Below are positions 1 through 64,000 of a stretch of DNA of 64,000 nt, one piece after another. This stretch comes from a virus: IMG/VR virus record IMGVR_UViG_3300029319_000006, positions 1 through 64,000 of that record; one strand, 5' to 3'. Position numbers and translations under genes: made by a program. The stretch's first letter is position 1, and each line of letters starts with the position of its first letter. The notes under the pieces are model-generated. The model saw nothing but the letters and a program-made list of their open reading frames with translations, searched no databases and was not told the origin of the DNA.

Positions 1-229
1 TTACTCCTAATCCACATCCTTTTAAATAATAATCAGATAAAACTTTCATTAACTGCTTCTTACTCATAAAAGGAATTTTTCTAAGTATTGCTTGATTAGG
101 AGCACGTGAGTTTTCAATTATATCTTTGACAGATTCACGTATTTGATCTAAACTATATGCACCTGAATAAGCTGCATTATACATCTCTATCATATTAACA
201 TCAGTTATTTTTCTTGAAGATTTTTTCAT
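1..229 (-). CDS. hypothetical protein, partial (runs off window start)
   Basis: Open frame MKKSSRKITDVNMIEMYNAAYSG..., ATGA-coupled to the stop of the upstream gene, GGAG SD. Confidence 0.6.
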   Translation of the reverse strand, partial: MKKSSRKITDVNMIEMYNAAYSGAYSLDQIRESVKDIIENSRAPNQAILRKIPFMSKKQLMKVLSDYYLKGCGLGV

Positions 230-603
230 ACCATTACTCCTTTAAATTCTTCTTCATAAGAATAAGGTATATTAAGTTTATGACAAGCATAGCTATAATC
301 TCTAGGATCAAGTTTATCAGCTTGAAAGATCCAACGGATAGCTGTTTCACGATTTCCTGCACCAATACTAATGACATCTTTTATACGATCTTCGAAAGCT
401 GCAACTTGTTCAGCTTGACGAGCCTTATCTTCAGCCATTTGATCTTGAAGCTCATTACAAAGATCATCCCAGATCTTCTGCTTGTTCTCAGGTGTCTCAT
501 CCCAATAATGAGAAAGATGTCCATATACTCTAGCAGGGCTACGAGTACCGTAAACTTCTTTTACAAGATCAGAAAAAGTATTATCATCAAAATCGAACTT
601 CAT
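226..603 (-). CDS. hypothetical early protein
   Basis: Start reassigned to MKFDFDD after AAGGAG SD, directly downstream of a sigma70-type promoter. Confidence 0.75.
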   Translation of the reverse strand: MKFDFDDNTFSDLVKEVYGTRSPARVYGHLSHYWDETPENKQKIWDDLCNELQDQMAEDKARQAEQVAAFEDRIKDVISIGAGNRETAIRWIFQADKLDPRDYSYACHKLNIPYSYEEEFKGVMV

Positions 604-619
604 GTTTATCTCCTTATTC

Positions 620-662
620 ATAATACCTTTATACCATAAAGTTAAACAAAAGTCAACAGTTA
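620..662 (-). promoter_or_regulatory. sigma70-type early promoter (TTGACT-17bp-TATAAA)
   Basis: Consensus boxes and spacing; 43 bp identical to 49360..49402. Confidence 0.85.
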
Positions 663-854
663 ATTTTATTTTTTTATGATGTTGCAGCAAAAAACATTAA
701 TGCAACTATAAAAGCTACAACAAAAACAGTTATATATGTTTTATTCATTATAATCTCCTAATTAGTAAAAATATGTGTAATGCTACTATAAATTAATGCA
801 TATGAAACTACTAATACAACACCTAGTACAATTGCTTCGCCTTCTGTAGGTGGT

Positions 855-1556
855 CTATCCATTTTTAATTATTTTTTGTATTTTCCATGGAGTAAAACAT
901 ACTGTTCCTAAACTAATATGATCAGCTCCAGCATCAAGATATATAGATGCACTAAAACTATCAGTTACTCCACCTCCTGCAATAATTTCTACATGAGGAT
1001 AATTCTTTTTCAGAAAGGAAATAATTTCCAAGGTATGAGGCGCAATAATTTTTCCACTAAGTCCTCCTTTTTCAGTTGGTAATGTATTACTTGCATGTAT
1101 TTGTTTATATCCTAAATTAATTATCTTATCAAGTTGTTTATGAGTTATTGTTGGTGGTACTTTTACAATACACCACTTACGTTTATCTTTTGAAAATCCT
1201 TTTATTAAACTTGGATGTTTATCGACATTAGGACAACTAATATTAAGTTCAACACTCAAATTTTTAGGTACTATTTGATAAAGAATTTTCCAATCATCTT
1301 TTTGTAAACTTGCTATACTTAAAACATTATGCCATTTATGTTTTTCTAATCCTTTAAATATTCCGGGATTACGTAATCCTAAAGCATTACGCCATCCCCA
1401 ACCAGCTTCTGATTTTACATATCTTAATGTTTTGATTATTTGTTTTAATCTACCAGGACGAGGTTTTAAAGTAAAAGTACCAGTAACACATATTGCATTT
1501 GTAGCAAAGGTAGAATATTGTAAAAAATTACCAAAAGGAGCACTAATAAAATACAT
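855..1556 (-). CDS. dihydroorotate dehydrogenase-like flavoprotein
   Basis: NALGLRNPG, ELNISCPNV, SNT, GGLSG, IIAGGGV...GAD motifs. Confidence 0.75.
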   Translation of the reverse strand: MYFISAPFGNFLQYSTFATNAICVTGTFTLKPRPGRLKQIIKTLRYVKSEAGWGWRNALGLRNPGIFKGLEKHKWHNVLSIASLQKDDWKILYQIVPKNLSVELNISCPNVDKHPSLIKGFSKDKRKWCIVKVPPTITHKQLDKIINLGYKQIHASNTLPTEKGGLSGKIIAPHTLEIISFLKKNYPHVEIIAGGGVTDSFSASIYLDAGADHISLGTVCFTPWKIQKIIKNG

Positions 1557-1563
1557 TACCAAA

Positions 1564-2091
1564 TTAAAAAAATTGAGGCATTTGACTTGGACATAAGGTT
1601 GATATTACTGCAAACAATGGATCTGGTTTTTGCTTAGGATCTATACCCATGCGATCAATGTACAAAGATTGAACTTTGTATGCATCAATTTCAAGTTGTT
1701 GTTTGCATTCTACTTCTTCATAAGTACCATTAAACTTTTGTAAAAAATGTACTAGTTCGTGTACAAGAACAACTTCTTGAAATCTATCATTACTCATATA
1801 TCTTGAAGGATTGTCTCTTATATAAATTATATTTGTTTTATCATTATAGTATCCAACAATATCACATTCATCTATATTTTCAAGTGATCTTTCATATGCT
1901 CCTTCACAAACATCTTTTGCGTTTAATATAATTATTTTTGGAAGAGGATATCCATTATTTTCATATTCAGTTACTTCAGTTATGAAGTCCAACATATTTG
2001 GCATGATAGCCGTAAGATAATTTGCTCTTTCGTTTGCTGAAACTGCAAATACAAAAAATAATTGTATGATAATAAATTTAATGATATACAT
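1564..2091 (-). CDS. secreted HExxH metallopeptidase-like protein
   Basis: Signal peptide, LVHELVHFLQ, downstream E..AY. Confidence 0.55.
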   Translation of the reverse strand: MYIIKFIIIQLFFVFAVSANERANYLTAIMPNMLDFITEVTEYENNGYPLPKIIILNAKDVCEGAYERSLENIDECDIVGYYNDKTNIIYIRDNPSRYMSNDRFQEVVLVHELVHFLQKFNGTYEEVECKQQLEIDAYKVQSLYIDRMGIDPKQKPDPLFAVISTLCPSQMPQFF

Positions 2092-2348
2092 TAGTGATAA
2101 GTTCGTCCAAACTTAATATTATCTATTGTGGATTCAGCCACTGTATTCATTAAATCTTGAAATTCTTGTTTAGTTAAAATATCTTGATATATCTTAGATG
2201 CTGCAGCCATAAGAACTCCAGCTACAATAAGTGGTTCAACTTTCTTATCTATAAGAAGTTCAGATGTTAACTGAGCTATTTCTGTATGTGAGTACATAGT
2301 TAAAAGTTCTTCTTCAGTAATATCCTTTTTTAAATCGTCGTCTATCAT
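2091..2348 (-). CDS. hypothetical protein
   Basis: Coupled ORF in operon. Confidence 0.6.
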   Translation of the reverse strand: MIDDDLKKDITEEELLTMYSHTEIAQLTSELLIDKKVEPLIVAGVLMAAASKIYQDILTKQEFQDLMNTVAESTIDNIKFGRTYH

Positions 2349-3007
2349 TTTACCATAAATCCTAATCTTGCGTCTTCCAAATGTCCATCAGCATCATCAA
2401 AATCTTCTATAAATTTATATCCAATATGTTCCCAATGAGTTTGAACTCCAAAAGGCCATGATTTCCACACAGGAACTAAATTATTATATTGATATATGTT
2501 ACCGTGTCTTAAATGTATTTCTAAAATATTATTATCAATCCATTCTATATTTATTTTTTTTACCCCACCATATCCTAACTCTTTCCATAAGTCAATATGT
2601 TTATCTGGTAATTTAGGCAAATGTTCACTTTTTTTCCATTCAGAAAATTTCGAAAGATTATCTGAAAAATTAGTACCTTGATAACTAGATATTGGAGTCC
2701 AATATCCTCCAATTTGTGAATCGGCAGTCCATTCATAATCAACAGAGTAATGATCTCCTTCAAATCTTTCACACCAAAAGTATCCTGGAGGAACTGCAGA
2801 ATCATCTTTTATTTTTTTTATCTTAGCTCCTACTCCCATACCAGAAAGATTATAAATTGGTCTTACTACATACTTTCCTTTCTTAGGAGTTACACCACAA
2901 GGTCCACAATAGTATCCCAGTTTCTCTGCTAACCATAATTTATTAAAATAATTATGCAATTTTGGAAATTCTTCCCAAGCATTATCATCCCATTTTATTT
3001 CAGTCAT
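2345..3007 (-). CDS. ATP-grasp-like protein
   Basis: YVVRPIYNLSGMGVG, WCERFEG..YSVD, INIEW..ILEIHLR pattern. Confidence 0.5.
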   Translation of the reverse strand: MTEIKWDDNAWEEFPKLHNYFNKLWLAEKLGYYCGPCGVTPKKGKYVVRPIYNLSGMGVGAKIKKIKDDSAVPPGYFWCERFEGDHYSVDYEWTADSQIGGYWTPISSYQGTNFSDNLSKFSEWKKSEHLPKLPDKHIDLWKELGYGGVKKINIEWIDNNILEIHLRHGNIYQYNNLVPVWKSWPFGVQTHWEHIGYKFIEDFDDADGHLEDARLGFMVK

Positions 3008-3366
3008 TTTTTTCCTATTTTTTTCATTGCACTGTTTATAGCTTGATCTAATTCTTCATCTGTAGTAAGAGCTATTTCTTCAATAGTAGGTTCATTCCTT
3101 GTTTTTCGTTTTCTATTTTGTCTAGTCTTGCTTTTTCTCTTTGATTCATCTCTGATGATGTCATCAGATGATAATCCCCCTTGTGTCGATATTTCTTCGG
3201 GACTCTCACTCTTCTTGGAGGAATTGTGTGACCTAGAAATTTTATGAATTCTATCTGAGGAAGTTGCAAACACGCCATGATCGGCGATTCTTTGCTGTAA
3301 TAATTTAATTCTCCATTTGAGGTTTTCGCATCTTTCTTCAAGTTCATTCATCCGTTGCCTAATCAT
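3004..3366 (-). CDS. hypothetical protein (carries a nested +1-frame ORF 3072..3347)
   Basis: GGAG SD, coupled stop/start with downstream gene. Confidence 0.6.
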   Translation of the reverse strand: MIRQRMNELEERCENLKWRIKLLQQRIADHGVFATSSDRIHKISRSHNSSKKSESPEEISTQGGLSSDDIIRDESKRKSKTRQNRKRKTRNEPTIEEIALTTDEELDQAINSAMKKIGKK

Positions 3367-3378
3367 ACTCCTTTTTTA

Positions 3379-3879
3379 TTATTTATGCAACAGCGTTGTT
3401 TCTAAGATATAGAGTTTATGATCATGGATGAAATTAATAAATTTAGCTAAAACATTTACATCAATTTTATCTTGGCCAAAATAACCAGGTCTTAAATTAA
3501 TAATCCTACATTTTTTTTGTAACATTTGTAATTGATGAACTTGAGAATCTAATGCAGCTTTGTGTACACTATATTGAGATACTTGTTTTGTTGTTAATGA
3601 TTTTAGATTAGAAGATGCTAATGAAGAAATGTTTATAATAGTTTTTGATTGATCTTGCCAAATTAAAAATACTTCTCTTAATAAATCTATTTGAGAATAC
3701 TTATCATAAGCATTGTTAATAAAAATATCATAACCATGAATACGATCTACTATTTTATTAAAGTTTCTAATGTCGTATCCATTAGATCTACTGAAACCTG
3801 TCACTTGATTTCCAATACTAAATAAATCAAAAAGAGCTTTACCTAACCCTGATGTGTGACCGGTAATAGCTACCTTCAT
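3379..3879 (-). CDS. short-chain dehydrogenase/reductase (SDR)
   Basis: ITGHTSGLG, FINNA, INISS, YSVHK (YxxxK). Confidence 0.8.
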   Translation of the reverse strand: MKVAITGHTSGLGKALFDLFSIGNQVTGFSRSNGYDIRNFNKIVDRIHGYDIFINNAYDKYSQIDLLREVFLIWQDQSKTIINISSLASSNLKSLTTKQVSQYSVHKAALDSQVHQLQMLQKKCRIINLRPGYFGQDKIDVNVLAKFINFIHDHKLYILETTLLHK

Positions 3880-4247
3880 TTTATTTCTACTTTTTCCTTC
3901 AATAAATCCCAAGGATTTTCACCAGTGTAGGGTTCAAAATTAGATCCTGGAAATAGTAAACAAGTTAAAAGATCATTAAACATTATTAATACAGTAAAGG
4001 TTTTAGTTTCTTGATTGGCAAATAAACCAAATCTGGTTGGATAATTAAAATTATTAATTGCAGATTTTACTAAACCAGTACCATCTATCAATAAGTCTTC
4101 TTTATTATTCTCTAATATTTTAAATATTTTTTTTCTATCATCACATTGTAAAGTAACTGGAACTTGTTTTACTTGCTGAGAATTAACTTCAGATATAAAA
4201 AAAGTAAAAGATAACAAAGTAACAATAATAAATACTGAAAATTTCAT
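3876..4247 (-). CDS. hypothetical secreted protein
   Basis: N-terminal signal peptide, AGGAG SD. Confidence 0.6.
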   Translation of the reverse strand: MKFSVFIIVTLLSFTFFISEVNSQQVKQVPVTLQCDDRKKIFKILENNKEDLLIDGTGLVKSAINNFNYPTRFGLFANQETKTFTVLIMFNDLLTCLLFPGSNFEPYTGENPWDLLKEKVEIK

Positions 4248-4256
4248 GCTCTCCTC

Positions 4257-4754
4257 CTATGAATAAACACAACCTACAATATGAACTCTTGCTTGATAAG
4301 ATGCATTTACTGCTGTATGTTTTTTTGTTGTATTAGTTAAATATATTTTGCCTGTTTGTAAATAATAAACTTTATCCTCAATCATCATAAAACACTGATC
4401 ATTAGTAATTAAAGGAATATGAATCCTTTTTGTTAAATCAGCATGCATAGATAAACAAGTTTTTGGATCACTTTGCATGATTCTTGTTCTAACCATTCCA
4501 TATTTTTCAAAGATACGATTAAGAGTTGGAGTATTCCATAATGAATATTTAAAATAATTTTCAGGATATCTAAGAGTTGTAGATTTACCAATAGATGCTT
4601 TATATTCTTCTAAAGGATATAATTTAGGTTTATGTCCTTGTAAACCAACATGACCAATATTAGTCCAACCTTTTTTTAAAGATACTTTTATTGTGTTAGC
4701 TTCAGCTATTATTTTTTTAAAATCAATATTATCTTCTAAGACTTCAATATGCAT
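4257..4754 (-). CDS. 2OG-Fe(II) oxygenase, Asp/Asn beta-hydroxylase-like
   Basis: R.RIM, HAD (HxD), RIHIPLITN, HTAVN, RVHIV. Confidence 0.7.
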   Translation of the reverse strand: MHIEVLEDNIDFKKIIAEANTIKVSLKKGWTNIGHVGLQGHKPKLYPLEEYKASIGKSTTLRYPENYFKYSLWNTPTLNRIFEKYGMVRTRIMQSDPKTCLSMHADLTKRIHIPLITNDQCFMMIEDKVYYLQTGKIYLTNTTKKHTAVNASYQARVHIVGCVYS

Positions 4755-4767
4755 AACAACTCCTATA

Positions 4768-4794
4768 AAAGAGGGGAGCTAACCTTGGCTCCCC
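4768..4794 (-). terminator. rho-independent terminator
   Basis: GGGGAGC-N8-GCTCCCC followed by TCTTTT. Confidence 0.7.
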
Positions 4795-4823
4795 ACGTGC
4801 TTATTTAGTAGCAACCCTAACTC

Positions 4824-5174
4824 TTAGAACGACCAGGAAAGACCAATAGTTGTATCTCCAAAATCGTGATCAGCGTCTGATTTAATTTTAGCATACGCTT
4901 CTACCGGTGTAGTTGGAATCATCCATTCGGCTTCCCAACTAATACCAGTGAACTCAGGATCATCAATCATAATTGATGTCTCTGCACTTAAATCTACACC
5001 CCATGGAGTAGCATAACCTACTTCAGGCGTAATTTTATATACCCACGCTTCAGATCCAGTTGTATAGTTAATATCTAATTCAGCCCCAGCTGAAAGTCCG
5101 TTTCCAAGATCAGCTGCATTCGCAGCTGCTGTCATACCAATAAAAAAAGCTGCTGATGCAATTATTTTTTTCAT
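4824..5174 (-). CDS. small outer-membrane beta-barrel/porin-like protein
   Basis: Signal peptide, alternating beta strands, C-terminal GLSWSF motif. Confidence 0.6.
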   Translation of the reverse strand: MKKIIASAAFFIGMTAAANAADLGNGLSAGAELDINYTTGSEAWVYKITPEVGYATPWGVDLSAETSIMIDDPEFTGISWEAEWMIPTTPVEAYAKIKSDADHDFGDTTIGLSWSF

Positions 5175-5204
5175 TCGTTTTCCTTTTTATTAATCGATTA
5201 AAAT

Positions 5205-5500
5205 TTGCGCCACTTTTCTGTTCCAAAGCAAGTGGCCAGCTCGTCATAATTAAGCCGCTAGGGCGTAATCTGAAGGTGCAAAATTATCGTTTGCATTTAT
5301 TTTTTTGTAGACTCAAACACCAGTCGATCCTATTTCGCCCCCACATAAACACACTAGCCGATTCTACCTTACAATCAGATGATGTTAACCGTTGTGTACC
5401 TAAGGTATGGTTACATATTAAATATGCCAACATCTAGTGTGTTTATGGTGGAGGCGACGGGTACCGCCCCCGTGTCCTGAATGTCCTCCAACATCTACAG
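5205..5500 (-). ncRNA. ssrA: two-piece (circularly permuted) tmRNA, tag ANDNFAPSDYALAA
   Basis: Acceptor piece ends CGCCTCCACCA at 5446; coding piece starts GGGGGCGAAATAGGATCGAC at 5342; G3:U pair; tag codons 5294..5250; outer ends approximate. Confidence 0.93.
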
Positions 5501-5504
5501 ATCT

Positions 5505-5512
5505 TATTTATA
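5505..5512 (-). promoter_or_regulatory. T4-type late promoter TATAAATA upstream of tmRNA
   Basis: Exact gp55 consensus a few nt before the acceptor piece. Confidence 0.7.
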
Positions 5513-5521
5513 TCAAATGAA

Positions 5522-5854
5522 TTATGAACCAGTTATCATATCGTAAGAATTAGTATCAGCATTGTAATCAAAAGCCTCTATAAAGAAATGCCAATCACCT
5601 TTTTCCTTAGCTGCAGCTTCATATAATTTGTTAGCAGCAAAGTAAACATCTTTAATAGTATTACCAGCAGCTTGTGCTGTAAATCCCATATACTTAATAA
5701 CTGGAAATGCAGCTAAAGGATTATCATTCCAATCATTTACTACATCAGTTAATTCTAATTTAGAATCAAAATCACCACAGCTCCAAACAGCACTATATTC
5801 TTTGTTAGCTTTTTCAGCATCAAAAATTTTACTATTGTTTAAAAACATATCCAT
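5522..5854 (-). CDS. hypothetical early protein
   Basis: AAGGAG SD and early promoter upstream. Confidence 0.75.
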   Translation of the reverse strand: MDMFLNNSKIFDAEKANKEYSAVWSCGDFDSKLELTDVVNDWNDNPLAAFPVIKYMGFTAQAAGNTIKDVYFAANKLYEAAAKEKGDWHFFIEAFDYNADTNSYDMITGS

Positions 5855-5884
5855 AATTTAATTTCTCCTTCATTTGATATATTC

Positions 5885-5913
5885 TTTATCCCATATTTTG
5901 GAATAAAAGTCAA
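5885..5913 (-). promoter_or_regulatory. sigma70-type early promoter (TTGACT-17bp-GATAAA)
   Basis: Same AACTGTTGACTTT family as 620..662. Confidence 0.8.
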
Positions 5914-5936
5914 CAGTTAATTTTAAAAAAACATAG

Positions 5937-5967
5937 AAAAAGGGCAAAAAATATTGCCCTTTTTTTT
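5937..5967. terminator. bidirectional terminator
   Basis: AGGGCAA...TTGCCCT hairpin with A/T tracts on both sides. Confidence 0.65.
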
Positions 5968-5971
5968 ATTT

Positions 5972-6988
5972 TTAAGGTTGTGTAGCATCAATCCCAGGTA
6001 GATATTTTTTCATACCTAACAATTCACCAACAGTAAATTGACCACCAAATGGATCTAACTTACCAGATTTGATATCTTCAGCTATTTTTATAGCTATCAT
6101 TCTAACATTTTCTGGCATATTAGTATAAGGTGCCATTTTTACCATACCGGTATCCATTCCACCCCATGTATCAGCTGATTCCCAAGTACCTTCTAATACA
6201 GCTCTTACTCTTTCCACATAATAAGGACCCCAATCATCTATGATAGCAGTAAGTTGAGTATTTGGAGCAAAGTTAATCATATCTGATGCTTGACCAAAAG
6301 CCTTTACACCTAATTCTTCTGCAACAGATAATGCAGCAGTTGAATCTGTATGTTGTGTAATAATATCAGCACCTTGATTTATCATAACTCTTGCAGCATC
6401 ACCTTCTTTTGCTGGATCATACCAAGTGTTAACCCATACAACATCAATATCAAAATCTGGATTAACAGAAGTAGCACCAAGGTAGAAAGCATTTATACCT
6501 CTAATAACTTCTGGAATTGGAAATGAAGCAATGTATCCAGCTTTACCAGCTTTACTCATATGTCCTGCAATTACACCTTGGATATATCTTCCTTGATAAA
6601 ATTTAGAAGAATATACAGCCATATTATCTGAAGTACTATATCCTGTAGCATGTTCAAACTTTATATCTGGAAACATTTTAGCAACATTTTTCATTTGTTC
6701 CATATATCCAAATGAAGTAGCAAATATCATATCATATCCTTGCATAGCCATTTGAGTCATAACTCTTTCAGCATCAGGTCCATACTTTACACTTTCAACA
6801 TATGTTGTTGTTACTTGATCTCCAAATTCTTTTTCAATTGCTTTACGTCCTTCATCATGCATGTAAGTCCATCCATGATCTCCTGTTGGTCCAACATATA
6901 TAAAACCAACTTTGATATCTGCAAATGCAGTTGATAATAGAAAAAGCGGCATTATTAGGATAGCCAATCCTTTTATGAAATATTTCAT
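5972..6988 (-). CDS. BMP-family ABC transporter substrate-binding protein (purine/nucleoside type)
   Basis: KVGFIYVGP.GDHGW, IFATSFGY, FPIPEVIRGINAF, WYDP, GADIITQHTDS. Confidence 0.9.
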   Translation of the reverse strand: MKYFIKGLAILIMPLFLLSTAFADIKVGFIYVGPTGDHGWTYMHDEGRKAIEKEFGDQVTTTYVESVKYGPDAERVMTQMAMQGYDMIFATSFGYMEQMKNVAKMFPDIKFEHATGYSTSDNMAVYSSKFYQGRYIQGVIAGHMSKAGKAGYIASFPIPEVIRGINAFYLGATSVNPDFDIDVVWVNTWYDPAKEGDAARVMINQGADIITQHTDSTAALSVAEELGVKAFGQASDMINFAPNTQLTAIIDDWGPYYVERVRAVLEGTWESADTWGGMDTGMVKMAPYTNMPENVRMIAIKIAEDIKSGKLDPFGGQFTVGELLGMKKYLPGIDATQP

Positions 6989-7067
6989 AAGGTTCCTTTC
7001 TTTAGGGAATTTAAAGTTAAAATTTACGGGGAGCAGGATTTCTCCTACACCCCTATATATAAGATTT

Positions 7068-8027
7068 TTATAGTCCGTTTGGAACTATAATATAATGAAT
7101 TGATAATACAACACCAACTGATGCTGCAAGACCAACCATCATCTTTAAGAAGTCTTTTCCAATCAATGGAAAGACAACTTTAAACTTTTCTTTACCGGTA
7201 ACAGTAGCCATGGCTAATTCTCTACCACAAAGAAGTCCAACAAATACCCATGTTGTTGACATAGGAATATCATTTAGTTCTTTAAAGAAAAATAAAATTA
7301 ACCAATATACTCCATCAATGATAGTAGCACTTCTTACATAACGAGTGTTATGTTTTTCAAGTACAATGTTTTGAATCCTACCACCACCTTCACTAAACAT
7401 ATACCAAAGACCAGCAATAAAAACAACACTAATTATTAACATTAAATCAACTGGTATTTCTCTAGGAAGAAACACGGCTATGTTAGCCATATCATGTGAT
7501 AACCAAGTCCACCAAAGAAATCCTGTTGTAAACCATTGACCTATTCGCCAATACTTTTTATGTTCTTCTTTAACTGGTTTAGCTTCATCTAATATTTTAC
7601 TAACTCCAATCCATATAGCATATGCTGCTACAGCTGCAACTGCATATCCCATCATAGATTTCATTAGCATTTTTTCTAATATAAATGTACTAGCAAAAGC
7701 ACTTAAAACTAAAAATGAAGTTGATACAGGAACACCCACTCTAGTAAGTAATACTAGTAATGCTGGTGCCATAGCATGATACCATTGTATTTCTTGAAAA
7801 GGTATCTTATTTAGTCTGCCGTATGATATATCGCCACCATACATATACCAACCGTACCATAAAGCCCAAAGTAAAACAGCAGATGCACACCCCCACATTA
7901 CTTTCCAATTGACTCTTTCGTTATTTGATGCAATCCAAGTACCTAAAGTCTGTACTGAATCATTTGCTATTACTGAATAAGCAGCTAATAAAAAACCAAT
8001 TGCCATCCAAAATGTTATGAGTTCCAT
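7068..8027 (-). CDS. PiT/PHO4-like phosphate permease
   Basis: Polytopic; two ANDS/SHDMAN repeats with PVSTS/PMSTT, resembling PiT signatures; next to pstS. Confidence 0.65.
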   Translation of the reverse strand: MELITFWMAIGFLLAAYSVIANDSVQTLGTWIASNNERVNWKVMWGCASAVLLWALWYGWYMYGGDISYGRLNKIPFQEIQWYHAMAPALLVLLTRVGVPVSTSFLVLSAFASTFILEKMLMKSMMGYAVAAVAAYAIWIGVSKILDEAKPVKEEHKKYWRIGQWFTTGFLWWTWLSHDMANIAVFLPREIPVDLMLIISVVFIAGLWYMFSEGGGRIQNIVLEKHNTRYVRSATIIDGVYWLILFFFKELNDIPMSTTWVFVGLLCGRELAMATVTGKEKFKVVFPLIGKDFLKMMVGLAASVGVVLSIHYIIVPNGL

Positions 8028-8046
8028 TATATTATTTCCTTTTTGT

Positions 8047-8074
8047 AAAAAGGTGAGGAGTTTCCCCCTCACCC
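8047..8074 (-). terminator. hairpin/terminator after pstS
   Basis: GGTGAGG-GGGAAACT-CCTCACC followed by TTTTT. Confidence 0.6.
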
Positions 8075-8081
8075 AATTAAA

Positions 8082-9032
8082 TTAATTAAGTGGTATTAAA
8101 CCACGGTCTGTAGCAGCACCATCTTCACCAATAATTATATCTGAATTAAAGTAATCTACAAATTCTTGTAAGCCAGGTATAATTCCTACATGTTCTTTTT
8201 TATAGTAAAAGTATAAAGGTCTTGATACTTTATAAGAACTGTCTGCTATTGTGTCAAAGGTTGGTTCAACACCATCAATAGTTGCACCTTTAACTTTATC
8301 ATTATTTTGATCTAAGAATGAAAAGCCAAAAACTCCCCATCTGTTATCATCATCATCTAATTTAGCAATAATAAGATTATCATTTTCACCCATCTGTACT
8401 ACGTGTTTGTCTGAACGAACAGCTGAGCAAAGAGCTTTATATCCATCATTACCTTTTTTAGGCATTCCATATACCTTCTTACATACAGAGTGCATAACTA
8501 ATTCAACAAATGCATCTCTTGTACCTGATGAAGGAGGAGGTATCATAATATCAATTTCGTTATTAGGAAAGGAGGGATTAATGTCAGACCATTTTTTATA
8601 TGGATTAGGTACCCATTGACCATCTATTAAAACATTTAGTGCTACTGCGTTAAAGATATCTTCTTTAGTAAAATTTCCTTTAGGTCCAGAATTTGCATTT
8701 GCAAATACAATTCCATCATACCCTATTAAATTTTCTATAGGAGTAACTCCATTGGAAGCACACATTTCTTTTTCAGAATTTTTAATTGCTCTTGAAGCAC
8801 CGGTTAAGTCTGGTGTATTTGTTCCAATACCTTTGCAAAATATTTTCATTCCACCACCAGTTCCAGTTGATTCAATAACAGGAGTTTTGAATTCTGTATT
8901 TTTGCCGAAATATTCTGCGGCAACTGTTGTAAAAGGATAAACTGTAGAAGATCCTACAGATGATATGTAGTCTCGTGCGAGTGCTGGCATAGCCAGAAAC
9001 ATCACACAAATTGTGATTAGTATATTTTTCAT
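8082..9032 (-). CDS. pstS: phosphate ABC transporter substrate-binding protein
   Basis: GSSTVYP, ESTGTGGG, ASR, PP.SGT, SRPLY. Confidence 0.92.
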   Translation of the reverse strand: MKNILITICVMFLAMPALARDYISSVGSSTVYPFTTVAAEYFGKNTEFKTPVIESTGTGGGMKIFCKGIGTNTPDLTGASRAIKNSEKEMCASNGVTPIENLIGYDGIVFANANSGPKGNFTKEDIFNAVALNVLIDGQWVPNPYKKWSDINPSFPNNEIDIMIPPPSSGTRDAFVELVMHSVCKKVYGMPKKGNDGYKALCSAVRSDKHVVQMGENDNLIIAKLDDDDNRWGVFGFSFLDQNNDKVKGATIDGVEPTFDTIADSSYKVSRPLYFYYKKEHVGIIPGLQEFVDYFNSDIIIGEDGAATDRGLIPLN

Positions 9033-9134
9033 TTATAACTTCTCCAAGTTTGTTAGAGTTTCGGTTACGTTTTTTTATCAGGATTCCTTGTTTGAAGGCT
9101 TTGCCCGATATTCTTATATATAAATATTTGTTCT

Positions 9135-9223
9135 TGGCTTTGGGGGGTGGATTCGAACCACCACGTCTTGCTCCAGACAATGTATAAACAGTACACCGCG
9201 TCTACCAATTCCGCCACCCCAAA
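9135..9223 (-). tRNA. atypical tRNA with GUU (Asn) anticodon and long variable arm
   Basis: TTTGGGG/CCCCAAA acceptor plus GCCA; GGCGGAATTGGTAGACGC D-arm; GTGTA-CTGTTTA-TACAT anticodon arm; GTCT/AGAC V-arm; GGTGG-TTCGAAT-CCACC T-arm. Confidence 0.88.
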
Positions 9224-9227
9224 CTAT

Positions 9228-10043
9228 TTAACTCATAGCTGCAATCAGCCTGGTCAATCCTATTCCTCCACCCACTCGTGGAAAGAATTCTAACTTGAAA
9301 AAATCTTCTAATTCTTTTTCTACTCTATCTTTTCCAAATAATTGAAATAATAATTTTGAGTATTCACCTTTTGCAATTGTATGAAATGTATCTCTCATTT
9401 GTTCTTTATCACAGGATCTTTCTGCGGAACCAATAGTTTCCATTCCTCCTAGTATTACATCTATTTTTTTACTATGCATACCAGTATCCCATCTGGACAT
9501 ATTCCAAAAAGGACTTGTGAATTCTGGAAAATCAGTAATCATAGCAGTACCAAATTCTTCACCCATTTGGTTTTCATGTTTAGCTTCAATTTCTTCATAA
9601 GTAGCTAAGTTATAATGTCTCTGCCATGCTTCATATGATTTTTCTTCAGGAGCTGCAAATCCTAGATAATTTACTAACTCTCTTTCCATAGATTTAAGAG
9701 TTGATATATCTCCTGGAAATTCAAATTCAAACATAGGAAAAATAATATCATGTCTTCCTGGTATTGCATTTGGTTCTTGTCTATATGATGTTGAGACACA
9801 AAAAAAGCCAGGAACATCTGGCTTTGTAAGTAATTCGTGTTCTAACCACATTTGTCCCGTTTGTGGTAACGGCCATATTTGACCTGCATAATTGTAAGTA
9901 GCTACATTAAATGGGTCTTCACAGGCAGCAAGAATACTCAATCTATTTTGTGTATGGACTTCTAAAAATCCCTTGTCTAAAAAAAAAGACCGTAAACGGT
10001 CTGTAGTGTCAGTAAATTTTTGCGGGTCAATCAGCTGCGTCAT
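9228..10043 (-). CDS. class IIb (Asp/Asn) aminoacyl-tRNA synthetase-like protein, catalytic domain only
   Basis: Motif 1 FFLDKGFLEV, motif 2 YRQE...RH...FPMFEFE, motif 3 GGGIGLTRL; no N-terminal OB-fold. Confidence 0.85.
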   Translation of the reverse strand: MTQLIDPQKFTDTTDRLRSFFLDKGFLEVHTQNRLSILAACEDPFNVATYNYAGQIWPLPQTGQMWLEHELLTKPDVPGFFCVSTSYRQEPNAIPGRHDIIFPMFEFEFPGDISTLKSMERELVNYLGFAAPEEKSYEAWQRHYNLATYEEIEAKHENQMGEEFGTAMITDFPEFTSPFWNMSRWDTGMHSKKIDVILGGMETIGSAERSCDKEQMRDTFHTIAKGEYSKLLFQLFGKDRVEKELEDFFKLEFFPRVGGGIGLTRLIAAMS

Positions 10044-10076
10044 ATTTTTTCCTCTAATAAAAAGTTTAAACTGATT

Positions 10077-10084
10077 TATTTATA
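10077..10084 (-). promoter_or_regulatory. late promoter TATAAATA for aaRS-like gene and tRNA
   Basis: Exact consensus in intergenic gap. Confidence 0.65.
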
Positions 10085-10092
10085 ACAGTTTA

Positions 10093-10566
10093 TTACCAAG
10101 TTCCGTCCCAAGTGTAAAAAATATGTTTACCTATTTTAAGACTACTTGACATACTATGTCTCCATTTAGGTTTTACATATACAGCATGATAAAAAGTAGC
10201 TCCATTAGTAGGATCAATCTTTCCTTCTTCTTTTGCATAATAAACATCTTCAGCTATTTTCATAGCTTGTTTGAATGCTTCTTTTTCATATGCTTTATCA
10301 CTTTTACCATCTTCTGTCCAACTAAATTGTCCAGGTTGATATACTACTTTACAAATCGTATCTCTAAATTTTTCATGTTCTACTCTATTAAGAGTAACCC
10401 ATGCTACAGCATATCGACCAACTGGTGGTTCAGATCTTGCCTCATGGTATATGTTTAATGCTAAACATTTCAATTGTTTTTGATCTATTTGTTTTGCCTG
10501 TACACTTAATGCAACTATTATCAAAATAATAAATGCATTAATAATATTAACTATTATTGTCTTCAT
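10093..10566 (-). CDS. cell wall hydrolase, SleB/Hydrolase_2 family
   Basis: CLALNIYHEAR, VTLNRV, QFSW, GATFYHA.YV.P.W, IG.HIFY. Confidence 0.88.
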   Translation of the reverse strand: MKTIIVNIINAFIILIIVALSVQAKQIDQKQLKCLALNIYHEARSEPPVGRYAVAWVTLNRVEHEKFRDTICKVVYQPGQFSWTEDGKSDKAYEKEAFKQAMKIAEDVYYAKEEGKIDPTNGATFYHAVYVKPKWRHSMSSSLKIGKHIFYTWDGTW

Positions 10567-10594
10567 TTTTTCTTCCTCGTTCCTCACATTATTT

Positions 10595-10623
10595 ATCGTA
10601 TATTATTTTCTAATTAAAGTCAA
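10595..10623 (-). promoter_or_regulatory. sigma70-type promoter (TTGACT-17bp-TACGAT)
   Basis: AACTGTTGACTTT family. Confidence 0.65.
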
Positions 10624-10634
10624 CAGTTTTTTTG

Positions 10635-10642
10635 TATAAATA
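10635..10642 (+). promoter_or_regulatory. late promoter TATAAATA
   Basis: Exact consensus before + strand operon. Confidence 0.7.
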
Positions 10643-10671
10643 CAGAAAAAAGTTTTGGAGTAAAGTGAAAT

Positions 10672-11070
10672 ATGGCAGATGCAAAGTTAAGTGATAATAC
10701 AGTAGTAGCAACCCCTTTAAGAAATATAATAAGTTTAATAGCAGCTGCAGCAGTAGGAACTTGGGCTTATTTTGGTGTTATTGAAAGACTGAATCAGATT
10801 GAAACTAATATTACATTAATGAGTACTGATTTAGAAGAAAATACAGAATTTAGAATTAAGTGGCCACGAGGAGAAATGGGTAGCTTACCTGCAGATAGTG
10901 AACAATTTATGTTAATTGAACATTTAGCTAGTCAGCTAGAAAAATTATCTGAAGATATAGAAAATGGTGATGCTCCTTATGACCAACAACAAAAACTAAC
11001 TCTAGATTTTTTTGAAAAAAGAATAAGTAAATTAGAAGAAAGAATAGATGAGTTAAAAAATGGGAATTAG
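10672..11070 (+). CDS. single-TM coiled-coil protein
   Basis: GGAG SD, N-terminal TM. Confidence 0.7.
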   Translation: MADAKLSDNTVVATPLRNIISLIAAAAVGTWAYFGVIERLNQIETNITLMSTDLEENTEFRIKWPRGEMGSLPADSEQFMLIEHLASQLEKLSEDIENGDAPYDQQQKLTLDFFEKRISKLEERIDELKNGN

Positions 11071-11073
11071 CTA

Positions 11074-11292
11074 ATGTTAGAAATATTTAAGGGATTCATC
11101 TTGTTTCTATTTGTAGATGGGACACCTTTAGAATTCACACCGAAGGAATCATTATCAGATTGTTTAAAAACAAAAAGAGAAATTGCAAGAAATGTAGGAA
11201 ACAGCAATAGATATTCATGTGGACAAGGTCAAATACGAATGGAAGAACACAATGGGAAAATGCAACCTATTGAATTGTTAGAAAGAGGATAA
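11074..11292 (+). CDS. hypothetical protein
   Basis: Operon ORF with hydrophobic N-terminus and two Cys. Confidence 0.6.
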   Translation: MLEIFKGFILFLFVDGTPLEFTPKESLSDCLKTKREIARNVGNSNRYSCGQGQIRMEEHNGKMQPIELLERG

Positions 11293-11299
11293 AAAGTTT

Positions 11300-11734
11300 A
11301 TGTACGAATATAAATGTAAAATACTAAGAATAGTAGATGGTGATACTGTAGATATTGACATAGATCTAGGTTTTGGTATTTGGATGCACAGAGAAAGAGT
11401 TCGAATGTATGGTATTGATACACCAGAAAGTAGAACTAGAGATTTAGAAGAAAAGAAATTTGGAATGATGGCAAAAGACTTTGTAAAAAGTATGATGCCA
11501 ATAGGATCAATACAAACTTTAAGAACATCTAAATATGATGCTAAAGGTAAATTTGGTAGAATATTAGGTGAATTTATAGTTTATGATTCTAAAGAAGATT
11601 GTCAAAAGTCTTTAAAGGATATAATGATAAGAGAGTGTTTAGGAGTTGAATACTTAGGACAATCCAAAGAAGATATAGAAGAAGCTCACTTAGTAAACAG
11701 AAAACAATTGGAGTTGTTAAATGGCACCAGCTAA
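11300..11734 (+). CDS. thermonuclease (SNase-like)
   Basis: RIVDGDT, RVRMYGIDTPE, GKFGRILG. Confidence 0.88.
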   Translation: MYEYKCKILRIVDGDTVDIDIDLGFGIWMHRERVRMYGIDTPESRTRDLEEKKFGMMAKDFVKSMMPIGSIQTLRTSKYDAKGKFGRILGEFIVYDSKEDCQKSLKDIMIRECLGVEYLGQSKEDIEEAHLVNRKQLELLNGTS

Positions 11735-12089
11735 AAAATTAGAACCAGGATCTAGATGGGCACATTTAGATCGTGATGGAGATGGAACTGTAAGTGATGA
11801 TGAAATTGCAATGGAAGAAAGAATGATACAGCTTGAAGATATGCGAAGTGATATGGAAAATGAAGATAAGAAACAAGATGCACAAAGAGGGATGGCTTGG
11901 TTTGCTTTAGCTGGAATGCTATTGTATCCGCTAGCAGTTGTATTAGCTGTATGGTTAGGATTAGATCAAGCAGCCTCTATCTTAGGAGATATGGCTGCTG
12001 TATATTTTGTTTCTGTAGCAGCAATTGTTGCAGCTTTCTATGGTAAGGAAGCCTATGCTGCTGGAAAGAAATCTGTCTCAGGAAAATAA
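11721..12089 (+). CDS. EF-hand-containing two-TM membrane protein (holin-like)
   Basis: DRDGDGTVSDDE loop, two TM helices, basic C-terminus. Confidence 0.55.
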   Translation: MAPAKKLEPGSRWAHLDRDGDGTVSDDEIAMEERMIQLEDMRSDMENEDKKQDAQRGMAWFALAGMLLYPLAVVLAVWLGLDQAASILGDMAAVYFVSVAAIVAAFYGKEAYAAGKKSVSGK

Positions 12090-12314
12090 TTAACAGCCTA
12101 GTATACGACTAATAGACTGCCTATCATCCGTATAGATAGAGCCTCCGTTACTGATATGCTCTTCTACTTGTTCAAAGTAAAAAGCAGCATCTTCATTTCC
12201 TGTATCTTCTAGTAATTGTTTACTTGTACGAAAAAAATTTCTTATCTGCATATCTCTCAAGCCATTATCGTTAGCTCCAGCTCTATGTGTTTTACCTGCG
12301 CGCTGATTCGACAT
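12090..12314 (-). CDS. hypothetical protein
   Basis: GAGGAG SD, early operon. Confidence 0.65.
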   Translation of the reverse strand: MSNQRAGKTHRAGANDNGLRDMQIRNFFRTSKQLLEDTGNEDAAFYFEQVEEHISNGGSIYTDDRQSISRILGC

Positions 12315-12498
12315 TTTTATTCTCCTCTTTTAGATAAACTCCATATGCTTCTATAACTTTATTAGGCATAGCATATGGATTATGTTTAATCATAACACAC
12401 AATTGCTCAAATGTCAACCCTAAAAATTCCATTTCTTTTTTAAGGACAGTCATAGCTCCTTTAATTCTCATACTGCGTCTCCCCATTGCTCTTGCCAT
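12292..12498 (-). CDS. hypothetical protein
   Basis: Early operon ORF. Confidence 0.6.
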   Translation of the reverse strand: MARAMGRRSMRIKGAMTVLKKEMEFLGLTFEQLCVMIKHNPYAMPNKVIEAYGVYLKEENKNVESARR

Positions 12499-12504
12499 TA
12501 GACA

Positions 12505-12717
12505 TTACGCAATCTCCCTATAGTGATCTACCATATCATCCCACATTTCAGCAAGTTGGTCAACAACATTCTGTACAGAAAGATGTGAAACAAGATTGTA
12601 ATGTTCTAACATCTTTTGAATAAACTCTTTCTGTGAATCTACTTCAATTATGAGATCATTAGCTAGACCAAAAAACTCATCTTCAAGATCCACTACATAA
12701 TTACTTCCTATTGTCAT
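12505..12717 (-). CDS. hypothetical acidic early protein
   Basis: GAGGAG SD after early promoter. Confidence 0.7.
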   Translation of the reverse strand: MTIGSNYVVDLEDEFFGLANDLIIEVDSQKEFIQKMLEHYNLVSHLSVQNVVDQLAEMWDDMVDHYREIA

Positions 12718-12744
12718 GTTTTTCTCCTCTTCATTTCTACATTC

Positions 12745-12773
12745 CTTATACTATATTTAAAAACAAATGTCAA
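12745..12773 (-). promoter_or_regulatory. sigma70-type early promoter (TTGACA-17bp-TATAAG)
   Basis: Near-consensus boxes. Confidence 0.8.
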
Positions 12774-12791
12774 CACTTTTTTCCATTTTTT

Positions 12792-12799
12792 TATAAATA
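12792..12799 (+). promoter_or_regulatory. late promoter TATAAATA
   Basis: Exact consensus before 12818 ORF. Confidence 0.65.
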
Positions 12800-12817
12800 T
12801 AAGAAACGGAGAGAAGA

Positions 12818-13300
12818 ATGGTAGATCCAGTAACAGCAATTGCAACAGCAACTGCTGCATTTAATGCAATTAAAAAAGGTTTTCAGTTTGGACGAGATGT
12901 GGAATCTATGTCTGGTGACCTTGGAAGATGGATGGGAGCTGTTAGTGATATCAATAAAGCTGATGAATATGCTAGAAGACCACCATTATTTAAAAAATTA
13001 TTTAATGCAGGATCAGTAGAAGAGGAGGCATTAAACGCATTTATGGCTAAGAAAAAAGCTCAGGATATGAGGGATGAGTTAAAAAACATAATTGTTTTTA
13101 CAAGAGGTCCAAATGCATGGAATGAATTACTTAAAACAGAAGCAGATATAAGAAAGAAAAGACAAGAAGCAATATATGCTCAACAAGAATTAAGAAGAAA
13201 AGTTATTGAAATAATAGCTGTAGTAATTGTAGTAGGAATGACTGTAACTGCTATAGCACTAGTAATATATGCTGCTGGAGTAAGAAGAGGTTTGTGGTAA
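12818..13300 (+). CDS. hypothetical protein with C-terminal TM (MVDPVTAIA type)
   Basis: SD, coiled coil plus TM. Confidence 0.75.
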   Translation: MVDPVTAIATATAAFNAIKKGFQFGRDVESMSGDLGRWMGAVSDINKADEYARRPPLFKKLFNAGSVEEEALNAFMAKKKAQDMRDELKNIIVFTRGPNAWNELLKTEADIRKKRQEAIYAQQELRRKVIEIIAVVIVVGMTVTAIALVIYAAGVRRGLW

Positions 13301-13563
13301 TTGACTAACTCTTACTACACTGGTACTGATTATAGTACTATGCACCCTTTTCATTTTGATTTTTGGTGGCATTTATTTATCCCATGGTCTTGGCATAATT
13401 GGATTTGGATAGCATGTATGTTAATAATATTAGCAGTTAGATTTAATGATATGTTAGTTTTACATAAACAACAATCTGAAGAATGGTTGTAGTCTTTTAC
13501 CTTTTTGTTTTTATTGCTTTAGTGTGGTGTTTAGCTACACTCACATGGTTATTTTTAGAATAA

Positions 13564-13704
13564 CTATTTTTTCTTTTTAAGTCTTCTTATTTTAGCAAAA
13601 AAATTAAATAGTTTATTTTCTTTGATAGACTTAGCTACTTTTCTTCTTCCACGAGCTCCAATAGATTTAGAAAGTCTTTCACCTCTTTTTAAATTTTTTT
13701 CCAT
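13564..13704 (-). CDS. small basic protein (46 aa, MEKNLKRGERLSKS...)
   Basis: TAATG-coupled to DoxX stop; below ORF-track cutoff. Confidence 0.5.
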   Translation of the reverse strand: MEKNLKRGERLSKSIGARGRRKVAKSIKENKLFNFFAKIRRLKKKK

Positions 13705-14123
13705 TAGGTTCTATTTCCTCTTAGTGCAAAGAATAATCCTCCTACCCATAAAAATACGTGAAGATTATCATATAAAATAACATCCCATAAACTTTCTGGT
13801 TCACCTATCCATATTACTCCTGTCATAATACAACACATAGTTATACCACTGAATCTGGTAATCATGTCACCAACCCAATCAAACTTTTCACTATATAACC
13901 AATTTGCAGTTAATATACCACCAAATAATAAACCTAGACCAGATAAGAATTCACCATATGTTACAAACCACCAAACTAATACAGATAAATCATATGAAGC
14001 AGCTTCATCTACATCAATAGGCATTTTCATATAACCTTGTTGGATAAAAACTATAGCTATTGGTATTCTAAGTAACCAATGACTTAAACAAAATTCTGGT
14101 AAATTCTCAATTAATTTCTTCAT
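13704..14123 (-). CDS. DoxX-family membrane protein
   Basis: LLRIPIAIVFIQQG..K, E...GLGLL.G, TRFSG. Confidence 0.75.
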   Translation of the reverse strand: MKKLIENLPEFCLSHWLLRIPIAIVFIQQGYMKMPIDVDEAASYDLSVLVWWFVTYGEFLSGLGLLFGGILTANWLYSEKFDWVGDMITRFSGITMCCIMTGVIWIGEPESLWDVILYDNLHVFLWVGGLFFALRGNRT

Positions 14124-14325
14124 TTGTTAAAAACTCTTTTATATCTGTTATTTTTTCGTGTTGTATAATATTAATTATAAGATTAGTTAAATCTTGTTCT
14201 TTTTTAAGAAAGAATAATTTATCAGTTATCTCTTTTAATTTTTTTTCGTAATATTCTATTTCCTTTTCCTTACGAAGTTTTTGTTCAATCAAGTCCGTAA
14301 GGAAAACAATTTTTTTATCACTCAT
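14107..14325 (-). CDS. hypothetical coiled-coil protein
   Basis: Coupled ORF. Confidence 0.6.
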   Translation of the reverse strand: MSDKKIVFLTDLIEQKLRKEKEIEYYEKKLKEITDKLFFLKKEQDLTNLIINIIQHEKITDIKEFLTNEEIN

Positions 14326-14552
14326 AGTTTAGTACAAAAGTTTCTCATAAACTTACAGTCAACTTCACCTTTACATACTTTTTCATGTTTAGCATTTTCC
14401 CAACAATCACCATCTGGAATATGCATTTGTACAAATGTATCCCAAGTATCTAAAGATGAAAATAATAACATAGCTGGAAATACTAACATAAAGAATACTA
14501 TAGCTAAAAATGCCCAACCAAAACCTTCATTATCATATGATTCATTATTCAT
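14322..14552 (-). CDS. small membrane protein with 4 Cys
   Basis: One TM, coupled. Confidence 0.6.
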   Translation of the reverse strand: MNNESYDNEGFGWAFLAIVFFMLVFPAMLLFSSLDTWDTFVQMHIPDGDCWENAKHEKVCKGEVDCKFMRNFCTKL

Positions 14553-14769
14553 TTATTCCCATCCTTTCCAAATATTCTGGATACAAGTCTGGATTACCAG
14601 TTCCTCCTGTTCCATCATCTCCAAAATTGCATTTTGCTACAATTAACAAAAATGCTAAAGAAAAATAAAATGTCCATTTACTAAACTTTATAAACCCTGT
14701 AAATGCTTGTTCAGCTTGTAGTTGAGCAGCTTGTTTAACACTACTCGTGTTCTCCTCCTGGATCTCCAT
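14545..14769 (-). CDS. aa3-type cytochrome c oxidase subunit IV-like protein
   Basis: QAEQAFTGFIKF followed by a TM helix resembles alphaproteobacterial COX IV (E.TF.GFI). Confidence 0.5.
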   Translation of the reverse strand: MEIQEENTSSVKQAAQLQAEQAFTGFIKFSKWTFYFSLAFLLIVAKCNFGDDGTGGTGNPDLYPEYLERMGINE

Positions 14770-15145
14770 TTTCTAATCTCACTTTCTTTCCATCAATATA
14801 CATATTTTGTCTAGCTCTAGGATAACTGTGATATCCTTTTTTCAATTTAAAATTATTAAACGTATGTGGTCTCTTTTCAGCTTCATTGAATATAGTATAT
14901 GTAATCATTATTCCACTAATAATCAACACATGAACAAACGCACTAAATCCAAACCATTGAATACTTCCAACAGATGCTGCAAATATTCCACTCCACATGA
15001 ATCCTAATATTAAGAATAACATATGGGCTACTTGTGGATGTAATTTTTTTAGGGGTGAATGTTGTACGGTTAAAACAGACTTCCAACCAAATTTAAATAA
15101 TTCCAATGCTGCCATTGGAGGGAATGCTTTATAACTATCTTTCAT
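14741..15145 (-). CDS. hypothetical membrane protein
   Basis: Two TM, AAGGAG SD. Confidence 0.65.
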   Translation of the reverse strand: MKDSYKAFPPMAALELFKFGWKSVLTVQHSPLKKLHPQVAHMLFLILGFMWSGIFAASVGSIQWFGFSAFVHVLIISGIMITYTIFNEAEKRPHTFNNFKLKKGYHSYPRARQNMYIDGKKVRLENGDPGGEHE

Positions 15146-15154
15146 TTTTTCTCC

Positions 15155-15376
15155 TTAAAATGGTGGCTCTTGTCCAGGATATGATGGAAGCCAACCATGG
15201 CTAGAATCCATATAATCATCTGGTAATCCTTTTGAGTCAGTAGACTTATTTATAATAATTACATTTTCATCTCTGATTCCAATATGATTAAGAAAAAAAT
15301 CAAGTGATGGTGGTAGACTCTCCGTACTTTCTGTCATGTTCTCCTCCTTTACCGTAATCGCCATCATAGTTACCAA
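15155..15376 (-). CDS. hypothetical protein
   Basis: GGAGGAG SD before internal MTEST start. Confidence 0.5.
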   Translation of the reverse strand: MVTMMAITVKEENMTESTESLPPSLDFFLNHIGIRDENVIIINKSTDSKGLPDDYMDSSHGWLPSYPGQEPPF

Positions 15377-15815
15377 TATTTTCTGCTTGAAAGTTTAAGT
15401 ATTGTCCTATTCTAGTACCTTTCTTAACTCTAAAAGCATTTATGTTTACATGCATAACACCAGCCATAACTCCGTTATACCCTGTATCATATAAACCACT
15501 TGTTAAGTATACACCATTTCTATTTAAAGTACTACGAGTAATTACCCATCCAGCTTCTCCTGGACCAACTTCTATTTCGTTTTCCATAATAACTTCATAA
15601 GAACCAGGATCTAAAGTCCAATACCCAGCTAAGTCACATTTCATCTCTACGGATCCTCTGTGTCTTTTTTCTTCTTCATCAAGTTGAAATAGTTTATCAT
15701 TTATTTTAAATACTTTACCTATACGTAAATCTACAGCATTAGGTTGAATATCTTTAGGTTGTACTTTCGTTAACGTAGATGTTGACGTAGTAGCTGATAT
15801 ATGTTTCATACTCAT
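15300..15815 (-). CDS. dCTP deaminase/trimeric dUTPase family
   Basis: IQPNAVDLR, RSTLNR.G, YDTGY.G, RIGQ. Confidence 0.85.
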   Translation of the reverse strand: MSMKHISATTSTSTLTKVQPKDIQPNAVDLRIGKVFKINDKLFQLDEEEKRHRGSVEMKCDLAGYWTLDPGSYEVIMENEIEVGPGEAGWVITRSTLNRNGVYLTSGLYDTGYNGVMAGVMHVNINAFRVKKGTRIGQYLNFQAENIGNYDGDYGKGGEHDRKYGESTTIT

Positions 15816-16093
15816 TCTGTATTCGTCTCCTGTTCCTGATCCCACATCATAAGGATAATATAGTGAATTGCTTTGATAAGATCTTTACGATTCTTACCAC
15901 CTTTCTTACCATATCTAGCAAGATACTTAATAGCATTATCTCTAGCAGTCGTATCGAGACTACCTAATGAATGCCAAAAGTCAACAGTCTGGATCTCTTT
16001 GTTTCCAGCATAATGTTGACCATATGTACTTTCCAAATATTTAGATACTTCTAATAGTATTTGTGGTTCATTGTATTTCCAATTAATCTTCAT
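15812..16093 (-). CDS. DUF3310-like nucleotide-modification-associated protein
   Basis: HY, NAIKYLARYGKK.G...DLIKAIHY. Confidence 0.75.
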   Translation of the reverse strand: MKINWKYNEPQILLEVSKYLESTYGQHYAGNKEIQTVDFWHSLGSLDTTARDNAIKYLARYGKKGGKNRKDLIKAIHYIILMMWDQEQETNTE

Positions 16094-16943
16094 ACTTTTC
16101 CTCTAACAATCGATCAATATAACGACAATTGCTCATTGCCATTCCTAATTGTTCTATTGTAGCAGAATTATGATCAAAGTCAACTGGAGTTTCAATTTTA
16201 CCATTAATTAATCCTGATGGGGAATTATCAAATCTTGTATTCATTAATCCAGCCCATACAGCTGCACTACTGTCCCAAGTATCAATAGCCCACAAATAAT
16301 TTCTTACTAATTCAATCTCATTAGGACCATCTACCATTCCAAGAAAATGTAGTTTTTTATCATTCTCTTTTATTTTATTCAAAATACCACATTCCGATAA
16401 TGTATCCATAAACTTCCAACGAGATAAGAATCTTTGAAGTTTATTATGTTTTTCTACTCCATATGCATTAGGAACAGCAAGTATTGATACACCAATATAA
16501 TCTATATTAGATTCTTCTGCAGCCCATTCAAAAGATTCAATTAATCCATCAACATCTCCAATCTTAGATTGTGGTACAAAGAATGTTCCTAATTCAGCTT
16601 GTATCAGATCAGGTGCCATTTCTATTGCAGCATCTATAGTTTTCTTATAATCCTGATCAGGATAATCTGACATAACAACATAGTTAGCTCCACACGCATG
16701 AGCCATAGGTATTAGCTTTTCAGTAGAATACATAGGTCTACCTTCTTTGTACATTTCAAATGCACTGTTGTCCATAATGTTTATGGATCCTTGACCCATG
16801 TGACTCCATTGTCCTAAATGTTTATAGAAGTCAGCATAGTCTTTATCTATCTCTACAAGGTGAGCTAATGTTAAGTGAAAAGACCTACCGGTAGCAAACA
16901 TATCAAGATACCGTGTAGGTGTAATGTGACAAAAATCAGTCAT
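16083..16943 (-). CDS. DpdA-like (TGT-fold) DNA guanine transglycosylase
   Basis: IMDNSAFE, SD, LHFLG, DTWDSS motifs; adjacent to folE/queD/queE. Confidence 0.65.
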   Translation of the reverse strand: MTDFCHITPTRYLDMFATGRSFHLTLAHLVEIDKDYADFYKHLGQWSHMGQGSINIMDNSAFEMYKEGRPMYSTEKLIPMAHACGANYVVMSDYPDQDYKKTIDAAIEMAPDLIQAELGTFFVPQSKIGDVDGLIESFEWAAEESNIDYIGVSILAVPNAYGVEKHNKLQRFLSRWKFMDTLSECGILNKIKENDKKLHFLGMVDGPNEIELVRNYLWAIDTWDSSAAVWAGLMNTRFDNSPSGLINGKIETPVDFDHNSATIEQLGMAMSNCRYIDRLLEEKYED

Positions 16944-16965
16944 AGTTTCTCCATTATAAAATTAT

Positions 16966-16994
16966 ATTATACTTCAAAAAGTTAGGAAAGTCTA
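16966..16994 (-). promoter_or_regulatory. sigma70-type promoter (TAGACT-17bp-TATAAT) for dpdA-like gene
   Basis: Boxes and spacing. Confidence 0.6.
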
Positions 16995-17354
16995 CAATCT
17001 TTTTTGAGCAGCTTTCATATGTTGATCTGAATTACCTGGTTTATTCATATCACCCATTCCAAGATGCATTGCTAATTTGTTATGGTGTTCGTCTCCCGTA
17101 CCTTTTTTATAACCATCATATACACTTGTATATAACGAATGAGAAACAGCATTTTTAGCATGTTGCTTTGCAGCTTTATTATCTCCATTTTTATGAGCAT
17201 CTTTAGCACGTTCAAATTCACCAAGAGCTTCGTGATGGTGATTGTGTGCATTAGTACTAGCTTGTCCACCTCTAGTATGGAGTTGCTGTTGCTTATGAGC
17301 CTTATCAATTAAAGAACCTAATTTATTTTCTCTAATTTCAGAAAAAGTTTTCAC
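16992..17354 (-). CDS. His-rich putative internal head protein
   Basis: MKTFSEIRE leader resembles T4 capsid-targeting sequence; 13 His/120 aa. Confidence 0.6.
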   Translation of the reverse strand: MKTFSEIRENKLGSLIDKAHKQQQLHTRGGQASTNAHNHHHEALGEFERAKDAHKNGDNKAAKQHAKNAVSHSLYTSVYDGYKKGTGDEHHNKLAMHLGMGDMNKPGNSDQHMKAAQKRL

Positions 17355-17755
17355 TAATCGTAATCCTCTCCTGAATTGTGATAATCAGCATCATCTTTTG
17401 CATGATGTTTGACATAGGCATCAAGACTCTTATGAATTGTCATATCGCCGTGACCAGCAAATCTAGCTGCTCCTTTGGTAGCTGGTTTACTATCTGTGTG
17501 AGGGTTTGAAGCCATCTCGTGATGTGCACCTTCATCCCAACCATCTTTTATATCGTGATGAGTTACTCCACCTCCTGCATGTTTAGCAGCAGCCTTTGCA
17601 GTAGCATTTCTTACTTTATCTGCATTAGCTTGTGTGTGAGCCATACCATGAATAACATGATGTTCTTCTCCGTCATGGGTTATCATAGTAAGATGTGTAG
17701 CTTCCTTAACTTCTAAAGTTTGAAGCTCTTCTCTAAGTTTAAAAAAATCTTTCAT
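17354..17755 (-). CDS. His-rich putative internal head protein
   Basis: MKDFFKLREE leader; 17 His/133 aa. Confidence 0.6.
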   Translation of the reverse strand: MKDFFKLREELQTLEVKEATHLTMITHDGEEHHVIHGMAHTQANADKVRNATAKAAAKHAGGGVTHHDIKDGWDEGAHHEMASNPHTDSKPATKGAARFAGHGDMTIHKSLDAYVKHHAKDDADYHNSGEDYD

Positions 17756-17756
17756 C

Positions 17757-18017
17757 TTATTTGCCTCTAGTTTGGTGAATATGATGAACAGGAATCATAT
17801 TTGGATGATTAACGCCTTTAGGATGTTCAACATGAGCATAAGATCTTCCACCCATATTTTTCATACCCATATAGGTTCCTGTAATCTTTTTTCCTGTTCC
17901 TTGGTGGTCAAAACTAACTTTACTGCCTTTTGGCATTTTTCTTAGTTTCTTTTTAGCTGCGTCCACCATATCAGCTTCTTTAAGAAAATTTTTGAAAGCA
18001 CCCATGTCTATCCCCAT
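17757..18017 (-). CDS. putative internal head protein
   Basis: AFKNFLKE leader; His-rich C-terminus; first gene after late promoter. Confidence 0.55.
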   Translation of the reverse strand: MGIDMGAFKNFLKEADMVDAAKKKLRKMPKGSKVSFDHQGTGKKITGTYMGMKNMGGRSYAHVEHPKGVNHPNMIPVHHIHQTRGK

Positions 18018-18036
18018 TTGATATATTATTATAACT

Positions 18037-18044
18037 TATTTATA
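18037..18044 (-). promoter_or_regulatory. late promoter TATAAATA
   Basis: Exact consensus in intergenic gap. Confidence 0.75.
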
Positions 18045-18047
18045 AGA

Positions 18048-18452
18048 TTAATAAGCTGGGGCATTAGGAATATATTCAGATATAGAACCATTTTCTCCAT
18101 CTTCTGATACCTCTATACTTACTTTTCTACCTGGATATTTCTCACATATCTTTTCTGCTAATTCATCTGATATCATTTCGCAAGATTTGTAATCGAGTTC
18201 AAGTACATCCATATTATATAAACGCTGCAACCAGCGACTAAACTGTATAAACTCAATATCACGATCTTCGTGGAGAACGTCAATACCCACCCTAAAATGG
18301 AAAATATGACGGTGAGGATTACCCAAAAAAGATACGTCATCCCAATCGCCAGTAGCAAGTTTAGGATCATCTTTTGCAGCTGGATAACAATGTATCCCCT
18401 CCTTTTGAAAAGTAACCCATATTTGACTCCTCTTTTTTATCATTAACGTCAT
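18048..18452 (-). CDS. QueD-like T-fold protein (DpdL-like candidate)
   Basis: EGIHCYP, HRHIFHF, DRDIEF, SCEM, VSEDGENG. Confidence 0.6.
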   Translation of the reverse strand: MTLMIKKRSQIWVTFQKEGIHCYPAAKDDPKLATGDWDDVSFLGNPHRHIFHFRVGIDVLHEDRDIEFIQFSRWLQRLYNMDVLELDYKSCEMISDELAEKICEKYPGRKVSIEVSEDGENGSISEYIPNAPAY

Positions 18453-18910
18453 ACAGCAACCTTTAATTCTTCTCTAATAATTCTTTTTTGTTCAACATCA
18501 TCTTTACTTAACATTTTGTAAGCATTCATTACAACATAGTTTGCTTGCTTTCTAGTAAACAATCTAAGTTCTGTAATTCCTGAACAATTATCATAATAAT
18601 TATTATCCTCTAAATTAAAATAATTTTCAACCCATACTTTATTAGGACCAGGATTAGGATACAAAACTTTATTATAATAATCTTCTAATTTTTTAGCTTC
18701 ATTATAAGAATATAAAACTTTACTATATTTTGGAAATATTTTCCAATCTTGATAATTTTTTATATATCCATCATCTACTTTAGGATCAAATCTTTTTAAT
18801 ACATCCATATGATGAGTAATTCCAAACTTTAGAAAACAGTCATCATATTTTCTCGTTTTATGTTTTGTATTAACAAACTCACATATATAAAATTTATACC
18901 ACTTGCTCAT
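18449..18910 (-). CDS. GIY-YIG/T5orf172-like endonuclease candidate
   Basis: FYI...LKFGIT....KRF, later E and TE. Confidence 0.4.
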   Translation of the reverse strand: MSKWYKFYICEFVNTKHKTRKYDDCFLKFGITHHMDVLKRFDPKVDDGYIKNYQDWKIFPKYSKVLYSYNEAKKLEDYYNKVLYPNPGPNKVWVENYFNLEDNNYYDNCSGITELRLFTRKQANYVVMNAYKMLSKDDVEQKRIIREELKVAV

Positions 18911-19596
18911 GTTCTAGTCCCCGCGAATACTTGTTGCATTTTAATATAATCTAAAAATTCATTCTTAACTGATGGATTGAAAAATTGACCACGAAGCTCA
19001 GTAGTTTGTGTAAGTGAGCTATGAGCCAATACTCCTCTGTGTTCCATACATCCATGTGTAGCTTGTACATATACAGCTAAATCTTTTGTACCCGTATGCT
19101 TCATTAATTCATTAGCAATACTCATAGTTAATTCTTCTTGCAATGTACCACGAGCTGCACACCATTGAGCAATACGAGCATATTTAGATAATCCAATAAC
19201 TTTTACTCCAGCTAACAATCCAATATATGCTACACCTTTAACAGGCTGATGGTGATGAGAACACATAGATATAAGTTCAGCACGAGTTACAATAATACCC
19301 CCATATCGAGTCTCTGGATCTACATTAGGGAAAGCAGTTACTTTAGGAGCTTTGTCATATCGTCCACCCATAATCTCATTAATATACATTTTAGCTAAAC
19401 GACGAGGAGTATCCATAGAGTTAGGATCATTATCTCTATCAATCAATAATGTATCTAAAACACCTTCAAACTTTTCTTTTAGTTCTTCAATTAATGCTTC
19501 CTTATCTCCATCTTCTATAACTTGTGATATATTATCACCAGCCCAATATCTAATTCCTTTATCTTTCAATCTTTTCTTTATAGTTTTACTAATCAT
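18907..19596 (-). CDS. folE: GTP cyclohydrolase I
   Basis: TPRRLAK, SMCSHH, GLSK, QEELT, HGCM..RG. Confidence 0.95.
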   Translation of the reverse strand: MISKTIKKRLKDKGIRYWAGDNISQVIEDGDKEALIEELKEKFEGVLDTLLIDRDNDPNSMDTPRRLAKMYINEIMGGRYDKAPKVTAFPNVDPETRYGGIIVTRAELISMCSHHHQPVKGVAYIGLLAGVKVIGLSKYARIAQWCAARGTLQEELTMSIANELMKHTGTKDLAVYVQATHGCMEHRGVLAHSSLTQTTELRGQFFNPSVKNEFLDYIKMQQVFAGTRT

Positions 19597-20589
19597 TTAT
19601 GTTCCAATCGCATTTCCAAATAGATAACAATGTAGTCTACCAGATACATTATATCCTCTCTTAAAAGCTATTTCAGCTACTTCACCCGCAGATGTTTCTT
19701 GTTCTTCTACGGTAGCTCCTACAGGCATTATATAAACAGGCCAATCTATACCTTTGTCTCTAAACATAGCAAGAACTTCTTCCATTTCTTCCCACTGTTC
19801 TTTTTTAGGACCCATTACAAATTTCAATTGACCTGATGGTCTACCAGGAGATAAGTCATTGTTAACAATAGTACTAATTTTATGATACTCTTGTACTATT
19901 TCAGGCTTGATAGCTTTCTCTCTTTTTTCTCCTGCTACAGTCCACAATTTAGGAGATACAGAAAAGAATACAGGAACAGTCCATACACCTCTATTCAATA
20001 ATGCTTCTCTGAATTCAGGTAAGAATGCTTGAGTACCATTAGTTTCCCATGTTACACACTTAGGTCTATGGTAATCCCAATGCCAAGCCTCCTCAAATTC
20101 TAAAGCAGCCATCTGAGCATGTTTCATCAATGGTTCACCACCGGTTATACAAAGATGTGCTGTTTGCTTAGATATAGGATGATGAAAACTACCAAGTGGA
20201 TTCAAATCATCTTTAGCTGTATTTTTTATCTTTTGTAATATCTCAGCAGCAGTAGCTCTACCCATTAGATGTTTGAACTTCTTAGACCAAGTATAAGAAC
20301 TATCACATCCTTTATCCCACACAGGAAGATCTTCTACTCTATTAACACTTTTTGGATCAAAGTCTTTATAAGGAAGATCGTATGTATCAGGTCTAGTAGG
20401 ATCTATTTGACCAAAGCCATCACATTGTAAGTTACATAAAAAGAATCTAACCCACAATGTCCACGTGCCTGTATAGTATCCTTCTCCTTGAATCGAATTG
20501 AATACTTCTGAGTAAGTATATTGTCTAGCTGGTTTATCTTGAGTAGATTGCACTATTTGCTCCATGTTCTGCACACTCAGCAGATACAC
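19597..20589 (-). CDS. queE: 7-carboxy-7-deazaguanine synthase (radical SAM); true start probably slightly downstream
   Basis: SEVFNSIQGEG, CNLQC...CDS, TGGEPL, ETNG, SVSPK. Confidence 0.92.
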   Translation of the reverse strand: MYLLSVQNMEQIVQSTQDKPARQYTYSEVFNSIQGEGYYTGTWTLWVRFFLCNLQCDGFGQIDPTRPDTYDLPYKDFDPKSVNRVEDLPVWDKGCDSSYTWSKKFKHLMGRATAAEILQKIKNTAKDDLNPLGSFHHPISKQTAHLCITGGEPLMKHAQMAALEFEEAWHWDYHRPKCVTWETNGTQAFLPEFREALLNRGVWTVPVFFSVSPKLWTVAGEKREKAIKPEIVQEYHKISTIVNNDLSPGRPSGQLKFVMGPKKEQWEEMEEVLAMFRDKGIDWPVYIMPVGATVEEQETSAGEVAEIAFKRGYNVSGRLHCYLFGNAIGT

Positions 20590-20977
20590 ACCAACATCTA
20601 CCTTCAGTCATTTCTTTTACTAACTTATCAGCAAATTTAAATGCATGCTCTGCAAATTTCTCTACACCTACTCCATTAAATATAGTAAGTTCACATAATC
20701 CTGCTGCAGCAATATTTTCAAAGTATTGCATCTTAGGATCTTCTAATTCTAATACTACTTTATGATCAAAATGGTCTTCTAACCATTTTTTAAGAGGCTT
20801 TAGACCACCAAAGTCTACAACCCAATTTTTATCATCTAATTGATCACATCCAAATGTAAATTTGAATTGTAAAGCATATCCATGTAGATATTTACAATGG
20901 CTATGTGCATTTGGTTGTCTAAAGCAAGCGCTTAGACCAATATTATGACCATAAGTTTTAGTCGAGTAATATTTCAT
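20534..20977 (-). CDS. queD: 6-carboxy-5,6,7,8-tetrahydropterin synthase
   Basis: C..LHGY, VVDFG.LK, FDH. Confidence 0.9.
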   Translation of the reverse strand: MKYYSTKTYGHNIGLSACFRQPNAHSHCKYLHGYALQFKFTFGCDQLDDKNWVVDFGGLKPLKKWLEDHFDHKVVLELEDPKMQYFENIAAAGLCELTIFNGVGVEKFAEHAFKFADKLVKEMTEGRCWCVSAECAEHGANSAIYSR

Positions 20978-21245
20978 TATACATTGGCTCCTCTATTGTT
21001 TTAATTCCTAATGCCCAATTCTCTGCAGCTGATTCTACATATGATATAGACTTTCCAGGAAAGCATTCTTCGTGAAACCAGTTAACAGAATTTTGTTTAT
21101 AATATAAGATATAATACAACCTATCTAAACTTTTGTCAACACATACTTTGCAATATTCAGAAAAATCATCTTTATAGTATGTAGAAATATGATCATTATC
21201 TCCTGGTAATCTCCCAGGCTTATTTGATCCTCTACCATAAATCAT
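20958..21245 (-). CDS. hypothetical protein
   Basis: Coupled ORF. Confidence 0.6.
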   Translation of the reverse strand: MIYGRGSNKPGRLPGDNDHISTYYKDDFSEYCKVCVDKSLDRLYYILYYKQNSVNWFHEECFPGKSISYVESAAENWALGIKTIEEPMYNEILLD

Positions 21246-21898
21246 ATGAATTCCTCCATTAATGGAAATATTTTAGTTATAACTTGACCAATAGCTTTAG
21301 CTAATTCCATATGTTCTTTTTGAGTACCATTTGCTGATCTTAACTCAACATAATGAATCCATGATCTTATCGTACCATTGACATATAGTCTTGATTTAGT
21401 ATTTCCTTCAGGTAATATAGATCTAGCTTGTTCTTTAGCTATTCCTTTATCTATAGCTTCTTTATAAATTCTTTGAACATTTTCAATAATAAATTTTTGT
21501 TGAGCATCCCACCAAGCTGTAAGAACATGATCATCTACATCAATACTGTTTTGTCTATTTTTACTATCTTGTAATCTAGCTTCTCTAATTTCAAAAGCTA
21601 AATCGTCCGTAGGATCAGCATATCTTTGACTGAATTCTTGAAATGAAAAAGATCTATGTCTTAATAATTGTCTAGCAATATCTCTAGTTGTTTCAATTTC
21701 TAAACAAGCACTAGCCATTTCAAACGGAGACCAATGTTTATGTTTTATCAAGTACTTTAATAGTTTTTCAGATGATTCACTATTATGTTGATTATTAGGA
21801 TTAGATACTCTTGCACAATATCCTACCACTCTTTGAATATCTCTCAATTCATATTTAATAGGACTTGATTGTGAATAAGATACTAATTTGACTTTCAT
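21242..21898 (-). CDS. thyX: flavin-dependent thymidylate synthase
   Basis: HWSPFE, RHRSFSFQEFSQRY; start reassigned to MKVKLV. Confidence 0.95.
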   Translation of the reverse strand: MKVKLVSYSQSSPIKYELRDIQRVVGYCARVSNPNNQHNSESSEKLLKYLIKHKHWSPFEMASACLEIETTRDIARQLLRHRSFSFQEFSQRYADPTDDLAFEIREARLQDSKNRQNSIDVDDHVLTAWWDAQQKFIIENVQRIYKEAIDKGIAKEQARSILPEGNTKSRLYVNGTIRSWIHYVELRSANGTQKEHMELAKAIGQVITKIFPLMEEFI

Positions 21899-22005
21899 TA
21901 AGATACCTGAACAGCAATGTATATGCACAAAGCTAAAATTGTTAATTTACCATAATCTAAATCCCATTTAGTTCCTTCACCAAAGTTTTTCTCAAATTTT
22001 TTCAT
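21898..22005 (-). CDS. 35-aa single-TM peptide
   Basis: MKKFEKNFGEGTKWDLDYGKLTILALCIYIAVQVS; GGAG SD; TAATG-coupled to thyX. Confidence 0.5.
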   Translation of the reverse strand: MKKFEKNFGEGTKWDLDYGKLTILALCIYIAVQVS

Positions 22006-22008
22006 ATC

Positions 22009-23373
22009 TTACTCCATTTTAAAATCTTTGAATCTTTCATTTATTTTACCTTTATCAAAAGCTGGTGTATCATCTACAATGTTTTCTTGATTACTTGCAT
22101 CAAATAATCTCATTTTATCTCTATCAATACCAATAACAAATCTTTTATATTTCACTGGATCGTTATATCTATTTTTTAGTTGTTTAACCATAATCTGACC
22201 AAGTTGTTCTAACTCTTCACTACTAATCAAAGCAAACATTAAGTCGGCAGTCGCGGGTAATCCAAAAGACTCGGATGTATCTTCAAGCCCAGGATCTGAG
22301 CTAGTAAAACCCGAACGCGTCGTCTGTGTTGCAGACACAATCGGTACGTCGAACTCGACAGCGAGCCCACGCAGCTCTTCAGCAATTGCTTTAATATAAG
22401 TATACGAATTAATTGCACCACCCATTCCTTTCATTCTACTAGATGAACATATATTAAGATAATCCACAAAAATAATCTCAGGCATAAAGTTACGTTTTAA
22501 TTTTAATTCATTGAGTAACGCTCTGAAGTGTCCTGTATGAGCAGAACCAGTAGGATATTCTTTTATAATAAGTTTACCATTAGTTTTAGCAGCTATATGA
22601 TCAACTTTATCCATTAACATTTGTTTTGATAAGTTTTCTAGCTGATCTAGTGGTACATCAAGGAGATTAGCATCTATACGTTCAGCTATTCTCTCCTCTG
22701 CCATCTCCATTGTGATATATAGTACATTTCTTCCTTGAGTTAAGCAAGAAGAAGCCACATGGCACATAAAAAGAGACTTTCCAACACCAGTACCAGCAAG
22801 AGCAATGTTGAGAGTTTTGTTGGGTACACCACCTTTAGTAATCTTGTTAAAATATTCAAGGTCAAACGGAATCCTTTCTTCTTGTTCATGGTAAAAATCA
22901 TAACGACCTTCCACATCTTCAATATAGTCATGTCCAACAGTAGGATCAAATGTAACTGATAATGCTTTTGTTAATAAATCAGGTAATGCATTCTTAGTTA
23001 AGGATTTATGTTTACCATCTATAATAGAAATAGATTCATATATTGCATTATAAATTGCTCTATCTTGACACCACTTTTCAGTAGAATCAATTAACCATTT
23101 TTCATCACTTTCATCTTTTACAAATAAATTTTGAAGTATTTCTTGTGCAGCTGAATATTGATCAGGATTAAATTTATCACTAGCATCTATTTCTACTTTA
23201 AGAGAATCATGGGTTGGTAAAGAATTATATTTAGCAACATACTTTGCTACTTCTTTAAACATAAGATTATATACACCCTGAAAGTATTCAGGTTTAATAA
23301 AAGGCAAAACCTTACGCATGTAAGGTTCATTAGTAATAATATTTTTTAATACTGTTTGTTCAATCGTACTCAT
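22009..23373 (-). CDS. 41: replicative DNA helicase (T4 gp41)
   Basis: AGTGVGKS, ITMEMAE, IIKEYPT, VDYLN, SESFGLP. Confidence 0.95.
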   Translation of the reverse strand: MSTIEQTVLKNIITNEPYMRKVLPFIKPEYFQGVYNLMFKEVAKYVAKYNSLPTHDSLKVEIDASDKFNPDQYSAAQEILQNLFVKDESDEKWLIDSTEKWCQDRAIYNAIYESISIIDGKHKSLTKNALPDLLTKALSVTFDPTVGHDYIEDVEGRYDFYHEQEERIPFDLEYFNKITKGGVPNKTLNIALAGTGVGKSLFMCHVASSCLTQGRNVLYITMEMAEERIAERIDANLLDVPLDQLENLSKQMLMDKVDHIAAKTNGKLIIKEYPTGSAHTGHFRALLNELKLKRNFMPEIIFVDYLNICSSSRMKGMGGAINSYTYIKAIAEELRGLAVEFDVPIVSATQTTRSGFTSSDPGLEDTSESFGLPATADLMFALISSEELEQLGQIMVKQLKNRYNDPVKYKRFVIGIDRDKMRLFDASNQENIVDDTPAFDKGKINERFKDFKME

Positions 23374-23633
23374 TTATCTGTATCGACTCTATCCATTAAG
23401 GATATGAGAATATTTCCTGTTAGTTTATGCCATTCTACATCATTATGATAATCCCAGTCAACATCCATTTGATGTTGAGTAACTATAGTACCAAATTTTA
23501 GATGTTCTTGACTTTCTCTTAGTTGAAGTTCTTTGTAATAAAATACAGTTTCAATGAATTTACCTGAAAGTATTCTAATATGCCAATGATCATTTTCTCC
23601 AGGAATTAATTCATAATCTTTATTCTCAACCAT
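23370..23633 (-). CDS. hypothetical protein
   Basis: Coupled ORF upstream of gp41. Confidence 0.6.
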   Translation of the reverse strand: MVENKDYELIPGENDHWHIRILSGKFIETVFYYKELQLRESQEHLKFGTIVTQHQMDVDWDYHNDVEWHKLTGNILISLMDRVDTDK

Positions 23634-24261
23634 ATTTAAACCTCAAACTTAATCCTAATTTTACACCATTTATGGAAGAAGTACAATGAATATTTTGATT
23701 ATTAAATAAAATAATATCTCTAGGTTCAAAATAAGTTACTGTTCCTGACATTCCAAATAAATCTTCTTTCTTTAAATGAGACAAATGATTGTTATATAAA
23801 TTATCATCTATCTCTTTATTGGTAAGATATTCAACATCATATTCATGTGGACAACCTTTAACTCCAGTATTCACTCCACAATATCTGCCAAACACTTTTA
23901 CATCATAATGCATACACCATGTAACACTTTCGTATTTCCACATTTGATCAAAAATAATAAATCTTGGTTGATTTTTAGTATACGATAAAGGTATAACTGC
24001 ATTTACACAATTTCCAAGATGACTTTTATAATCTGTATGAGGCATGTAAGGAATATCATGTTTATAATAATTACCACTTACTGCTGTAACTTTAGTTTTT
24101 AATACTTCTGATATTAAATCATCATAAGCATGCATATACTTTCCTGGATCAGCTGTATTCATAGTACCAGGATGTCTTTTATCTGAATTGTTGAATTCGT
24201 TAATGTGTCTTAGAATTCTTTGTTCTGGAATAATCTTTTTTAAGATTTTAGGCTTGTTCAA
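23626..24261 (-). CDS. 2OG-Fe(II) oxygenase-like protein
   Basis: PHTD (HxD) ... IHC, K.GLS. Confidence 0.5.
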   Translation of the reverse strand: MNKPKILKKIIPEQRILRHINEFNNSDKRHPGTMNTADPGKYMHAYDDLISEVLKTKVTAVSGNYYKHDIPYMPHTDYKSHLGNCVNAVIPLSYTKNQPRFIIFDQMWKYESVTWCMHYDVKVFGRYCGVNTGVKGCPHEYDVEYLTNKEIDDNLYNNHLSHLKKEDLFGMSGTVTYFEPRDIILFNNQNIHCTSSINGVKLGLSLRFKYG

Positions 24262-25279
24262 CTATCTCATCCATTGATACTTGTGATTGAAAACCAATAG
24301 AATATTGTTTTTTTACAAACTCTGTAAAATCAGTATCTTTGAATATAGGATCCCAAAACTCTTTATTGAGAGTATCATCATATCTAACTTTCTTTTCTGA
24401 TCCATTAGCAACATACCATCCATTAGCTGGTTTAGTAACAAAGTTGCCTGCAAGAGCAACATCTAATAAACCAGAATAGTTTTGTATACCACCTTCCCAA
24501 GATACTGTAATTGGTATTTTAGATTTTTCTTTTACATATCTACTTTTTTCTACATTAATTACAAAATGATATCCTTGTATCTCAGTTCCTTTTTTATCTT
24601 GCTGACGACCAATAATCCAAATATTATCAGCACTATAATATATACCAGTTCCACCACCAACTACATCTTTAGGAAATAATCCTATTTCTTTGTATGTGTG
24701 ATTTACTGCTAATATAGGAACATTCTTCATAGTAAGATAAGGAGTGATCATTCTAAACAAACCTTTGAGAGCTTTTGCTCTTGACATATCAGCTACTGCT
24801 TTTTCATTGATGGCATCTTCTAATTCTTTTTTAGATGCTAAGTTACCAATACTATCAATTACCACAATAACTTTATCTTCTCTTTCTAATGATTCTAATT
24901 GACCTACTAAATCAAACTTGAGTTCTTCTACATTAGTTACTGGTGTATGAAGAACTCTACTTGTATCTACTTCAAACGAATCAAAATAAGATTGAGGAGA
25001 ACCAAACTCACTATCATAAAACAACATAACTGCATCTGGATGAGCTTTCAGGTATGATGAAGCCATCATTAATGCAAATGATGTTTTGAAATGTTTTGAA
25101 GGTCCTGCTAATACAGTAAGACCTGAAGATAACCCGCCATCAATATTGCCAGATAAAGCAACATTAACCATTGGGACACTTGTAGGAGTTTGTTCTTTTT
25201 CATTGAAAAACTTAGACTCAGCTAGAACTTCCGTTGTCTTTATCTTTGAGTTCTTTTTTAGTTTGTCCATAATTGACAT
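24248..25279 (-). CDS. uvsX: RecA-like recombinase UvsX
   Basis: GPSKHFKT, FYDSEFG, IDSIGNLAS. Confidence 0.95.
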   Translation of the reverse strand: MSIMDKLKKNSKIKTTEVLAESKFFNEKEQTPTSVPMVNVALSGNIDGGLSSGLTVLAGPSKHFKTSFALMMASSYLKAHPDAVMLFYDSEFGSPQSYFDSFEVDTSRVLHTPVTNVEELKFDLVGQLESLEREDKVIVVIDSIGNLASKKELEDAINEKAVADMSRAKALKGLFRMITPYLTMKNVPILAVNHTYKEIGLFPKDVVGGGTGIYYSADNIWIIGRQQDKKGTEIQGYHFVINVEKSRYVKEKSKIPITVSWEGGIQNYSGLLDVALAGNFVTKPANGWYVANGSEKKVRYDDTLNKEFWDPIFKDTDFTEFVKKQYSIGFQSQVSMDEIVEQA

Positions 25280-26150
25280 TTTGTTCTTCCTCTCTTTCAC
25301 TCAGTTCATATTGTGATCTTAGTTCATTATTTACATCTCTAGCATGTTTCATCAAAGAAGGATCTACATCACCTAATCTTTCACAAAAATTTATCCATGC
25401 GTTCATATCTTTTGGAAAACATGCTCCACCAAAACCTTCTCTATTGTCCATACCAGGTTGCATAAGATGTGTTGGTCCTATTCTCATATCAGAAGGTAGT
25501 ACTTTCATAATATGATACCAATCTCCTCCATATTTGTCAACAACTTTTTTGAATTGGTTAACAAATATCAGTTTAGTAGCTAAAAACGAATTGACAAAAT
25601 ATTTAAAATGAGCAGCTTCAATAGGAGCCATTGGTGTATGTTGTGTACCAACTACTAAAGAGTAATGATTATAAACACCTTCTAAATATTTAATAGTTCC
25701 AGGTTCAGTACATCCAATTATTCTTATACGAGGATGAATAAAATCATTAATAGCATTCGCTTCTGTAAGAAATTCAGGCTCATAAACTATACGTGTATCT
25801 AATCTTGTAATTCTTTCAATTACATCAGGTGTAACTGTAGATTTAATCACAATAAATGCTTGTGATCCTAATATTAATGATTTGACTGCTTCTTCAACTA
25901 GTGATGCATCTATAGATCCATCATCATTGCTAGGAGTTGGTAAACATATAAAAACTATATTAGGATCAAAGTCACAGAGATCTTTTATAGTATTTTCATT
26001 AAATTTTGGATCAACAATCATTTTCTTAGTACGAGAATTAAGAAATGCAGCTTCTACTGCTTTTCCAACAAATCCTCTACCAACAATACCAAGTCTTAAT
26101 TTTTGGATTTGTTCTGGTCGTCTTATTTCAATATCTGTATTATTGTCCAT
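25218..26150 (-). CDS. UDP-glucose/GDP-mannose dehydrogenase family
   Basis: GRGFVG, CLPTP, KSTV, PEFL, GFGGACFPKD. Confidence 0.85.
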   Translation of the reverse strand: MDNNTDIEIRRPEQIQKLRLGIVGRGFVGKAVEAAFLNSRTKKMIVDPKFNENTIKDLCDFDPNIVFICLPTPSNDDGSIDASLVEEAVKSLILGSQAFIVIKSTVTPDVIERITRLDTRIVYEPEFLTEANAINDFIHPRIRIIGCTEPGTIKYLEGVYNHYSLVVGTQHTPMAPIEAAHFKYFVNSFLATKLIFVNQFKKVVDKYGGDWYHIMKVLPSDMRIGPTHLMQPGMDNREGFGGACFPKDMNAWINFCERLGDVDPSLMKHARDVNNELRSQYELSEREEEQNVNYGQTKKELKDKDNGSSS

Positions 26151-26583
26151 TTCGTTTTACCTCTTCATTATGAACTCTTGTTCTAAGATCTGTAGTTGAA
26201 AATCTATGATCTCTTTTGTTGTAATATATTTCTATACCTCTCTCTGCACACGTACTACTTCCAGTAAATGCTTTGTTTTTATATTCAGCTCCTATAATTC
26301 TTTTATCAATACTAAACATTTTTAGTATGTCTTCTAAATCAGGTTCAAATTGATATGGTACAATTTCATCTACATACTTTACAGCTTGTAGTTGAGTCCA
26401 TCTTTCAACTAAAGATTGTACAGGAGGATTTTTTTCGTCTCTATCAACACTTGGATCTACTTGTAATGCACATATTAAATAATCACATTGTTCTTTAGCT
26501 TCTCTTAACATAGAAATATGTCCAGCATGTAACAAATCAAATGTAGATGCAGTTATACCTATTATTTTTTTATTTTTTTCCAT
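26140..26583 (-). CDS. glycerol-3-phosphate cytidylyltransferase-like (TagD family)
   Basis: FDLLHAGH, R.H.FSTT. Confidence 0.85.
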   Translation of the reverse strand: MEKNKKIIGITASTFDLLHAGHISMLREAKEQCDYLICALQVDPSVDRDEKNPPVQSLVERWTQLQAVKYVDEIVPYQFEPDLEDILKMFSIDKRIIGAEYKNKAFTGSSTCAERGIEIYYNKRDHRFSTTDLRTRVHNEEVKRNGQ

Positions 26584-26770
26584 AGTAACCATAATATATC
26601 AATTTTCCATCTTTATCAACTATAAAATTAATTCCTATATCATCATCAAATAAATTAGAGTAGTCATTAGGAAGATAAGCTGAATCCATATTAAAACAAA
26701 AGGGAGGTTTATTATCTCTGTTAATTAAATCATATAAATGATTCAATACTTTTTTATTATGTGTCGACAC
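26570..26770 (-). CDS. hypothetical protein
   Basis: ORF filling operon gap. Confidence 0.45.
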   Translation of the reverse strand: MSTHNKKVLNHLYDLINRDNKPPFCFNMDSAYLPNDYSNLFDDDIGINFIVDKDGKLIYYGYYGKK

Positions 26771-27014
26771 TTTCTTTTATTCCACGCAATTTATTATAAA
26801 CTTCTTTTGGTACACAAGAAACTTTTTCTATCTCTCCTGGTAATGAACCACGATATTCTAAATACAATGTTTCCATATACTTAGGAATTTCTTGAGGATC
26901 AGTTACAGATCCTGCACATTCTTCCCAAGAATTAAAATTAGGATTGTTATAAACATATATATTTTGTGAACCATCTAAATTAAAAGATAAAAACGACACT
27001 ACTATAAACCACAT
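26757..27014 (-). CDS. hypothetical protein
   Basis: TAATG-coupled ORF. Confidence 0.6.
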   Translation of the reverse strand: MWFIVVSFLSFNLDGSQNIYVYNNPNFNSWEECAGSVTDPQEIPKYMETLYLEYRGSLPGEIEKVSCVPKEVYNKLRGIKESVDT

Positions 27015-27955
27015 TATTGTATTACTCCATGTTTGTATGCATATTCTAATGCATTATTAGCTTCTATATCCATTGGTCTATTTTCATACCATTTTCCAGT
27101 ATCTATATCAAATTGTCTACACATAGTCACTATTTGATCTGCTGTAATTGGATAACCTCTTTCTATAGCTTTTCCAGCAATAGCTATCATTATACAATAC
27201 ATTTGTCTATACCACCCTGTTCCTGATATAGTTGTGTATTGAGCAGCTAAAGTCTGAGGCCAGAAAGGACAGTCTTTATATGAACTCCATACAATTGAAT
27301 TATTTTCTAGTTTACCTTTACGGTATTCAATTATTTGTTCTTTCCACGCATCAGGTAGACGATCTAAGAAGTTTTTGCTATCGACCTTGTCATTATACTT
27401 ATGCTTGCTCATTAACTCATCTGGATCAATGTCTGAACCATTCGTGTTAGAGAATATAAAATTGTAAGCATTAGCATAAGATGCAGGAATGAAATACATA
27501 CGAGATAAATCTTTAGTTTGTTTATCTCCGATTGACGCCATCTCTGTGTTGAGAGCGAACCAAAAGTGTTTGATTCGAGTCGCCTCAACTCTACATACAA
27601 GCGGGAATACCAATCTGAACTTAGGAGCCATACCACTACTGCTTGCAGTACTATAACAGATAAAATTCCAATGGTTAAACCTGGACCTAATATCATCTTC
27701 TACCTCGGTTCCATTAAGAGTATAATCATCCACATCAACAGCACACCAAGACTCCCAAGCAAGTACGTTTTTGTTGGATCTAGTGGTGTCAGCCACATAA
27801 GAAGCTGGTGAAATAAGTTGCGCATCTTTCTTTCCTCCCAAAGGAATATCTGATAGTTTATATAGGAATTTAGAAAACTGATCCCATGTATTGAAATCTA
27901 ATTTCTTATCAGTTTTATTATCATATTGATTTTTAAATATAGTAAGTGAATACAT
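27014..27955 (-). CDS. AEP-superfamily primase/PrimPol-like protein
   Basis: AVDVDD, YSTASS, KFRLVFPL, DLSRMYF. Confidence 0.7.
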   Translation of the reverse strand: MYSLTIFKNQYDNKTDKKLDFNTWDQFSKFLYKLSDIPLGGKKDAQLISPASYVADTTRSNKNVLAWESWCAVDVDDYTLNGTEVEDDIRSRFNHWNFICYSTASSSGMAPKFRLVFPLVCRVEATRIKHFWFALNTEMASIGDKQTKDLSRMYFIPASYANAYNFIFSNTNGSDIDPDELMSKHKYNDKVDSKNFLDRLPDAWKEQIIEYRKGKLENNSIVWSSYKDCPFWPQTLAAQYTTISGTGWYRQMYCIMIAIAGKAIERGYPITADQIVTMCRQFDIDTGKWYENRPMDIEANNALEYAYKHGVIQ

Positions 27956-30450
27956 TAACCAAAGAACTCCTCCAAAGTAGCTTTAGGTTCATCATCCCAT
28001 CCCACAACATCAAGAATACTACGTACGGGTTCGACAAACGACTTTTCATACATTTTATTATAATCTATAAATCTGTGTAAGTCAAGCTCTTTTGGAAGAT
28101 TAAGTGAATAAGATATAATATTTTCTCTCATAGGATTAGGAGTCATCAAGTATACAAACTTAATCTTTTCTCCATTCTTTATAGACTCATATAATTTTTC
28201 TAGTTTATTTTTCTTTATATAATGATTGTATAGTAAAGCTCCTCTGACATGAATAGGGGTAGCTTTTTTGTATATAATTTTACTATCATACCATTTGTCT
28301 ATATCAGAAACACCACGAGGAAACGAAACTTCTTCTGGTGGTAGAGATTTGAATTCCTTTTTAAATTCTCTAAGAAAGTCTTGAGTAGCTTGTTCTCCTT
28401 TAGTAAGTATAACATTAAATATCTGTTTGAACTTATCTCTACACACTTGAGGAGTAGATGACTTGACAGCTTCTACACCCATAACTTTTAGTTTAGGTTC
28501 AGCATAACGAACACCTTCATTATCATGCACTTGCATAAAGTATCTTTTCTTAGCAATCCACACAGCCTTATCAGCAATAACTTCTCTTGACATTTCCATA
28601 CGATTGTCATATGCATTGACTTTCTTAGCAAGAGCTGCATATGCTTTAGTAAGAATCTTTTCAAAATGTTCCTTACTAATCTTATCTAAGAACTTAACAG
28701 GATCCTTAGGAGTAAACTTATCTACAACACCTTTCATATTAACATATAATGAATCTGTATCAATAGCTATAACATAATCTTCATTAAGAGTATCTAACAA
28801 AGTGTTCATTTCTTTATTAATAGCTCTCTCAGCCCAACGAATAGATAACTGACCAGATGTTGTAATAGCTTCTGCAACTCTATGATCAAAGTATCTAAAA
28901 TAATTATTACCTAGAGCTCCGTACAAACTATTCATAAGAATCTTGATAGCCATCTGATTATTTTCTAATGTAACTATTTCATTTTCTAATCTTTTAGTTG
29001 GTGTTTTCTCATATTCTTGTTGAGCTTCTAACATACGATTTTTTATCGCACGACGCTCATCATAATATTGTTTAATAACTTTAGGTATAATACCTTCATC
29101 ATCTTTTCTGAATCTCTGACCAGATGCAGCCATTGTACTATCTAAATCATTCTCACCTGATCTATTAGCAAGTACTTTATCTACATCTACACCTGGAACT
29201 TTACCTTCAATTAATGTTTCTGGTGACATATTATATTGAACGATAATATTAGGATACAATGAGTTCAAGTCAAAAGACACAACCCAATCATGCATACCAG
29301 TTTGAGGTTCTTTTACATAAGCACCAGGATAAGCAGTCTTAACTTGAGCTATCTTAGGAGGAACTACAATCTGCTTCTTGTTTAAGATATTGTATATAAT
29401 GGAATCCCATATAGAAGTAGTACCAAAAGTTTCACTATAGTTAACTCTACCTCTATATGCCATAGTCATAGCAAGAGTAATAAGACCCATCTTCTCTTCT
29501 AATCTATCAACAAGCTGAACATCTTTTATATTATAGTCAATAAACTTTTGAAAGTCAGACTTGTATAGGTTAAGAAGATTACCATGCTCTTCATAAGAAA
29601 GTTTTTTCTCTCCAAGAACTACATTAGCAATACTATCTAACTTATAGGATTCTTGTTGACCATATGCATATCCAAACTTACGAAACAAATCATAATAGTC
29701 TAGTTGTTGAATACCAGACATCTCATATGCTTGGTTAGGACGACCAGCTATAATTATTTCTCGTGAATCCACAACACCCCATGGAGAAAACTTACGATAG
29801 GTATCTCCACCTATAATATTTTTTACACGATTAATAAGATAAGGAAAATCAAAAAGACGAGTGTTCCATCCAGTAACAACATCTGGACAAGTCTTATGAT
29901 CATGCCAAACTTGTAACCAAGAAAGTAACAAATCGATTTCAGTGTTACATTTGATATATTGTACTTTAACATTATCAACAACACACTTGTCAGGATCATA
30001 ATCGTATAGTCCCCATACTCTATAGATATTATCTATATTATTTTTCATAGTAATAGAAACTACAGGATGGGCTGCTTGATCAGCAAATGGAAAACCATCA
30101 TCAGATGCAACCTCAATATCAATAGTAGTTACATTTATTTTTGATCTATCAAACTTTATATCTTTTTCATACTTATCACATATAAATTGTGTTACATAGT
30201 TAGTAGTACCATAGACAGGAAAATTGTCTACTTGTTCATATCGTTTGAAAAAATCACTAGCTTCTCTCATTGTGTCAAACGTCTTAGGTATTACTGGTTC
30301 GTTTTGTAGATTATTCCAACCAGTTTCCTTATCTGTTTTTACAAATAGTGTGGGAGTATATGGTACCTTTTTAGATACACGTTGACCATTCTCAAATCCT
30401 CGAAAGAGAATATTATTGCCATAACGATTTACAGATGTATAAAATTTCAT
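27955..30450 (-). CDS. 43: family B DNA polymerase (T4 gp43)
   Basis: DIEV, FDLNSLYP, K...NSLYG, IDTDS, KKRY; start reassigned to MKFYTSV. Confidence 0.97.
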   Translation of the reverse strand: MKFYTSVNRYGNNILFRGFENGQRVSKKVPYTPTLFVKTDKETGWNNLQNEPVIPKTFDTMREASDFFKRYEQVDNFPVYGTTNYVTQFICDKYEKDIKFDRSKINVTTIDIEVASDDGFPFADQAAHPVVSITMKNNIDNIYRVWGLYDYDPDKCVVDNVKVQYIKCNTEIDLLLSWLQVWHDHKTCPDVVTGWNTRLFDFPYLINRVKNIIGGDTYRKFSPWGVVDSREIIIAGRPNQAYEMSGIQQLDYYDLFRKFGYAYGQQESYKLDSIANVVLGEKKLSYEEHGNLLNLYKSDFQKFIDYNIKDVQLVDRLEEKMGLITLAMTMAYRGRVNYSETFGTTSIWDSIIYNILNKKQIVVPPKIAQVKTAYPGAYVKEPQTGMHDWVVSFDLNSLYPNIIVQYNMSPETLIEGKVPGVDVDKVLANRSGENDLDSTMAASGQRFRKDDEGIIPKVIKQYYDERRAIKNRMLEAQQEYEKTPTKRLENEIVTLENNQMAIKILMNSLYGALGNNYFRYFDHRVAEAITTSGQLSIRWAERAINKEMNTLLDTLNEDYVIAIDTDSLYVNMKGVVDKFTPKDPVKFLDKISKEHFEKILTKAYAALAKKVNAYDNRMEMSREVIADKAVWIAKKRYFMQVHDNEGVRYAEPKLKVMGVEAVKSSTPQVCRDKFKQIFNVILTKGEQATQDFLREFKKEFKSLPPEEVSFPRGVSDIDKWYDSKIIYKKATPIHVRGALLYNHYIKKNKLEKLYESIKNGEKIKFVYLMTPNPMRENIISYSLNLPKELDLHRFIDYNKMYEKSFVEPVRSILDVVGWDDEPKATLEEFFG

Positions 30451-30456
30451 ACAACT

Positions 30457-30485
30457 ATTATATGAACTTTTTAAACAAAGTGCAA
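30457..30485 (-). promoter_or_regulatory. sigma70-type promoter (TTGCAC-17bp-TATAAT) of gp43
   Basis: -10 box ends 6 nt before the ATG. Confidence 0.7.
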
Positions 30486-30488
30486 CTG

Positions 30489-30692
30489 TTATTTTTCTTC
30501 TGATGGAATTAATTCCCATTCACCCTTAAAATCTTTCCTTGCTTTTACGTAGCCTTCATTAATTAAATACATAACTGTTTGGTCAATAATATCATTAGTT
30601 TGTTGACGACCCCAGTTAAGCCCTATCATAAAAGCGCAGAAAGATATAGCACCTATAAAAATCCAAGTTATAAGTTCAGGGGATAAAAACAT
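30489..30692 (-). CDS. small membrane protein
   Basis: N-terminal TM. Confidence 0.6.
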   Translation of the reverse strand: MFLSPELITWIFIGAISFCAFMIGLNWGRQQTNDIIDQTVMYLINEGYVKARKDFKGEWELIPSEEK

Positions 30693-30694
30693 AA

Positions 30695-30949
30695 TTACAC
30701 AAACGCCGTTACGTTAGCTACTCTAAAAGATCTAAATTGTTCTTTATTAACATCAAAGACTGGAAGTACTTCTTCGTTAACTTGACGAACTTTCTTTTGA
30801 GTAATAGGATCTGATTTAGTAGCTGGAGGTAATAGATCAGGTTTAAGTGTACACTGCATTACTCTCTCTTCTCCATTTACTTTATTAAAAGTAACAGTAT
30901 GGACATTTTCAGATAATTTCGAAATCATCTCTTCTCGGGACATAATCAT
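30695..30949 (-). CDS. conserved SH3/WYL-like T4-type hypothetical
   Basis: VTF.KVNGEER.M.CTL ... VFD....FRSFR. Confidence 0.65.
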   Translation of the reverse strand: MIMSREEMISKLSENVHTVTFNKVNGEERVMQCTLKPDLLPPATKSDPITQKKVRQVNEEVLPVFDVNKEQFRSFRVANVTAFV

Positions 30950-31739
30950 TTATAAAGCTCCTTAGTTCATTTAAGTTTTTCAAAATTAGCGATTTAGGAC
31001 CTCCAGTATTCCTTGATACTTGTCTCCAGGTTGACAAAGTTACTAGCGGCTTATCATAATGATATGCTATTTGTTGTCCTAAACCTTCATAACCAATACA
31101 GAGCTGCGCATGAGCAATAGTTTCAAATATTTTTTCTATGCTATCTCTATATGTAATTATTCTATAATTATAGTCTATTTCATTCAAATACTCCAGAAAA
31201 TCTTTCTTTTCGATAGGCATTTTTTCTTTTGGTACAGGTTCTAAATTATCAAAAGGATGCCATATAGCAAAATAATCTTGAGTAGATGGAGTTAAAACTC
31301 TATTACGAGTTAACAGTTGAGGGTGGCCTAACTCTTTAGATACTATATGCTGAATATCTTTTCTAAGTAAATTCGTATATTGATCTTTATATTTATTGAT
31401 AGGACATACTTCAACTTCAAATTCATTAAAGTGATAGTATTCAAGAATTTTATGAATATGATCTGATGGTTTTTCCATTACATATTTTATAGTAATAGGT
31501 CTACCAGTACGTTTTCTAATCGCAACCGCATAGGAGGCTAGGCGAATTATATCGCCATAGCCTTCACTATTTTGCGTAATCATTAGAAGACCATCATCTT
31601 CTACTTCTTGAATTTTAGCCTGTTTAATCCCAATCATTATCGAACCTTTTATAAATGCTATCCAAGCAACAGTATAGTCATCTATTCCTAGTTTATTTTT
31701 CCACCATTCTACTTGTTTTTTATACCATTCTTTTAACAT
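30909..31739 (-). CDS. glycosyltransferase-like protein (GT9-type)
   Basis: GYGDII, IAHAQLCIGYEG...IA..YDKP. Confidence 0.5.
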   Translation of the reverse strand: MLKEWYKKQVEWWKNKLGIDDYTVAWIAFIKGSIMIGIKQAKIQEVEDDGLLMITQNSEGYGDIIRLASYAVAIRKRTGRPITIKYVMEKPSDHIHKILEYYHFNEFEVEVCPINKYKDQYTNLLRKDIQHIVSKELGHPQLLTRNRVLTPSTQDYFAIWHPFDNLEPVPKEKMPIEKKDFLEYLNEIDYNYRIITYRDSIEKIFETIAHAQLCIGYEGLGQQIAYHYDKPLVTLSTWRQVSRNTGGPKSLILKNLNELRSFINDYVPRRDDFEII

Positions 31740-31744
31740 GAAGT

Positions 31745-31752
31745 TATTTATA
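31745..31752 (-). promoter_or_regulatory. late promoter TATAAATA
   Basis: Exact consensus. Confidence 0.55.
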
Positions 31753-31753
31753 T

Positions 31754-31777
31754 AAAAAAAGGGGCTAGAGCCCCTTT
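31754..31777 (-). terminator. rho-independent terminator
   Basis: AAAGGGGCTCTAGCCCCTTTTTTT. Confidence 0.75.
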
Positions 31778-31779
31778 AG

Positions 31780-31956
31780 TTATACCCAACCTCTTAAATT
31801 AGGATTTACAGACACTAGTGTTTTGTGTCCATTCCACAGAAGTTTTTGTCTTCTTTCTAATTCTACAAGGTCTTGTGACTCTGCAAGCCAATCGTGTTCT
31901 AATTCTTTTATACTACGTGGTTTAAAAAAATTAAAAATTGCTTTTATTATCTTCAT
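31780..31956 (-). CDS. 58-aa DUF3563-like protein
   Basis: WLAESQDLVELERRQK; ATGA-coupled; missed by ORF track. Confidence 0.6.
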   Translation of the reverse strand: MKIIKAIFNFFKPRSIKELEHDWLAESQDLVELERRQKLLWNGHKTLVSVNPNLRGWV

Positions 31957-32201
31957 TTTAAACCCATCCTTTCATCTAGCTCACGAGCTAGCATTTCAAC
32001 AGTATGATAAGGATAATCACTTTTACAGTGTTGTAACATTTGAGCTGCTACAACTCTATTAGCTGATTTTTGACGGGCGTTTTGCCAGCCAATAAAAATA
32101 CAAGTTAATGTATTTTTTAAAGTTTTGAAGATGCTTTCAAGCAGATTCGTTGAGTAGTTGAGCACTAGAGTTGTCATTGGTTTTCCTCCCAGTTTTTCCA
32201 A
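31953..32201 (-). CDS. hypothetical protein (hsp20 operon)
   Basis: GGAGG SD before MTTLV. Confidence 0.6.
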   Translation of the reverse strand: MEKLGGKPMTTLVLNYSTNLLESIFKTLKNTLTCIFIGWQNARQKSANRVVAAQMLQHCKSDYPYHTVEMLARELDERMGLK

Positions 32202-32604
32202 TTGAAATTTTCTGGGGTCGCATCTTTTCAGGAAGGACTACTTCGATAGAGACAGTAAGTATCCCATCCATCATTTCTGCACCACTGACTTCTGCGTATT
32301 CCGATAACCTAAACGATTTGTAGAATTTACGACCACTTATTCCTTTATGAACATATTGTTCTTGATCTCTTCTTTGTTCACGCTCACCCTTGATGGATAA
32401 CACGTGATCCTTGAGTTCAATTTCAATATCATCTTGAGAAAATCCAGCAATAGCCAATTCAATATCATACTTCATGTCGCCATTTTTGACTACATTGTGA
32501 GGTGGATATGAATCTTTTGCGTGATTTGTTACTCGTTCGAGTTCGTCGAATAAATGATCGAAACCTAAAAATGCGTTTCGTGGAAAATGGAAATTACCAG
32601 TCAT
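32137..32604 (-). CDS. small heat shock protein (Hsp20/IbpA family)
   Basis: GFD.LF, YPPHN, IELAIAGF, HKGIS.R.F...F.L, DGIL. Confidence 0.95.
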   Translation of the reverse strand: MTGNFHFPRNAFLGFDHLFDELERVTNHAKDSYPPHNVVKNGDMKYDIELAIAGFSQDDIEIELKDHVLSIKGEREQRRDQEQYVHKGISGRKFYKSFRLSEYAEVSGAEMMDGILTVSIEVVLPEKMRPQKISIGKTGRKTNDNSSAQLLNESA

Positions 32605-32630
32605 TGTTGCCTCCTTTATTAAGCAAGGTT
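32605..32630 (-). promoter_or_regulatory. ROSE-like RNA thermometer hairpin occluding the SD
   Basis: CCUUGCUU-AAUA-AAGGAGG: UUGCU opposite AGGA. Confidence 0.6.
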
Positions 32631-32691
32631 AAAATATACAGCCCCCTCTATTGGGCAGCCAATAGTATATATAATATTTAAAATTTAGAAT

Positions 32692-33924
32692 TCAACATCC
32701 ATTGTAAGAATCTTCAAATAAAATTCTTTCCAGGATCTCTAATACATGCTCACTATTATCTTTTGATGGAAAATTATCTTGAATAGCTTGTTTAATACAA
32801 TTTCTAGTAAATGGTAATGGAAATCTTTTTCCTTCTGAATTTCTTCCAGTATTAATTAAATAAACATTACAATTGTGTCTAGTTATTTTTTGCATTAATA
32901 AATCACTGTACCATGATATTGGTCTAGGCATAAATGGAGATCCATAACATGGTGAACAAACTCTTGTTATTTGATCTGATCCTGCTTCTGTTCCAGGCAT
33001 TTGACTTGTGTATCCAGTTTCAAAAAACTTACGAACAGTTTCACCACTTATTTTACTTATTGGAGGAAATGCTCCTTCTGCATCCATAGTTAAGAAAAAT
33101 ATATTATTTGCATGACCAAAATCTTGAGGTTCCGAATAAGCATTATCTACCATAGATATAGGATAACTTAATCTAGCGTTAGCAACACCAGGATTTTCAA
33201 CTACTAAACATGACATATTCTTTGCATTTTCAACTGCATTAAAAATAGTTTCATGTGTCTCAGGTGTTAGACCTTCGCTTTTTGCATAACAACCTACTTC
33301 TATCATTCTTATTCCATCATCAGTCCAAGCTATTTCATCATCACCTATAAGTTCAAAATCAGGATCACTACTAAGAGTTGTTTTGCCTGTCCCGCTTAAT
33401 CCAAACATAAGATTAGTAGTATTGTTGTAAGTGAATGCACTACAATGCATTGGAAGAATACCACGTCTAGGTAATTCAAAACTCATAATACCAAATATAC
33501 CTTTTTTTATTTCACCAAGAAATGTTGTACCAGCTATCAATACAAGTCTTGAATCTAAATGAATATAAATTTTAGGTTGATCTAATTTTAATTCTGTGTT
33601 ATGTAATATCTGCCAATCTTGCATTACTAAATTTGTAACACCATTATCAAACTCATATATTTCTTCAAACATATTTCGAATAAATTGAGCATGTCTATCA
33701 TCATTAGTTCTAATTCTAAACTTTTTATCAAATACATTTACACAAATATTGTGATCGTATTTTAGATTACACATTTGAGACCAGAATTTATCAAAGTCTT
33801 CTTGTTTACCTATTTTATTGTATTTGGGTCTTGATGTATCTAAACATTTAGTCTTATGACCAAAGTAAAATTTATTTTCAGGGCTTCGACCAGTTGGACT
33901 AGTCTTAATAGTATAATTTGGCAT
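32692..33924 (-). CDS. pckA: phosphoenolpyruvate carboxykinase (ATP), compact form
   Basis: TGRSP, GEIKKG, PMHCSA, FGLSGTGKTTLS, LIGDDE, GCYAK, YLINTG. Confidence 0.9.
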   Translation of the reverse strand: MPNYTIKTSPTGRSPENKFYFGHKTKCLDTSRPKYNKIGKQEDFDKFWSQMCNLKYDHNICVNVFDKKFRIRTNDDRHAQFIRNMFEEIYEFDNGVTNLVMQDWQILHNTELKLDQPKIYIHLDSRLVLIAGTTFLGEIKKGIFGIMSFELPRRGILPMHCSAFTYNNTTNLMFGLSGTGKTTLSSDPDFELIGDDEIAWTDDGIRMIEVGCYAKSEGLTPETHETIFNAVENAKNMSCLVVENPGVANARLSYPISMVDNAYSEPQDFGHANNIFFLTMDAEGAFPPISKISGETVRKFFETGYTSQMPGTEAGSDQITRVCSPCYGSPFMPRPISWYSDLLMQKITRHNCNVYLINTGRNSEGKRFPLPFTRNCIKQAIQDNFPSKDNSEHVLEILERILFEDSYNGC

Positions 33925-33927
33925 AAT

Positions 33928-34356
33928 TTATCCTGGCATTGTAAAAAGAGCTTTTATTCCATCATTTACTTTAATTGGTTTACGAGCAAATATAACCCAC
34001 TTAATGGCGTAAATAGTATCTTGTGTAGTACAAAATTCTCTAAAACTTGTTCCTGTAGTATAGACATCATCACATACTAATAAAGGATCATCTGGATTGT
34101 TAGAAGCATATTTGTTAAGAGCATTTTGTAAAGGAACACCTCCTCTAGGAATTCCAATAGCTTTTCTAAATGGTTCTTTTTGATAATCCATTATCATTGT
34201 AGCAAGTGCTCTCCACTCTGTATGATCTATAGCATCACATTCAATTTTCCATTTAAGTGGTAATCCTGCATGTGATTTGAAATCACCTATTTGAAATAAT
34301 CTTATAAATTCAAAATTAGGAACAGTTGTGGTATCAAATTGTTCATCAAACATCAT
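33928..34356 (-). CDS. orotate phosphoribosyltransferase-like
   Basis: GDF.SHAG, GIPRGG, VCDDVYTTGTS. Confidence 0.75.
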   Translation of the reverse strand: MMFDEQFDTTTVPNFEFIRLFQIGDFKSHAGLPLKWKIECDAIDHTEWRALATMIMDYQKEPFRKAIGIPRGGVPLQNALNKYASNNPDDPLLVCDDVYTTGTSFREFCTTQDTIYAIKWVIFARKPIKVNDGIKALFTMPG

Positions 34357-34546
34357 CTATCACCTTTACTATAGGTTCTTCAGAAGTTGCATCTATATAA
34401 TCTTCTTTATTACTGTAAAAAGATCTTGTTACAACATGTTTAACTAACATATCGTTTTTTATTTTATATGTAATCAATTCTTGTTTTACAATATTATGAT
34501 CATCTTGATCAGCCGCAATTTTCAATGGACCTGGTTTCATAATCAT
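34346..34546 (-). CDS. hypothetical protein
   Basis: Coupled ORF. Confidence 0.55.
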   Translation of the reverse strand: MIMKPGPLKIAADQDDHNIVKQELITYKIKNDMLVKHVVTRSFYSNKEDYIDATSEEPIVKVIDDV

Positions 34547-35043
34547 ACTATATCCTCTATTTTCATAGCTTCATACTTTTCCATTGGTTGATGTATCCAA
34601 GGATTATCAGGCAATAGATCAACATAATAATCAGGTGTATATTCTGAACAACCTTTCATCCATAGTACTGCTGTTCTAACATCATCTATAAAAAAACCAT
34701 GATAATGTTTTAAATATTGTAAACTCTTTTCTAATGTTTTACCAGAGTCTGCTAAATCATCTACTAATATAACTTTATTACCCAGATTAGGAGTTGTCTT
34801 GGCTAACGAATTAGAAAAAATTAATTGTCCTTGTTTATCTTTCACTTTATCTCCATGATAAGATTCAGCAGCCATAATAGCTAATGGAACATCAAACAAT
34901 CTAGCAAATACATCTCCAACTCTCAACCCCCCTTTTGCTATACACACAACTTGATTAAATTCAAAACCATCACCGTGTATTTTTTTTGCTAACTTTTCAA
35001 TATCTCTTTCATATCGATCCCATGATATATTTAAACCAGTCAT
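34543..35043 (-). CDS. purine (xanthine/guanine-type) phosphoribosyltransferase
   Basis: IAKGGL, VILVDDLADSGKT, PDYY, WI..P.E. Confidence 0.85.
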   Translation of the reverse strand: MTGLNISWDRYERDIEKLAKKIHGDGFEFNQVVCIAKGGLRVGDVFARLFDVPLAIMAAESYHGDKVKDKQGQLIFSNSLAKTTPNLGNKVILVDDLADSGKTLEKSLQYLKHYHGFFIDDVRTAVLWMKGCSEYTPDYYVDLLPDNPWIHQPMEKYEAMKIEDIV

Positions 35044-35564
35044 TTTTTCTCCTTTATTCCAAATGATAATAATAGTCTTGATGAGTCTGGATATGCTGCA
35101 TGATGTATTCCTTTTGGAATATAAAGCCATTCACCTCTTTTTAATCTTTTAGATATAGTTGATCTAGTAGTCATAGTTTTCTTTATATCATCATAATCAC
35201 AACCATCTTCAAATACTCTCCAATTGCATTCACCCATTACTTGAACTACAAATACTGTCATTCCATCAGTGTGAGGAGGAGATGCTCTTGAATTTATCCC
35301 TAGTCCTGCATACACATGGACAGAATCCATTTTTAGATTAAAATTTTCTATTTGTTTTTTAACATAAGACATCAAAGGGAAAAATAAATTTTTTCGTTCA
35401 AAATTTAATCCAACAAATATTTTTCTTGTGTCTTGACTACGTTTATTAGTATTTGGATGACGAGCTATACTATCAAACCATGGTATTATTTGATCCCATG
35501 TTGGATAATAATCGTCGTTGATTTTAAACTTACCTTGTTGTACTTTATCAGGGGAAAAGTTCAT
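35040..35564 (-). CDS. JmjC/cupin oxygenase
   Basis: PHTD, FVVQV.G...W, GEWLYIPKG.HH.A. Confidence 0.75.
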   Translation of the reverse strand: MNFSPDKVQQGKFKINDDYYPTWDQIIPWFDSIARHPNTNKRSQDTRKIFVGLNFERKNLFFPLMSYVKKQIENFNLKMDSVHVYAGLGINSRASPPHTDGMTVFVVQVMGECNWRVFEDGCDYDDIKKTMTTRSTISKRLKRGEWLYIPKGIHHAAYPDSSRLLLSFGIKEKK

Positions 35565-35797
35565 AATTTTATTGCTAATATAATTAAAATACCAATTAAC
35601 AGTATGTTGGTTAATATCATTTGAACACATAATATTAAATGATACCATACCCATCTGTGTTTATATAAAGTATGAATATTTACTTTAGTGTCAACATCTG
35701 CAGAATCCAATAATTCTCTTTCAATATTATCTTCAGGTTTTTTTATAGTAGGTGAAAGAGATTTTATACTATTTGTAAATTGTTTCAACCAATCCAT
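35561..35797 (-). CDS. small membrane protein
   Basis: C-terminal TM. Confidence 0.6.
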   Translation of the reverse strand: MDWLKQFTNSIKSLSPTIKKPEDNIERELLDSADVDTKVNIHTLYKHRWVWYHLILCVQMILTNILLIGILIILAIKL

Positions 35798-35799
35798 AA

Positions 35800-36204
35800 T
35801 TACTTGTTTCCAATATTATATTTTGGACATAACTCCCACTGATCTTTTTCTTTAAATGGTAAAATTTTTATTAATCTTAATGGAGCACAATCAAGGTTTG
35901 TTTTAGTTATTTCAACCAAACCCCAATCACTCATAAGTGTAGCAATTGTATTTCGTCTTTGAATATCTGATAATTCTAAGTTAGCTTTTTTTCCATCTAA
36001 CATAAACAATTCTTTAAAATGTACAATGAAGTATCTACCTTGTTTATGCAAAATGTGACACGATTGAAATAGCTTTTTATCTTTCCTAGATGCTACTCCA
36101 ATTCGTGTAAGTGTTTCTCTGACTTTAAGAAAATCATCTGGTTCGTTTAAAGTTACTTCCAACATATCTGCTGGAGACCACTCTACAATATTATTTTCTT
36201 CCAC
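35800..36204 (-). CDS. regA: translational repressor RegA
   Basis: DDFLKVRETLTRIG, QSCHILHKQG.YFIVHFKELF. Confidence 0.97.
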   Translation of the reverse strand: MEENNIVEWSPADMLEVTLNEPDDFLKVRETLTRIGVASRKDKKLFQSCHILHKQGRYFIVHFKELFMLDGKKANLELSDIQRRNTIATLMSDWGLVEITKTNLDCAPLRLIKILPFKEKDQWELCPKYNIGNK

Positions 36205-36568
36205 CTTTACTCACCTTCTCTGTTATAATTTTTATTTGTTCAGGTGATAGGAGATGCCAGACTTGGCGTGCTTTATCATTGCTGTAGCCATAGTATTTTT
36301 TGATCACCTCAATATCACATTCCGTTTCAGGTTTAATCCATTTGGAAAATCTGTTACGCTTTCGAACGATATTTATAAGAAAGTGATATTGGAGTTTATT
36401 ACTAATATGGTGGAAACGATTCATTATATTTGCCATACCAACAGTATCATAAAAATATGATAATGATCTATTAATCATAAAAGGAGCATAGACTTTTTCA
36501 GCTATGTCATCTTCCATAATATCTTTTTTAGATGTATTAATACTATTCAAATATTGAAAAGGGTTCAT
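36191..36568 (-). CDS. 62: clamp loader small subunit (gp62)
   Basis: PFMINRSLS, YYGYS..KA; position before regA. Confidence 0.9.
   Translation of the reverse strand: MNPFQYLNSINTSKKDIMEDDIAEKVYAPFMINRSLSYFYDTVGMANIMNRFHHISNKLQYHFLINIVRKRNRFSKWIKPETECDIEVIKKYYGYSNDKARQVWHLLSPEQIKIITEKVSKGGRK
36370..36377 (-). promoter_or_regulatory. possible late promoter inside gp62, upstream of regA
   Basis: Exact TATAAATA, intragenic. Confidence 0.4.
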
Positions 36569-36867
36569 TATATTGTTTGTTCTATTCCACTATCTTGCCA
36601 GGGCCATTCAAGTTTTTCTTCAGCTTTTTCTATTTCCTCTTTAAGATCTTGTACAGTTATCTCTTCTGTATTAGGATTCTTATTAATATGATAATCATTC
36701 AAATATACTTGAGGTACAGTAGTATGTCCTCTTTCTTTAAGGAATTTTCTAGCATTATATGAATGAGAAATATCTATAGTATAGTATTTTTTTCCTATTT
36801 CGTCAAGCATTGATTTCATTATTGTACAAAAACCACAATGAGGTTGGGTGTAAAGAAATATACTCAT
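36568..36867 (-). CDS. glutaredoxin
   Basis: CGFC, TVPQV. Confidence 0.85.
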   Translation of the reverse strand: MSIFLYTQPHCGFCTIMKSMLDEIGKKYYTIDISHSYNARKFLKERGHTTVPQVYLNDYHINKNPNTEEITVQDLKEEIEKAEEKLEWPWQDSGIEQTI

Positions 36868-36880
36868 TTTTTTTCTCCTT

Positions 36881-37462
36881 TCATATTTCACCTATTGATT
36901 TTAAACCAGTTATATCAGGTTCTTTATCCGACCCAAACATACTGCAATAATGTATATTTTGTTTTATTCCTTTAAATAAAATATTGTCAGCTGTATATAC
37001 ATCATAATTAAATTGATTACAATACTTTTCCCATTTAAATTCTCTTTCTACTTGAGAAGAATGTCTAGTCCAAAAAATTGTATCTATTTTAGTATCAAGT
37101 AATAAATCCCATGGCATTTGATCTAATATTTTTTTTTCTTCTTTGTAAAACTTTCTAGTTAGATTTCCTGGATAATAACTAGTTTTATATGCTCTTACAA
37201 AAACTCTTAATACATTTGAAGGTAATTCAGGGTATTGTTTAAAAAAATATCCGTAGCAAGGAATATTTTGTTTATGCCAAACTATAGATAATGTTTTATC
37301 TAATTTTGTTAATTGATCAAATGTATATGGATTATCTTGTAATTTTGATTTAAAATTTTCTTCACAAGATGCTGTGTAAATAAATTGTTTTACTAAAGGA
37401 TAGTTTGGATCTTTACTAATACAAACATCTAAACCAATTGTACTTGAATGATGAATGGCCAT
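36881..37462 (-). CDS. hypothetical protein (possibly GNAT-like)
   Basis: TAATG-coupled to ligase gene; weak fold impression only. Confidence 0.5.
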   Translation of the reverse strand: MAIHHSSTIGLDVCISKDPNYPLVKQFIYTASCEENFKSKLQDNPYTFDQLTKLDKTLSIVWHKQNIPCYGYFFKQYPELPSNVLRVFVRAYKTSYYPGNLTRKFYKEEKKILDQMPWDLLLDTKIDTIFWTRHSSQVEREFKWEKYCNQFNYDVYTADNILFKGIKQNIHYCSMFGSDKEPDITGLKSIGEI

Positions 37463-38436
37463 TATATTGTTATTTCTTGATTTCTTTTTACTTTACGTAA
37501 ATTATCATCTACTTGTATATTTTGTACTTTATGAGTTTCTATTTCAAAAGGAAATGTAATATTTTCTAAAAATAATTTTCTTCTCATTTCTCCTGTAAAA
37601 TAAACTTTACATGATTTTTTTTCTTTTCTGCATAATGCTAATGAAGCTCCTGCTTCTATTGCTAGCTTTTCAATTTGTTCTGGATATACTTTATCACCAC
37701 AATTATCCATTTTAAACATATTATATTTTCTACCAACAATCTTAAATCCATTTGTGTATTGTTCTACTAGATCACCAGAATACCACCAATCTTTTTGTGT
37801 TTTATATTTACACACAATTTCATTATCTTGTATTTTAAAATCAATGTTTGGATTTATATCATCATAACAATAATCATCTTGTAACTCAGTAGACATAATT
37901 ATAGGAGGAACTTCAGATGATCCATATGCTGTATCAACTCTTTTGGCTCCTTTAGATCTCAAATCTTCCATAAGATGATTAGGAGTAATATCACTACCAA
38001 CTTGCATGTGTTGAATAAAAGACAAATCTACGTTTTTCCATGATTTATGTTTGTGCCATGTTTTCCAAACATTAGGAAGTATAAGAGTATGTGTTGGTTT
38101 TATTTCTAGTAATCTAGATACATAATGATCTACTGTTGTTTCTATAAATAAATCACAATTAGATTCTTGAGCTAAAAATAAAGCCATGGAAGTAAATCCA
38201 ATTCCTCTTGGACTGTACAGTCCTAATAATACAGATTTTGAATTTAAATTCATATACTGAACATTATATTTTGCTATATCTGTCATAAGTTCAGATGAAT
38301 GTGAAAATATTTTAGGAGTACCAGTAGTACCAGACGAAGACACTGTAACTTGTCTATTACTTAAACCTTTTATTATACTTTCATAAACTTTTTTATTTTT
38401 ACTAATTCCGTATGGAACTCTATCAATATAAATCAT
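37462..38436 (-). CDS. AMP-forming (ANL family) acyl-CoA synthetase-like protein
   Basis: SSGTTGTPK, YGSSE, SGD, GR, KVYPEQIE. Confidence 0.8.
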   Translation of the reverse strand: MIYIDRVPYGISKNKKVYESIIKGLSNRQVTVSSSGTTGTPKIFSHSSELMTDIAKYNVQYMNLNSKSVLLGLYSPRGIGFTSMALFLAQESNCDLFIETTVDHYVSRLLEIKPTHTLILPNVWKTWHKHKSWKNVDLSFIQHMQVGSDITPNHLMEDLRSKGAKRVDTAYGSSEVPPIIMSTELQDDYCYDDINPNIDFKIQDNEIVCKYKTQKDWWYSGDLVEQYTNGFKIVGRKYNMFKMDNCGDKVYPEQIEKLAIEAGASLALCRKEKKSCKVYFTGEMRRKLFLENITFPFEIETHKVQNIQVDDNLRKVKRNQEITI

Positions 38437-40109
38437 CTTTCACTCATAGCCTCTTCTAATACTTCATTATGTGTTCTTCCACCATACAGATATTTTTTAC
38501 TCCAATCATATACATGAGGAGCTATCTTAGCTATTTGCTGACCTTTTTGTTTTATATAATTATAATCTATTTCAGCTAATTTTAACAAATCTTTATCAAT
38601 TTGTAAATCACACAGTTTATCATCCCATCTATCTAAGTACATTTGTTGATCAGCCCATTGAAAATCTAGAAAGAAATTAGCTCCAAGATATCCTCTTGGA
38701 CTTCTATATTCCTTCCAATTCTTTTTTATATGATCATTATCAATTCCATATTGTCCCCATTTTCTCCAAAATTCAGTATCACGTCTTTTACTTAGAGTGT
38801 AATGATAACATATAAAATCACTTATCTGACTATGAAGTTTGTGTATTTCTCTTGTGACAGCTTTTTTTGTAGATTCTTTTATAATCGATCCTTTATATTT
38901 TTTTAAAGCATGATTAAGCATTTGCATTCCTGCTTGGCCAACATATACTACATTAGCTTCCATAGGATCTACAAATCCTTGAGACATTCCTATTCCTATA
39001 ACATTTTTATCCCAACATTTATCATAATATCCTTGTTCCCATTGAATTAATCTAGGTTCAGCTAAAAATTCATAACCATCCCAATAACTAATAAAGTCTT
39101 CTCTTGCTTTATCTTTATCATAAGTATTAGCATCAAATATGTAACCTGAACCCATTCTACTAAAAAGAGTAATAATAAATTGCCAGCCAGCTTCTCTAGC
39201 ATAACTTTGGGTGTAGGGCTTCATTTCATTATATGGATCCTTATACTTTAAAGGAGCTACCCAAGCACTTTGTGTAGGTTGTTGATCAATATGTTTAAAC
39301 TTTACATCCATTCCTTTAAGAAGTACTTTATGAAATCCTGAACAATCAACATATAAATCAGCTCCACACTTTAATCCATTTGCTAATGATAATTTATTCA
39401 CATATCCATCAGTGTCATAATGAACTCCATTAATATGAGATTTTATCCATTTTACTCCAAGTTTAAGAGCAGATAAGTCTCTAATTATTTTAGGAAATCT
39501 TGCAGCATCTGCATGCCATGTATAACTTCCATATCCACCAGTAACTTTATAGTTATCATTATAACGAGCAGATCTATTAGCCATAGATGGATAATATTGC
39601 TCCATAGTATACTCACCTTGCTCATGCCATTTATATTTTCCTGATCTTACTAAATGATACCAATAATCTCTACTTTTTTCATCTATACCAAATTTGTTAT
39701 TATTATCATTAAAATAATCTTCATCAGTTCTTTGATGATATAAATTATTTTTAAAGACATTTGTTCTATGAGTAAAACTAAAAGTATAATAATGTTGATA
39801 TTCTTTTTTAGCATTCCAATGATCAGTTACGTGTCTCATAGGTGTTTCTGTATTCCATCCAACAAAATGATTTCCCATTTTATGAATACCATGAACATTA
39901 CTTAACCACTGACGTTCATCAATACCCAACCAACTCAAAAGTTGACCAAGTTGAGGAACCATACTTTCACCAACTCCTAATATAGGTACTTTATCAGATT
40001 CTATTACTGTGACATCAATGTCACGATTAAACTTTTTTAAATATGCGGCTGTAAACCATCCAGCAACTCCACCTCCTACAACAATGATAGATTTTACATC
40101 AGTCTTCAT
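38433..40109 (-). CDS. flavin-dependent (tryptophan-type) halogenase
   Basis: GGGVAG, GVGES, conserved K (GIHKMG), YVDCSGF, GWQFII, FVDPMEA. Confidence 0.85.
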   Translation of the reverse strand: MKTDVKSIIVVGGGVAGWFTAAYLKKFNRDIDVTVIESDKVPILGVGESMVPQLGQLLSWLGIDERQWLSNVHGIHKMGNHFVGWNTETPMRHVTDHWNAKKEYQHYYTFSFTHRTNVFKNNLYHQRTDEDYFNDNNNKFGIDEKSRDYWYHLVRSGKYKWHEQGEYTMEQYYPSMANRSARYNDNYKVTGGYGSYTWHADAARFPKIIRDLSALKLGVKWIKSHINGVHYDTDGYVNKLSLANGLKCGADLYVDCSGFHKVLLKGMDVKFKHIDQQPTQSAWVAPLKYKDPYNEMKPYTQSYAREAGWQFIITLFSRMGSGYIFDANTYDKDKAREDFISYWDGYEFLAEPRLIQWEQGYYDKCWDKNVIGIGMSQGFVDPMEANVVYVGQAGMQMLNHALKKYKGSIIKESTKKAVTREIHKLHSQISDFICYHYTLSKRRDTEFWRKWGQYGIDNDHIKKNWKEYRSPRGYLGANFFLDFQWADQQMYLDRWDDKLCDLQIDKDLLKLAEIDYNYIKQKGQQIAKIAPHVYDWSKKYLYGGRTHNEVLEEAMSER

Positions 40110-40290
40110 ATTTTGCCTCCTCCCATGATTGCCTTATACAAACTAATGCTTGTTCTTCTTCTAAATACATTGATCTTGCATCAACTGCTAAAACACATTG
40201 ATCAGCAATATTAAACGCATCAATTTGTTCTGCAGTATATCCTCCTGTTGATAATGAAGAAACTAAAACTAAATAATATATATAGCTCAT
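40099..40290 (-). CDS. hypothetical protein
   Basis: Coupled ORF. Confidence 0.55.
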   Translation of the reverse strand: MSYIYYLVLVSSLSTGGYTAEQIDAFNIADQCVLAVDARSMYLEEEQALVCIRQSWEEAKYED

Positions 40291-41249
40291 TTGAACTCCA
40301 CATTGGCCATTATTTCAGTTAAACATGCTACTGTATTAAGTTCGTGATCTGCTACAAAAGCATCTTTATATTGATAATCCGCTAAAATTAATACTAATTG
40401 AGGAATGCTTTTAGGTACAATAATTTCATTCATATTATCATATAATCCTCTAAAAATAGCAACTGTATCTATATCCATATGATTAACAACCCAAGTTCTC
40501 ATCTTCTTAAAGTCTTTAGCTTTTAAATATTTAGCTAAATCTGTAAAAGTATTAACATTACCAATACTATCTATCGAAGAAATACTACATCCCTTCTGAC
40601 AAAGACTTTGAGCTTGATTAAGTACTCTTCTCCAATCAGGAGCATACTTCATAATGAGATCAGCTGCAGCTTTAGGTTCAGTTTTTACATTCTCTTTGTC
40701 TAATATAGACATAAAGTGTTTATGAAATTGAGCTGCTAGTTGAGCTAAATCTTTTTTAGTTGTATTGAATTCATATGTAGAACATCTTGAATGTAGAGGT
40801 TCTATAATTCTATTTTTAAAATTACATGTAAAAATAAATCTACAATTACTTGCAAACTCTTCGATAAAACCTCTAAGAGCTGGTTGAGTAGATTGTGGGT
40901 TAAGATAGTCAGCCTCATCAAGAATAACTACCTTAACACCACCAGACAAAGATACACTAGAAGCAAACTGTTTTATTTTACCTCTTAGTGTATCAATGTT
41001 ACCTTCCTCTGAGCCATTGATCATTATATAATCCAAGCCGAGTTGCCTACACAATGCTTTTGCAACAGTAGTCTTTCCAGTTCCTGCAGACCCTGTGAAT
41101 AACATATTGGGCAACTCGCCATTATCTACAATTGCTTGAAACACGTTTTTTAACGGAGGAGGAAGAATCGTGTCTTCAATTGTCTGTGGACGATATTTTT
41201 CAACCCAGAGGAAGTGTTCACTTATACTTTTGTTCATAATATCTTTCAT
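40287..41249 (-). CDS. 44: clamp loader large subunit (gp44)
   Basis: WVEKYRP, GSAGTGKTT, ILDEAD, SRC. Confidence 0.95.
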   Translation of the reverse strand: MKDIMNKSISEHFLWVEKYRPQTIEDTILPPPLKNVFQAIVDNGELPNMLFTGSAGTGKTTVAKALCRQLGLDYIMINGSEEGNIDTLRGKIKQFASSVSLSGGVKVVILDEADYLNPQSTQPALRGFIEEFASNCRFIFTCNFKNRIIEPLHSRCSTYEFNTTKKDLAQLAAQFHKHFMSILDKENVKTEPKAAADLIMKYAPDWRRVLNQAQSLCQKGCSISSIDSIGNVNTFTDLAKYLKAKDFKKMRTWVVNHMDIDTVAIFRGLYDNMNEIIVPKSIPQLVLILADYQYKDAFVADHELNTVACLTEIMANVEFK

Positions 41250-41859
41250 AATCTAAAGGAAGATTTACATCTTCATAATCAATATAGTAATCATTATACA
41301 TTATTTTTGATCCAAGTAGCAACGAATAATATTTTGGATTATTTAAATTACTATCCCATGGTGCACCAAAAGCAAATGTAAATTTGGTATTAGTATGAGT
41401 GTTTAACATATAATGTGGCCATCTACCACTCATTATAAATGGTTTATCTATTTCTTCTTTTAAAGATATATCTCCTTGATCTGACATAAAGACTAAATCA
41501 TCTACATTACCTTGTAAAACATATCTAAACTTATGCTGTAATGTTGAAAACATTTCTGGACTACAATCTATGTGTGGAGGATTAGCTTGACCAGGTTTAG
41601 TAGTAATGATCATTATTCTACTTTTGCCTGTGTAAGGAAATACTACATCTTCAGACCATTCTTTTAAAGATGGAAAATCATTAGCATATGGAGTCCATTG
41701 ATAATCAGTCTTGTCAGCTGAATGCATTAAAGGCACATGCCAACAATTACGAAAATCATCTCTTATTATATTTTGATAATCTATATCATTTAGTTTATCT
41801 AAACAATCAAGAGGAGGGTTTTCTATATCTAAAGGTAAATATAGAAGTTTCTCAAACAT
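41218..41859 (-). CDS. 2OG-Fe(II) oxygenase-like protein
   Basis: RIM, PHID (HxD), WPHYM.N. Confidence 0.55.
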   Translation of the reverse strand: MFEKLLYLPLDIENPPLDCLDKLNDIDYQNIIRDDFRNCWHVPLMHSADKTDYQWTPYANDFPSLKEWSEDVVFPYTGKSRIMIITTKPGQANPPHIDCSPEMFSTLQHKFRYVLQGNVDDLVFMSDQGDISLKEEIDKPFIMSGRWPHYMLNTHTNTKFTFAFGAPWDSNLNNPKYYSLLLGSKIMYNDYYIDYEDVNLPLDYERYYEQKYK

Positions 41860-42125
41860 TATTTTTGAGGAGCAGGAGGAACCGGTTGAGGTTGTTGAAC
41901 ATTACCACCAGCTTGATCTTGTTGATACTGCTCAGAAATTTGTATGAATTGTACTGCTTGATCTCTTAACTGACCAAGTGTAGACAACTCCTCACCTTTT
42001 ATAGCTCCTCTTTGAACCATTGTATCAATAACAGCTACTGTTGATCTACAGATTCTATTTCCAAGATCATAAGTAGGAGCATGTGATTCATGTGCTAGTT
42101 TTACTTCATCTTCTTTTGCCATCAT
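41859..42125 (-). CDS. hypothetical protein
   Basis: Coupled ORF. Confidence 0.6.
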   Translation of the reverse strand: MMAKEDEVKLAHESHAPTYDLGNRICRSTVAVIDTMVQRGAIKGEELSTLGQLRDQAVQFIQISEQYQQDQAGGNVQQPQPVPPAPQK

Positions 42126-42799
42126 TTATCTCCATGTTTTGATGATTTTTCTAATGCAATCCAATATGTAAGATTGCCTGCTTCGTTAGTAAATTGAGAA
42201 ATAAGTTTCTTTGATATCTTAACTTTATAGTCATCAGATACCATTCTTAGATTAGCTATATTTAGTATGTATTTAAATGACTGATCTTTATAATCTCCAT
42301 CCACTTCTACGCTGTATGTATTAGCTGATGCGTTTTCTGGATCTACAACAGATAACTTAACACACCCTTCAGATGGTTCAATCATAAGTTCGCCATGAGA
42401 AAATATACCAGCTGCTCTTTTGATAGAATTGAGAGTATTAACATCTAAATTAAACCATACATCTTCTTCTGGCATAACTATTGGTTTATTAGGAGTAGTT
42501 AACATTTCAGTATCAGCATAATAATATTTTACTACTTCTCTACCACTTTGACTACTGACATGCATATATGATTGATCTAATTGTATGCGAGGAGTATCTA
42601 CTAGATTCAATACATTGAGAAACTCTTGCAAATCATATATTCCTATCAATGTAGAAAATTTTTCAGGTATAGCTGCCTCCGCTAATATATTTTTAGCTTC
42701 AGATATTGTCATTAGTTTCTGACCAGGTTTGATAACTATATTTGAATTTATACTAGCAAAGTTCTTTAATATATTAACTGTATTAGCACTTATTTCCAT
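42122..42799 (-). CDS. 45: sliding clamp (gp45)
   Basis: ILKNFASIN, GIYDL.EFL, YWIALE. Confidence 0.93.
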   Translation of the reverse strand: MEISANTVNILKNFASINSNIVIKPGQKLMTISEAKNILAEAAIPEKFSTLIGIYDLQEFLNVLNLVDTPRIQLDQSYMHVSSQSGREVVKYYYADTEMLTTPNKPIVMPEEDVWFNLDVNTLNSIKRAAGIFSHGELMIEPSEGCVKLSVVDPENASANTYSVEVDGDYKDQSFKYILNIANLRMVSDDYKVKISKKLISQFTNEAGNLTYWIALEKSSKHGDK

Positions 42800-44511
42800 T
42801 ATTTTATCCTACTAAAATTTTTGTGTTTCATCATTTCTATTTTATGAGCAAACTTACCATCAAGTAAATCACCTTTGTGAGATATAATAAAAACATTTGT
42901 ATCATCTTTAAGAGTATAAATGATTTTCATAAGATTGTCAACACCTTCGTGATCTAGTGATGAATCAAATGTTTCATCCAGAATTAATAAGTTAGTTGCT
43001 ACACTATGTTTCATCTTAGCTATCTGACGCCAGGTGAAAAGTAATGCTAAGTCTATACGTTGTTTTTCCCCTTCTGAGAACGAATCATATGTGAAGTTAT
43101 CTCTAAACCGTGATTTGATAGTTTCTTGAAAAGTTTCATCTAAATTAAACGATACAAAGAAATCTAATATTTGTAAATATTGATTACACAGTTTATTAAT
43201 AACAGGCAAGTATTGTTTTATTATTTTTGTTTTTATGCCTGTATCTCTAAGCATTTGAGATATTACTTGATCATAATTGTATTGTTCATTAAGAACTAAT
43301 TTTTGTTCTATTAAGTCTTTATCGGCTGTTTGTAATTCTTCTAGTTCAGATTTAGCTGATTCCATATCAGCTGATTGTCCAATATTTTCTATTTCAGATA
43401 ATGTTCTGTTAATATAAGATTGATATTGGTCTATAGATTGATTGTTAGCATGTAAATCTGATTGATATTGTCTAATAATTTTTAATTCTTGTTCTAACGA
43501 ATCTAAATTATCTTGTTTATTATTCAGGTTATTATCAGCTTTAGTCATAGCTTCTTGTAAGTCTTTAGCTTTATTTTTTCCTGTTTCAATACGCTGATTC
43601 TTTACCTCTATTGTTATAGACTGATCACAAGTGGGACATATGTCATTATCTTCAAAAAACTTTACTTCTTTTACTATCTTATTAACTTGTGTAGAAAACT
43701 TTGTTTTGTAAGTATTAAGTTGAGATATAGCTGATTGTGTTTGAGTTATTTGTGTTTCTGTAGTTTCTAAATTGTCATCTATTTTTTTAGATAGTTCATT
43801 GTTGGTTGACTGTATCTTTTCTATCTCTTGTCTATATTCTTCAATCTGATTTTGCTTTTCTACTTTAGCTTCTTTGTTAAGAGCTTCTATATCTTTAATA
43901 TATTTTTTTTGTGATATTATTTTAGTTTTAGCTACTTCAATATTATGAGATATATTTCTTATTTGTTCTTTTAATGCAGATACTTTCTCTTTCAGTAAAG
44001 AATTCATTTTACTGAATACATTAATGTCCAGAAGATCCTCAATCACATCTCTCCTATGTTGTGCTGAGAGTTGCATGAAGGGAATGAAGGAGGAGGACCC
44101 TAGCACAACAATCTGATGGAAACTTTTATGGTTAAGTTTCAGGATATTGCTTTCAAGAATCTTCTGGTACTCTTTGGCATGTGAATTCTGATTCAGCATC
44201 ACATCACCTTTCCAAATTTCAAAAAGATTAGGTTTTATACCTCTCACTATTTTGAAATCTGAACCCATTACGTTAAATTCTACTATTACTTTTGTACCTT
44301 TGTTATTAATACTATTAACCAGTTGAGCTTTGGATATATTTCTATGAGCTCTACCAAATAATGCAAAGGCTAAAGCATCTAACATAGTAGATTTACCGGA
44401 ACCATTATGACCTATTACTAACGTAGTAGGATGACTAACGAAGTCAATCTCAGACCAATTATTTCCTGTAGAAAGGAAATTTTTCCACTTCAACGATTTG
44501 AATGTAATCAT
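42799..44511 (-). CDS. 46: recombination endonuclease ATPase subunit (gp46)
   Basis: KNFLSTGN, G.NGSGKST, CPTC hook, FSEGE, LDE. Confidence 0.95.
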   Translation of the reverse strand: MITFKSLKWKNFLSTGNNWSEIDFVSHPTTLVIGHNGSGKSTMLDALAFALFGRAHRNISKAQLVNSINNKGTKVIVEFNVMGSDFKIVRGIKPNLFEIWKGDVMLNQNSHAKEYQKILESNILKLNHKSFHQIVVLGSSSFIPFMQLSAQHRRDVIEDLLDINVFSKMNSLLKEKVSALKEQIRNISHNIEVAKTKIISQKKYIKDIEALNKEAKVEKQNQIEEYRQEIEKIQSTNNELSKKIDDNLETTETQITQTQSAISQLNTYKTKFSTQVNKIVKEVKFFEDNDICPTCDQSITIEVKNQRIETGKNKAKDLQEAMTKADNNLNNKQDNLDSLEQELKIIRQYQSDLHANNQSIDQYQSYINRTLSEIENIGQSADMESAKSELEELQTADKDLIEQKLVLNEQYNYDQVISQMLRDTGIKTKIIKQYLPVINKLCNQYLQILDFFVSFNLDETFQETIKSRFRDNFTYDSFSEGEKQRIDLALLFTWRQIAKMKHSVATNLLILDETFDSSLDHEGVDNLMKIIYTLKDDTNVFIISHKGDLLDGKFAHKIEMMKHKNFSRIK

Positions 44512-45569
44512 GCTATTTCTAAAGTCTGAGCTTCTGTCATTAAATCAGATACTTGTTTTTTAATACGATCTTTATCCAGATCAGTATCAACAGCATCTAT
44601 ATAACTATACAACAAACTTGAAGTATCCTCAACAGATATTTCACCATCATCTACATTTTCTCCTAAAAATTCATTAAAATTTTCAGCTATTTTTAATTCT
44701 AATATGTCTCTATTTTGTACACGATCAATAAACTTATCAAATACAAAGGAATCTTTTTTATTGATTACTACTACTTTTACAAACTTACCGTCAATATTAT
44801 CAAGATTATAATGAAGATAATCTTGTTGGGAATCATCATATATTATTCTATGAAATAACGTATGAGGATTTTTGATCGCTGTAAGTTCTCTTGTAGCAGT
44901 ATCTAAAATATGAAAATGTTTATCATCATGTGCATCATTCCAAAAAAACTCCATTTGAGAACCTAAGTAGAATATATTACCATCTTGAGATTTTACATGA
45001 AAATGACCAGATAATACTCTTTCGAATCTTTTAAATAAATCTTTTTCTAAACCATGTTCATTTTTCATACCTCTTAACATTTCAAAACCTTTTATTTCAA
45101 AATGTCCAGCTAACCAATCACACTTAGCATTGTTTATGAAATCCATACATTGTTTTTCATTTTCTGAATCAATCCAAGGTACTAATCCTAAATTAAAACC
45201 ATCATAGTCCATAACTTTTGGTTCTTGGACAATAGTTATTTCATTCATGTAATGACCAAGCAATTCTTTTAGAGAATTTATATCACCAGTATTTTTATAA
45301 TAGGTGTCGTGATTGCCACGAATAATATCCATGTGGATACCGTGCTGTCGTAACGGTTTAAGAAATGAATACCTGTTACGATTAAGAGCCCTGAAATTAA
45401 TGAATTTTCGATTGTCATAATAATCACCAAGGTGCAAGATATGGCTAATATTGTTTTCCAAAAGATAAGGAAAAAATACATCAGAATAAAATTTCTCTGC
45501 GTTATCGATAAATATGTCGCTGCTATTGCGAATGCCACAGTGGGTATCATTGATTATTGCTACTTTCAT
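44508..45569 (-). CDS. 47: recombination endonuclease subunit (gp47)
   Basis: DTH, GD, GNHD, SGHFH. Confidence 0.95.
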   Translation of the reverse strand: MKVAIINDTHCGIRNSSDIFIDNAEKFYSDVFFPYLLENNISHILHLGDYYDNRKFINFRALNRNRYSFLKPLRQHGIHMDIIRGNHDTYYKNTGDINSLKELLGHYMNEITIVQEPKVMDYDGFNLGLVPWIDSENEKQCMDFINNAKCDWLAGHFEIKGFEMLRGMKNEHGLEKDLFKRFERVLSGHFHVKSQDGNIFYLGSQMEFFWNDAHDDKHFHILDTATRELTAIKNPHTLFHRIIYDDSQQDYLHYNLDNIDGKFVKVVVINKKDSFVFDKFIDRVQNRDILELKIAENFNEFLGENVDDGEISVEDTSSLLYSYIDAVDTDLDKDRIKKQVSDLMTEAQTLEIA

Positions 45570-45655
45570 TTATATGTTTGCCCAAACAACTGTAACTGTA
45601 AGTATTACTAATGTTACTACAGCTACTGATAATAATATTACTGGAAAATGTTTCA

Positions 45656-46252
45656 TTATAAAAACTCACTCAAATCTGAATCTGCTATACTAGATCTTTT
45701 CATTCTTTTTTGTTTACGTTTTTCTTCTTCCATAAACACTTTAAATTCTGTATCTTTTGCCTTTACATCATCTATCCTATTCTTCAAAGTGTCAACAAAA
45801 TTTCTTACTACTGTATTAGATGTACCATCTCCACTTGGATCATCTATATATTCTTCTATGCCAGAAGATTTTATATATTTCATTTTAATATCTTGTTGTT
45901 TCTTTTCTTTTGCTATACGTCGTAAAAAAGCATACCAAGATATTTGTGTGAAATAAGCAAAGGCATTTGGATTACCAGTTCTTGTAGCTGCTTCAATATT
46001 ATAATTTTTTATAGCCTTCAAACAGTTTTCAATAGCATCCATAACCATTTCTTCTCTATACGTATATCGTATAAAGTTAGATTTATAAGATAATCCTTCA
46101 GCAATCTTTAAAAAACATTTAGCTATGTAATCTGGAACAATAGGAAGCTGTTCATTATTATTTTTAGATTGTTCTACAGTGACACAATAATCAACTACAG
46201 CTTGTGAAAATTCTTTATTATTTACATAATGTTTGTTTTGAGTCTTTGCCAT
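45656..46252 (-). CDS. 55: late sigma factor (gp55)
   Basis: HYVNNKEF, NF..YTYREEM, NAFAYFTQI...AFLRRI.KEKKQ. Confidence 0.95.
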   Translation of the reverse strand: MAKTQNKHYVNNKEFSQAVVDYCVTVEQSKNNNEQLPIVPDYIAKCFLKIAEGLSYKSNFIRYTYREEMVMDAIENCLKAIKNYNIEAATRTGNPNAFAYFTQISWYAFLRRIAKEKKQQDIKMKYIKSSGIEEYIDDPSGDGTSNTVVRNFVDTLKNRIDDVKAKDTEFKVFMEEEKRKQKRMKRSSIADSDLSEFL

Positions 46253-46272
46253 AATATACCTCAGTTTATAAT

Positions 46273-46301
46273 ATTATACTACAATTATTACTTACAGTCC
46301 A
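46273..46301 (-). promoter_or_regulatory. sigma70-type promoter for gp55 (TGGACT-17bp-TATAAT)
   Basis: Boxes and spacing. Confidence 0.6.
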
Positions 46302-46315
46302 CAATAAAATAGTTG

Positions 46316-46344
46316 TTGACCAATTACATTTTTTGGTGGATAAT
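46316..46344 (+). promoter_or_regulatory. orphan sigma70-type promoter (TTGACC-17bp-GATAAT), antisense to uvsW operon
   Basis: GTTGTTGAC family, A-tract upstream; no + strand gene downstream. Confidence 0.55.
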
Positions 46345-46372
46345 AAGACACCAGTCTTCGAGGGCAGTATAT

Positions 46373-46831
46373 CTAGTGAAGGGTTGGTTTTTTTGGATAT
46401 AATGTAACTACATTACTATGTTCATCAATAAAATCTTCTTCTAGATCTTCTTCATTAACTGTAATCTCTGGACTATTTTTTTTATTTAGTTTTTGTGTAA
46501 GTTTGTTAATTTTTTCAACAACTTCTTTTTCTGACATTTCTGATTCTTTGACAGCAGAATGATAATGTTTTAATACAGGAACTGATGGATTTGCTTCTCC
46601 TATAATTGACATAGCATTAAGTGCTATTAAATTATCAGGTCCTTCAGCAACTGTCATCCATGGTTTCATAGCATAGTATCTTGTATAATCTGGACCAAGA
46701 ACACAAGTTATTGCATATGCTCTTCTAATCAAAAGATCTTGATATTCTTCACTAGCCCATTCTATAATTTCACAAACTATTTCATCACCACTATTTAATT
46801 TAAATTGTTTGATTTCTTGTTTATTACTCAT
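46373..46831 (-). CDS. conserved hypothetical (Sm-like) protein downstream of uvsW
   Basis: KL.SGDEIVC, PW motif; synteny. Confidence 0.65.
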   Translation of the reverse strand: MSNKQEIKQFKLNSGDEIVCEIIEWASEEYQDLLIRRAYAITCVLGPDYTRYYAMKPWMTVAEGPDNLIALNAMSIIGEANPSVPVLKHYHSAVKESEMSEKEVVEKINKLTQKLNKKNSPEITVNEEDLEEDFIDEHSNVVTLYPKKPTLH

Positions 46832-48311
46832 TAAGATCCACCACTATTACTTTATACTTGAATTGTTCTCTCTTATATATCTTTAATCTTTCCGCACTAT
46901 GTAACAAAGTATAATTTTGTCGTTTTTTCCAATGTAAGTCATCTGCTATATCAAATAACTTAGTTGGTTTATCATCATCAGATTTTCTTAATCCTCTACC
47001 AATTGATTGTAACACTCTTATTTGAGACTTTGAAGGACTAGCAAAAATAATATTATGCAAATTCCTAATATTGACGCCAGTACTGAAAGTCCCCAAAGAA
47101 GCAACAATAATTGCATTTTTTTGTTTTTCTACTATTCCTCTAATAGCTTCTCTATCAGATGTTGGTACTTCTCCAGAAACAAAGAATGCTTTTCTATTCT
47201 TTTTCTTATTATTATTTATAAGATCAAATAAAATTTTACCGTGTGACTCAACTCTTGAATATAGTACTAATGTATTACCATCACATTGTAAAGCTAAATT
47301 CTGAATAAATTTATTTCTGTTTTTATGTGTAATAATATAATTAATTTCATCTTGATATACTTGCTTACCAAAATTTTGTCTGATATTTTTATCGTAATTC
47401 AATAATAATATTTTTATATCAAGAGGAGCTAATGTATCATTATCTTGTAATTCTTTGGTACTTATAGCTTTAAAAACTGGACCAAATAATCCTTCTAATA
47501 CTAATTTATGTGTTAAAGTTCCATCCAATGTTCCAGTAGTACCAAATCTATATTTGGCTTCAGTAGCTTTATTCATAATGGAAGATAATGATTTGGATTT
47601 AAAACCGTGACATTCATCTCCAAAAACCATTCCAAATTGTTCAAACCATTTTTTTGGTAGTTTATATATTGATTGCCATGTAGATATAATTACTCTTTTT
47701 TCAGTTATTTTATCCTTACCAGAATATATTTTATGAACATCTTTTTCTACATCCATTTCATAATCTTTAAAATCATTATACATCTGTTCTACTAATCCAG
47801 TAGTTGGAACAATAATCAAAACTTTTGATGGTTTTCCATTTTTATCTTCATTTATTATTTCAAGATAGTATTTCATAATAACATAAATTATGTATGATTT
47901 ACCTGATCCTGTAGGAGATAATATAATAGCTCTGTTTCTACTTAAAGCTAACTTAATAGCTTCTTCTTGATAATTTCTTAGAGGGAGAGGAAGATTAAAA
48001 TCAAAATCAAATATAACATCATTACCAAGTGGAGCACCATAATCAGTTTCTTTGGTTTCAATGACATAACTTCTATCTTTTGCAAATTTTTTTAAATTTA
48101 ACCATAAACCAGCATTAAGTTCACCAGTCATGCGATTAAATAATTTTATTTTACCATCCCACACTTTATGTTTGTAAGCTGGCATAAATTTATAACCTGG
48201 AACATAAAATGAAAAGTATTCACTAAGTTCAGCTCCTAGTCCAGGCTCTACATCTATTTTCAACATACTTTGATCTTTAAGACCACATACTATATCAGCC
48301 GCCAGCTTCAA
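46824..48311 (-). CDS. uvsW: RNA-DNA helicase UvsW
   Basis: WDGKI, SPTGSGKS, DECH, QSIGRGLR. Confidence 0.95.
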   Translation of the reverse strand: MKLAADIVCGLKDQSMLKIDVEPGLGAELSEYFSFYVPGYKFMPAYKHKVWDGKIKLFNRMTGELNAGLWLNLKKFAKDRSYVIETKETDYGAPLGNDVIFDFDFNLPLPLRNYQEEAIKLALSRNRAIILSPTGSGKSYIIYVIMKYYLEIINEDKNGKPSKVLIIVPTTGLVEQMYNDFKDYEMDVEKDVHKIYSGKDKITEKRVIISTWQSIYKLPKKWFEQFGMVFGDECHGFKSKSLSSIMNKATEAKYRFGTTGTLDGTLTHKLVLEGLFGPVFKAISTKELQDNDTLAPLDIKILLLNYDKNIRQNFGKQVYQDEINYIITHKNRNKFIQNLALQCDGNTLVLYSRVESHGKILFDLINNNKKKNRKAFFVSGEVPTSDREAIRGIVEKQKNAIIVASLGTFSTGVNIRNLHNIIFASPSKSQIRVLQSIGRGLRKSDDDKPTKLFDIADDLHWKKRQNYTLLHSAERLKIYKREQFKYKVIVVDLNE

Positions 48312-48738
48312 ATACTTTCCACCTTATCATATTACCAACAGTTTGATGTCTCCAATTAAGATTATTTACAATCTCATTTAATGTATCTATCATAGTTTTT
48401 AAGTACTGTATTTTCAATTCTGATTCTTGTATCTCTTTATCTGAATCATAATAATAATCCATTTCACCTTTCATTATTTTAAGTCCATCTAAAGGATCAT
48501 AGCTCCATCCAAGTTTATCTATTTGTTCCTGTGACATTTTACCATTGTACCATAACCATTTATCTTTTAACAAAGATTTTTGATTCATTTCTTGTTTTTT
48601 TAATTTAAGTTTAGCATTGGTTAGTAGTGCCAAATATTTTGCATGCAATGCAGGAGTCTGCCTTGATACTTCATCTAAATTACTATTGGGTAGTTTGGAG
48701 TCAGTTTCCCACTGCTCCAGGATCTGTTCTAATGTCAT
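48295..48738 (-). CDS. uvsY: recombination mediator UvsY
   Basis: LHAKYL, W..F.AG; synteny. Confidence 0.88.
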   Translation of the reverse strand: MTLEQILEQWETDSKLPNSNLDEVSRQTPALHAKYLALLTNAKLKLKKQEMNQKSLLKDKWLWYNGKMSQEQIDKLGWSYDPLDGLKIMKGEMDYYYDSDKEIQESELKIQYLKTMIDTLNEIVNNLNWRHQTVGNMIRWKVFEAGG

Positions 48739-48749
48739 TATATACTCCG

Positions 48750-49301
48750 TTATTTCAATTCAAAAGTAGAGAATCTAAACGTAGCTGGAAAAGTAATAAA
48801 TTGTACATCTCCACTAGTAGATTCTAAAGTCATATCTCCTAAGCTAGTTGGTATGGCATCATTATATTTTATAGTTCTTATTTTATTATTATGACTACTA
48901 AGAATAGACAAAGTCATATCACAATAAGTGGGTGGTTTAGTAGTATCTCTTTTTGTAGGTACCCTGTCAGGTGTTTGTACTATTCTTTGCATCCAATTGT
49001 ACATTTCTGTATATGAGTTTAAATTTTCATCCACTATTATTATAACTGTTAATTCAGTAAATGTCAACTTATCAGCTGCAAAAGGAACAGTAGCTATTCT
49101 TCTGAAAGGAACTTCAATTGAATTGGAACTAAGAGATGGATGTAATACAGTCTGACAAAAAAATTGTAGATTAGAAAAATGTTTTCTATCTATTGAAAGT
49201 TGAAAAGAAGTAGGTTGTAAAAAATTTAAATTATTTAAACCAGTACTACTATTTAATGTATCATCTACAGAAACTGTAAGATTAGGATTTAATGTAGGCA
49301 T
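48750..49301 (-). CDS. 3: tail tube terminator (gp3)
   Basis: NFLQPT.F, IVDE....Y.EMYNW; late promoter. Confidence 0.8.
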   Translation of the reverse strand: MPTLNPNLTVSVDDTLNSSTGLNNLNFLQPTSFQLSIDRKHFSNLQFFCQTVLHPSLSSNSIEVPFRRIATVPFAADKLTFTELTVIIIVDENLNSYTEMYNWMQRIVQTPDRVPTKRDTTKPPTYCDMTLSILSSHNNKIRTIKYNDAIPTSLGDMTLESTSGDVQFITFPATFRFSTFELK

Positions 49302-49324
49302 TTTTTTCCTTCTAAATTACCTAC

Positions 49325-49332
49325 TATTTATA
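49325..49332 (-). promoter_or_regulatory. late promoter TATAAATA
   Basis: Exact consensus before gp3. Confidence 0.75.
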
Positions 49333-49359
49333 TAAAAAAAATATACTTTTTTTGCAAAA

Positions 49360-49402
49360 TAACTGTTGACTTTTGTTTAACTTTATGGTATAAAGGTATT
49401 AT
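49360..49402 (+). promoter_or_regulatory. sigma70-type early promoter (TTGACT-17bp-TATAAA)
   Basis: 43-bp identical inverted copy of 620..662. Confidence 0.85.
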
Positions 49403-49426
49403 AAGTTATGAAGGAGAATATAAATT

Positions 49427-49702
49427 ATGATTAATTATGTAACAGGAAATGAATACACAGGAAGAAATGCAGCTACTTTAGAAGAGGCTGGTTTTGACTA
49501 CGAAGATGCATTCGTTACTTTCAAACAAGCTATCAAATTAGATGGCATTTCTGGAAAAGCTCTTAAAGGTATTAAGAAAGCTGCTTCTTTAGTTAGATTC
49601 TCTAAGACAGAGAAAGTAGAAGAAGATGGTAAAATGGTTGCTAAACCAATTTACTTTTCAGTTTTTGATATTAAAGAAGTTTTAGCAAGGAGGGTTTCAT
49701 AA
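49427..49702 (+). CDS. early protein, ArdC N-terminal-like
   Basis: N.VTG.EY.G.N...L, FVTFKQA, YFSVF pattern; AAGGAG SD. Confidence 0.55.
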   Translation: MINYVTGNEYTGRNAATLEEAGFDYEDAFVTFKQAIKLDGISGKALKGIKKAASLVRFSKTEKVEEDGKMVAKPIYFSVFDIKEVLARRVS

Positions 49703-49923
49703 TGCCAGAGATTGTATTGAAAGATTTTTATGTTAATGGAGCTGTCAGTTTAGATACTATATCTAAATGTGATCTTGATACATTAGCTGAATTATTAGTA
49801 AAAAATCATTCACCACAAGCACATGAGCTATGGTCTGCTCTAGGTGCTCATTTACAGGATCATTTTGAATATGGTAATTCTACTTGGGGTGAATTTGCAG
49901 AAGAAGGATTAGATACACTATGA
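49702..49923 (+). CDS. hypothetical early protein
   Basis: TAATG-coupled, GGAGG SD. Confidence 0.65.
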   Translation: MPEIVLKDFYVNGAVSLDTISKCDLDTLAELLVKNHSPQAHELWSALGAHLQDHFEYGNSTWGEFAEEGLDTL

Positions 49924-49975
49924 ATTAATTAATTACAGGCCCTGTTCGCCACTTACCCATTCTTGGATAGACACC

Positions 49976-50004
49976 AAAAAAAGAGCCGCTTTCGCGGCTC
50001 TCTT
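49976..50004. terminator. terminator between convergent gp23 and early cassette
   Basis: GAGCCGC-GAAA-GCGGCTC plus T-tract on minus strand. Confidence 0.8.
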
Positions 50005-50038
50005 CGTTTTTATGTAGGGTTTATTCCCTATCTTTTTA

Positions 50039-51376
50039 TTAAGTTAGAATATTATCTACTCTGAATATTCTGTAGTACTGATTGGTTCTGTTGGATGCAA
50101 GACCATTAGATGGTGCATTACCTACAAATGGATTTGACGCCATGCCATATCTAGTTTTGAAACCGATTCTTGGCTGGAAGTCATTCTCCCCAACAGCACG
50201 TACCATTGTTAGTGGTACATATGGACAATAGAACACACCTGCGTCATATGGGTTTGTACCCTTATATCCAACGTTGATGTAATCTGTGTCTGCATATGGA
50301 TCAATGTAAACTCTGATCCTACCGTTTAAAACACCTGCAAATGTATTGCCTGTATCGTCTACGTTTAAGTTAGTGGACATATTTGGAGCATAATCCAACA
50401 TTCCACCAGCAGCAAGAGCTGTAGCTACGTCAGAAGAACATACGACGAAGTTACCTTTACCACGTCTTGTTTCTTTTGCAATTACGTTAGCTTCTCTATC
50501 TAACTGAACACCTAGACCTTTAAACTTTTCAGCTGACCAACGACCATCTGCATCTGAACTTACGTTAAAGATACCATTGGTAGTTACGTTAGCTTGTCTA
50601 GCACCGATTTTAGCTTGTGCGTTAATTGTACGTACAACCTCACGGTTAATTTCAGCTAAGATTTCAGTTGACAAGATGTTTGACAACTCTGTCTCAGCGT
50701 CAAGACCATGAATTGCTTTCAAGTCTTGTGCTAGTTCTAGAGTGTATTCAGCTTTGAGAGCTCTTGACTTTGCAGTCACTGTTGATTTCTCAATGGTGAA
50801 TCCCATCTCAGCAATTGATTCTCCAGTGTTACCTAGAGCTTCAGCTTCTGCTGTTGAATATGCGTCAGCTTGTACAGGAACATAAGTTGTATCTGAGTCA
50901 ACAATACTTGCGTCAACGTCAGTATCACTTACTCCAGCAAGACCTGATGGTCCTTTTGAATCTGTTGAAGCTGTAGATGAATCTCCAGAATAATTCTGAA
51001 GTGCTTCACTAAACAATGCTTCATCATCTGTTGCTGCACCAGCTTTTGAAGTCTTATATCTTGACTTCATTGCGAAGATAAGACCAGTAGGTCCAGTCAT
51101 TGGCTGAACACCACAAATGTCATATGCCATTAAATTTGGCATAGCTCTTCTTACTAATGAGATTAAAATTGGATTCCAGTTTGCTACAGAAGCAGAATTG
51201 GTACCAGCAATCTCTTGGAGTTGCTCTCCTTGCTCTCTCAAAGCCTTCTCAGTATTCTCAAGAACAACTGCTGTAACTGAACGCTTTACAGCGCTATCAA
51301 TTTTACCAGCTGCTTCTTCATCTAATACTGGAGACCACTTTTCAACGAGCCTATCGTATGAATTAGATTTTTCCAT
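50039..51376 (-). CDS. 23: major capsid protein (gp23)
   Basis: GVQPMTGPTGLIFAM, KSRALKAEYTLELAQDLKAIHG, FQPRIGFKTRYG. Confidence 0.98.
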   Translation of the reverse strand: MEKSNSYDRLVEKWSPVLDEEAAGKIDSAVKRSVTAVVLENTEKALREQGEQLQEIAGTNSASVANWNPILISLVRRAMPNLMAYDICGVQPMTGPTGLIFAMKSRYKTSKAGAATDDEALFSEALQNYSGDSSTASTDSKGPSGLAGVSDTDVDASIVDSDTTYVPVQADAYSTAEAEALGNTGESIAEMGFTIEKSTVTAKSRALKAEYTLELAQDLKAIHGLDAETELSNILSTEILAEINREVVRTINAQAKIGARQANVTTNGIFNVSSDADGRWSAEKFKGLGVQLDREANVIAKETRRGKGNFVVCSSDVATALAAGGMLDYAPNMSTNLNVDDTGNTFAGVLNGRIRVYIDPYADTDYINVGYKGTNPYDAGVFYCPYVPLTMVRAVGENDFQPRIGFKTRYGMASNPFVGNAPSNGLASNRTNQYYRIFRVDNILT

Positions 51377-51391
51377 TACATGGATCTCCTA

Positions 51392-52360
51392 TTACTTTTT
51401 AGTTTGTCTAATTGCAGAAATGTATGATTCCATTGCTGGACTCACTTCGACTTGAGCTGTTGCTTCTTCGTCATCCACATTTTCTGCGATTGGTGATGTA
51501 GCAGTTTTTTTCTTGAAATATGATTCTTTCAAAGTATCCACTTTTGATTTGAATGCTTCTTCAGACTCAAATTCAACACTTTCTGCTAGTTTTTTTAGCT
51601 TTTCTACTTGAGTTTCAGCTAGATCCTTAGATGCTTCACGAATAACTTCGTTTCGCTGGTAAGTTTCTACTCTTGCGCTCATGTCTATAGCTTTTTGAAC
51701 TGCGTCGTTGTACTTTTCTTCAAGTTCTACGTTCGCAGTTGCTAGTTCGTCTACTAGGTCAACCTTGGTATCAGGAACTTCTACATAAGACTCTTGGAAA
51801 AGATCCTTCATCTTATTCATAAAGTTTTCTGCAATCTCAGTTCTTAGACCTGATTGTATTGCAATTTTATTTTCCTCTACCCATTGTTCAACCACATAGT
51901 TGAGGTAGCTGTCTACTTTTTCGACAAGTTCTTCTTTAGTTTTAGATACTTCCTCATCAAGCTGAGTTTTGTATTCTTCTTCTAAACGATTTATCTCATC
52001 TGCAAGTTTTGACTTTACCGCTGCTTCAAAGATTACTGCTGTTTTAGCTTTAAACTCATCACTGAGTGTAGCTTCAGATTCGACTAAGGCATTTAAGTCT
52101 TCACTAAAATCTCCATCTATTTCTACATCTTCGGCTTTCATGCCTTTGCCACCAGCAGGTGCTTTTGACATTGGTTCGCTTTGGACCTTATCACCTTTTC
52201 TGTGAGGCGCTTTCTTTTTAGGATCAGCGGCCTTATCAGCGTCGGCAATAGACTGGTCTTCAGCATTTTTTGGATCGTGAGCCTCTTCAACTTCATTCTC
52301 GTTGAGCTCAACATCCTGTGCTTCGGCTTCGACTTTTTCAGTCTTTACTTCTTCAGTCAT
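51392..52360 (-). CDS. 22: prohead core scaffold (gp22)
   Basis: IFEAAV, VDSYLNYVVEQW; synteny. Confidence 0.92.
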   Translation of the reverse strand: MTEEVKTEKVEAEAQDVELNENEVEEAHDPKNAEDQSIADADKAADPKKKAPHRKGDKVQSEPMSKAPAGGKGMKAEDVEIDGDFSEDLNALVESEATLSDEFKAKTAVIFEAAVKSKLADEINRLEEEYKTQLDEEVSKTKEELVEKVDSYLNYVVEQWVEENKIAIQSGLRTEIAENFMNKMKDLFQESYVEVPDTKVDLVDELATANVELEEKYNDAVQKAIDMSARVETYQRNEVIREASKDLAETQVEKLKKLAESVEFESEEAFKSKVDTLKESYFKKKTATSPIAENVDDEEATAQVEVSPAMESYISAIRQTKK

Positions 52361-52369
52361 GTTTGACTC

Positions 52370-53029
52370 CTATAAGTTAGATTTCATTAACGAGAGGAAA
52401 TTTTTAAACTCACGAACTTGCGTTTCATATAGATCCGCACGTGGAGCACGTTTAATTTCAGTCTCTATTTTTTCAATTTCTTGAGGTTCAAGGATGCCAT
52501 TATTCCAAACCCAGTCTACACCTTCCATTACTCCATTTACAAAGGCTTGCGGTGCTGATGGATCTTGTACGATATCAACCGTATTAAGCATAAAGTCATC
52601 TTTGACGTACATAGTACCGTTTCTTTCCTCAAGGCTACCCATACCACGAGTTGAGACACCTAGTTGAACACCACCATCAAGAAGACCAGTTACGATCTTT
52701 CCCATAGGAGTTTCCAATATGCGTGCCTTCCCCATAACATTATTTCCATCCATTTGGAGGTCAGTAATCTTATGGGATACTTTATCCAAGTTAACAGTTG
52801 GTCCATCAGGGTGATTCAATTCACCGACCGCTCTGTCCTTGGAAACTTGTTCACGGACATATTTGTTCACTGCAGATTCCATAACTGCTTTGGGATATAT
52901 TCGTCCGTTTCTATTCTTTGATTCTGCCATAGCAAAGACACCCTCAATCATATGAGATTTAGAGCCATCTTCTGCTTTTTCAACAATGCATTTTACATCA
53001 TTTTCTCTATATTCAGTTATAAGTTTCAT
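52370..53029 (-). CDS. 21: prohead protease (gp21)
   Basis: NRNGRIYP, GELNHP, GVSTRGMGS, DPSAP. Confidence 0.95.
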   Translation of the reverse strand: MKLITEYRENDVKCIVEKAEDGSKSHMIEGVFAMAESKNRNGRIYPKAVMESAVNKYVREQVSKDRAVGELNHPDGPTVNLDKVSHKITDLQMDGNNVMGKARILETPMGKIVTGLLDGGVQLGVSTRGMGSLEERNGTMYVKDDFMLNTVDIVQDPSAPQAFVNGVMEGVDWVWNNGILEPQEIEKIETEIKRAPRADLYETQVREFKNFLSLMKSNL

Positions 53030-53307
53030 TAGCCTCTAGTTCCTACTTGACTTAATTTAATAGCAGCATTAGCTGCAAATATACAATCAGTTTTGGCTTT
53101 GCTCAAAATAAGAGATTCTTGTCCAGCCACTGTAGTTGATCCTAAAACATTTCCACTAGGAGCATCCACTAATGTAACTAAATATGCTGTTGTACCGGAA
53201 TTCACTACTCTAACAAATATTGAACTTCCTACTGTAGATGCTGCTCCTGTTGAAGTTGGAGCTGCAATTTCAGCTGCTTGTAATACTATTCCTGCATGCA
53301 TACCCAT
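53029..53307 (-). CDS. hypothetical head-module protein
   Basis: Ala/Gly/Thr-rich ORF in head operon. Confidence 0.6.
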   Translation of the reverse strand: MGMHAGIVLQAAEIAAPTSTGAASTVGSSIFVRVVNSGTTAYLVTLVDAPSGNVLGSTTVAGQESLILSKAKTDCIFAANAAIKLSQVGTRG

Positions 53308-53309
53308 TT

Positions 53310-53528
53310 TTACCCCTTATATTGCTTTACAAATTCTTTAGCCATTCTTTCAGCTTCACGTTGATTTTTATAACTATCTAATCTATCACCATCAATGTAT
53401 ACAACAAATTCATTTCTATCCTTTAAGATTTTAACAGGAATTTTTCCCATTTTTTTATTGAAAACCATCTTACCCCTAGGTTTTCTTCCTGTTAATTCTC
53501 TTAATTCTTTAAAACTTATTGTTTTCAT
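53310..53528 (-). CDS. prohead core protein (gp68-position)
   Basis: MKTISFKELRE leader; late promoter; synteny. Confidence 0.55.
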   Translation of the reverse strand: MKTISFKELRELTGRKPRGKMVFNKKMGKIPVKILKDRNEFVVYIDGDRLDSYKNQREAERMAKEFVKQYKG

Positions 53529-53540
53529 TCTTTTAACTTT

Positions 53541-53548
53541 TATTTATA
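53541..53548 (-). promoter_or_regulatory. late promoter TATAAATA
   Basis: Exact consensus. Confidence 0.75.
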
Positions 53549-53559
53549 CAAATAGATTT

Positions 53560-53904
53560 TTAGGCAGCTTCATCTGGTGTTTCTTGTTCAGATTCTTCAT
53601 CATTTTCTATATGATCTTCTGAATCTTCTTGATTATCTTCATTATCTTCTGAAGCCTCATCAGAATCTTCTTCAGACTCTTCCTCTGCTTCCTCTGGTTC
53701 TTCACTATTAAATATTTGATTAGCTACTGCTATTTTTTCTTGGTCTAAAGCATCATTTACTTTTTGTTTCATTAATTCTGCAAAAGTAGGTTGAGCTTTA
53801 CTAAAATCTTGATTAGCCACATTGTTTATTATATCTTCAATGTTCACATCAATTTCTACACCAGCTGGTACAGTTTCATTTTCTTTTTCTTGTGCTTCTG
53901 CCAT
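53560..53904 (-). CDS. prohead core protein (gp67-like)
   Basis: Acidic tail; immediately after portal. Confidence 0.65.
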   Translation of the reverse strand: MAEAQEKENETVPAGVEIDVNIEDIINNVANQDFSKAQPTFAELMKQKVNDALDQEKIAVANQIFNSEEPEEAEEESEEDSDEASEDNEDNQEDSEDHIENDEESEQETPDEAA

Positions 53905-55502
53905 TATATACTCCTAAGTTTTCTAATTACATTTTCTTGAGGTTCTTCATCATCTAATCTAAATTGTGATTGATCATCAGATTGATTTTGTGATTCTTCA
54001 TCTTCTTTATCTTCAATTTCTCCAGCAGATTTCTCTGCTGCTATTTGTTTTTGCATATCTTGCAATTCATCATCTTTCATCATTAGTATATTTTTCATAA
54101 CCCATTCTTTAGAAAAGAATTCTCCAACATATTGTTGTACATTGTCAAGATTTTGAAATCTATTTTGCATAAGTTCTGATTCTTTTAACTCTGCAAAATG
54201 ATTATCTCTTGCATAATCAACCACTATATCTTGTTCCCAACTATTCCAATCTTCTTCTGTACAAATTTGTTTCATTATACATTGTTTTTTCAGAATTTCT
54301 GTGAATATCATGGAAAAACGTTTTCTTAATCTATCAATAAACTTTTGAAACTTAACTTCATCTCTACTTATTTCTGTAGATCTTCCAAGACTAAACTGAG
54401 CTTCTTGTTCTAATCTGTTGATAGGAACATTTAAAGATCTGTATAATCTTTTTTGAAAATAAATTATATCATCAATTTGTCCTAAATTATCACCACCAGG
54501 TAAAGTAGATATTTCTGTACCTCGACCACCTTCTCTTCTAGGTAACCAAAAATCTTCAAGCATAGACATATGCTTTCTATCATCTCTTATTTTTCCTGTA
54601 TCTGCATCATATACTAATTTATTTCTATATCGAGACATAATGTCTTTCATGTAATTGTCAGCTTTACCTCTAGGTAAATTACCAACATCAATATAGAATA
54701 TTCTTCTTTCTGGAGCTCTTGCTAGTCTGTATATAACTAGAGAATCTTCCATCATACGCAATTGGTTTATTGGTTTTAATGCTTTATGTAAATGTGATAC
54801 AACTCTTTTTCTATCTATATCTAATAATCCAGAAGTAACATAAGAAACTGAATCAGAAGATAACTTTACTCCTTGATTAGTTCCTCCAGGTTTTTCTTGA
54901 TAGATATAAAATTCATTTATATGATCTATTAATGTAGCTCCTGTTTCAGGATCTTTTTTTCTTTTAACTTCTTTTACTTTCCTAATCTTAGAAGCATCAA
55001 TAGGTCTTATTTCTTGGATGCCAGCTTTTAGATTACTCTCATCAACAACTAAATGGTGATATATTCTACCATCAATATACCATCTCTTAATAATGTCATG
55101 TCCTAGTTCATTAAACTTTAACATAGAACATACATTTTGAAATTCTTCATCTATAGATTTTTTTAATGCATCACTTAATCCTTCTACATGATCTAATACT
55201 AAATCTACAGGGGATCTGTTTTCATTTGCTGTAACAGCTTCGTTTACAATATCTTCTATTGCAGCATCTACCTCCGGATGGGTTGCTACAGCTCGATATT
55301 GTCTTATATTTTGTAAATTATCTTTTCCATAATCACTTTCTCCAAGATTAACATACGTTCCATAATGTGCACCCGCAGCAGTAACGTAACCAGCACCGTC
55401 TTGATCAACGGGTGGTACAATTGATTGCATTTTTTCAGCTTTTTTATCTTTGGCTCTTTTAATTTCAAAGCCAAATAATCTTAAGCTACCTTGTTCAGCC
55501 AT
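53904..55502 (-). CDS. 20: portal protein (gp20)
   Basis: YRLARAPERRIFYIDVGN, EDFWLPRREGGRGTEI. Confidence 0.97.
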   Translation of the reverse strand: MAEQGSLRLFGFEIKRAKDKKAEKMQSIVPPVDQDGAGYVTAAGAHYGTYVNLGESDYGKDNLQNIRQYRAVATHPEVDAAIEDIVNEAVTANENRSPVDLVLDHVEGLSDALKKSIDEEFQNVCSMLKFNELGHDIIKRWYIDGRIYHHLVVDESNLKAGIQEIRPIDASKIRKVKEVKRKKDPETGATLIDHINEFYIYQEKPGGTNQGVKLSSDSVSYVTSGLLDIDRKRVVSHLHKALKPINQLRMMEDSLVIYRLARAPERRIFYIDVGNLPRGKADNYMKDIMSRYRNKLVYDADTGKIRDDRKHMSMLEDFWLPRREGGRGTEISTLPGGDNLGQIDDIIYFQKRLYRSLNVPINRLEQEAQFSLGRSTEISRDEVKFQKFIDRLRKRFSMIFTEILKKQCIMKQICTEEDWNSWEQDIVVDYARDNHFAELKESELMQNRFQNLDNVQQYVGEFFSKEWVMKNILMMKDDELQDMQKQIAAEKSAGEIEDKEDEESQNQSDDQSQFRLDDEEPQENVIRKLRSI

Positions 55503-55517
55503 ATGTATCCTTTCAAA

Positions 55518-55543
55518 TGGGGTAGCAATATTTATGCTACCCC
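55518..55543 (-). terminator. hairpin after gp19
   Basis: GGGGTAGCA...TGCTACCCC inverted repeat. Confidence 0.55.
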
Positions 55544-55555
55544 TATCTATTCATA

Positions 55556-56083
55556 TTAAGAAGTAGTTCCAGCTTCCCAGTATTGTACTTGGAATTCAAC
55601 AGTAAATCTCTCAATATCATTTTCTAAACCGTAGCTTAGATCTATTGGAGATATTGCTGTTGGAAAACAACCTCTAAAGTTATATGTCTTTAATGTTGAT
55701 CCATCCTTATCGATCTGATCTACTACTAAATCAGCTTCGTAATCAGTAACATTAGTTAAACCAGTATTTGCACTATGTGCATTCATACCGTTCATCCAAC
55801 GTTCCATTGAATTTCTCACATTAAAGTCTGTGTCGTTAATAATAGTTGGAGTCCAAACATCAAATGTTCTATCTCCAGCCATCTTTAACTGACGACCTCT
55901 AAAGGGAATTATTATAGTTCCCATAGTTGAGCCAGGCAACTGAGCTGCCTCGCACAAGAAAGATGTAAGTTCTACATCTCCGTTTGCATATCCAGGAAAG
56001 TTGATAGTGGCTTTAAACAAATTGGGTCTAGCACCACCACCCCTTATTTTGGATTTAAAATCATCAACGCCTAATACTGCCAT
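55556..56083 (-). CDS. 19: tail tube protein (gp19)
   Basis: GGARPNLF, AGDRTF, IE.F.VEF. Confidence 0.95.
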   Translation of the reverse strand: MAVLGVDDFKSKIRGGGARPNLFKATINFPGYANGDVELTSFLCEAAQLPGSTMGTIIIPFRGRQLKMAGDRTFDVWTPTIINDTDFNVRNSMERWMNGMNAHSANTGLTNVTDYEADLVVDQIDKDGSTLKTYNFRGCFPTAISPIDLSYGLENDIERFTVEFQVQYWEAGTTS

Positions 56084-56095
56084 TTTCTATCTCCC

Positions 56096-57706
56096 TTATA
56101 CCGATAGTCCGGCAACTTCTTCGAAGTCAACCCCAGATCTTACGGCTACAAAATTAAGAGTGATGTAGTTGATTGAGCGTGCAGGCTTAATGAATACATT
56201 AGCCACAAATTCATTTCTATCAATGACTGCAGCTGTATTATTTGTAGCATCACAAACTACTCTAAAGTCTGTAATACCTCTCCTTCCTTTTACTTCTCTC
56301 AAGAAAGGTTCTACAATATTTACAAACTCTGCTCGAGTAAATTCATCATTCAATTCGAATAATGTATTTCTAGCAGCGAGTGCAATAGCTCTTTCAATTA
56401 CATTGAATAATCTTCTAACATTTATTCTATCAAATGCTGAAGGTCTATTCATATGTGTTTTATCTCCAAATAGCAATACACCTTGTCCAGGTAAATTAGC
56501 TATTGGATTGATACTAGCTTTATAAAGAGTATCTCTTTCAGATTTAGGAGGTGTGTAAGCTAAACTCGTAACTCCTAAATAAGCTCCTCTTCTAGGTCCA
56601 GCTGGTGAAAACCAAGGTGCAGCGTTTGCATCTGAAGCTGCCATAATACCAGCTGTTGAAGATGCTGCTGGAATATGAATAAATTTATCATTGAATTTAT
56701 CATATACCTTTAAGTAATTATTATCACATACAGCGTATGAACTAAATGTTACAGCATCTAAGTCAGTTACAGCTGAAGCAGTTGGAGTTGCATTTCCTAC
56801 AATAGAATTTTTAGCAGGAGAAGCTACAACAACACAATCTTTACGTGATGCTGCAGTTGCAATTAAATCATTAACTACAGTAGCATTTGTTCCTGATGCT
56901 AATGACATTGGAGCTATTAGAAAATCAAGTTCAATTGTATCTTTATCTTCAAATTGATCAAAAGCTCTAAATAAGTCATCTGTTCCTACAGTAGAACCAT
57001 CAAGTCCTCCTACTAAGGATATGTTACCAGCTGAATCTGCTAATGCATGAGAGTTAATTCTCACCCAATTTGAAGCTCTATTAATCACTTCTTTGAAATA
57101 ATTACTTGATCCATCTGCATTAGTAGCTGTAGATAATCCTGAAACGAATGGATATCTTTCAAGAACTTCTCCAGCAGTTCCTGTAATGACACCATCTTGA
57201 TCTAATACAAGAACATGCCTTTCATTTCCTGTTGGAGCTTTATCAAATTCTGCTTTGAATGAAGCTGATTTTCCTGCAAAATTTACTGCTCCAGCCCATT
57301 CAACTTTTAAGGAATTTCCTAAAAGTCCTGGATATTTTGCAAAAATTTTTCCTGTTGAATAAGTACCTTGTTCATAATCAGTATTATTTTTGATTAGAAC
57401 TGCTGCTGCTGAACTATCACATGCATTTCTTGCAGAAGCGTCAGCTGCTCTTGATACTTGTAGTTGATTAGAATATTTTAAAAAGTATGAAGCAGATAAA
57501 AAATCTGCGGCATAACTATCTGATGGAGATCCAAACGTATCAGCAAGAGACTTTTCATTTTGAATAAGTGTTGCTTCTTCTACAGGACCCCATTTGAATG
57601 ATCCGCCAAAAGCGCCTGTTGTCGACTGGACATTGGGTACCACACCCGATAGGTCGACTTCTTTGACGACAATAGCTGGAGATTCTGAAGGTGTACCAAT
57701 TGCCAT
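56096..57706 (-). CDS. 18: tail sheath protein (gp18)
   Basis: WGPV, PWFSPAG, FDRINVRRLF, IKPARSIN. Confidence 0.95.
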   Translation of the reverse strand: MAIGTPSESPAIVVKEVDLSGVVPNVQSTTGAFGGSFKWGPVEEATLIQNEKSLADTFGSPSDSYAADFLSASYFLKYSNQLQVSRAADASARNACDSSAAAVLIKNNTDYEQGTYSTGKIFAKYPGLLGNSLKVEWAGAVNFAGKSASFKAEFDKAPTGNERHVLVLDQDGVITGTAGEVLERYPFVSGLSTATNADGSSNYFKEVINRASNWVRINSHALADSAGNISLVGGLDGSTVGTDDLFRAFDQFEDKDTIELDFLIAPMSLASGTNATVVNDLIATAASRKDCVVVASPAKNSIVGNATPTASAVTDLDAVTFSSYAVCDNNYLKVYDKFNDKFIHIPAASSTAGIMAASDANAAPWFSPAGPRRGAYLGVTSLAYTPPKSERDTLYKASINPIANLPGQGVLLFGDKTHMNRPSAFDRINVRRLFNVIERAIALAARNTLFELNDEFTRAEFVNIVEPFLREVKGRRGITDFRVVCDATNNTAAVIDRNEFVANVFIKPARSINYITLNFVAVRSGVDFEEVAGLSV

Positions 57707-57771
57707 GTCTTTTCCTCTTTCCAGTAATCGAATTATAAGTTTTTTTTCATAATACGGAGTTCAATTACCAA

Positions 57772-57779
57772 TATTTATA
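57772..57779 (-). promoter_or_regulatory. late promoter TATAAATA
   Basis: Exact consensus before gp18. Confidence 0.75.
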
Positions 57780-57790
57780 ATTCTTAATAT

Positions 57791-59392
57791 TTAGTAGGGA
57801 GTTCCCCACTCTTCTACCCATTTTTTAGTAGACCATTGATCTTGACGTTCTTGTTGTTCAGCATGATCTAATCCATCATCAATGTGTCCAAATGGTAAAA
57901 CATCATCTTCAATTACTTTCATTTGTTGTTTAAATAACATATCTTTGATATCAACATCTGTTAATGTAGAGAAATAACTTCCTGTAGCAAAGTATGCAAA
58001 CATTACTAAATTCATCATTAAATCATCATGGTTACCATCAGATGCTTCATATGATACACCTTTAGATACAAAAGTGGATATTTCTAATATTGTATTCTCA
58101 TCTACAATTTTCAATTTGTTTTCTTCTAATAAATCTTTGATTCCTGAACATCCTATTCTTTTTACTTTACGATTCATTTCAATACCAATTCTACTAGATT
58201 TTACTGTAGACTCCATGAATAAATTTTCATATTCTAAATCATTATATAAACCATTTGTAACTAATGTTCCTTGATCATTTGATTCTACAACAACCCAAGC
58301 ATTATTATAGAATTTTGCATACTTATATATAATGTCAGGGAAGAGTAACGGAGAGATAAGGTTATTGCGATATACAGCAACTTGCTCAAAAGGCCGTGTG
58401 CTAATATCGATCAAAGTAAATGTAGAATAATCCTGTCCTCTTCCTTTAGAAACATCAACAGTCATCACATATTGATGATCTGTTTGAGGTTCTTTGTATA
58501 TAAAGGTACTATTTCCCTCTGATATTTTTTTAGGTGGTTGTGCCCTCATTCCCATTAATGTTTCTGCATTAATAAGAGTGTCTCCAGTTCCAAAAAATGT
58601 ATTACCAAATTCTTGATCAAATTGTAATTGAGAAGTATTTGCAATTGTTTCTTGTTTCCATTTTTTATCCCTTCCTGGAACATCCCACCAATCAACACGA
58701 AATGGTTTAAACTCATTTACTCTTTGTATAGCTCCTGTCCATATTTTTTCAAATTGATTACCTATTCCATTAGCAGTAGATGTAATTACAACTTTTGTAT
58801 CTTTACCAGAAGAAATAACTGGATATGTAGATGTATAAAATTCTGAAGCATTTTCAACAAAAGCAAACTCATCAAGGTATAATAAATTTACAGACATACC
58901 TCTAATAGAAGATCCAGATGTTGCTGCAGATATAACTCTACTATTATTACTAAATTCTATACTTCTTTTATTTAAAGCCTTACATCCTGGTTGTAAAAAG
59001 AATGGTAAGTTTTCTAACATAAGAGTTATTCTACTTAACATTTCTTGAGCAGTAGCTCCTTTGTTTGCTAAAATAGCAACAACTTTTTCTGGATTAAATA
59101 TAGCATACCATAATAAAAAGGCAACAGAAGAAATAGATTTTCCTGATTGTCTACAAGCTAATATTATAGAAAATCTGTTATCATTAAAATGTTTGAACAT
59201 TTTTTCTTGATAAGGATATAATTTGAATGGTACTAAACCTAGATCAACATGAATAATTTTACAATAATTTTCAGCAAAATAAGCTGGTGAATCCATACAT
59301 TTTTTATATTCACTTACTTCATCAAGTGTAAAATTAGTAATAACACCATCTTTTTTGACATTGACATTACCTAAATAAGTTTCATTATTCAT
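57791..59392 (-). CDS. 17: terminase large subunit (gp17)
   Basis: RQSGKS, YLDEFAF, STANG, HDDLMM. Confidence 0.97.
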   Translation of the reverse strand: MNNETYLGNVNVKKDGVITNFTLDEVSEYKKCMDSPAYFAENYCKIIHVDLGLVPFKLYPYQEKMFKHFNDNRFSIILACRQSGKSISSVAFLLWYAIFNPEKVVAILANKGATAQEMLSRITLMLENLPFFLQPGCKALNKRSIEFSNNSRVISAATSGSSIRGMSVNLLYLDEFAFVENASEFYTSTYPVISSGKDTKVVITSTANGIGNQFEKIWTGAIQRVNEFKPFRVDWWDVPGRDKKWKQETIANTSQLQFDQEFGNTFFGTGDTLINAETLMGMRAQPPKKISEGNSTFIYKEPQTDHQYVMTVDVSKGRGQDYSTFTLIDISTRPFEQVAVYRNNLISPLLFPDIIYKYAKFYNNAWVVVESNDQGTLVTNGLYNDLEYENLFMESTVKSSRIGIEMNRKVKRIGCSGIKDLLEENKLKIVDENTILEISTFVSKGVSYEASDGNHDDLMMNLVMFAYFATGSYFSTLTDVDIKDMLFKQQMKVIEDDVLPFGHIDDGLDHAEQQERQDQWSTKKWVEEWGTPY

Positions 59393-59744
59393 CTGTCTTA
59401 TAGTCATTAATGTCAACTACTTTTTCCTCATTATCTTTTTTTAACAACATACGTTGTAAATCACTAGTAGAACCAATAAAGACGTTATTATTAGTTGTGT
59501 TGGGAATTTCTTTTACTTTATCATCTGGTTTATCATAATCTTTTTTCTTTTTATGTAGATCCATTAAAGAATCACTTATTTCACCAATATTTTTTATCAT
59601 ACCAGACATAACTTCAAATGCTCTAGGATGTTCGGTAGCTTTGGCCACATCAACCATATCATCTAAAGCTGCAGAACCTTTTGCTAAAAGTTCATGTTTG
59701 ATTTGCCTTGCGTATTCAAAATCATTTTTTGCGTTATCAGACAT
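59385..59744 (-). CDS. 16: terminase small subunit (gp16)
   Basis: EHPRAFEV, NNVFIGSTSDLQ. Confidence 0.9.
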   Translation of the reverse strand: MSDNAKNDFEYARQIKHELLAKGSAALDDMVDVAKATEHPRAFEVMSGMIKNIGEISDSLMDLHKKKKDYDKPDDKVKEIPNTTNNNVFIGSTSDLQRMLLKKDNEEKVVDINDYKTDE

Positions 59745-59745
59745 T

Positions 59746-60543
59746 TTAACTACTATCAAAATCGAATAGAGAAGCATAATCAGCAGAATCATTAAATCCA
59801 AAATCACTATCTGCGGATACACTAAATGGTTGTGGTCTTGTTCTAAACTTAGCTACTTGTAAATCAGAATCTCTTAGTCCTCTATTTATTTCAAACATAT
59901 TGGTTTCTGCTGTTCTAATAACTTTAGATTCAGCAATTGGACCATAAAAATTTATTCTCATATCAAATGTTAGAGTATATATTATTGTTCTTCTTTGTTC
60001 TAATGATCCTTCAAAATCATCAGCAAAATCTACTCCTGTTAAAGCTATTGGAATATCTTCTTTTACATTTGGAAAATCAGTACCAAAAGGTTTTATTGTT
60101 ACTGAATATTGAGGATTAAAAAATGGTAAAATTTGTTCAACAATTTGTAAACAATCATCTTGACTTTTTGCATATATACTTAATTGAAATCCAATATTAT
60201 ATGGAACAAAAGTATAAAATTTATTTCTTAGAGCACTTGTTGAACCTGATTGTTGAAAAGTATTAGTTTTTTGTAATTGTCTTCCTGCATCATAATTAAT
60301 TGATATAATCTCAAACGACATACGTGGTAGTTTTATAGCTACTTTTGTATTAGTATCTAAATCTGGATTTTCTCTGATTCTTTCTAAATATTTTCTACTT
60401 GGTGCATAAGATAAAGGAACTTTTACTTGAGAAATAACTTTCCCAGCACTATCTTTTCTTAGAACATAAAGATTGTTGAAAAGAGTACCAAATACTGCTA
60501 CACTTTTTCTTAATCTCTGATGATAAAACCATGTTCCAAACAT
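59746..60543 (-). CDS. 15: tail sheath stabiliser (gp15)
   Basis: FGTLFNN, LPRMSFE, QIVEQILPFF.P. Confidence 0.93.
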   Translation of the reverse strand: MFGTWFYHQRLRKSVAVFGTLFNNLYVLRKDSAGKVISQVKVPLSYAPSRKYLERIRENPDLDTNTKVAIKLPRMSFEIISINYDAGRQLQKTNTFQQSGSTSALRNKFYTFVPYNIGFQLSIYAKSQDDCLQIVEQILPFFNPQYSVTIKPFGTDFPNVKEDIPIALTGVDFADDFEGSLEQRRTIIYTLTFDMRINFYGPIAESKVIRTAETNMFEINRGLRDSDLQVAKFRTRPQPFSVSADSDFGFNDSADYASLFDFDSS

Positions 60544-60545
60544 TG

Positions 60546-60806
60546 TTAACCTTTATAAATTTTTTGTAAATGATCTTCAAATGCTTCTACTTTAGCTAGT
60601 CTATCTGGCCAAAGAATATATTCTTTTTCAGGATTCTTCTTCAAATTGTTTAGTAACGGTACAATTGCATTATAAAGATTATCTAATCTATCTCTTGTAG
60701 CAGTAGCATCAGTAGATACTGATTCAGCTTTTTTAGTGGCTGTTTGAACAGCTTCTAACTCTTCTTCATCAACTGCTGTAAAACCAAAATCAAATATATC
60801 AGACAT
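60546..60806 (-). CDS. conserved hypothetical protein
   Basis: DFGFTAVDE, LKKNPEKEYI.WP. Confidence 0.7.
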   Translation of the reverse strand: MSDIFDFGFTAVDEEELEAVQTATKKAESVSTDATATRDRLDNLYNAIVPLLNNLKKNPEKEYILWPDRLAKVEAFEDHLQKIYKG

Positions 60807-60934
60807 TATTCACACTTTACACATTTACATCCTGTACAAACATCATTTGCACATTCTAAACATTCTTTCTCACAATGAGATGGATGATCACATTTTTTAC
60901 ATTTATTTTCATATGTTATTTCTCTAAGTAACAT
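60806..60934 (-). CDS. 42-aa Cys-rich metallothionein-like peptide
   Basis: MLLREITYENKCKKCDHPSHCEKECLECANDVCTGCKCVKCE; TAATG overlap at both ends. Confidence 0.75.
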   Translation of the reverse strand: MLLREITYENKCKKCDHPSHCEKECLECANDVCTGCKCVKCE

Positions 60935-61839
60935 TAATTATTCTCCGGATCACCAAATGGATTGTCCTCACTAAAATCTAAGAAATCGGATGTAGCTGTT
61001 TTAAAATCAGTATTCTGTTCATTTTGCGATATCTGATTATCTTGACTCAGTATAGTACTTATAGTAGCTAAAGAAACATTTCCGGCACTATCTTGTGGAA
61101 GAGAACCAACAACTTGCCTTCCTGTTATAAAATTATGAAATTTTCCATCACTTGCTCCAACATGTATTAATCCTAATTCTCTACTTGTAGGATTCCAACT
61201 TGAAACTTCTCCAGACATTATAGTACCTGATGCTAATGTTTGTGTAACATTTTCTCCTATAAAGAATCCTTGACTTGCACTATCTAATCTAAAATTATAT
61301 TCGTATGCATATGAAGTCTCTATATTATCTATTACATCAACACCAGTATCAAGATCTTCATCATTATACTCAAATAACTCACAGCGAAGTTTATAAGTTA
61401 CTAAATTACTTAATTGATAAAAAGGTTGTTCATGTTCAACATGCATAATTTGAAATAATGAATTTGATAATGGTAAGTATACCAAATCTCCTTCTTTAGG
61501 TCTAACTGAATTAATGTCGTTATCAATTCTACTAATGGTATTTTTCCATCTTCGTCTTGCAACAACAAAAGTAGCTTGATCTCTTATCTCAACTCCAAAT
61601 CTTGTAAAGAGATCTCCTTCACCATCAAACGCATCAGTATTTTCTAAATACATTTCTATTTTATAAGAAGCACTAAACTTAGAAGGAACATCATCACCAA
61701 AAACTCTATCTTCATTTACTATAGTTCTTGGAAGATAGTAAACATCTTGACCATACATCTTTAGAGATTCTATAACAATATCTTCGTATAGATTTTGTTC
61801 TGATCTTACTTTTTGACTAAAATGTAAATTGGTAGCCAT
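60934..61839 (-). CDS. 14: neck protein (gp14)
   Basis: YGQDVYYLPR, RPKEGDLVY.P, PFYQL, DFSE.NPFG. Confidence 0.93.
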   Translation of the reverse strand: MATNLHFSQKVRSEQNLYEDIVIESLKMYGQDVYYLPRTIVNEDRVFGDDVPSKFSASYKIEMYLENTDAFDGEGDLFTRFGVEIRDQATFVVARRRWKNTISRIDNDINSVRPKEGDLVYLPLSNSLFQIMHVEHEQPFYQLSNLVTYKLRCELFEYNDEDLDTGVDVIDNIETSYAYEYNFRLDSASQGFFIGENVTQTLASGTIMSGEVSSWNPTSRELGLIHVGASDGKFHNFITGRQVVGSLPQDSAGNVSLATISTILSQDNQISQNEQNTDFKTATSDFLDFSEDNPFGDPENN

Positions 61840-61841
61840 TA

Positions 61842-62594
61842 TTACCCCACAAAGAAATCAACTGGTAATTCAGCATCTGATCTTATTTTTTCTCTAAGTC
61901 GTTCTAATTCTTGGGTAGCATCATCATATATTTGTCTACCATTAAGTTGAACTCCTCCAGGTAAGACCATACCATCAAATTTAACTAAATTTTGACCCCA
62001 TTGTTGTTTTATTAATTGTGTAGTATATTCCTTTAACCACATATCATTCCATACTGATGTATAGGTAGCTTCATCTACATGAAGATGAGTTTCAATTATA
62101 ATGTATTCGCCTGCTTTGATATCTTCTTCTTCAAACTCTCCATGTATATACAATCTGTTTTGTTTTCTTACAAAATCTATTTGTGGTGCACCATTTAATT
62201 TATTGTCTAATAATGACAAATATTGTTGTATTTGTTCATAATATGCTAAATCTCCTACATAAGAATGCATATTAGCAATATCATTTAGATGCATTTGATA
62301 TTTTATACTAAACATATTTCTAGAATATAAAGATGAACTTACTCTAAACATTTTAGTTACAAATATAGTTCCTGTTGGTAATGTAATAAATTTGTTAGTA
62401 ACATCAGAAGCAGTTACTAGATGTTTTGTATAAGCTCTAAAAGTTGCATCACTGTGATATTCTCTATAGTATTGAAGTGCTTCATCAACACGATCATCTA
62501 CTTGATCATCATCTACATTAATTTCTGTTACAGGAGCTCCCAATCTCCTTTTACAATAATCTATTAATGTTGCTCTACTAGTTGGTGTAGCCAT
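61842..62594 (-). CDS. 13: neck protein (gp13)
   Basis: RRLGAP...INV, QWGQNL.KF.G..LPGG. Confidence 0.93.
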   Translation of the reverse strand: MATPTSRATLIDYCKRRLGAPVTEINVDDDQVDDRVDEALQYYREYHSDATFRAYTKHLVTASDVTNKFITLPTGTIFVTKMFRVSSSLYSRNMFSIKYQMHLNDIANMHSYVGDLAYYEQIQQYLSLLDNKLNGAPQIDFVRKQNRLYIHGEFEEEDIKAGEYIIIETHLHVDEATYTSVWNDMWLKEYTTQLIKQQWGQNLVKFDGMVLPGGVQLNGRQIYDDATQELERLREKIRSDAELPVDFFVG

Positions 62595-62604
62595 TTGTTT
62601 ATCC

Positions 62605-63909
62605 TTAATTTAATAATGAACCAGATGCATCATAAACATTTATTCTATAGTATGATCCGTGTTGACCATCTAATAAATCAGCATCTAATCCATTTCCAGC
62701 TCCGTCTCTTGTTTTTATATCTGTGTATATTGTTGCTCCATATAATGAAGTTAATTCTGCTGAATCTATTTTTATATCACCAGAAGATAAACCTATTCCA
62801 GTTCCTCCTGTAAAATGTGCTCTAACTTCACTTGCAGAAGGTCCTGTATATGTTATAACTCCTGTTCCAGAATTGTAAGCCAGAGATCCATCTCCACCAG
62901 CATCTGTAATTGTTATAGCACCTCTAGCTCTAGAATTTAAAAAGTATAAATTACTTCCTTCTGATAAATCACTTGTACTAAAGGATGTAAGTCCTATTCT
63001 AGCATTTAATGTAGATCCACTTGTAGTTCCTAATGCCATTGTAGCATTTGCAGAATCAAAAGTTAATGATGAAACACCAGCAATAGGAACAACACCAATA
63101 CTATCAATAAATCCACTTGCATCTACTTTTATTTTAGGAACAAATGAATTACTTCCATAAGATCCAGCTACTCCAGATTGAGATGTTCTTGCTAGATATT
63201 TTACAGATAATTTACCATTTGCACTATCTTTAGATGTTATAACTCCAGATGTTGGAAGTGTTACTGATGTAGCTCCTGTTGTAGTAAGAGCTATAGAATT
63301 TCCTACTGTAGTAGAAAAACCATCTCCAAATGTTACATCTCCATAAATTTTAAAAGCTCTATCAGCATTCAAAACATCTATTGTAATAGTTCTATCAGCA
63401 GATAAATTATTACCCACAACAGCATTATCTGATACAAATCTAGTTTCAAAGTTTGTATTAGAAACATCTCTTAATCCAAATGTAGTAATATCTGTTATTG
63501 ATCCAGCTTCGATTGATGGAGTTGTTAATGTTGCTGAAGTTAATGTTTTATTAGTAAGAGTTTCAATACCATTAATAGTAGCAAAATTAGCACCTGATAA
63601 AGCAGCATTGAATTGACCTATAGTACCAGATAATGTATTATTAGTTAAGTTAAAAGTTTTATTAGTTAGTGTTTGAGACGAAGTTAGTGTAGGAATCTCA
63701 CTTGAATCTATTCTAATAATAACATCTTGATTCCTTGCTCCAGTCGGAACAATTTCCATACCTCCACCGTCAGTCAATGCTCTGACATAGTTACCACTAG
63801 TATTAGAATCTAGTTTTATTATTTGACTTTGTACAATGTTTATAGTAGTATTAGAGTCTAGCCCTGCAGCTAGAGATGTACTTAAAAATGTACTAAGATT
63901 TTTTACCAT
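62605..63909 (-). CDS. virion structural / fibre-like protein
   Basis: TLTNKT repeats, DLSEGSNLYF, GLDADLLDG. Confidence 0.7.
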   Translation of the reverse strand: MVKNLSTFLSTSLAAGLDSNTTINIVQSQIIKLDSNTSGNYVRALTDGGGMEIVPTGARNQDVIIRIDSSEIPTLTSSQTLTNKTFNLTNNTLSGTIGQFNAALSGANFATINGIETLTNKTLTSATLTTPSIEAGSITDITTFGLRDVSNTNFETRFVSDNAVVGNNLSADRTITIDVLNADRAFKIYGDVTFGDGFSTTVGNSIALTTTGATSVTLPTSGVITSKDSANGKLSVKYLARTSQSGVAGSYGSNSFVPKIKVDASGFIDSIGVVPIAGVSSLTFDSANATMALGTTSGSTLNARIGLTSFSTSDLSEGSNLYFLNSRARGAITITDAGGDGSLAYNSGTGVITYTGPSASEVRAHFTGGTGIGLSSGDIKIDSAELTSLYGATIYTDIKTRDGAGNGLDADLLDGQHGSYYRINVYDASGSLLN

Positions 63910-64000
63910 TTATGCTTGTGCCTCTGACCATTTAAGTTCGATCGTTCCGTCACCTCGACCCGCCAAGAAGAAAATATTAATAGCTAAAATATCAGGTCCA
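63910..64000 (-). CDS. C-terminus of an upstream structural protein (partial)
   Basis: Open frame ending ...GPDILAINIF...LKWSEAQA-stop. Confidence 0.6.
   Translation of the reverse strand, partial: GPDILAINIFFLAGRGDGTIELKWSEAQA

What the first reader, a model, noticed from the sequence alone, without database searches (positions are those of the whole stretch)
9135..10084. Anticodon-blind Asx-tRNA-synthetase paralogue co-transcribed with a hybrid class II tRNA(GUU): candidate self-contained phage aaRS/tRNA pair
Seen: a late promoter (10077..10084), then a 271-aa class IIb catalytic core with motifs 1-3 but no anticodon-binding OB domain, then, 4 nt after its stop, an 89-nt tRNA. The tRNA has Asn hallmarks (GUU, U1-A72, G73) but a Leu/Ser-like D-arm, a long base-paired variable arm and U at position 37. 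Known: bacterial tRNA-Asn is class I with a purine at 37; U1-A72 is the GatCAB determinant; catalytic-only class IIb paralogues (AsnA, archaeal asparagine synthetase, EpmA) normally do not charge tRNA. Inference, alternatives: (a) an orthogonal pair in which the V-arm replaces anticodon recognition, supplying Asn-tRNA in a host that may rely on transamidation; (b) the enzyme makes free Asn; (c) host SerRS charges the tRNA (G73 plus long arm) and it misreads Asn codons; (d) the altered loop evades host anticodon nucleases.
Basis: partly seen in the sequence, partly recalled or inferred. Interest (0 to 1): 0.9.

Follow-up and report, generated by a model that had tools for sequence, protein, structure and literature searches.

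The report
Phage AsnRS-like enzyme with captive tRNA
A marine T4-like phage carries a cut-down look-alike of the asparagine tRNA-charging enzyme followed four bases later by an oddly built asparagine-type tRNA that never occurs without it, yet the enzyme's relatives belong to pyrimidine (DNA building block) synthesis, so this is probably an untested metabolic enzyme with its own tRNA partner and not a simple private charging pair.

Summary
ORF 9228-10043(-) is a 271-aa class IIb synthetase catalytic core with no anticodon-binding domain. Four nt after its stop lies an 89-nt tRNA (9135-9223, -) with GUU, U1-A72, G73 and CCA on a tRNA-Leu-type body, a paired variable arm and U37.

The pair is conserved. 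The tRNA follows the gene in 72 of 80 related viral loci and in P-SSM2/5/7. In a search by tRNA pattern alone, 74 of 74 informative contigs had the enzyme gene just upstream. The enzyme does occur without the tRNA, in 8 of 80 phage loci (intact genes) and in all 49 non-marine-phage (mostly cellular) homologous loci.

The family is closest to AsnRS but fails the AsnRS, AS-AR and EpmA models. It is fused to DHODH or OMP decarboxylase, sits beside pyrD/pyrE/pyrF in three phyla, and alternates with PyrB in Chlamydiota. This window also encodes a mini-DHODH-like gene.

Best reading: a new AsnRS-derived pyrimidine-pathway enzyme with an Asn-type tRNA that exchanges Asn with it. The direction of transfer is unresolved. 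The orthogonal translation pair remains a live rival.

The scan has found this cassette before on other DNA, and I reached the pyrimidine link independently. No experiment exists.

The parts
10077..10084 (-). TATAAATA, a T4-type late-promoter-like octamer 33 nt upstream of the ATG
   Evidence: Exact match. It is intergenic, but the motif is not enriched in the window (14 found vs 16.7 expected), so function is not shown.
10050..10055 (-). AGAGGA ribosome-binding-site-like sequence 6 nt before the ATG
   Evidence: Read from the sequence.
9228..10043 (-). 271-aa stand-alone class IIb (AsnRS-like) catalytic core, a member of an uncharacterised family (PHROG 29758)
   Evidence: Pfam PF00152 E 7e-16. 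No NCBIfam equivalog is reached. AF2 model pLDDT 96.3. VIA Z 27-28 to AsnRS. AsnRS-type pocket residues. More than 8000 clusters at 90% identity in metagenomes.
9135..9223 (-). 89-nt chimeric tRNA(GUU): U1-A72, G73 and CCA on a tRNA-Leu-type D arm, with a paired variable arm and U37
   Evidence: ARAGORN. Rfam 46.7 bits. Own covariance model 100.2 bits. Covariation in 37 homologues.
855..1562 (-). Mini dihydroorotate-dehydrogenase-like ORF (235 aa; motifs NISCPN, GGLSGK, AGGGV), a probable pathway partner 7.7 kb downstream on the same strand
   Evidence: Pfam DHO_dh 51.3 bits, over the cut-off. Best NCBIfam matches are all DHODH models, below their cut-offs. It is 58% identical to the ORF that directly follows the enzyme gene in the tRNA-less phage L043.

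Best explanation
The 271-aa protein is not a translation synthetase. It belongs to an uncharacterised family derived from the AsnRS catalytic core, and the family acts at the start of pyrimidine synthesis, delivering dihydroorotate (or its immediate precursor) to DHODH in place of aspartate transcarbamoylase and dihydroorotase.

My inferred chemistry runs as follows. The enzyme runs the AsnRS half-reaction (Asn + ATP gives Asn-AMP). The alpha-amine then takes up CO2. The resulting N-carboxyanhydride is opened by the side-chain amide nitrogen, which closes the dihydroorotate ring.

In marine myophages the gene has acquired an obligate companion: a chimeric tRNA with a tRNA-Leu body and tRNA-Asn acceptor end and anticodon. 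I think this tRNA is a dedicated Asn carrier that exchanges asparagine with the enzyme's AsnRS-like active site. Most likely the host's non-discriminating AspRS loads it (reading GUU and G73) and GatCAB amidates it (reading U1-A72). It then hands activated Asn to the enzyme. A pyrimidine at position 37 and the odd body would keep it poor at decoding.

What is shown: the anatomy, the conservation, the one-way dependence, and the pyrimidine gene links. What is inferred: the reaction, the substrate, and the direction of Asn transfer.
For: Pair and dependence:
- The tRNA lies 15-150 nt downstream on the same strand in 72/80 IMG/VR loci and in P-SSM2/5/7.
- In the reverse search by tRNA pattern, 74/74 informative contigs have the enzyme gene directly upstream.
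- The tRNA is under strong structural selection, while U1-A72, G73 and G34U35U36 stay fixed and neighbouring pairs covary freely.
- Position 37 is U in 71, A in 7 and C in 2 of 80 tRNAs (G37 was excluded by that search pattern, though none of the 37 ARAGORN-derived sequences aligned has G37).

Enzyme identity:
- It is nearest to AsnRS. VIA Z is 27-28, against 23.5-24.4 for AS-AR and EpmA, and profile-vs-PDB E is 1.5e-16.
- The pocket is AsnRS-like: QTGQMWLE (Leu where AspRS has Lys), FPMFEFE (Glu where AspRS has Asp), ETIGSAER.

Pyrimidine link:
- Fusions exist with DHODH (P0123, 55% identical to the window protein) and with OMP decarboxylase (P0141).
- The gene is directly adjacent to pyrD, with or without pyrE, pyrF or a pyrE-pyrF fusion, in 6/28 cellular loci from Pseudomonadota, Bacteroidota and Chlamydiota.
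- Five such genomes have no PyrB or PyrC over the cut-offs.
- Among 25 DHODH-positive Chlamydiota, 22 have PyrB over the cut-off and one scores just below it, and none of these 23 has the family. The 2 without PyrB are the 2 with the family.

Phage level:
- This window encodes a mini-DHODH-like ORF.
- Its 58%-identical homologue directly follows the enzyme gene in the tRNA-less complete phage G002, and lies close by in L004, L058 and L063.
- P-SSM2 and P-SSM7 each encode PyrE.

The phage and cellular clades differ at no conserved column beyond V/I, F/V, M/L, I/L and F/L.
Against: - No biochemical data exist for any family member.
- Most cellular loci (22/28) are not next to pyr genes. Three of 5 family-positive Chlamydiota genomes showed no DHODH at E<=1e-10.
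- All ATP- and amino-acid-binding residues are kept in the phage clade, so the enzyme can activate a free amino acid itself and need not draw on aminoacyl-tRNA.
- The tRNA was lost at least three times without loss of the enzyme, so it is dispensable.
- The one-way dependence could also arise simply because the enzyme gene is never lost.
- The class II body could be an anti-determinant for host GatCAB or AspRS.
- I did not test whether the hosts (SAR11, Prochlorococcus) lack AsnRS or asparagine synthetase.
- The tree is a quick search only.
Confidence: 0.4

Rival explanations
1. A self-contained charging pair. The enzyme, whatever else it does, forms Asn-AMP and transfers Asn to this tRNA, recognising only the acceptor end (U1-A72, G73). 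The tRNA then decodes AAY codons and supplies Asn-tRNA directly in hosts that rely on transamidation.
For: - The active site is AsnRS-like and the tRNA has an Asn-type acceptor end.
- The tRNA never occurs without the enzyme, as expected if host enzymes cannot charge it.
- GUU, U33 and a 7-nt loop are conserved as decoding requires.
- The gene and tRNA are tightly spaced, consistent with co-transcription.
Against: - Closely related intact enzymes (76-78% identity) do without the tRNA, and all cellular relatives lack it, in genomes searched whole.
- No clade-specific residue changes suggest a newly gained tRNA-binding function.
- A pyrimidine at position 37 (U/C in 73 of 80) is very unusual for a working decoder of A-starting codons (plus established tRNA knowledge).
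- Strict U1-A72 is the GatCAB determinant, and a directly charged tRNA would not need it.
- No extra RNA-binding domain is present in 271 aa.
Confidence: 0.25
2. Historical linkage only. The odd tRNA is an ordinary, if unusual, phage decoder charged by host enzymes. It arose next to a valuable metabolic gene and stays there because the two are only a few bases apart.
For: - The enzyme clearly has a tRNA-independent role.
- The tRNA is sometimes lost.
- The cassette often sits among other phage tRNA genes.
- All host identity elements for the AspRS/GatCAB or AsnRS route are present.
Against: - A tRNA of the enzyme's own ancestral amino-acid specificity standing beside it by chance is about a 1-in-20 coincidence.
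- The tRNA was never seen relocated or alone in 74 informative contigs, even though the enzymes there diverge to 54% identity and the flanks differ.
- U37 and a chimeric body argue against a plain supply tRNA.
Confidence: 0.15
3. An asparagine supply module. The enzyme is an AS-AR/AsnA-like asparagine synthetase that makes free Asn from Asp and ammonia, and the tRNA adds Asn decoding capacity for an AT-rich phage.
For: - The enzyme is catalytic-core-only, like archaeal AS-AR, with structural Z 23.5-23.9 to it.
- The Parachlamydiales genome G008 has AsnRS but no AsnB.
Against: - It scores 17 bits against a cut-off of 389 for the archaeal asparagine synthetase A model.
- It is closer to AsnRS than to AS-AR.
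- The gene fusions and operons are with pyrD, pyrE and pyrF, not with Asn metabolism.
- It alternates with PyrB.
- Genomes with several AsnB copies still carry it.
Confidence: 0.08
4. The tRNA is mischarged by host SerRS (G73 plus a long arm), or it serves as a decoy or nuclease-resistant substitute against host anticodon nucleases. In either case the enzyme is unrelated to it.
For: The tRNA has a class II shape with G73 and an unusual anticodon loop.
Against: - Acceptor pairs 2-71 and 3-70 vary freely.
- Many copies have only an 11-13-nt arm with a 3-bp stem, which makes poor Ser identity by what is known for E. coli.
- This reading does not explain the obligate link to the enzyme gene.
- No defence genes are implicated.
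Confidence: 0.05

Closest known systems
Asparaginyl-tRNA synthetase, class IIb catalytic domain (e.g. PDB 8H53, 1X54, 9SH8, 2XTI)
   Same: Same fold, with motifs 1-3 (VIA Z 27-28, rmsd 2.1 A over 248 residues). The amino-acid pocket is AsnRS-type, with Leu for the AspRS Lys, Glu for the AspRS Asp, and the conserved Arg.
   Different: It has no OB anticodon-binding domain. It scores 18 bits against the 342.6 cut-off of the asnS model. It carries family-specific motifs (SILAACEDP, PFWNM, an 11-residue insertion before motif 3). It is fused or clustered with pyrimidine genes.
Archaeal asparagine synthetase A (AS-AR; PDB 3P8T, 3REU) and E. coli AsnA
   Same: A stand-alone AsnRS-derived catalytic core that uses ATP on an Asx substrate without tRNA. 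This is the precedent for a metabolic enzyme evolved from this core.
   Different: It is a separate family (17 bits against a 389 cut-off; structural Z 23.5-23.9, below AsnRS). The gene context is pyrD/pyrE/pyrF, not Asn metabolism. AS-AR has no companion tRNA.
EpmA (PoxA/GenX), the EF-P lysine ligase
   Same: A class IIb core without an anticodon-binding domain that transfers an activated amino acid to a non-tRNA acceptor (Z 24.4).
   Different: It scores 13-15 bits against cut-offs of 264-287. The pocket is Asn-type, not Lys-type. No EF-P link was seen.
tRNA-dependent asparagine formation (non-discriminating AspRS + GatCAB on tRNA-Asn)
   Same: The phage tRNA keeps the elements this route is known to read: the GUU anticodon, G73 and U1-A72. 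In that route a tRNA acts as a scaffold for amino-acid metabolism.
   Different: The tRNA here has a class II Leu-type body and a pyrimidine at position 37. Its use by the host route is inferred, not tested.
Enzymes that use aminoacyl-tRNA as a metabolic substrate (cyclodipeptide synthases, which have a class I synthetase-like fold; glutamyl-tRNA reductase)
   Same: The proposed logic is the same: an activated aminoacyl-tRNA feeds a non-ribosomal reaction. Cyclodipeptide synthases show that a synthetase-derived core can do this.
   Different: No known case involves a class II core, pyrimidine synthesis, or a dedicated non-canonical tRNA encoded beside the enzyme.
'tRNA ligase' (T4-GC194) plus 'tRNA-Asn' annotated in Prochlorococcus phages P-SSM2, P-SSM5 and P-SSM7
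   Same: These are true homologues of both parts, in the same order and on the same strand.
   Different: They are only annotated and listed (Sullivan et al. 2010, PMC3037559) and have never been analysed. The cyanophage tRNAs lack an encoded CCA.

Membership tests
Asparaginyl-tRNA synthetase (AsnRS) | Class II catalytic core with motifs 1-3 and an Asn-type pocket | tested here: met
   Pfam PF00152, structural Z 27-28, pocket columns.
Asparaginyl-tRNA synthetase (AsnRS) | N-terminal OB-fold anticodon-binding domain | tested here: not met
   The protein is 271 aa and starts at the core. The first 110-120 residues of the AsnRS and AspRS references are unmatched. The model has a single domain.
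Asparaginyl-tRNA synthetase (AsnRS) | Reaches the curated asnS equivalog score | tested here: not met
   TIGR00457 scores 18.1 bits against a cut-off of 342.6.
Asparaginyl-tRNA synthetase (AsnRS) | Aminoacylates tRNA-Asn with Asn | not testable with these tools
   This needs an in vitro charging assay.
Archaeal asparagine synthetase A (AS-AR) | Reaches the curated family score | tested here: not met
   NF005055 scores 17.3 bits against a cut-off of 389.
Archaeal asparagine synthetase A (AS-AR) | Converts Asp + NH3 + ATP to Asn | not testable with these tools
   The gene context points to pyr genes instead.
EpmA (EF-P lysine ligase) | Reaches the curated family score | tested here: not met
   TIGR00462 scores 13.3 bits and NF006828 scores 14.7 bits, against cut-offs of 287 and 264.
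Bacterial tRNA-Asn | GUU anticodon, U1-A72, G73 | tested here: met
   These are invariant in 37/37 aligned homologues. 2 of 80 pattern-found copies have A1-U72.
Bacterial tRNA-Asn | Class I body (4-bp D stem, 4-5-nt variable loop) and a purine at position 37 | tested here: not met
   3-bp D stem, 17-nt paired variable arm, U37.
tRNA-Leu (class II) | Leu-type D arm and long variable arm | tested here: met
   The D arm is identical to phage tRNA-Leu genes in related contigs. Ordinary tRNA-Leu genes score 62-74 bits on the model of the odd tRNA.
tRNA-Leu (class II) | A73 discriminator and a Leu anticodon | tested here: not met
   G73 and GUU are found in all copies.
New family: AsnRS-core pyrimidine-linked enzymes (PHROG 29758; 'amino acid--tRNA ligase-related protein') | Stand-alone 255-320-aa core with the motifs SILAACEDP, PLPQTGQMWLEHELL, FPMFEFE, PFWNM, ETIGSAER, GGGIG | tested here: met
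   PHROG 29758 E 2e-124. 176 representatives at E<1e-30. Shared conserved columns.
New family: AsnRS-core pyrimidine-linked enzymes (PHROG 29758; 'amino acid--tRNA ligase-related protein') | Works in pyrimidine synthesis | tested here: inconclusive
   Support comes from fusions, operons, complementarity with PyrB and a phage DHODH-like partner. There is no assay, and many loci lack pyr neighbours.

The most novel reading that the evidence does not exclude
A tRNA-fed route to pyrimidines. An AsnRS-derived core would convert activated asparagine (Asn-AMP or Asn-tRNA) plus CO2 into dihydroorotate, replacing carbamoyl-phosphate synthetase, aspartate transcarbamoylase and dihydroorotase. Marine phages would encode a dedicated, non-decoding chimeric tRNA as the Asn carrier for this enzyme. 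That would be the first tRNA serving as a cofactor of nucleotide synthesis, and a new entry into one of the most conserved pathways known.
Probability: 0.25. Interest if true: 0.95.

Novelty: categorically new. Interest (0 to 1): 0.85.

Why it matters
The first three steps of pyrimidine synthesis are textbook-universal. A synthetase-derived enzyme that stands in for them would be a new reaction and a new case of an aaRS core recruited to metabolism. It occurs in Chlamydiota, Bacteroidota, Pseudomonadota, CPR bacteria, DPANN archaea and very abundant ocean phages.

The obligate chimeric tRNA would be either the first natural anticodon-domain-free synthetase/tRNA pair or the first tRNA dedicated to nucleotide metabolism. 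Either outcome bears on tRNA identity, the design of orthogonal pairs, and how abundant SAR11 and Prochlorococcus phages reprogramme host nucleotide supply.

Every part can be tested with standard enzyme assays and E. coli pyr auxotrophs.

Tried and rejected
I called neighbour genes with my own ORF picker and scanned them as a pseudo-alignment instead.
- Relatives cannot be drawn for a virus record, and no host genome handle was available. The claim that SAR11 and Prochlorococcus lack AsnRS or asparagine synthetase was therefore not tested.

Literature: seven full-text searches found no study of this protein family, the odd tRNA, or a synthetase-like pyrimidine enzyme. The only mention is the 'tRNA ligase' entry in Sullivan 2010.

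Rejected readings:
- Chance tRNA-like fold (covariation).
- Membership of AsnRS, AS-AR or EpmA.
- V arm as the recognition handle: its length runs from 11 to more than 30 nt.
- The tRNA being hidden elsewhere in tRNA-less phages. Whole records were searched, and only ordinary tRNA-Leu genes turned up.
- An odd tRNA elsewhere in five cellular genomes (only the top 150 candidates per genome were scored).
- Functional divergence between the phage and cellular enzymes.

Limits:
- The careful tree search did not finish, so the tree used is the quick IQ-TREE run.
- The TATAAATA motif is not statistically enriched.
Full report
**Observation.** On the minus strand, ORF 9228..10043 encodes 271 aa that match Pfam tRNA-synt_2 (class II D/K/N synthetases) over profile positions 28-292 of 308. 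Its TAA stop is at 9230-9228. ARAGORN places a tRNA-Asn (anticodon gtt) at 9223..9135, four bases later. Rfam's tRNA model scores it at 46.7 bits with a 14-nt insertion at the variable region.

Read directly, the tRNA has these features:
- acceptor UUUGGGG/CCCCAAA, giving U1-A72;
- G73 and an encoded CCA;
- a 3-bp D stem with the GGAAUUGGUAGA loop typical of tRNA-Leu;
- anticodon loop CUGUUUA (GUU, with U at position 37);
- a paired variable arm.

TATAAATA sits at 10077-10084(-) with AGAGGA before the ATG. The octamer is no more frequent in this AT-rich window than chance predicts (14 vs 16.7). No terminator-like hairpin separates gene and tRNA.

**The pair is conserved, and the dependence runs one way.** Prochlorococcus phages P-SSM7, P-SSM2 and P-SSM5 carry the same two genes in the same order, annotated 'tRNA ligase' and 'tRNA-Asn', in different neighbourhoods. 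IMG/VR holds at least 575 relatives of the protein.

- In the 80 best loci, ARAGORN plus a covariance model built from 37 distinct copies find the odd tRNA just downstream on the same strand in 72.
- Eight loci lack it within 2.5 kb, even with filters off.
- The whole records of five of those eight contain only ordinary tRNA-Leu hits. One of them is a complete 342-kb genome with terminal repeats.
- The enzyme genes in these loci are intact, at 273-280 aa and 76-78% identity. In a quick tree they nest inside the tRNA-bearing pelagiphage clade as about three separate losses.
- In the converse test, I searched viral contigs with a pattern for the tRNA alone. All 74 contigs with enough upstream sequence carry the enzyme gene directly upstream (gap 17-394 nt, median 24), with enzymes diverging down to 54% identity. 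Six contigs were uninformative.

So the tRNA is never seen without the enzyme, while the enzyme does without the tRNA.

**The tRNA.**
- Across 37 distinct sequences, 99.8% of cells in the cloverleaf pair and 16 of 23 pairs show compensatory double changes.
- Pairs 2-71, 3-70 and 4-69 vary freely. U1-A72, G73 and G34-U35-U36 are invariant in that set, and U33 is kept in 36 of 37.
- Two of the 80 pattern-found copies have A1-U72 instead.
- Position 37 is U in 71, A in 7 and C in 2 of 80. The search pattern excluded G, and none of the 37 ARAGORN-derived sequences aligned has G37.
- The D arm equals that of tRNA-Leu genes in the same phages.
- The variable arm runs from 11 to more than 30 nt. ARAGORN mistypes the long forms as Asp, Glu or Ile.

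From established knowledge, GUU and G73 are the identity set of AsnRS and non-discriminating AspRS. U1-A72 is the bacterial GatCAB determinant. A73 is required by LeuRS. A purine at position 37 (t6A for A-starting codons) is near-universal in decoders. The molecule is thus a Leu body re-addressed to the Asn machinery, with a loop that looks poorly suited to decoding.

**The enzyme.** It meets no curated equivalog. Best scores are aspS_nondisc 28 bits (cut-off 368), asnS 18 (343), archaeal asparagine synthetase A 17 (389) and EpmA 13-15 (264-287). PHROGs has it as family 29758, function unknown. Sources name it 'tRNA ligase', 'amino acid--tRNA ligase-related protein' or 'hypothetical protein'.

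- It is extremely abundant, with more than 8000 clusters at 90% identity.
- It forms a distinct stand-alone family: 176 representatives at E<1e-30, mostly 255-320 aa.
- An AlphaFold model built on 58 diverse members has pLDDT 96.3.
- The model aligns best to AsnRS catalytic domains (Z 27-28, rmsd 2.1 A, 248 residues). Next come archaeal/eukaryotic AspRS (25-26), then EpmA (24.4), AS-AR (23.5-23.9) and LysRS. Profile-vs-PDB gives the same order.
- In an alignment made here with E. coli AsnRS and AspRS and two further AsnRS, the family has Leu where AspRS has the aspartate-binding Lys. It has Glu where AspRS has Asp at the end of motif 2, as in AsnRS. It keeps the Arg of the GGSxR element and the Glu that holds the alpha-amino group.

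**Cellular relatives point to pyrimidine synthesis.** A scan of one genome per prokaryotic species found 52 loci. Three are marine phage contigs binned into MAGs, and they carry the odd tRNA. The other 49 (47-63% identity) have no tRNA nearby. They come from Chlamydiota, Dependentiae, Woese-, Pace- and Nanoarchaeota, Patescibacteria, Bacteroidota and Pseudomonadota, on contigs up to 3.2 Mb. A few on short contigs may themselves be viral.

- Five of these genomes, searched whole, hold only ordinary tRNA-Leu as best matches to the model.
- Clustering my own neighbour-ORF calls showed that dihydroorotate dehydrogenase is the immediate neighbour in 6 of 28 loci from three phyla. Orotate phosphoribosyltransferase, OMP decarboxylase or a fusion of the two lies next to it.
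- In Parachlamydiales the gene overlaps the start of the DHODH gene.
- Two long representatives are fusions: DHODH + family domain (P0123, 55% identical to the window protein) and family domain + OMP decarboxylase (P0141).
- The five pyrD-linked genomes have no aspartate transcarbamoylase over the cut-off (best 160 bits vs 237) and no dihydroorotase of either type over the cut-off. CarB is present in two, AsnRS in three and AsnB in three.
- In an even sample of 120 Chlamydiota, 25 have DHODH. Of these, 22 have PyrB over the cut-off and one scores just below it, and none of these 23 has the family. The two without PyrB (G008, G051) are exactly the two with the family. By my arithmetic this is 1 in 300 by chance, not corrected for relatedness.
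- Three further family-positive genomes showed neither DHODH nor PyrB, which is a caveat.

**The link holds inside the phages.** This window itself encodes a 235-aa DHODH-like protein at 855..1562(-). It scores 51 bits on Pfam DHO_dh, over the cut-off, all its best NCBIfam matches are DHODH models, and it carries the motifs NISCPN, GGLSGK and AGGGV.

- Its 58%-identical homologue starts 35 nt after the enzyme's stop in the tRNA-less complete phage, where the tRNA would otherwise be.
- It lies just after the tRNA in L004, the closest relative of this window, and just upstream in L058 and L063.
- Four of eight larger pelagiphage-type records have it, although several are fragments.
- P-SSM2 and P-SSM7 lack it, but each encodes PyrE over the cut-off.
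- The phage and cellular clades share all conserved columns. The only conserved-but-different positions are V/I, F/V, M/L, I/L and F/L, so the chemistry is very likely the same.

**Mechanism (inference).** An AsnRS-type site that still binds ATP and an Asn-like substrate, is physically fused to the next enzymes of the pathway, and replaces PyrB suggests that the family delivers dihydroorotate.

One chemically economical route uses only the AsnRS half-reaction. Asn-AMP forms, the alpha-amine takes up CO2, the carbamate closes on the activated carboxyl to give the N-carboxyanhydride, and the side-chain amide nitrogen attacks C2 to give dihydroorotate. An ATP-driven ring closure of carbamoyl-aspartate is an alternative.

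Asn-tRNA is an equally activated form of Asn. The phage tRNA keeps precisely the elements that non-discriminating AspRS and GatCAB read, has an anticodon loop ill-suited to decoding, and exists only beside the enzyme. My favoured reading is therefore that it is a dedicated Asn carrier for the enzyme, loaded by the host's indirect pathway.

The opposite direction, in which the enzyme charges the tRNA, explains the one-way dependence equally well and cannot be excluded. My odds:
- that the enzyme is a pyrimidine-pathway enzyme: about 0.75;
- that the tRNA is functionally tied to it: about 0.8;
- for the full favoured scheme: 0.4.

**Rivals.**
- A self-contained translation pair (0.25). This is weakened by tRNA-less intact relatives, the absence of clade-specific changes, U37, and the unneeded GatCAB determinant.
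- Purely historical linkage (0.15). This is weakened by the match between the tRNA's identity and the enzyme's ancestry, and by 74/74 co-occurrence across divergent phages.
- An asparagine-synthetase module (0.08). This is contradicted by family scores and gene context.
- Ser mischarging or a decoy role (0.05). These are untested and leave the linkage unexplained.

**Novelty and prior record.** The only literature trace I found is the table entry 'tRNA ligase' (T4-GC194; P-SSM2 and P-SSM7) in PMC3037559. The pelagimyophage survey PMC7029224 does not mention it, and the other searches found nothing.

Earlier notes of this scan describe the same cassette on other genomes and reach the same 'pyrimidine enzyme with captive tRNA' reading. 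I arrived at the pyrD link independently, before reading them, and tested their fusion lead myself.

New here are:
- the DHODH-like gene in this phage, and its place directly behind the enzyme in tRNA-less phages;
- the PyrB complementarity in Chlamydiota;
- the A1-U72 variants;
- the proposed N-carboxyanhydride chemistry.

**Limits.** There is no experiment. The host pathways were not examined. MAG incompleteness affects the absence calls. The tree is a quick search only.

Noticed in passing
window 855-1562 (-): A 235-aa minimal dihydroorotate-dehydrogenase-like ORF with the class 1 catalytic-Cys motif NISCPN. It is much shorter than cellular DHODH (about 310-360 aa). A 58%-identical copy directly follows the AsnRS-like gene in a tRNA-less 342-kb phage (L043 3357-4052).
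   Followed up: yes
window 34543-35130 (-): A 195-aa phosphoribosyltransferase. Best matches are xanthine/hypoxanthine PRTase (55 and 41 bits, below cut-offs), with a weak match to the 'orotate PRTase-like protein' model (33 bits). Its substrate is unresolved, and it could belong to the same nucleotide module.
   Followed up: partly
L002 (P-SSM2, AY939844.2), locus 2871-2958 vs 861-946: The GenBank record places tRNA-Asn at 164094-164179, inside CDS PSSM2_205. ARAGORN finds nothing there. It finds the tRNA about 2 kb away, directly after the 'tRNA ligase' gene (record about 162082-162169). This looks like a coordinate slip in the record.
   Followed up: partly
L164 (IMGVR_UViG_3300030110_002194): A divergent cassette. 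The enzyme is only 54% identical and groups outside the main phage clade in the quick tree. Its tRNA has A1-U72 instead of U1-A72 and no encoded CCA.
   Followed up: no
L068 3400-3500 and L078 1994-2094: These copies of the odd tRNA have G instead of the near-universal U at position 33 (loop CGGUUUA).
   Followed up: no
L009, L011, L044, L066, L070 and others (variable arm): A subfamily of the odd tRNA has a 28-31-nt variable arm with a conserved inner stretch (GCAA-A/U-N-UAUUUA). ARAGORN mistypes these as tRNA-Asp, Glu, Ile or undetermined.
   Followed up: no
L114 3452-5152 (Chitinophagales chromosome OZ244113.1): A 567-aa amidohydrolase-superfamily gene lies directly downstream of the AsnRS-like gene in the pyrD cluster. 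It has weak matches to dihydroorotase, hydantoinase and deaminase models and is a possible pathway partner.
   Followed up: no
P0123 and P0141 (metagenome proteins): Natural fusions of the family domain with DHODH (661 aa) and with OMP decarboxylase (588 aa).
   Followed up: yes
G046, G053, G086 (Chlamydiota genomes): These genomes are family-positive, but neither DHODH (E<=1e-10) nor PyrB was found in them. Either the genomes are incomplete, their DHODH is too divergent, or the family has a second role.
   Followed up: no
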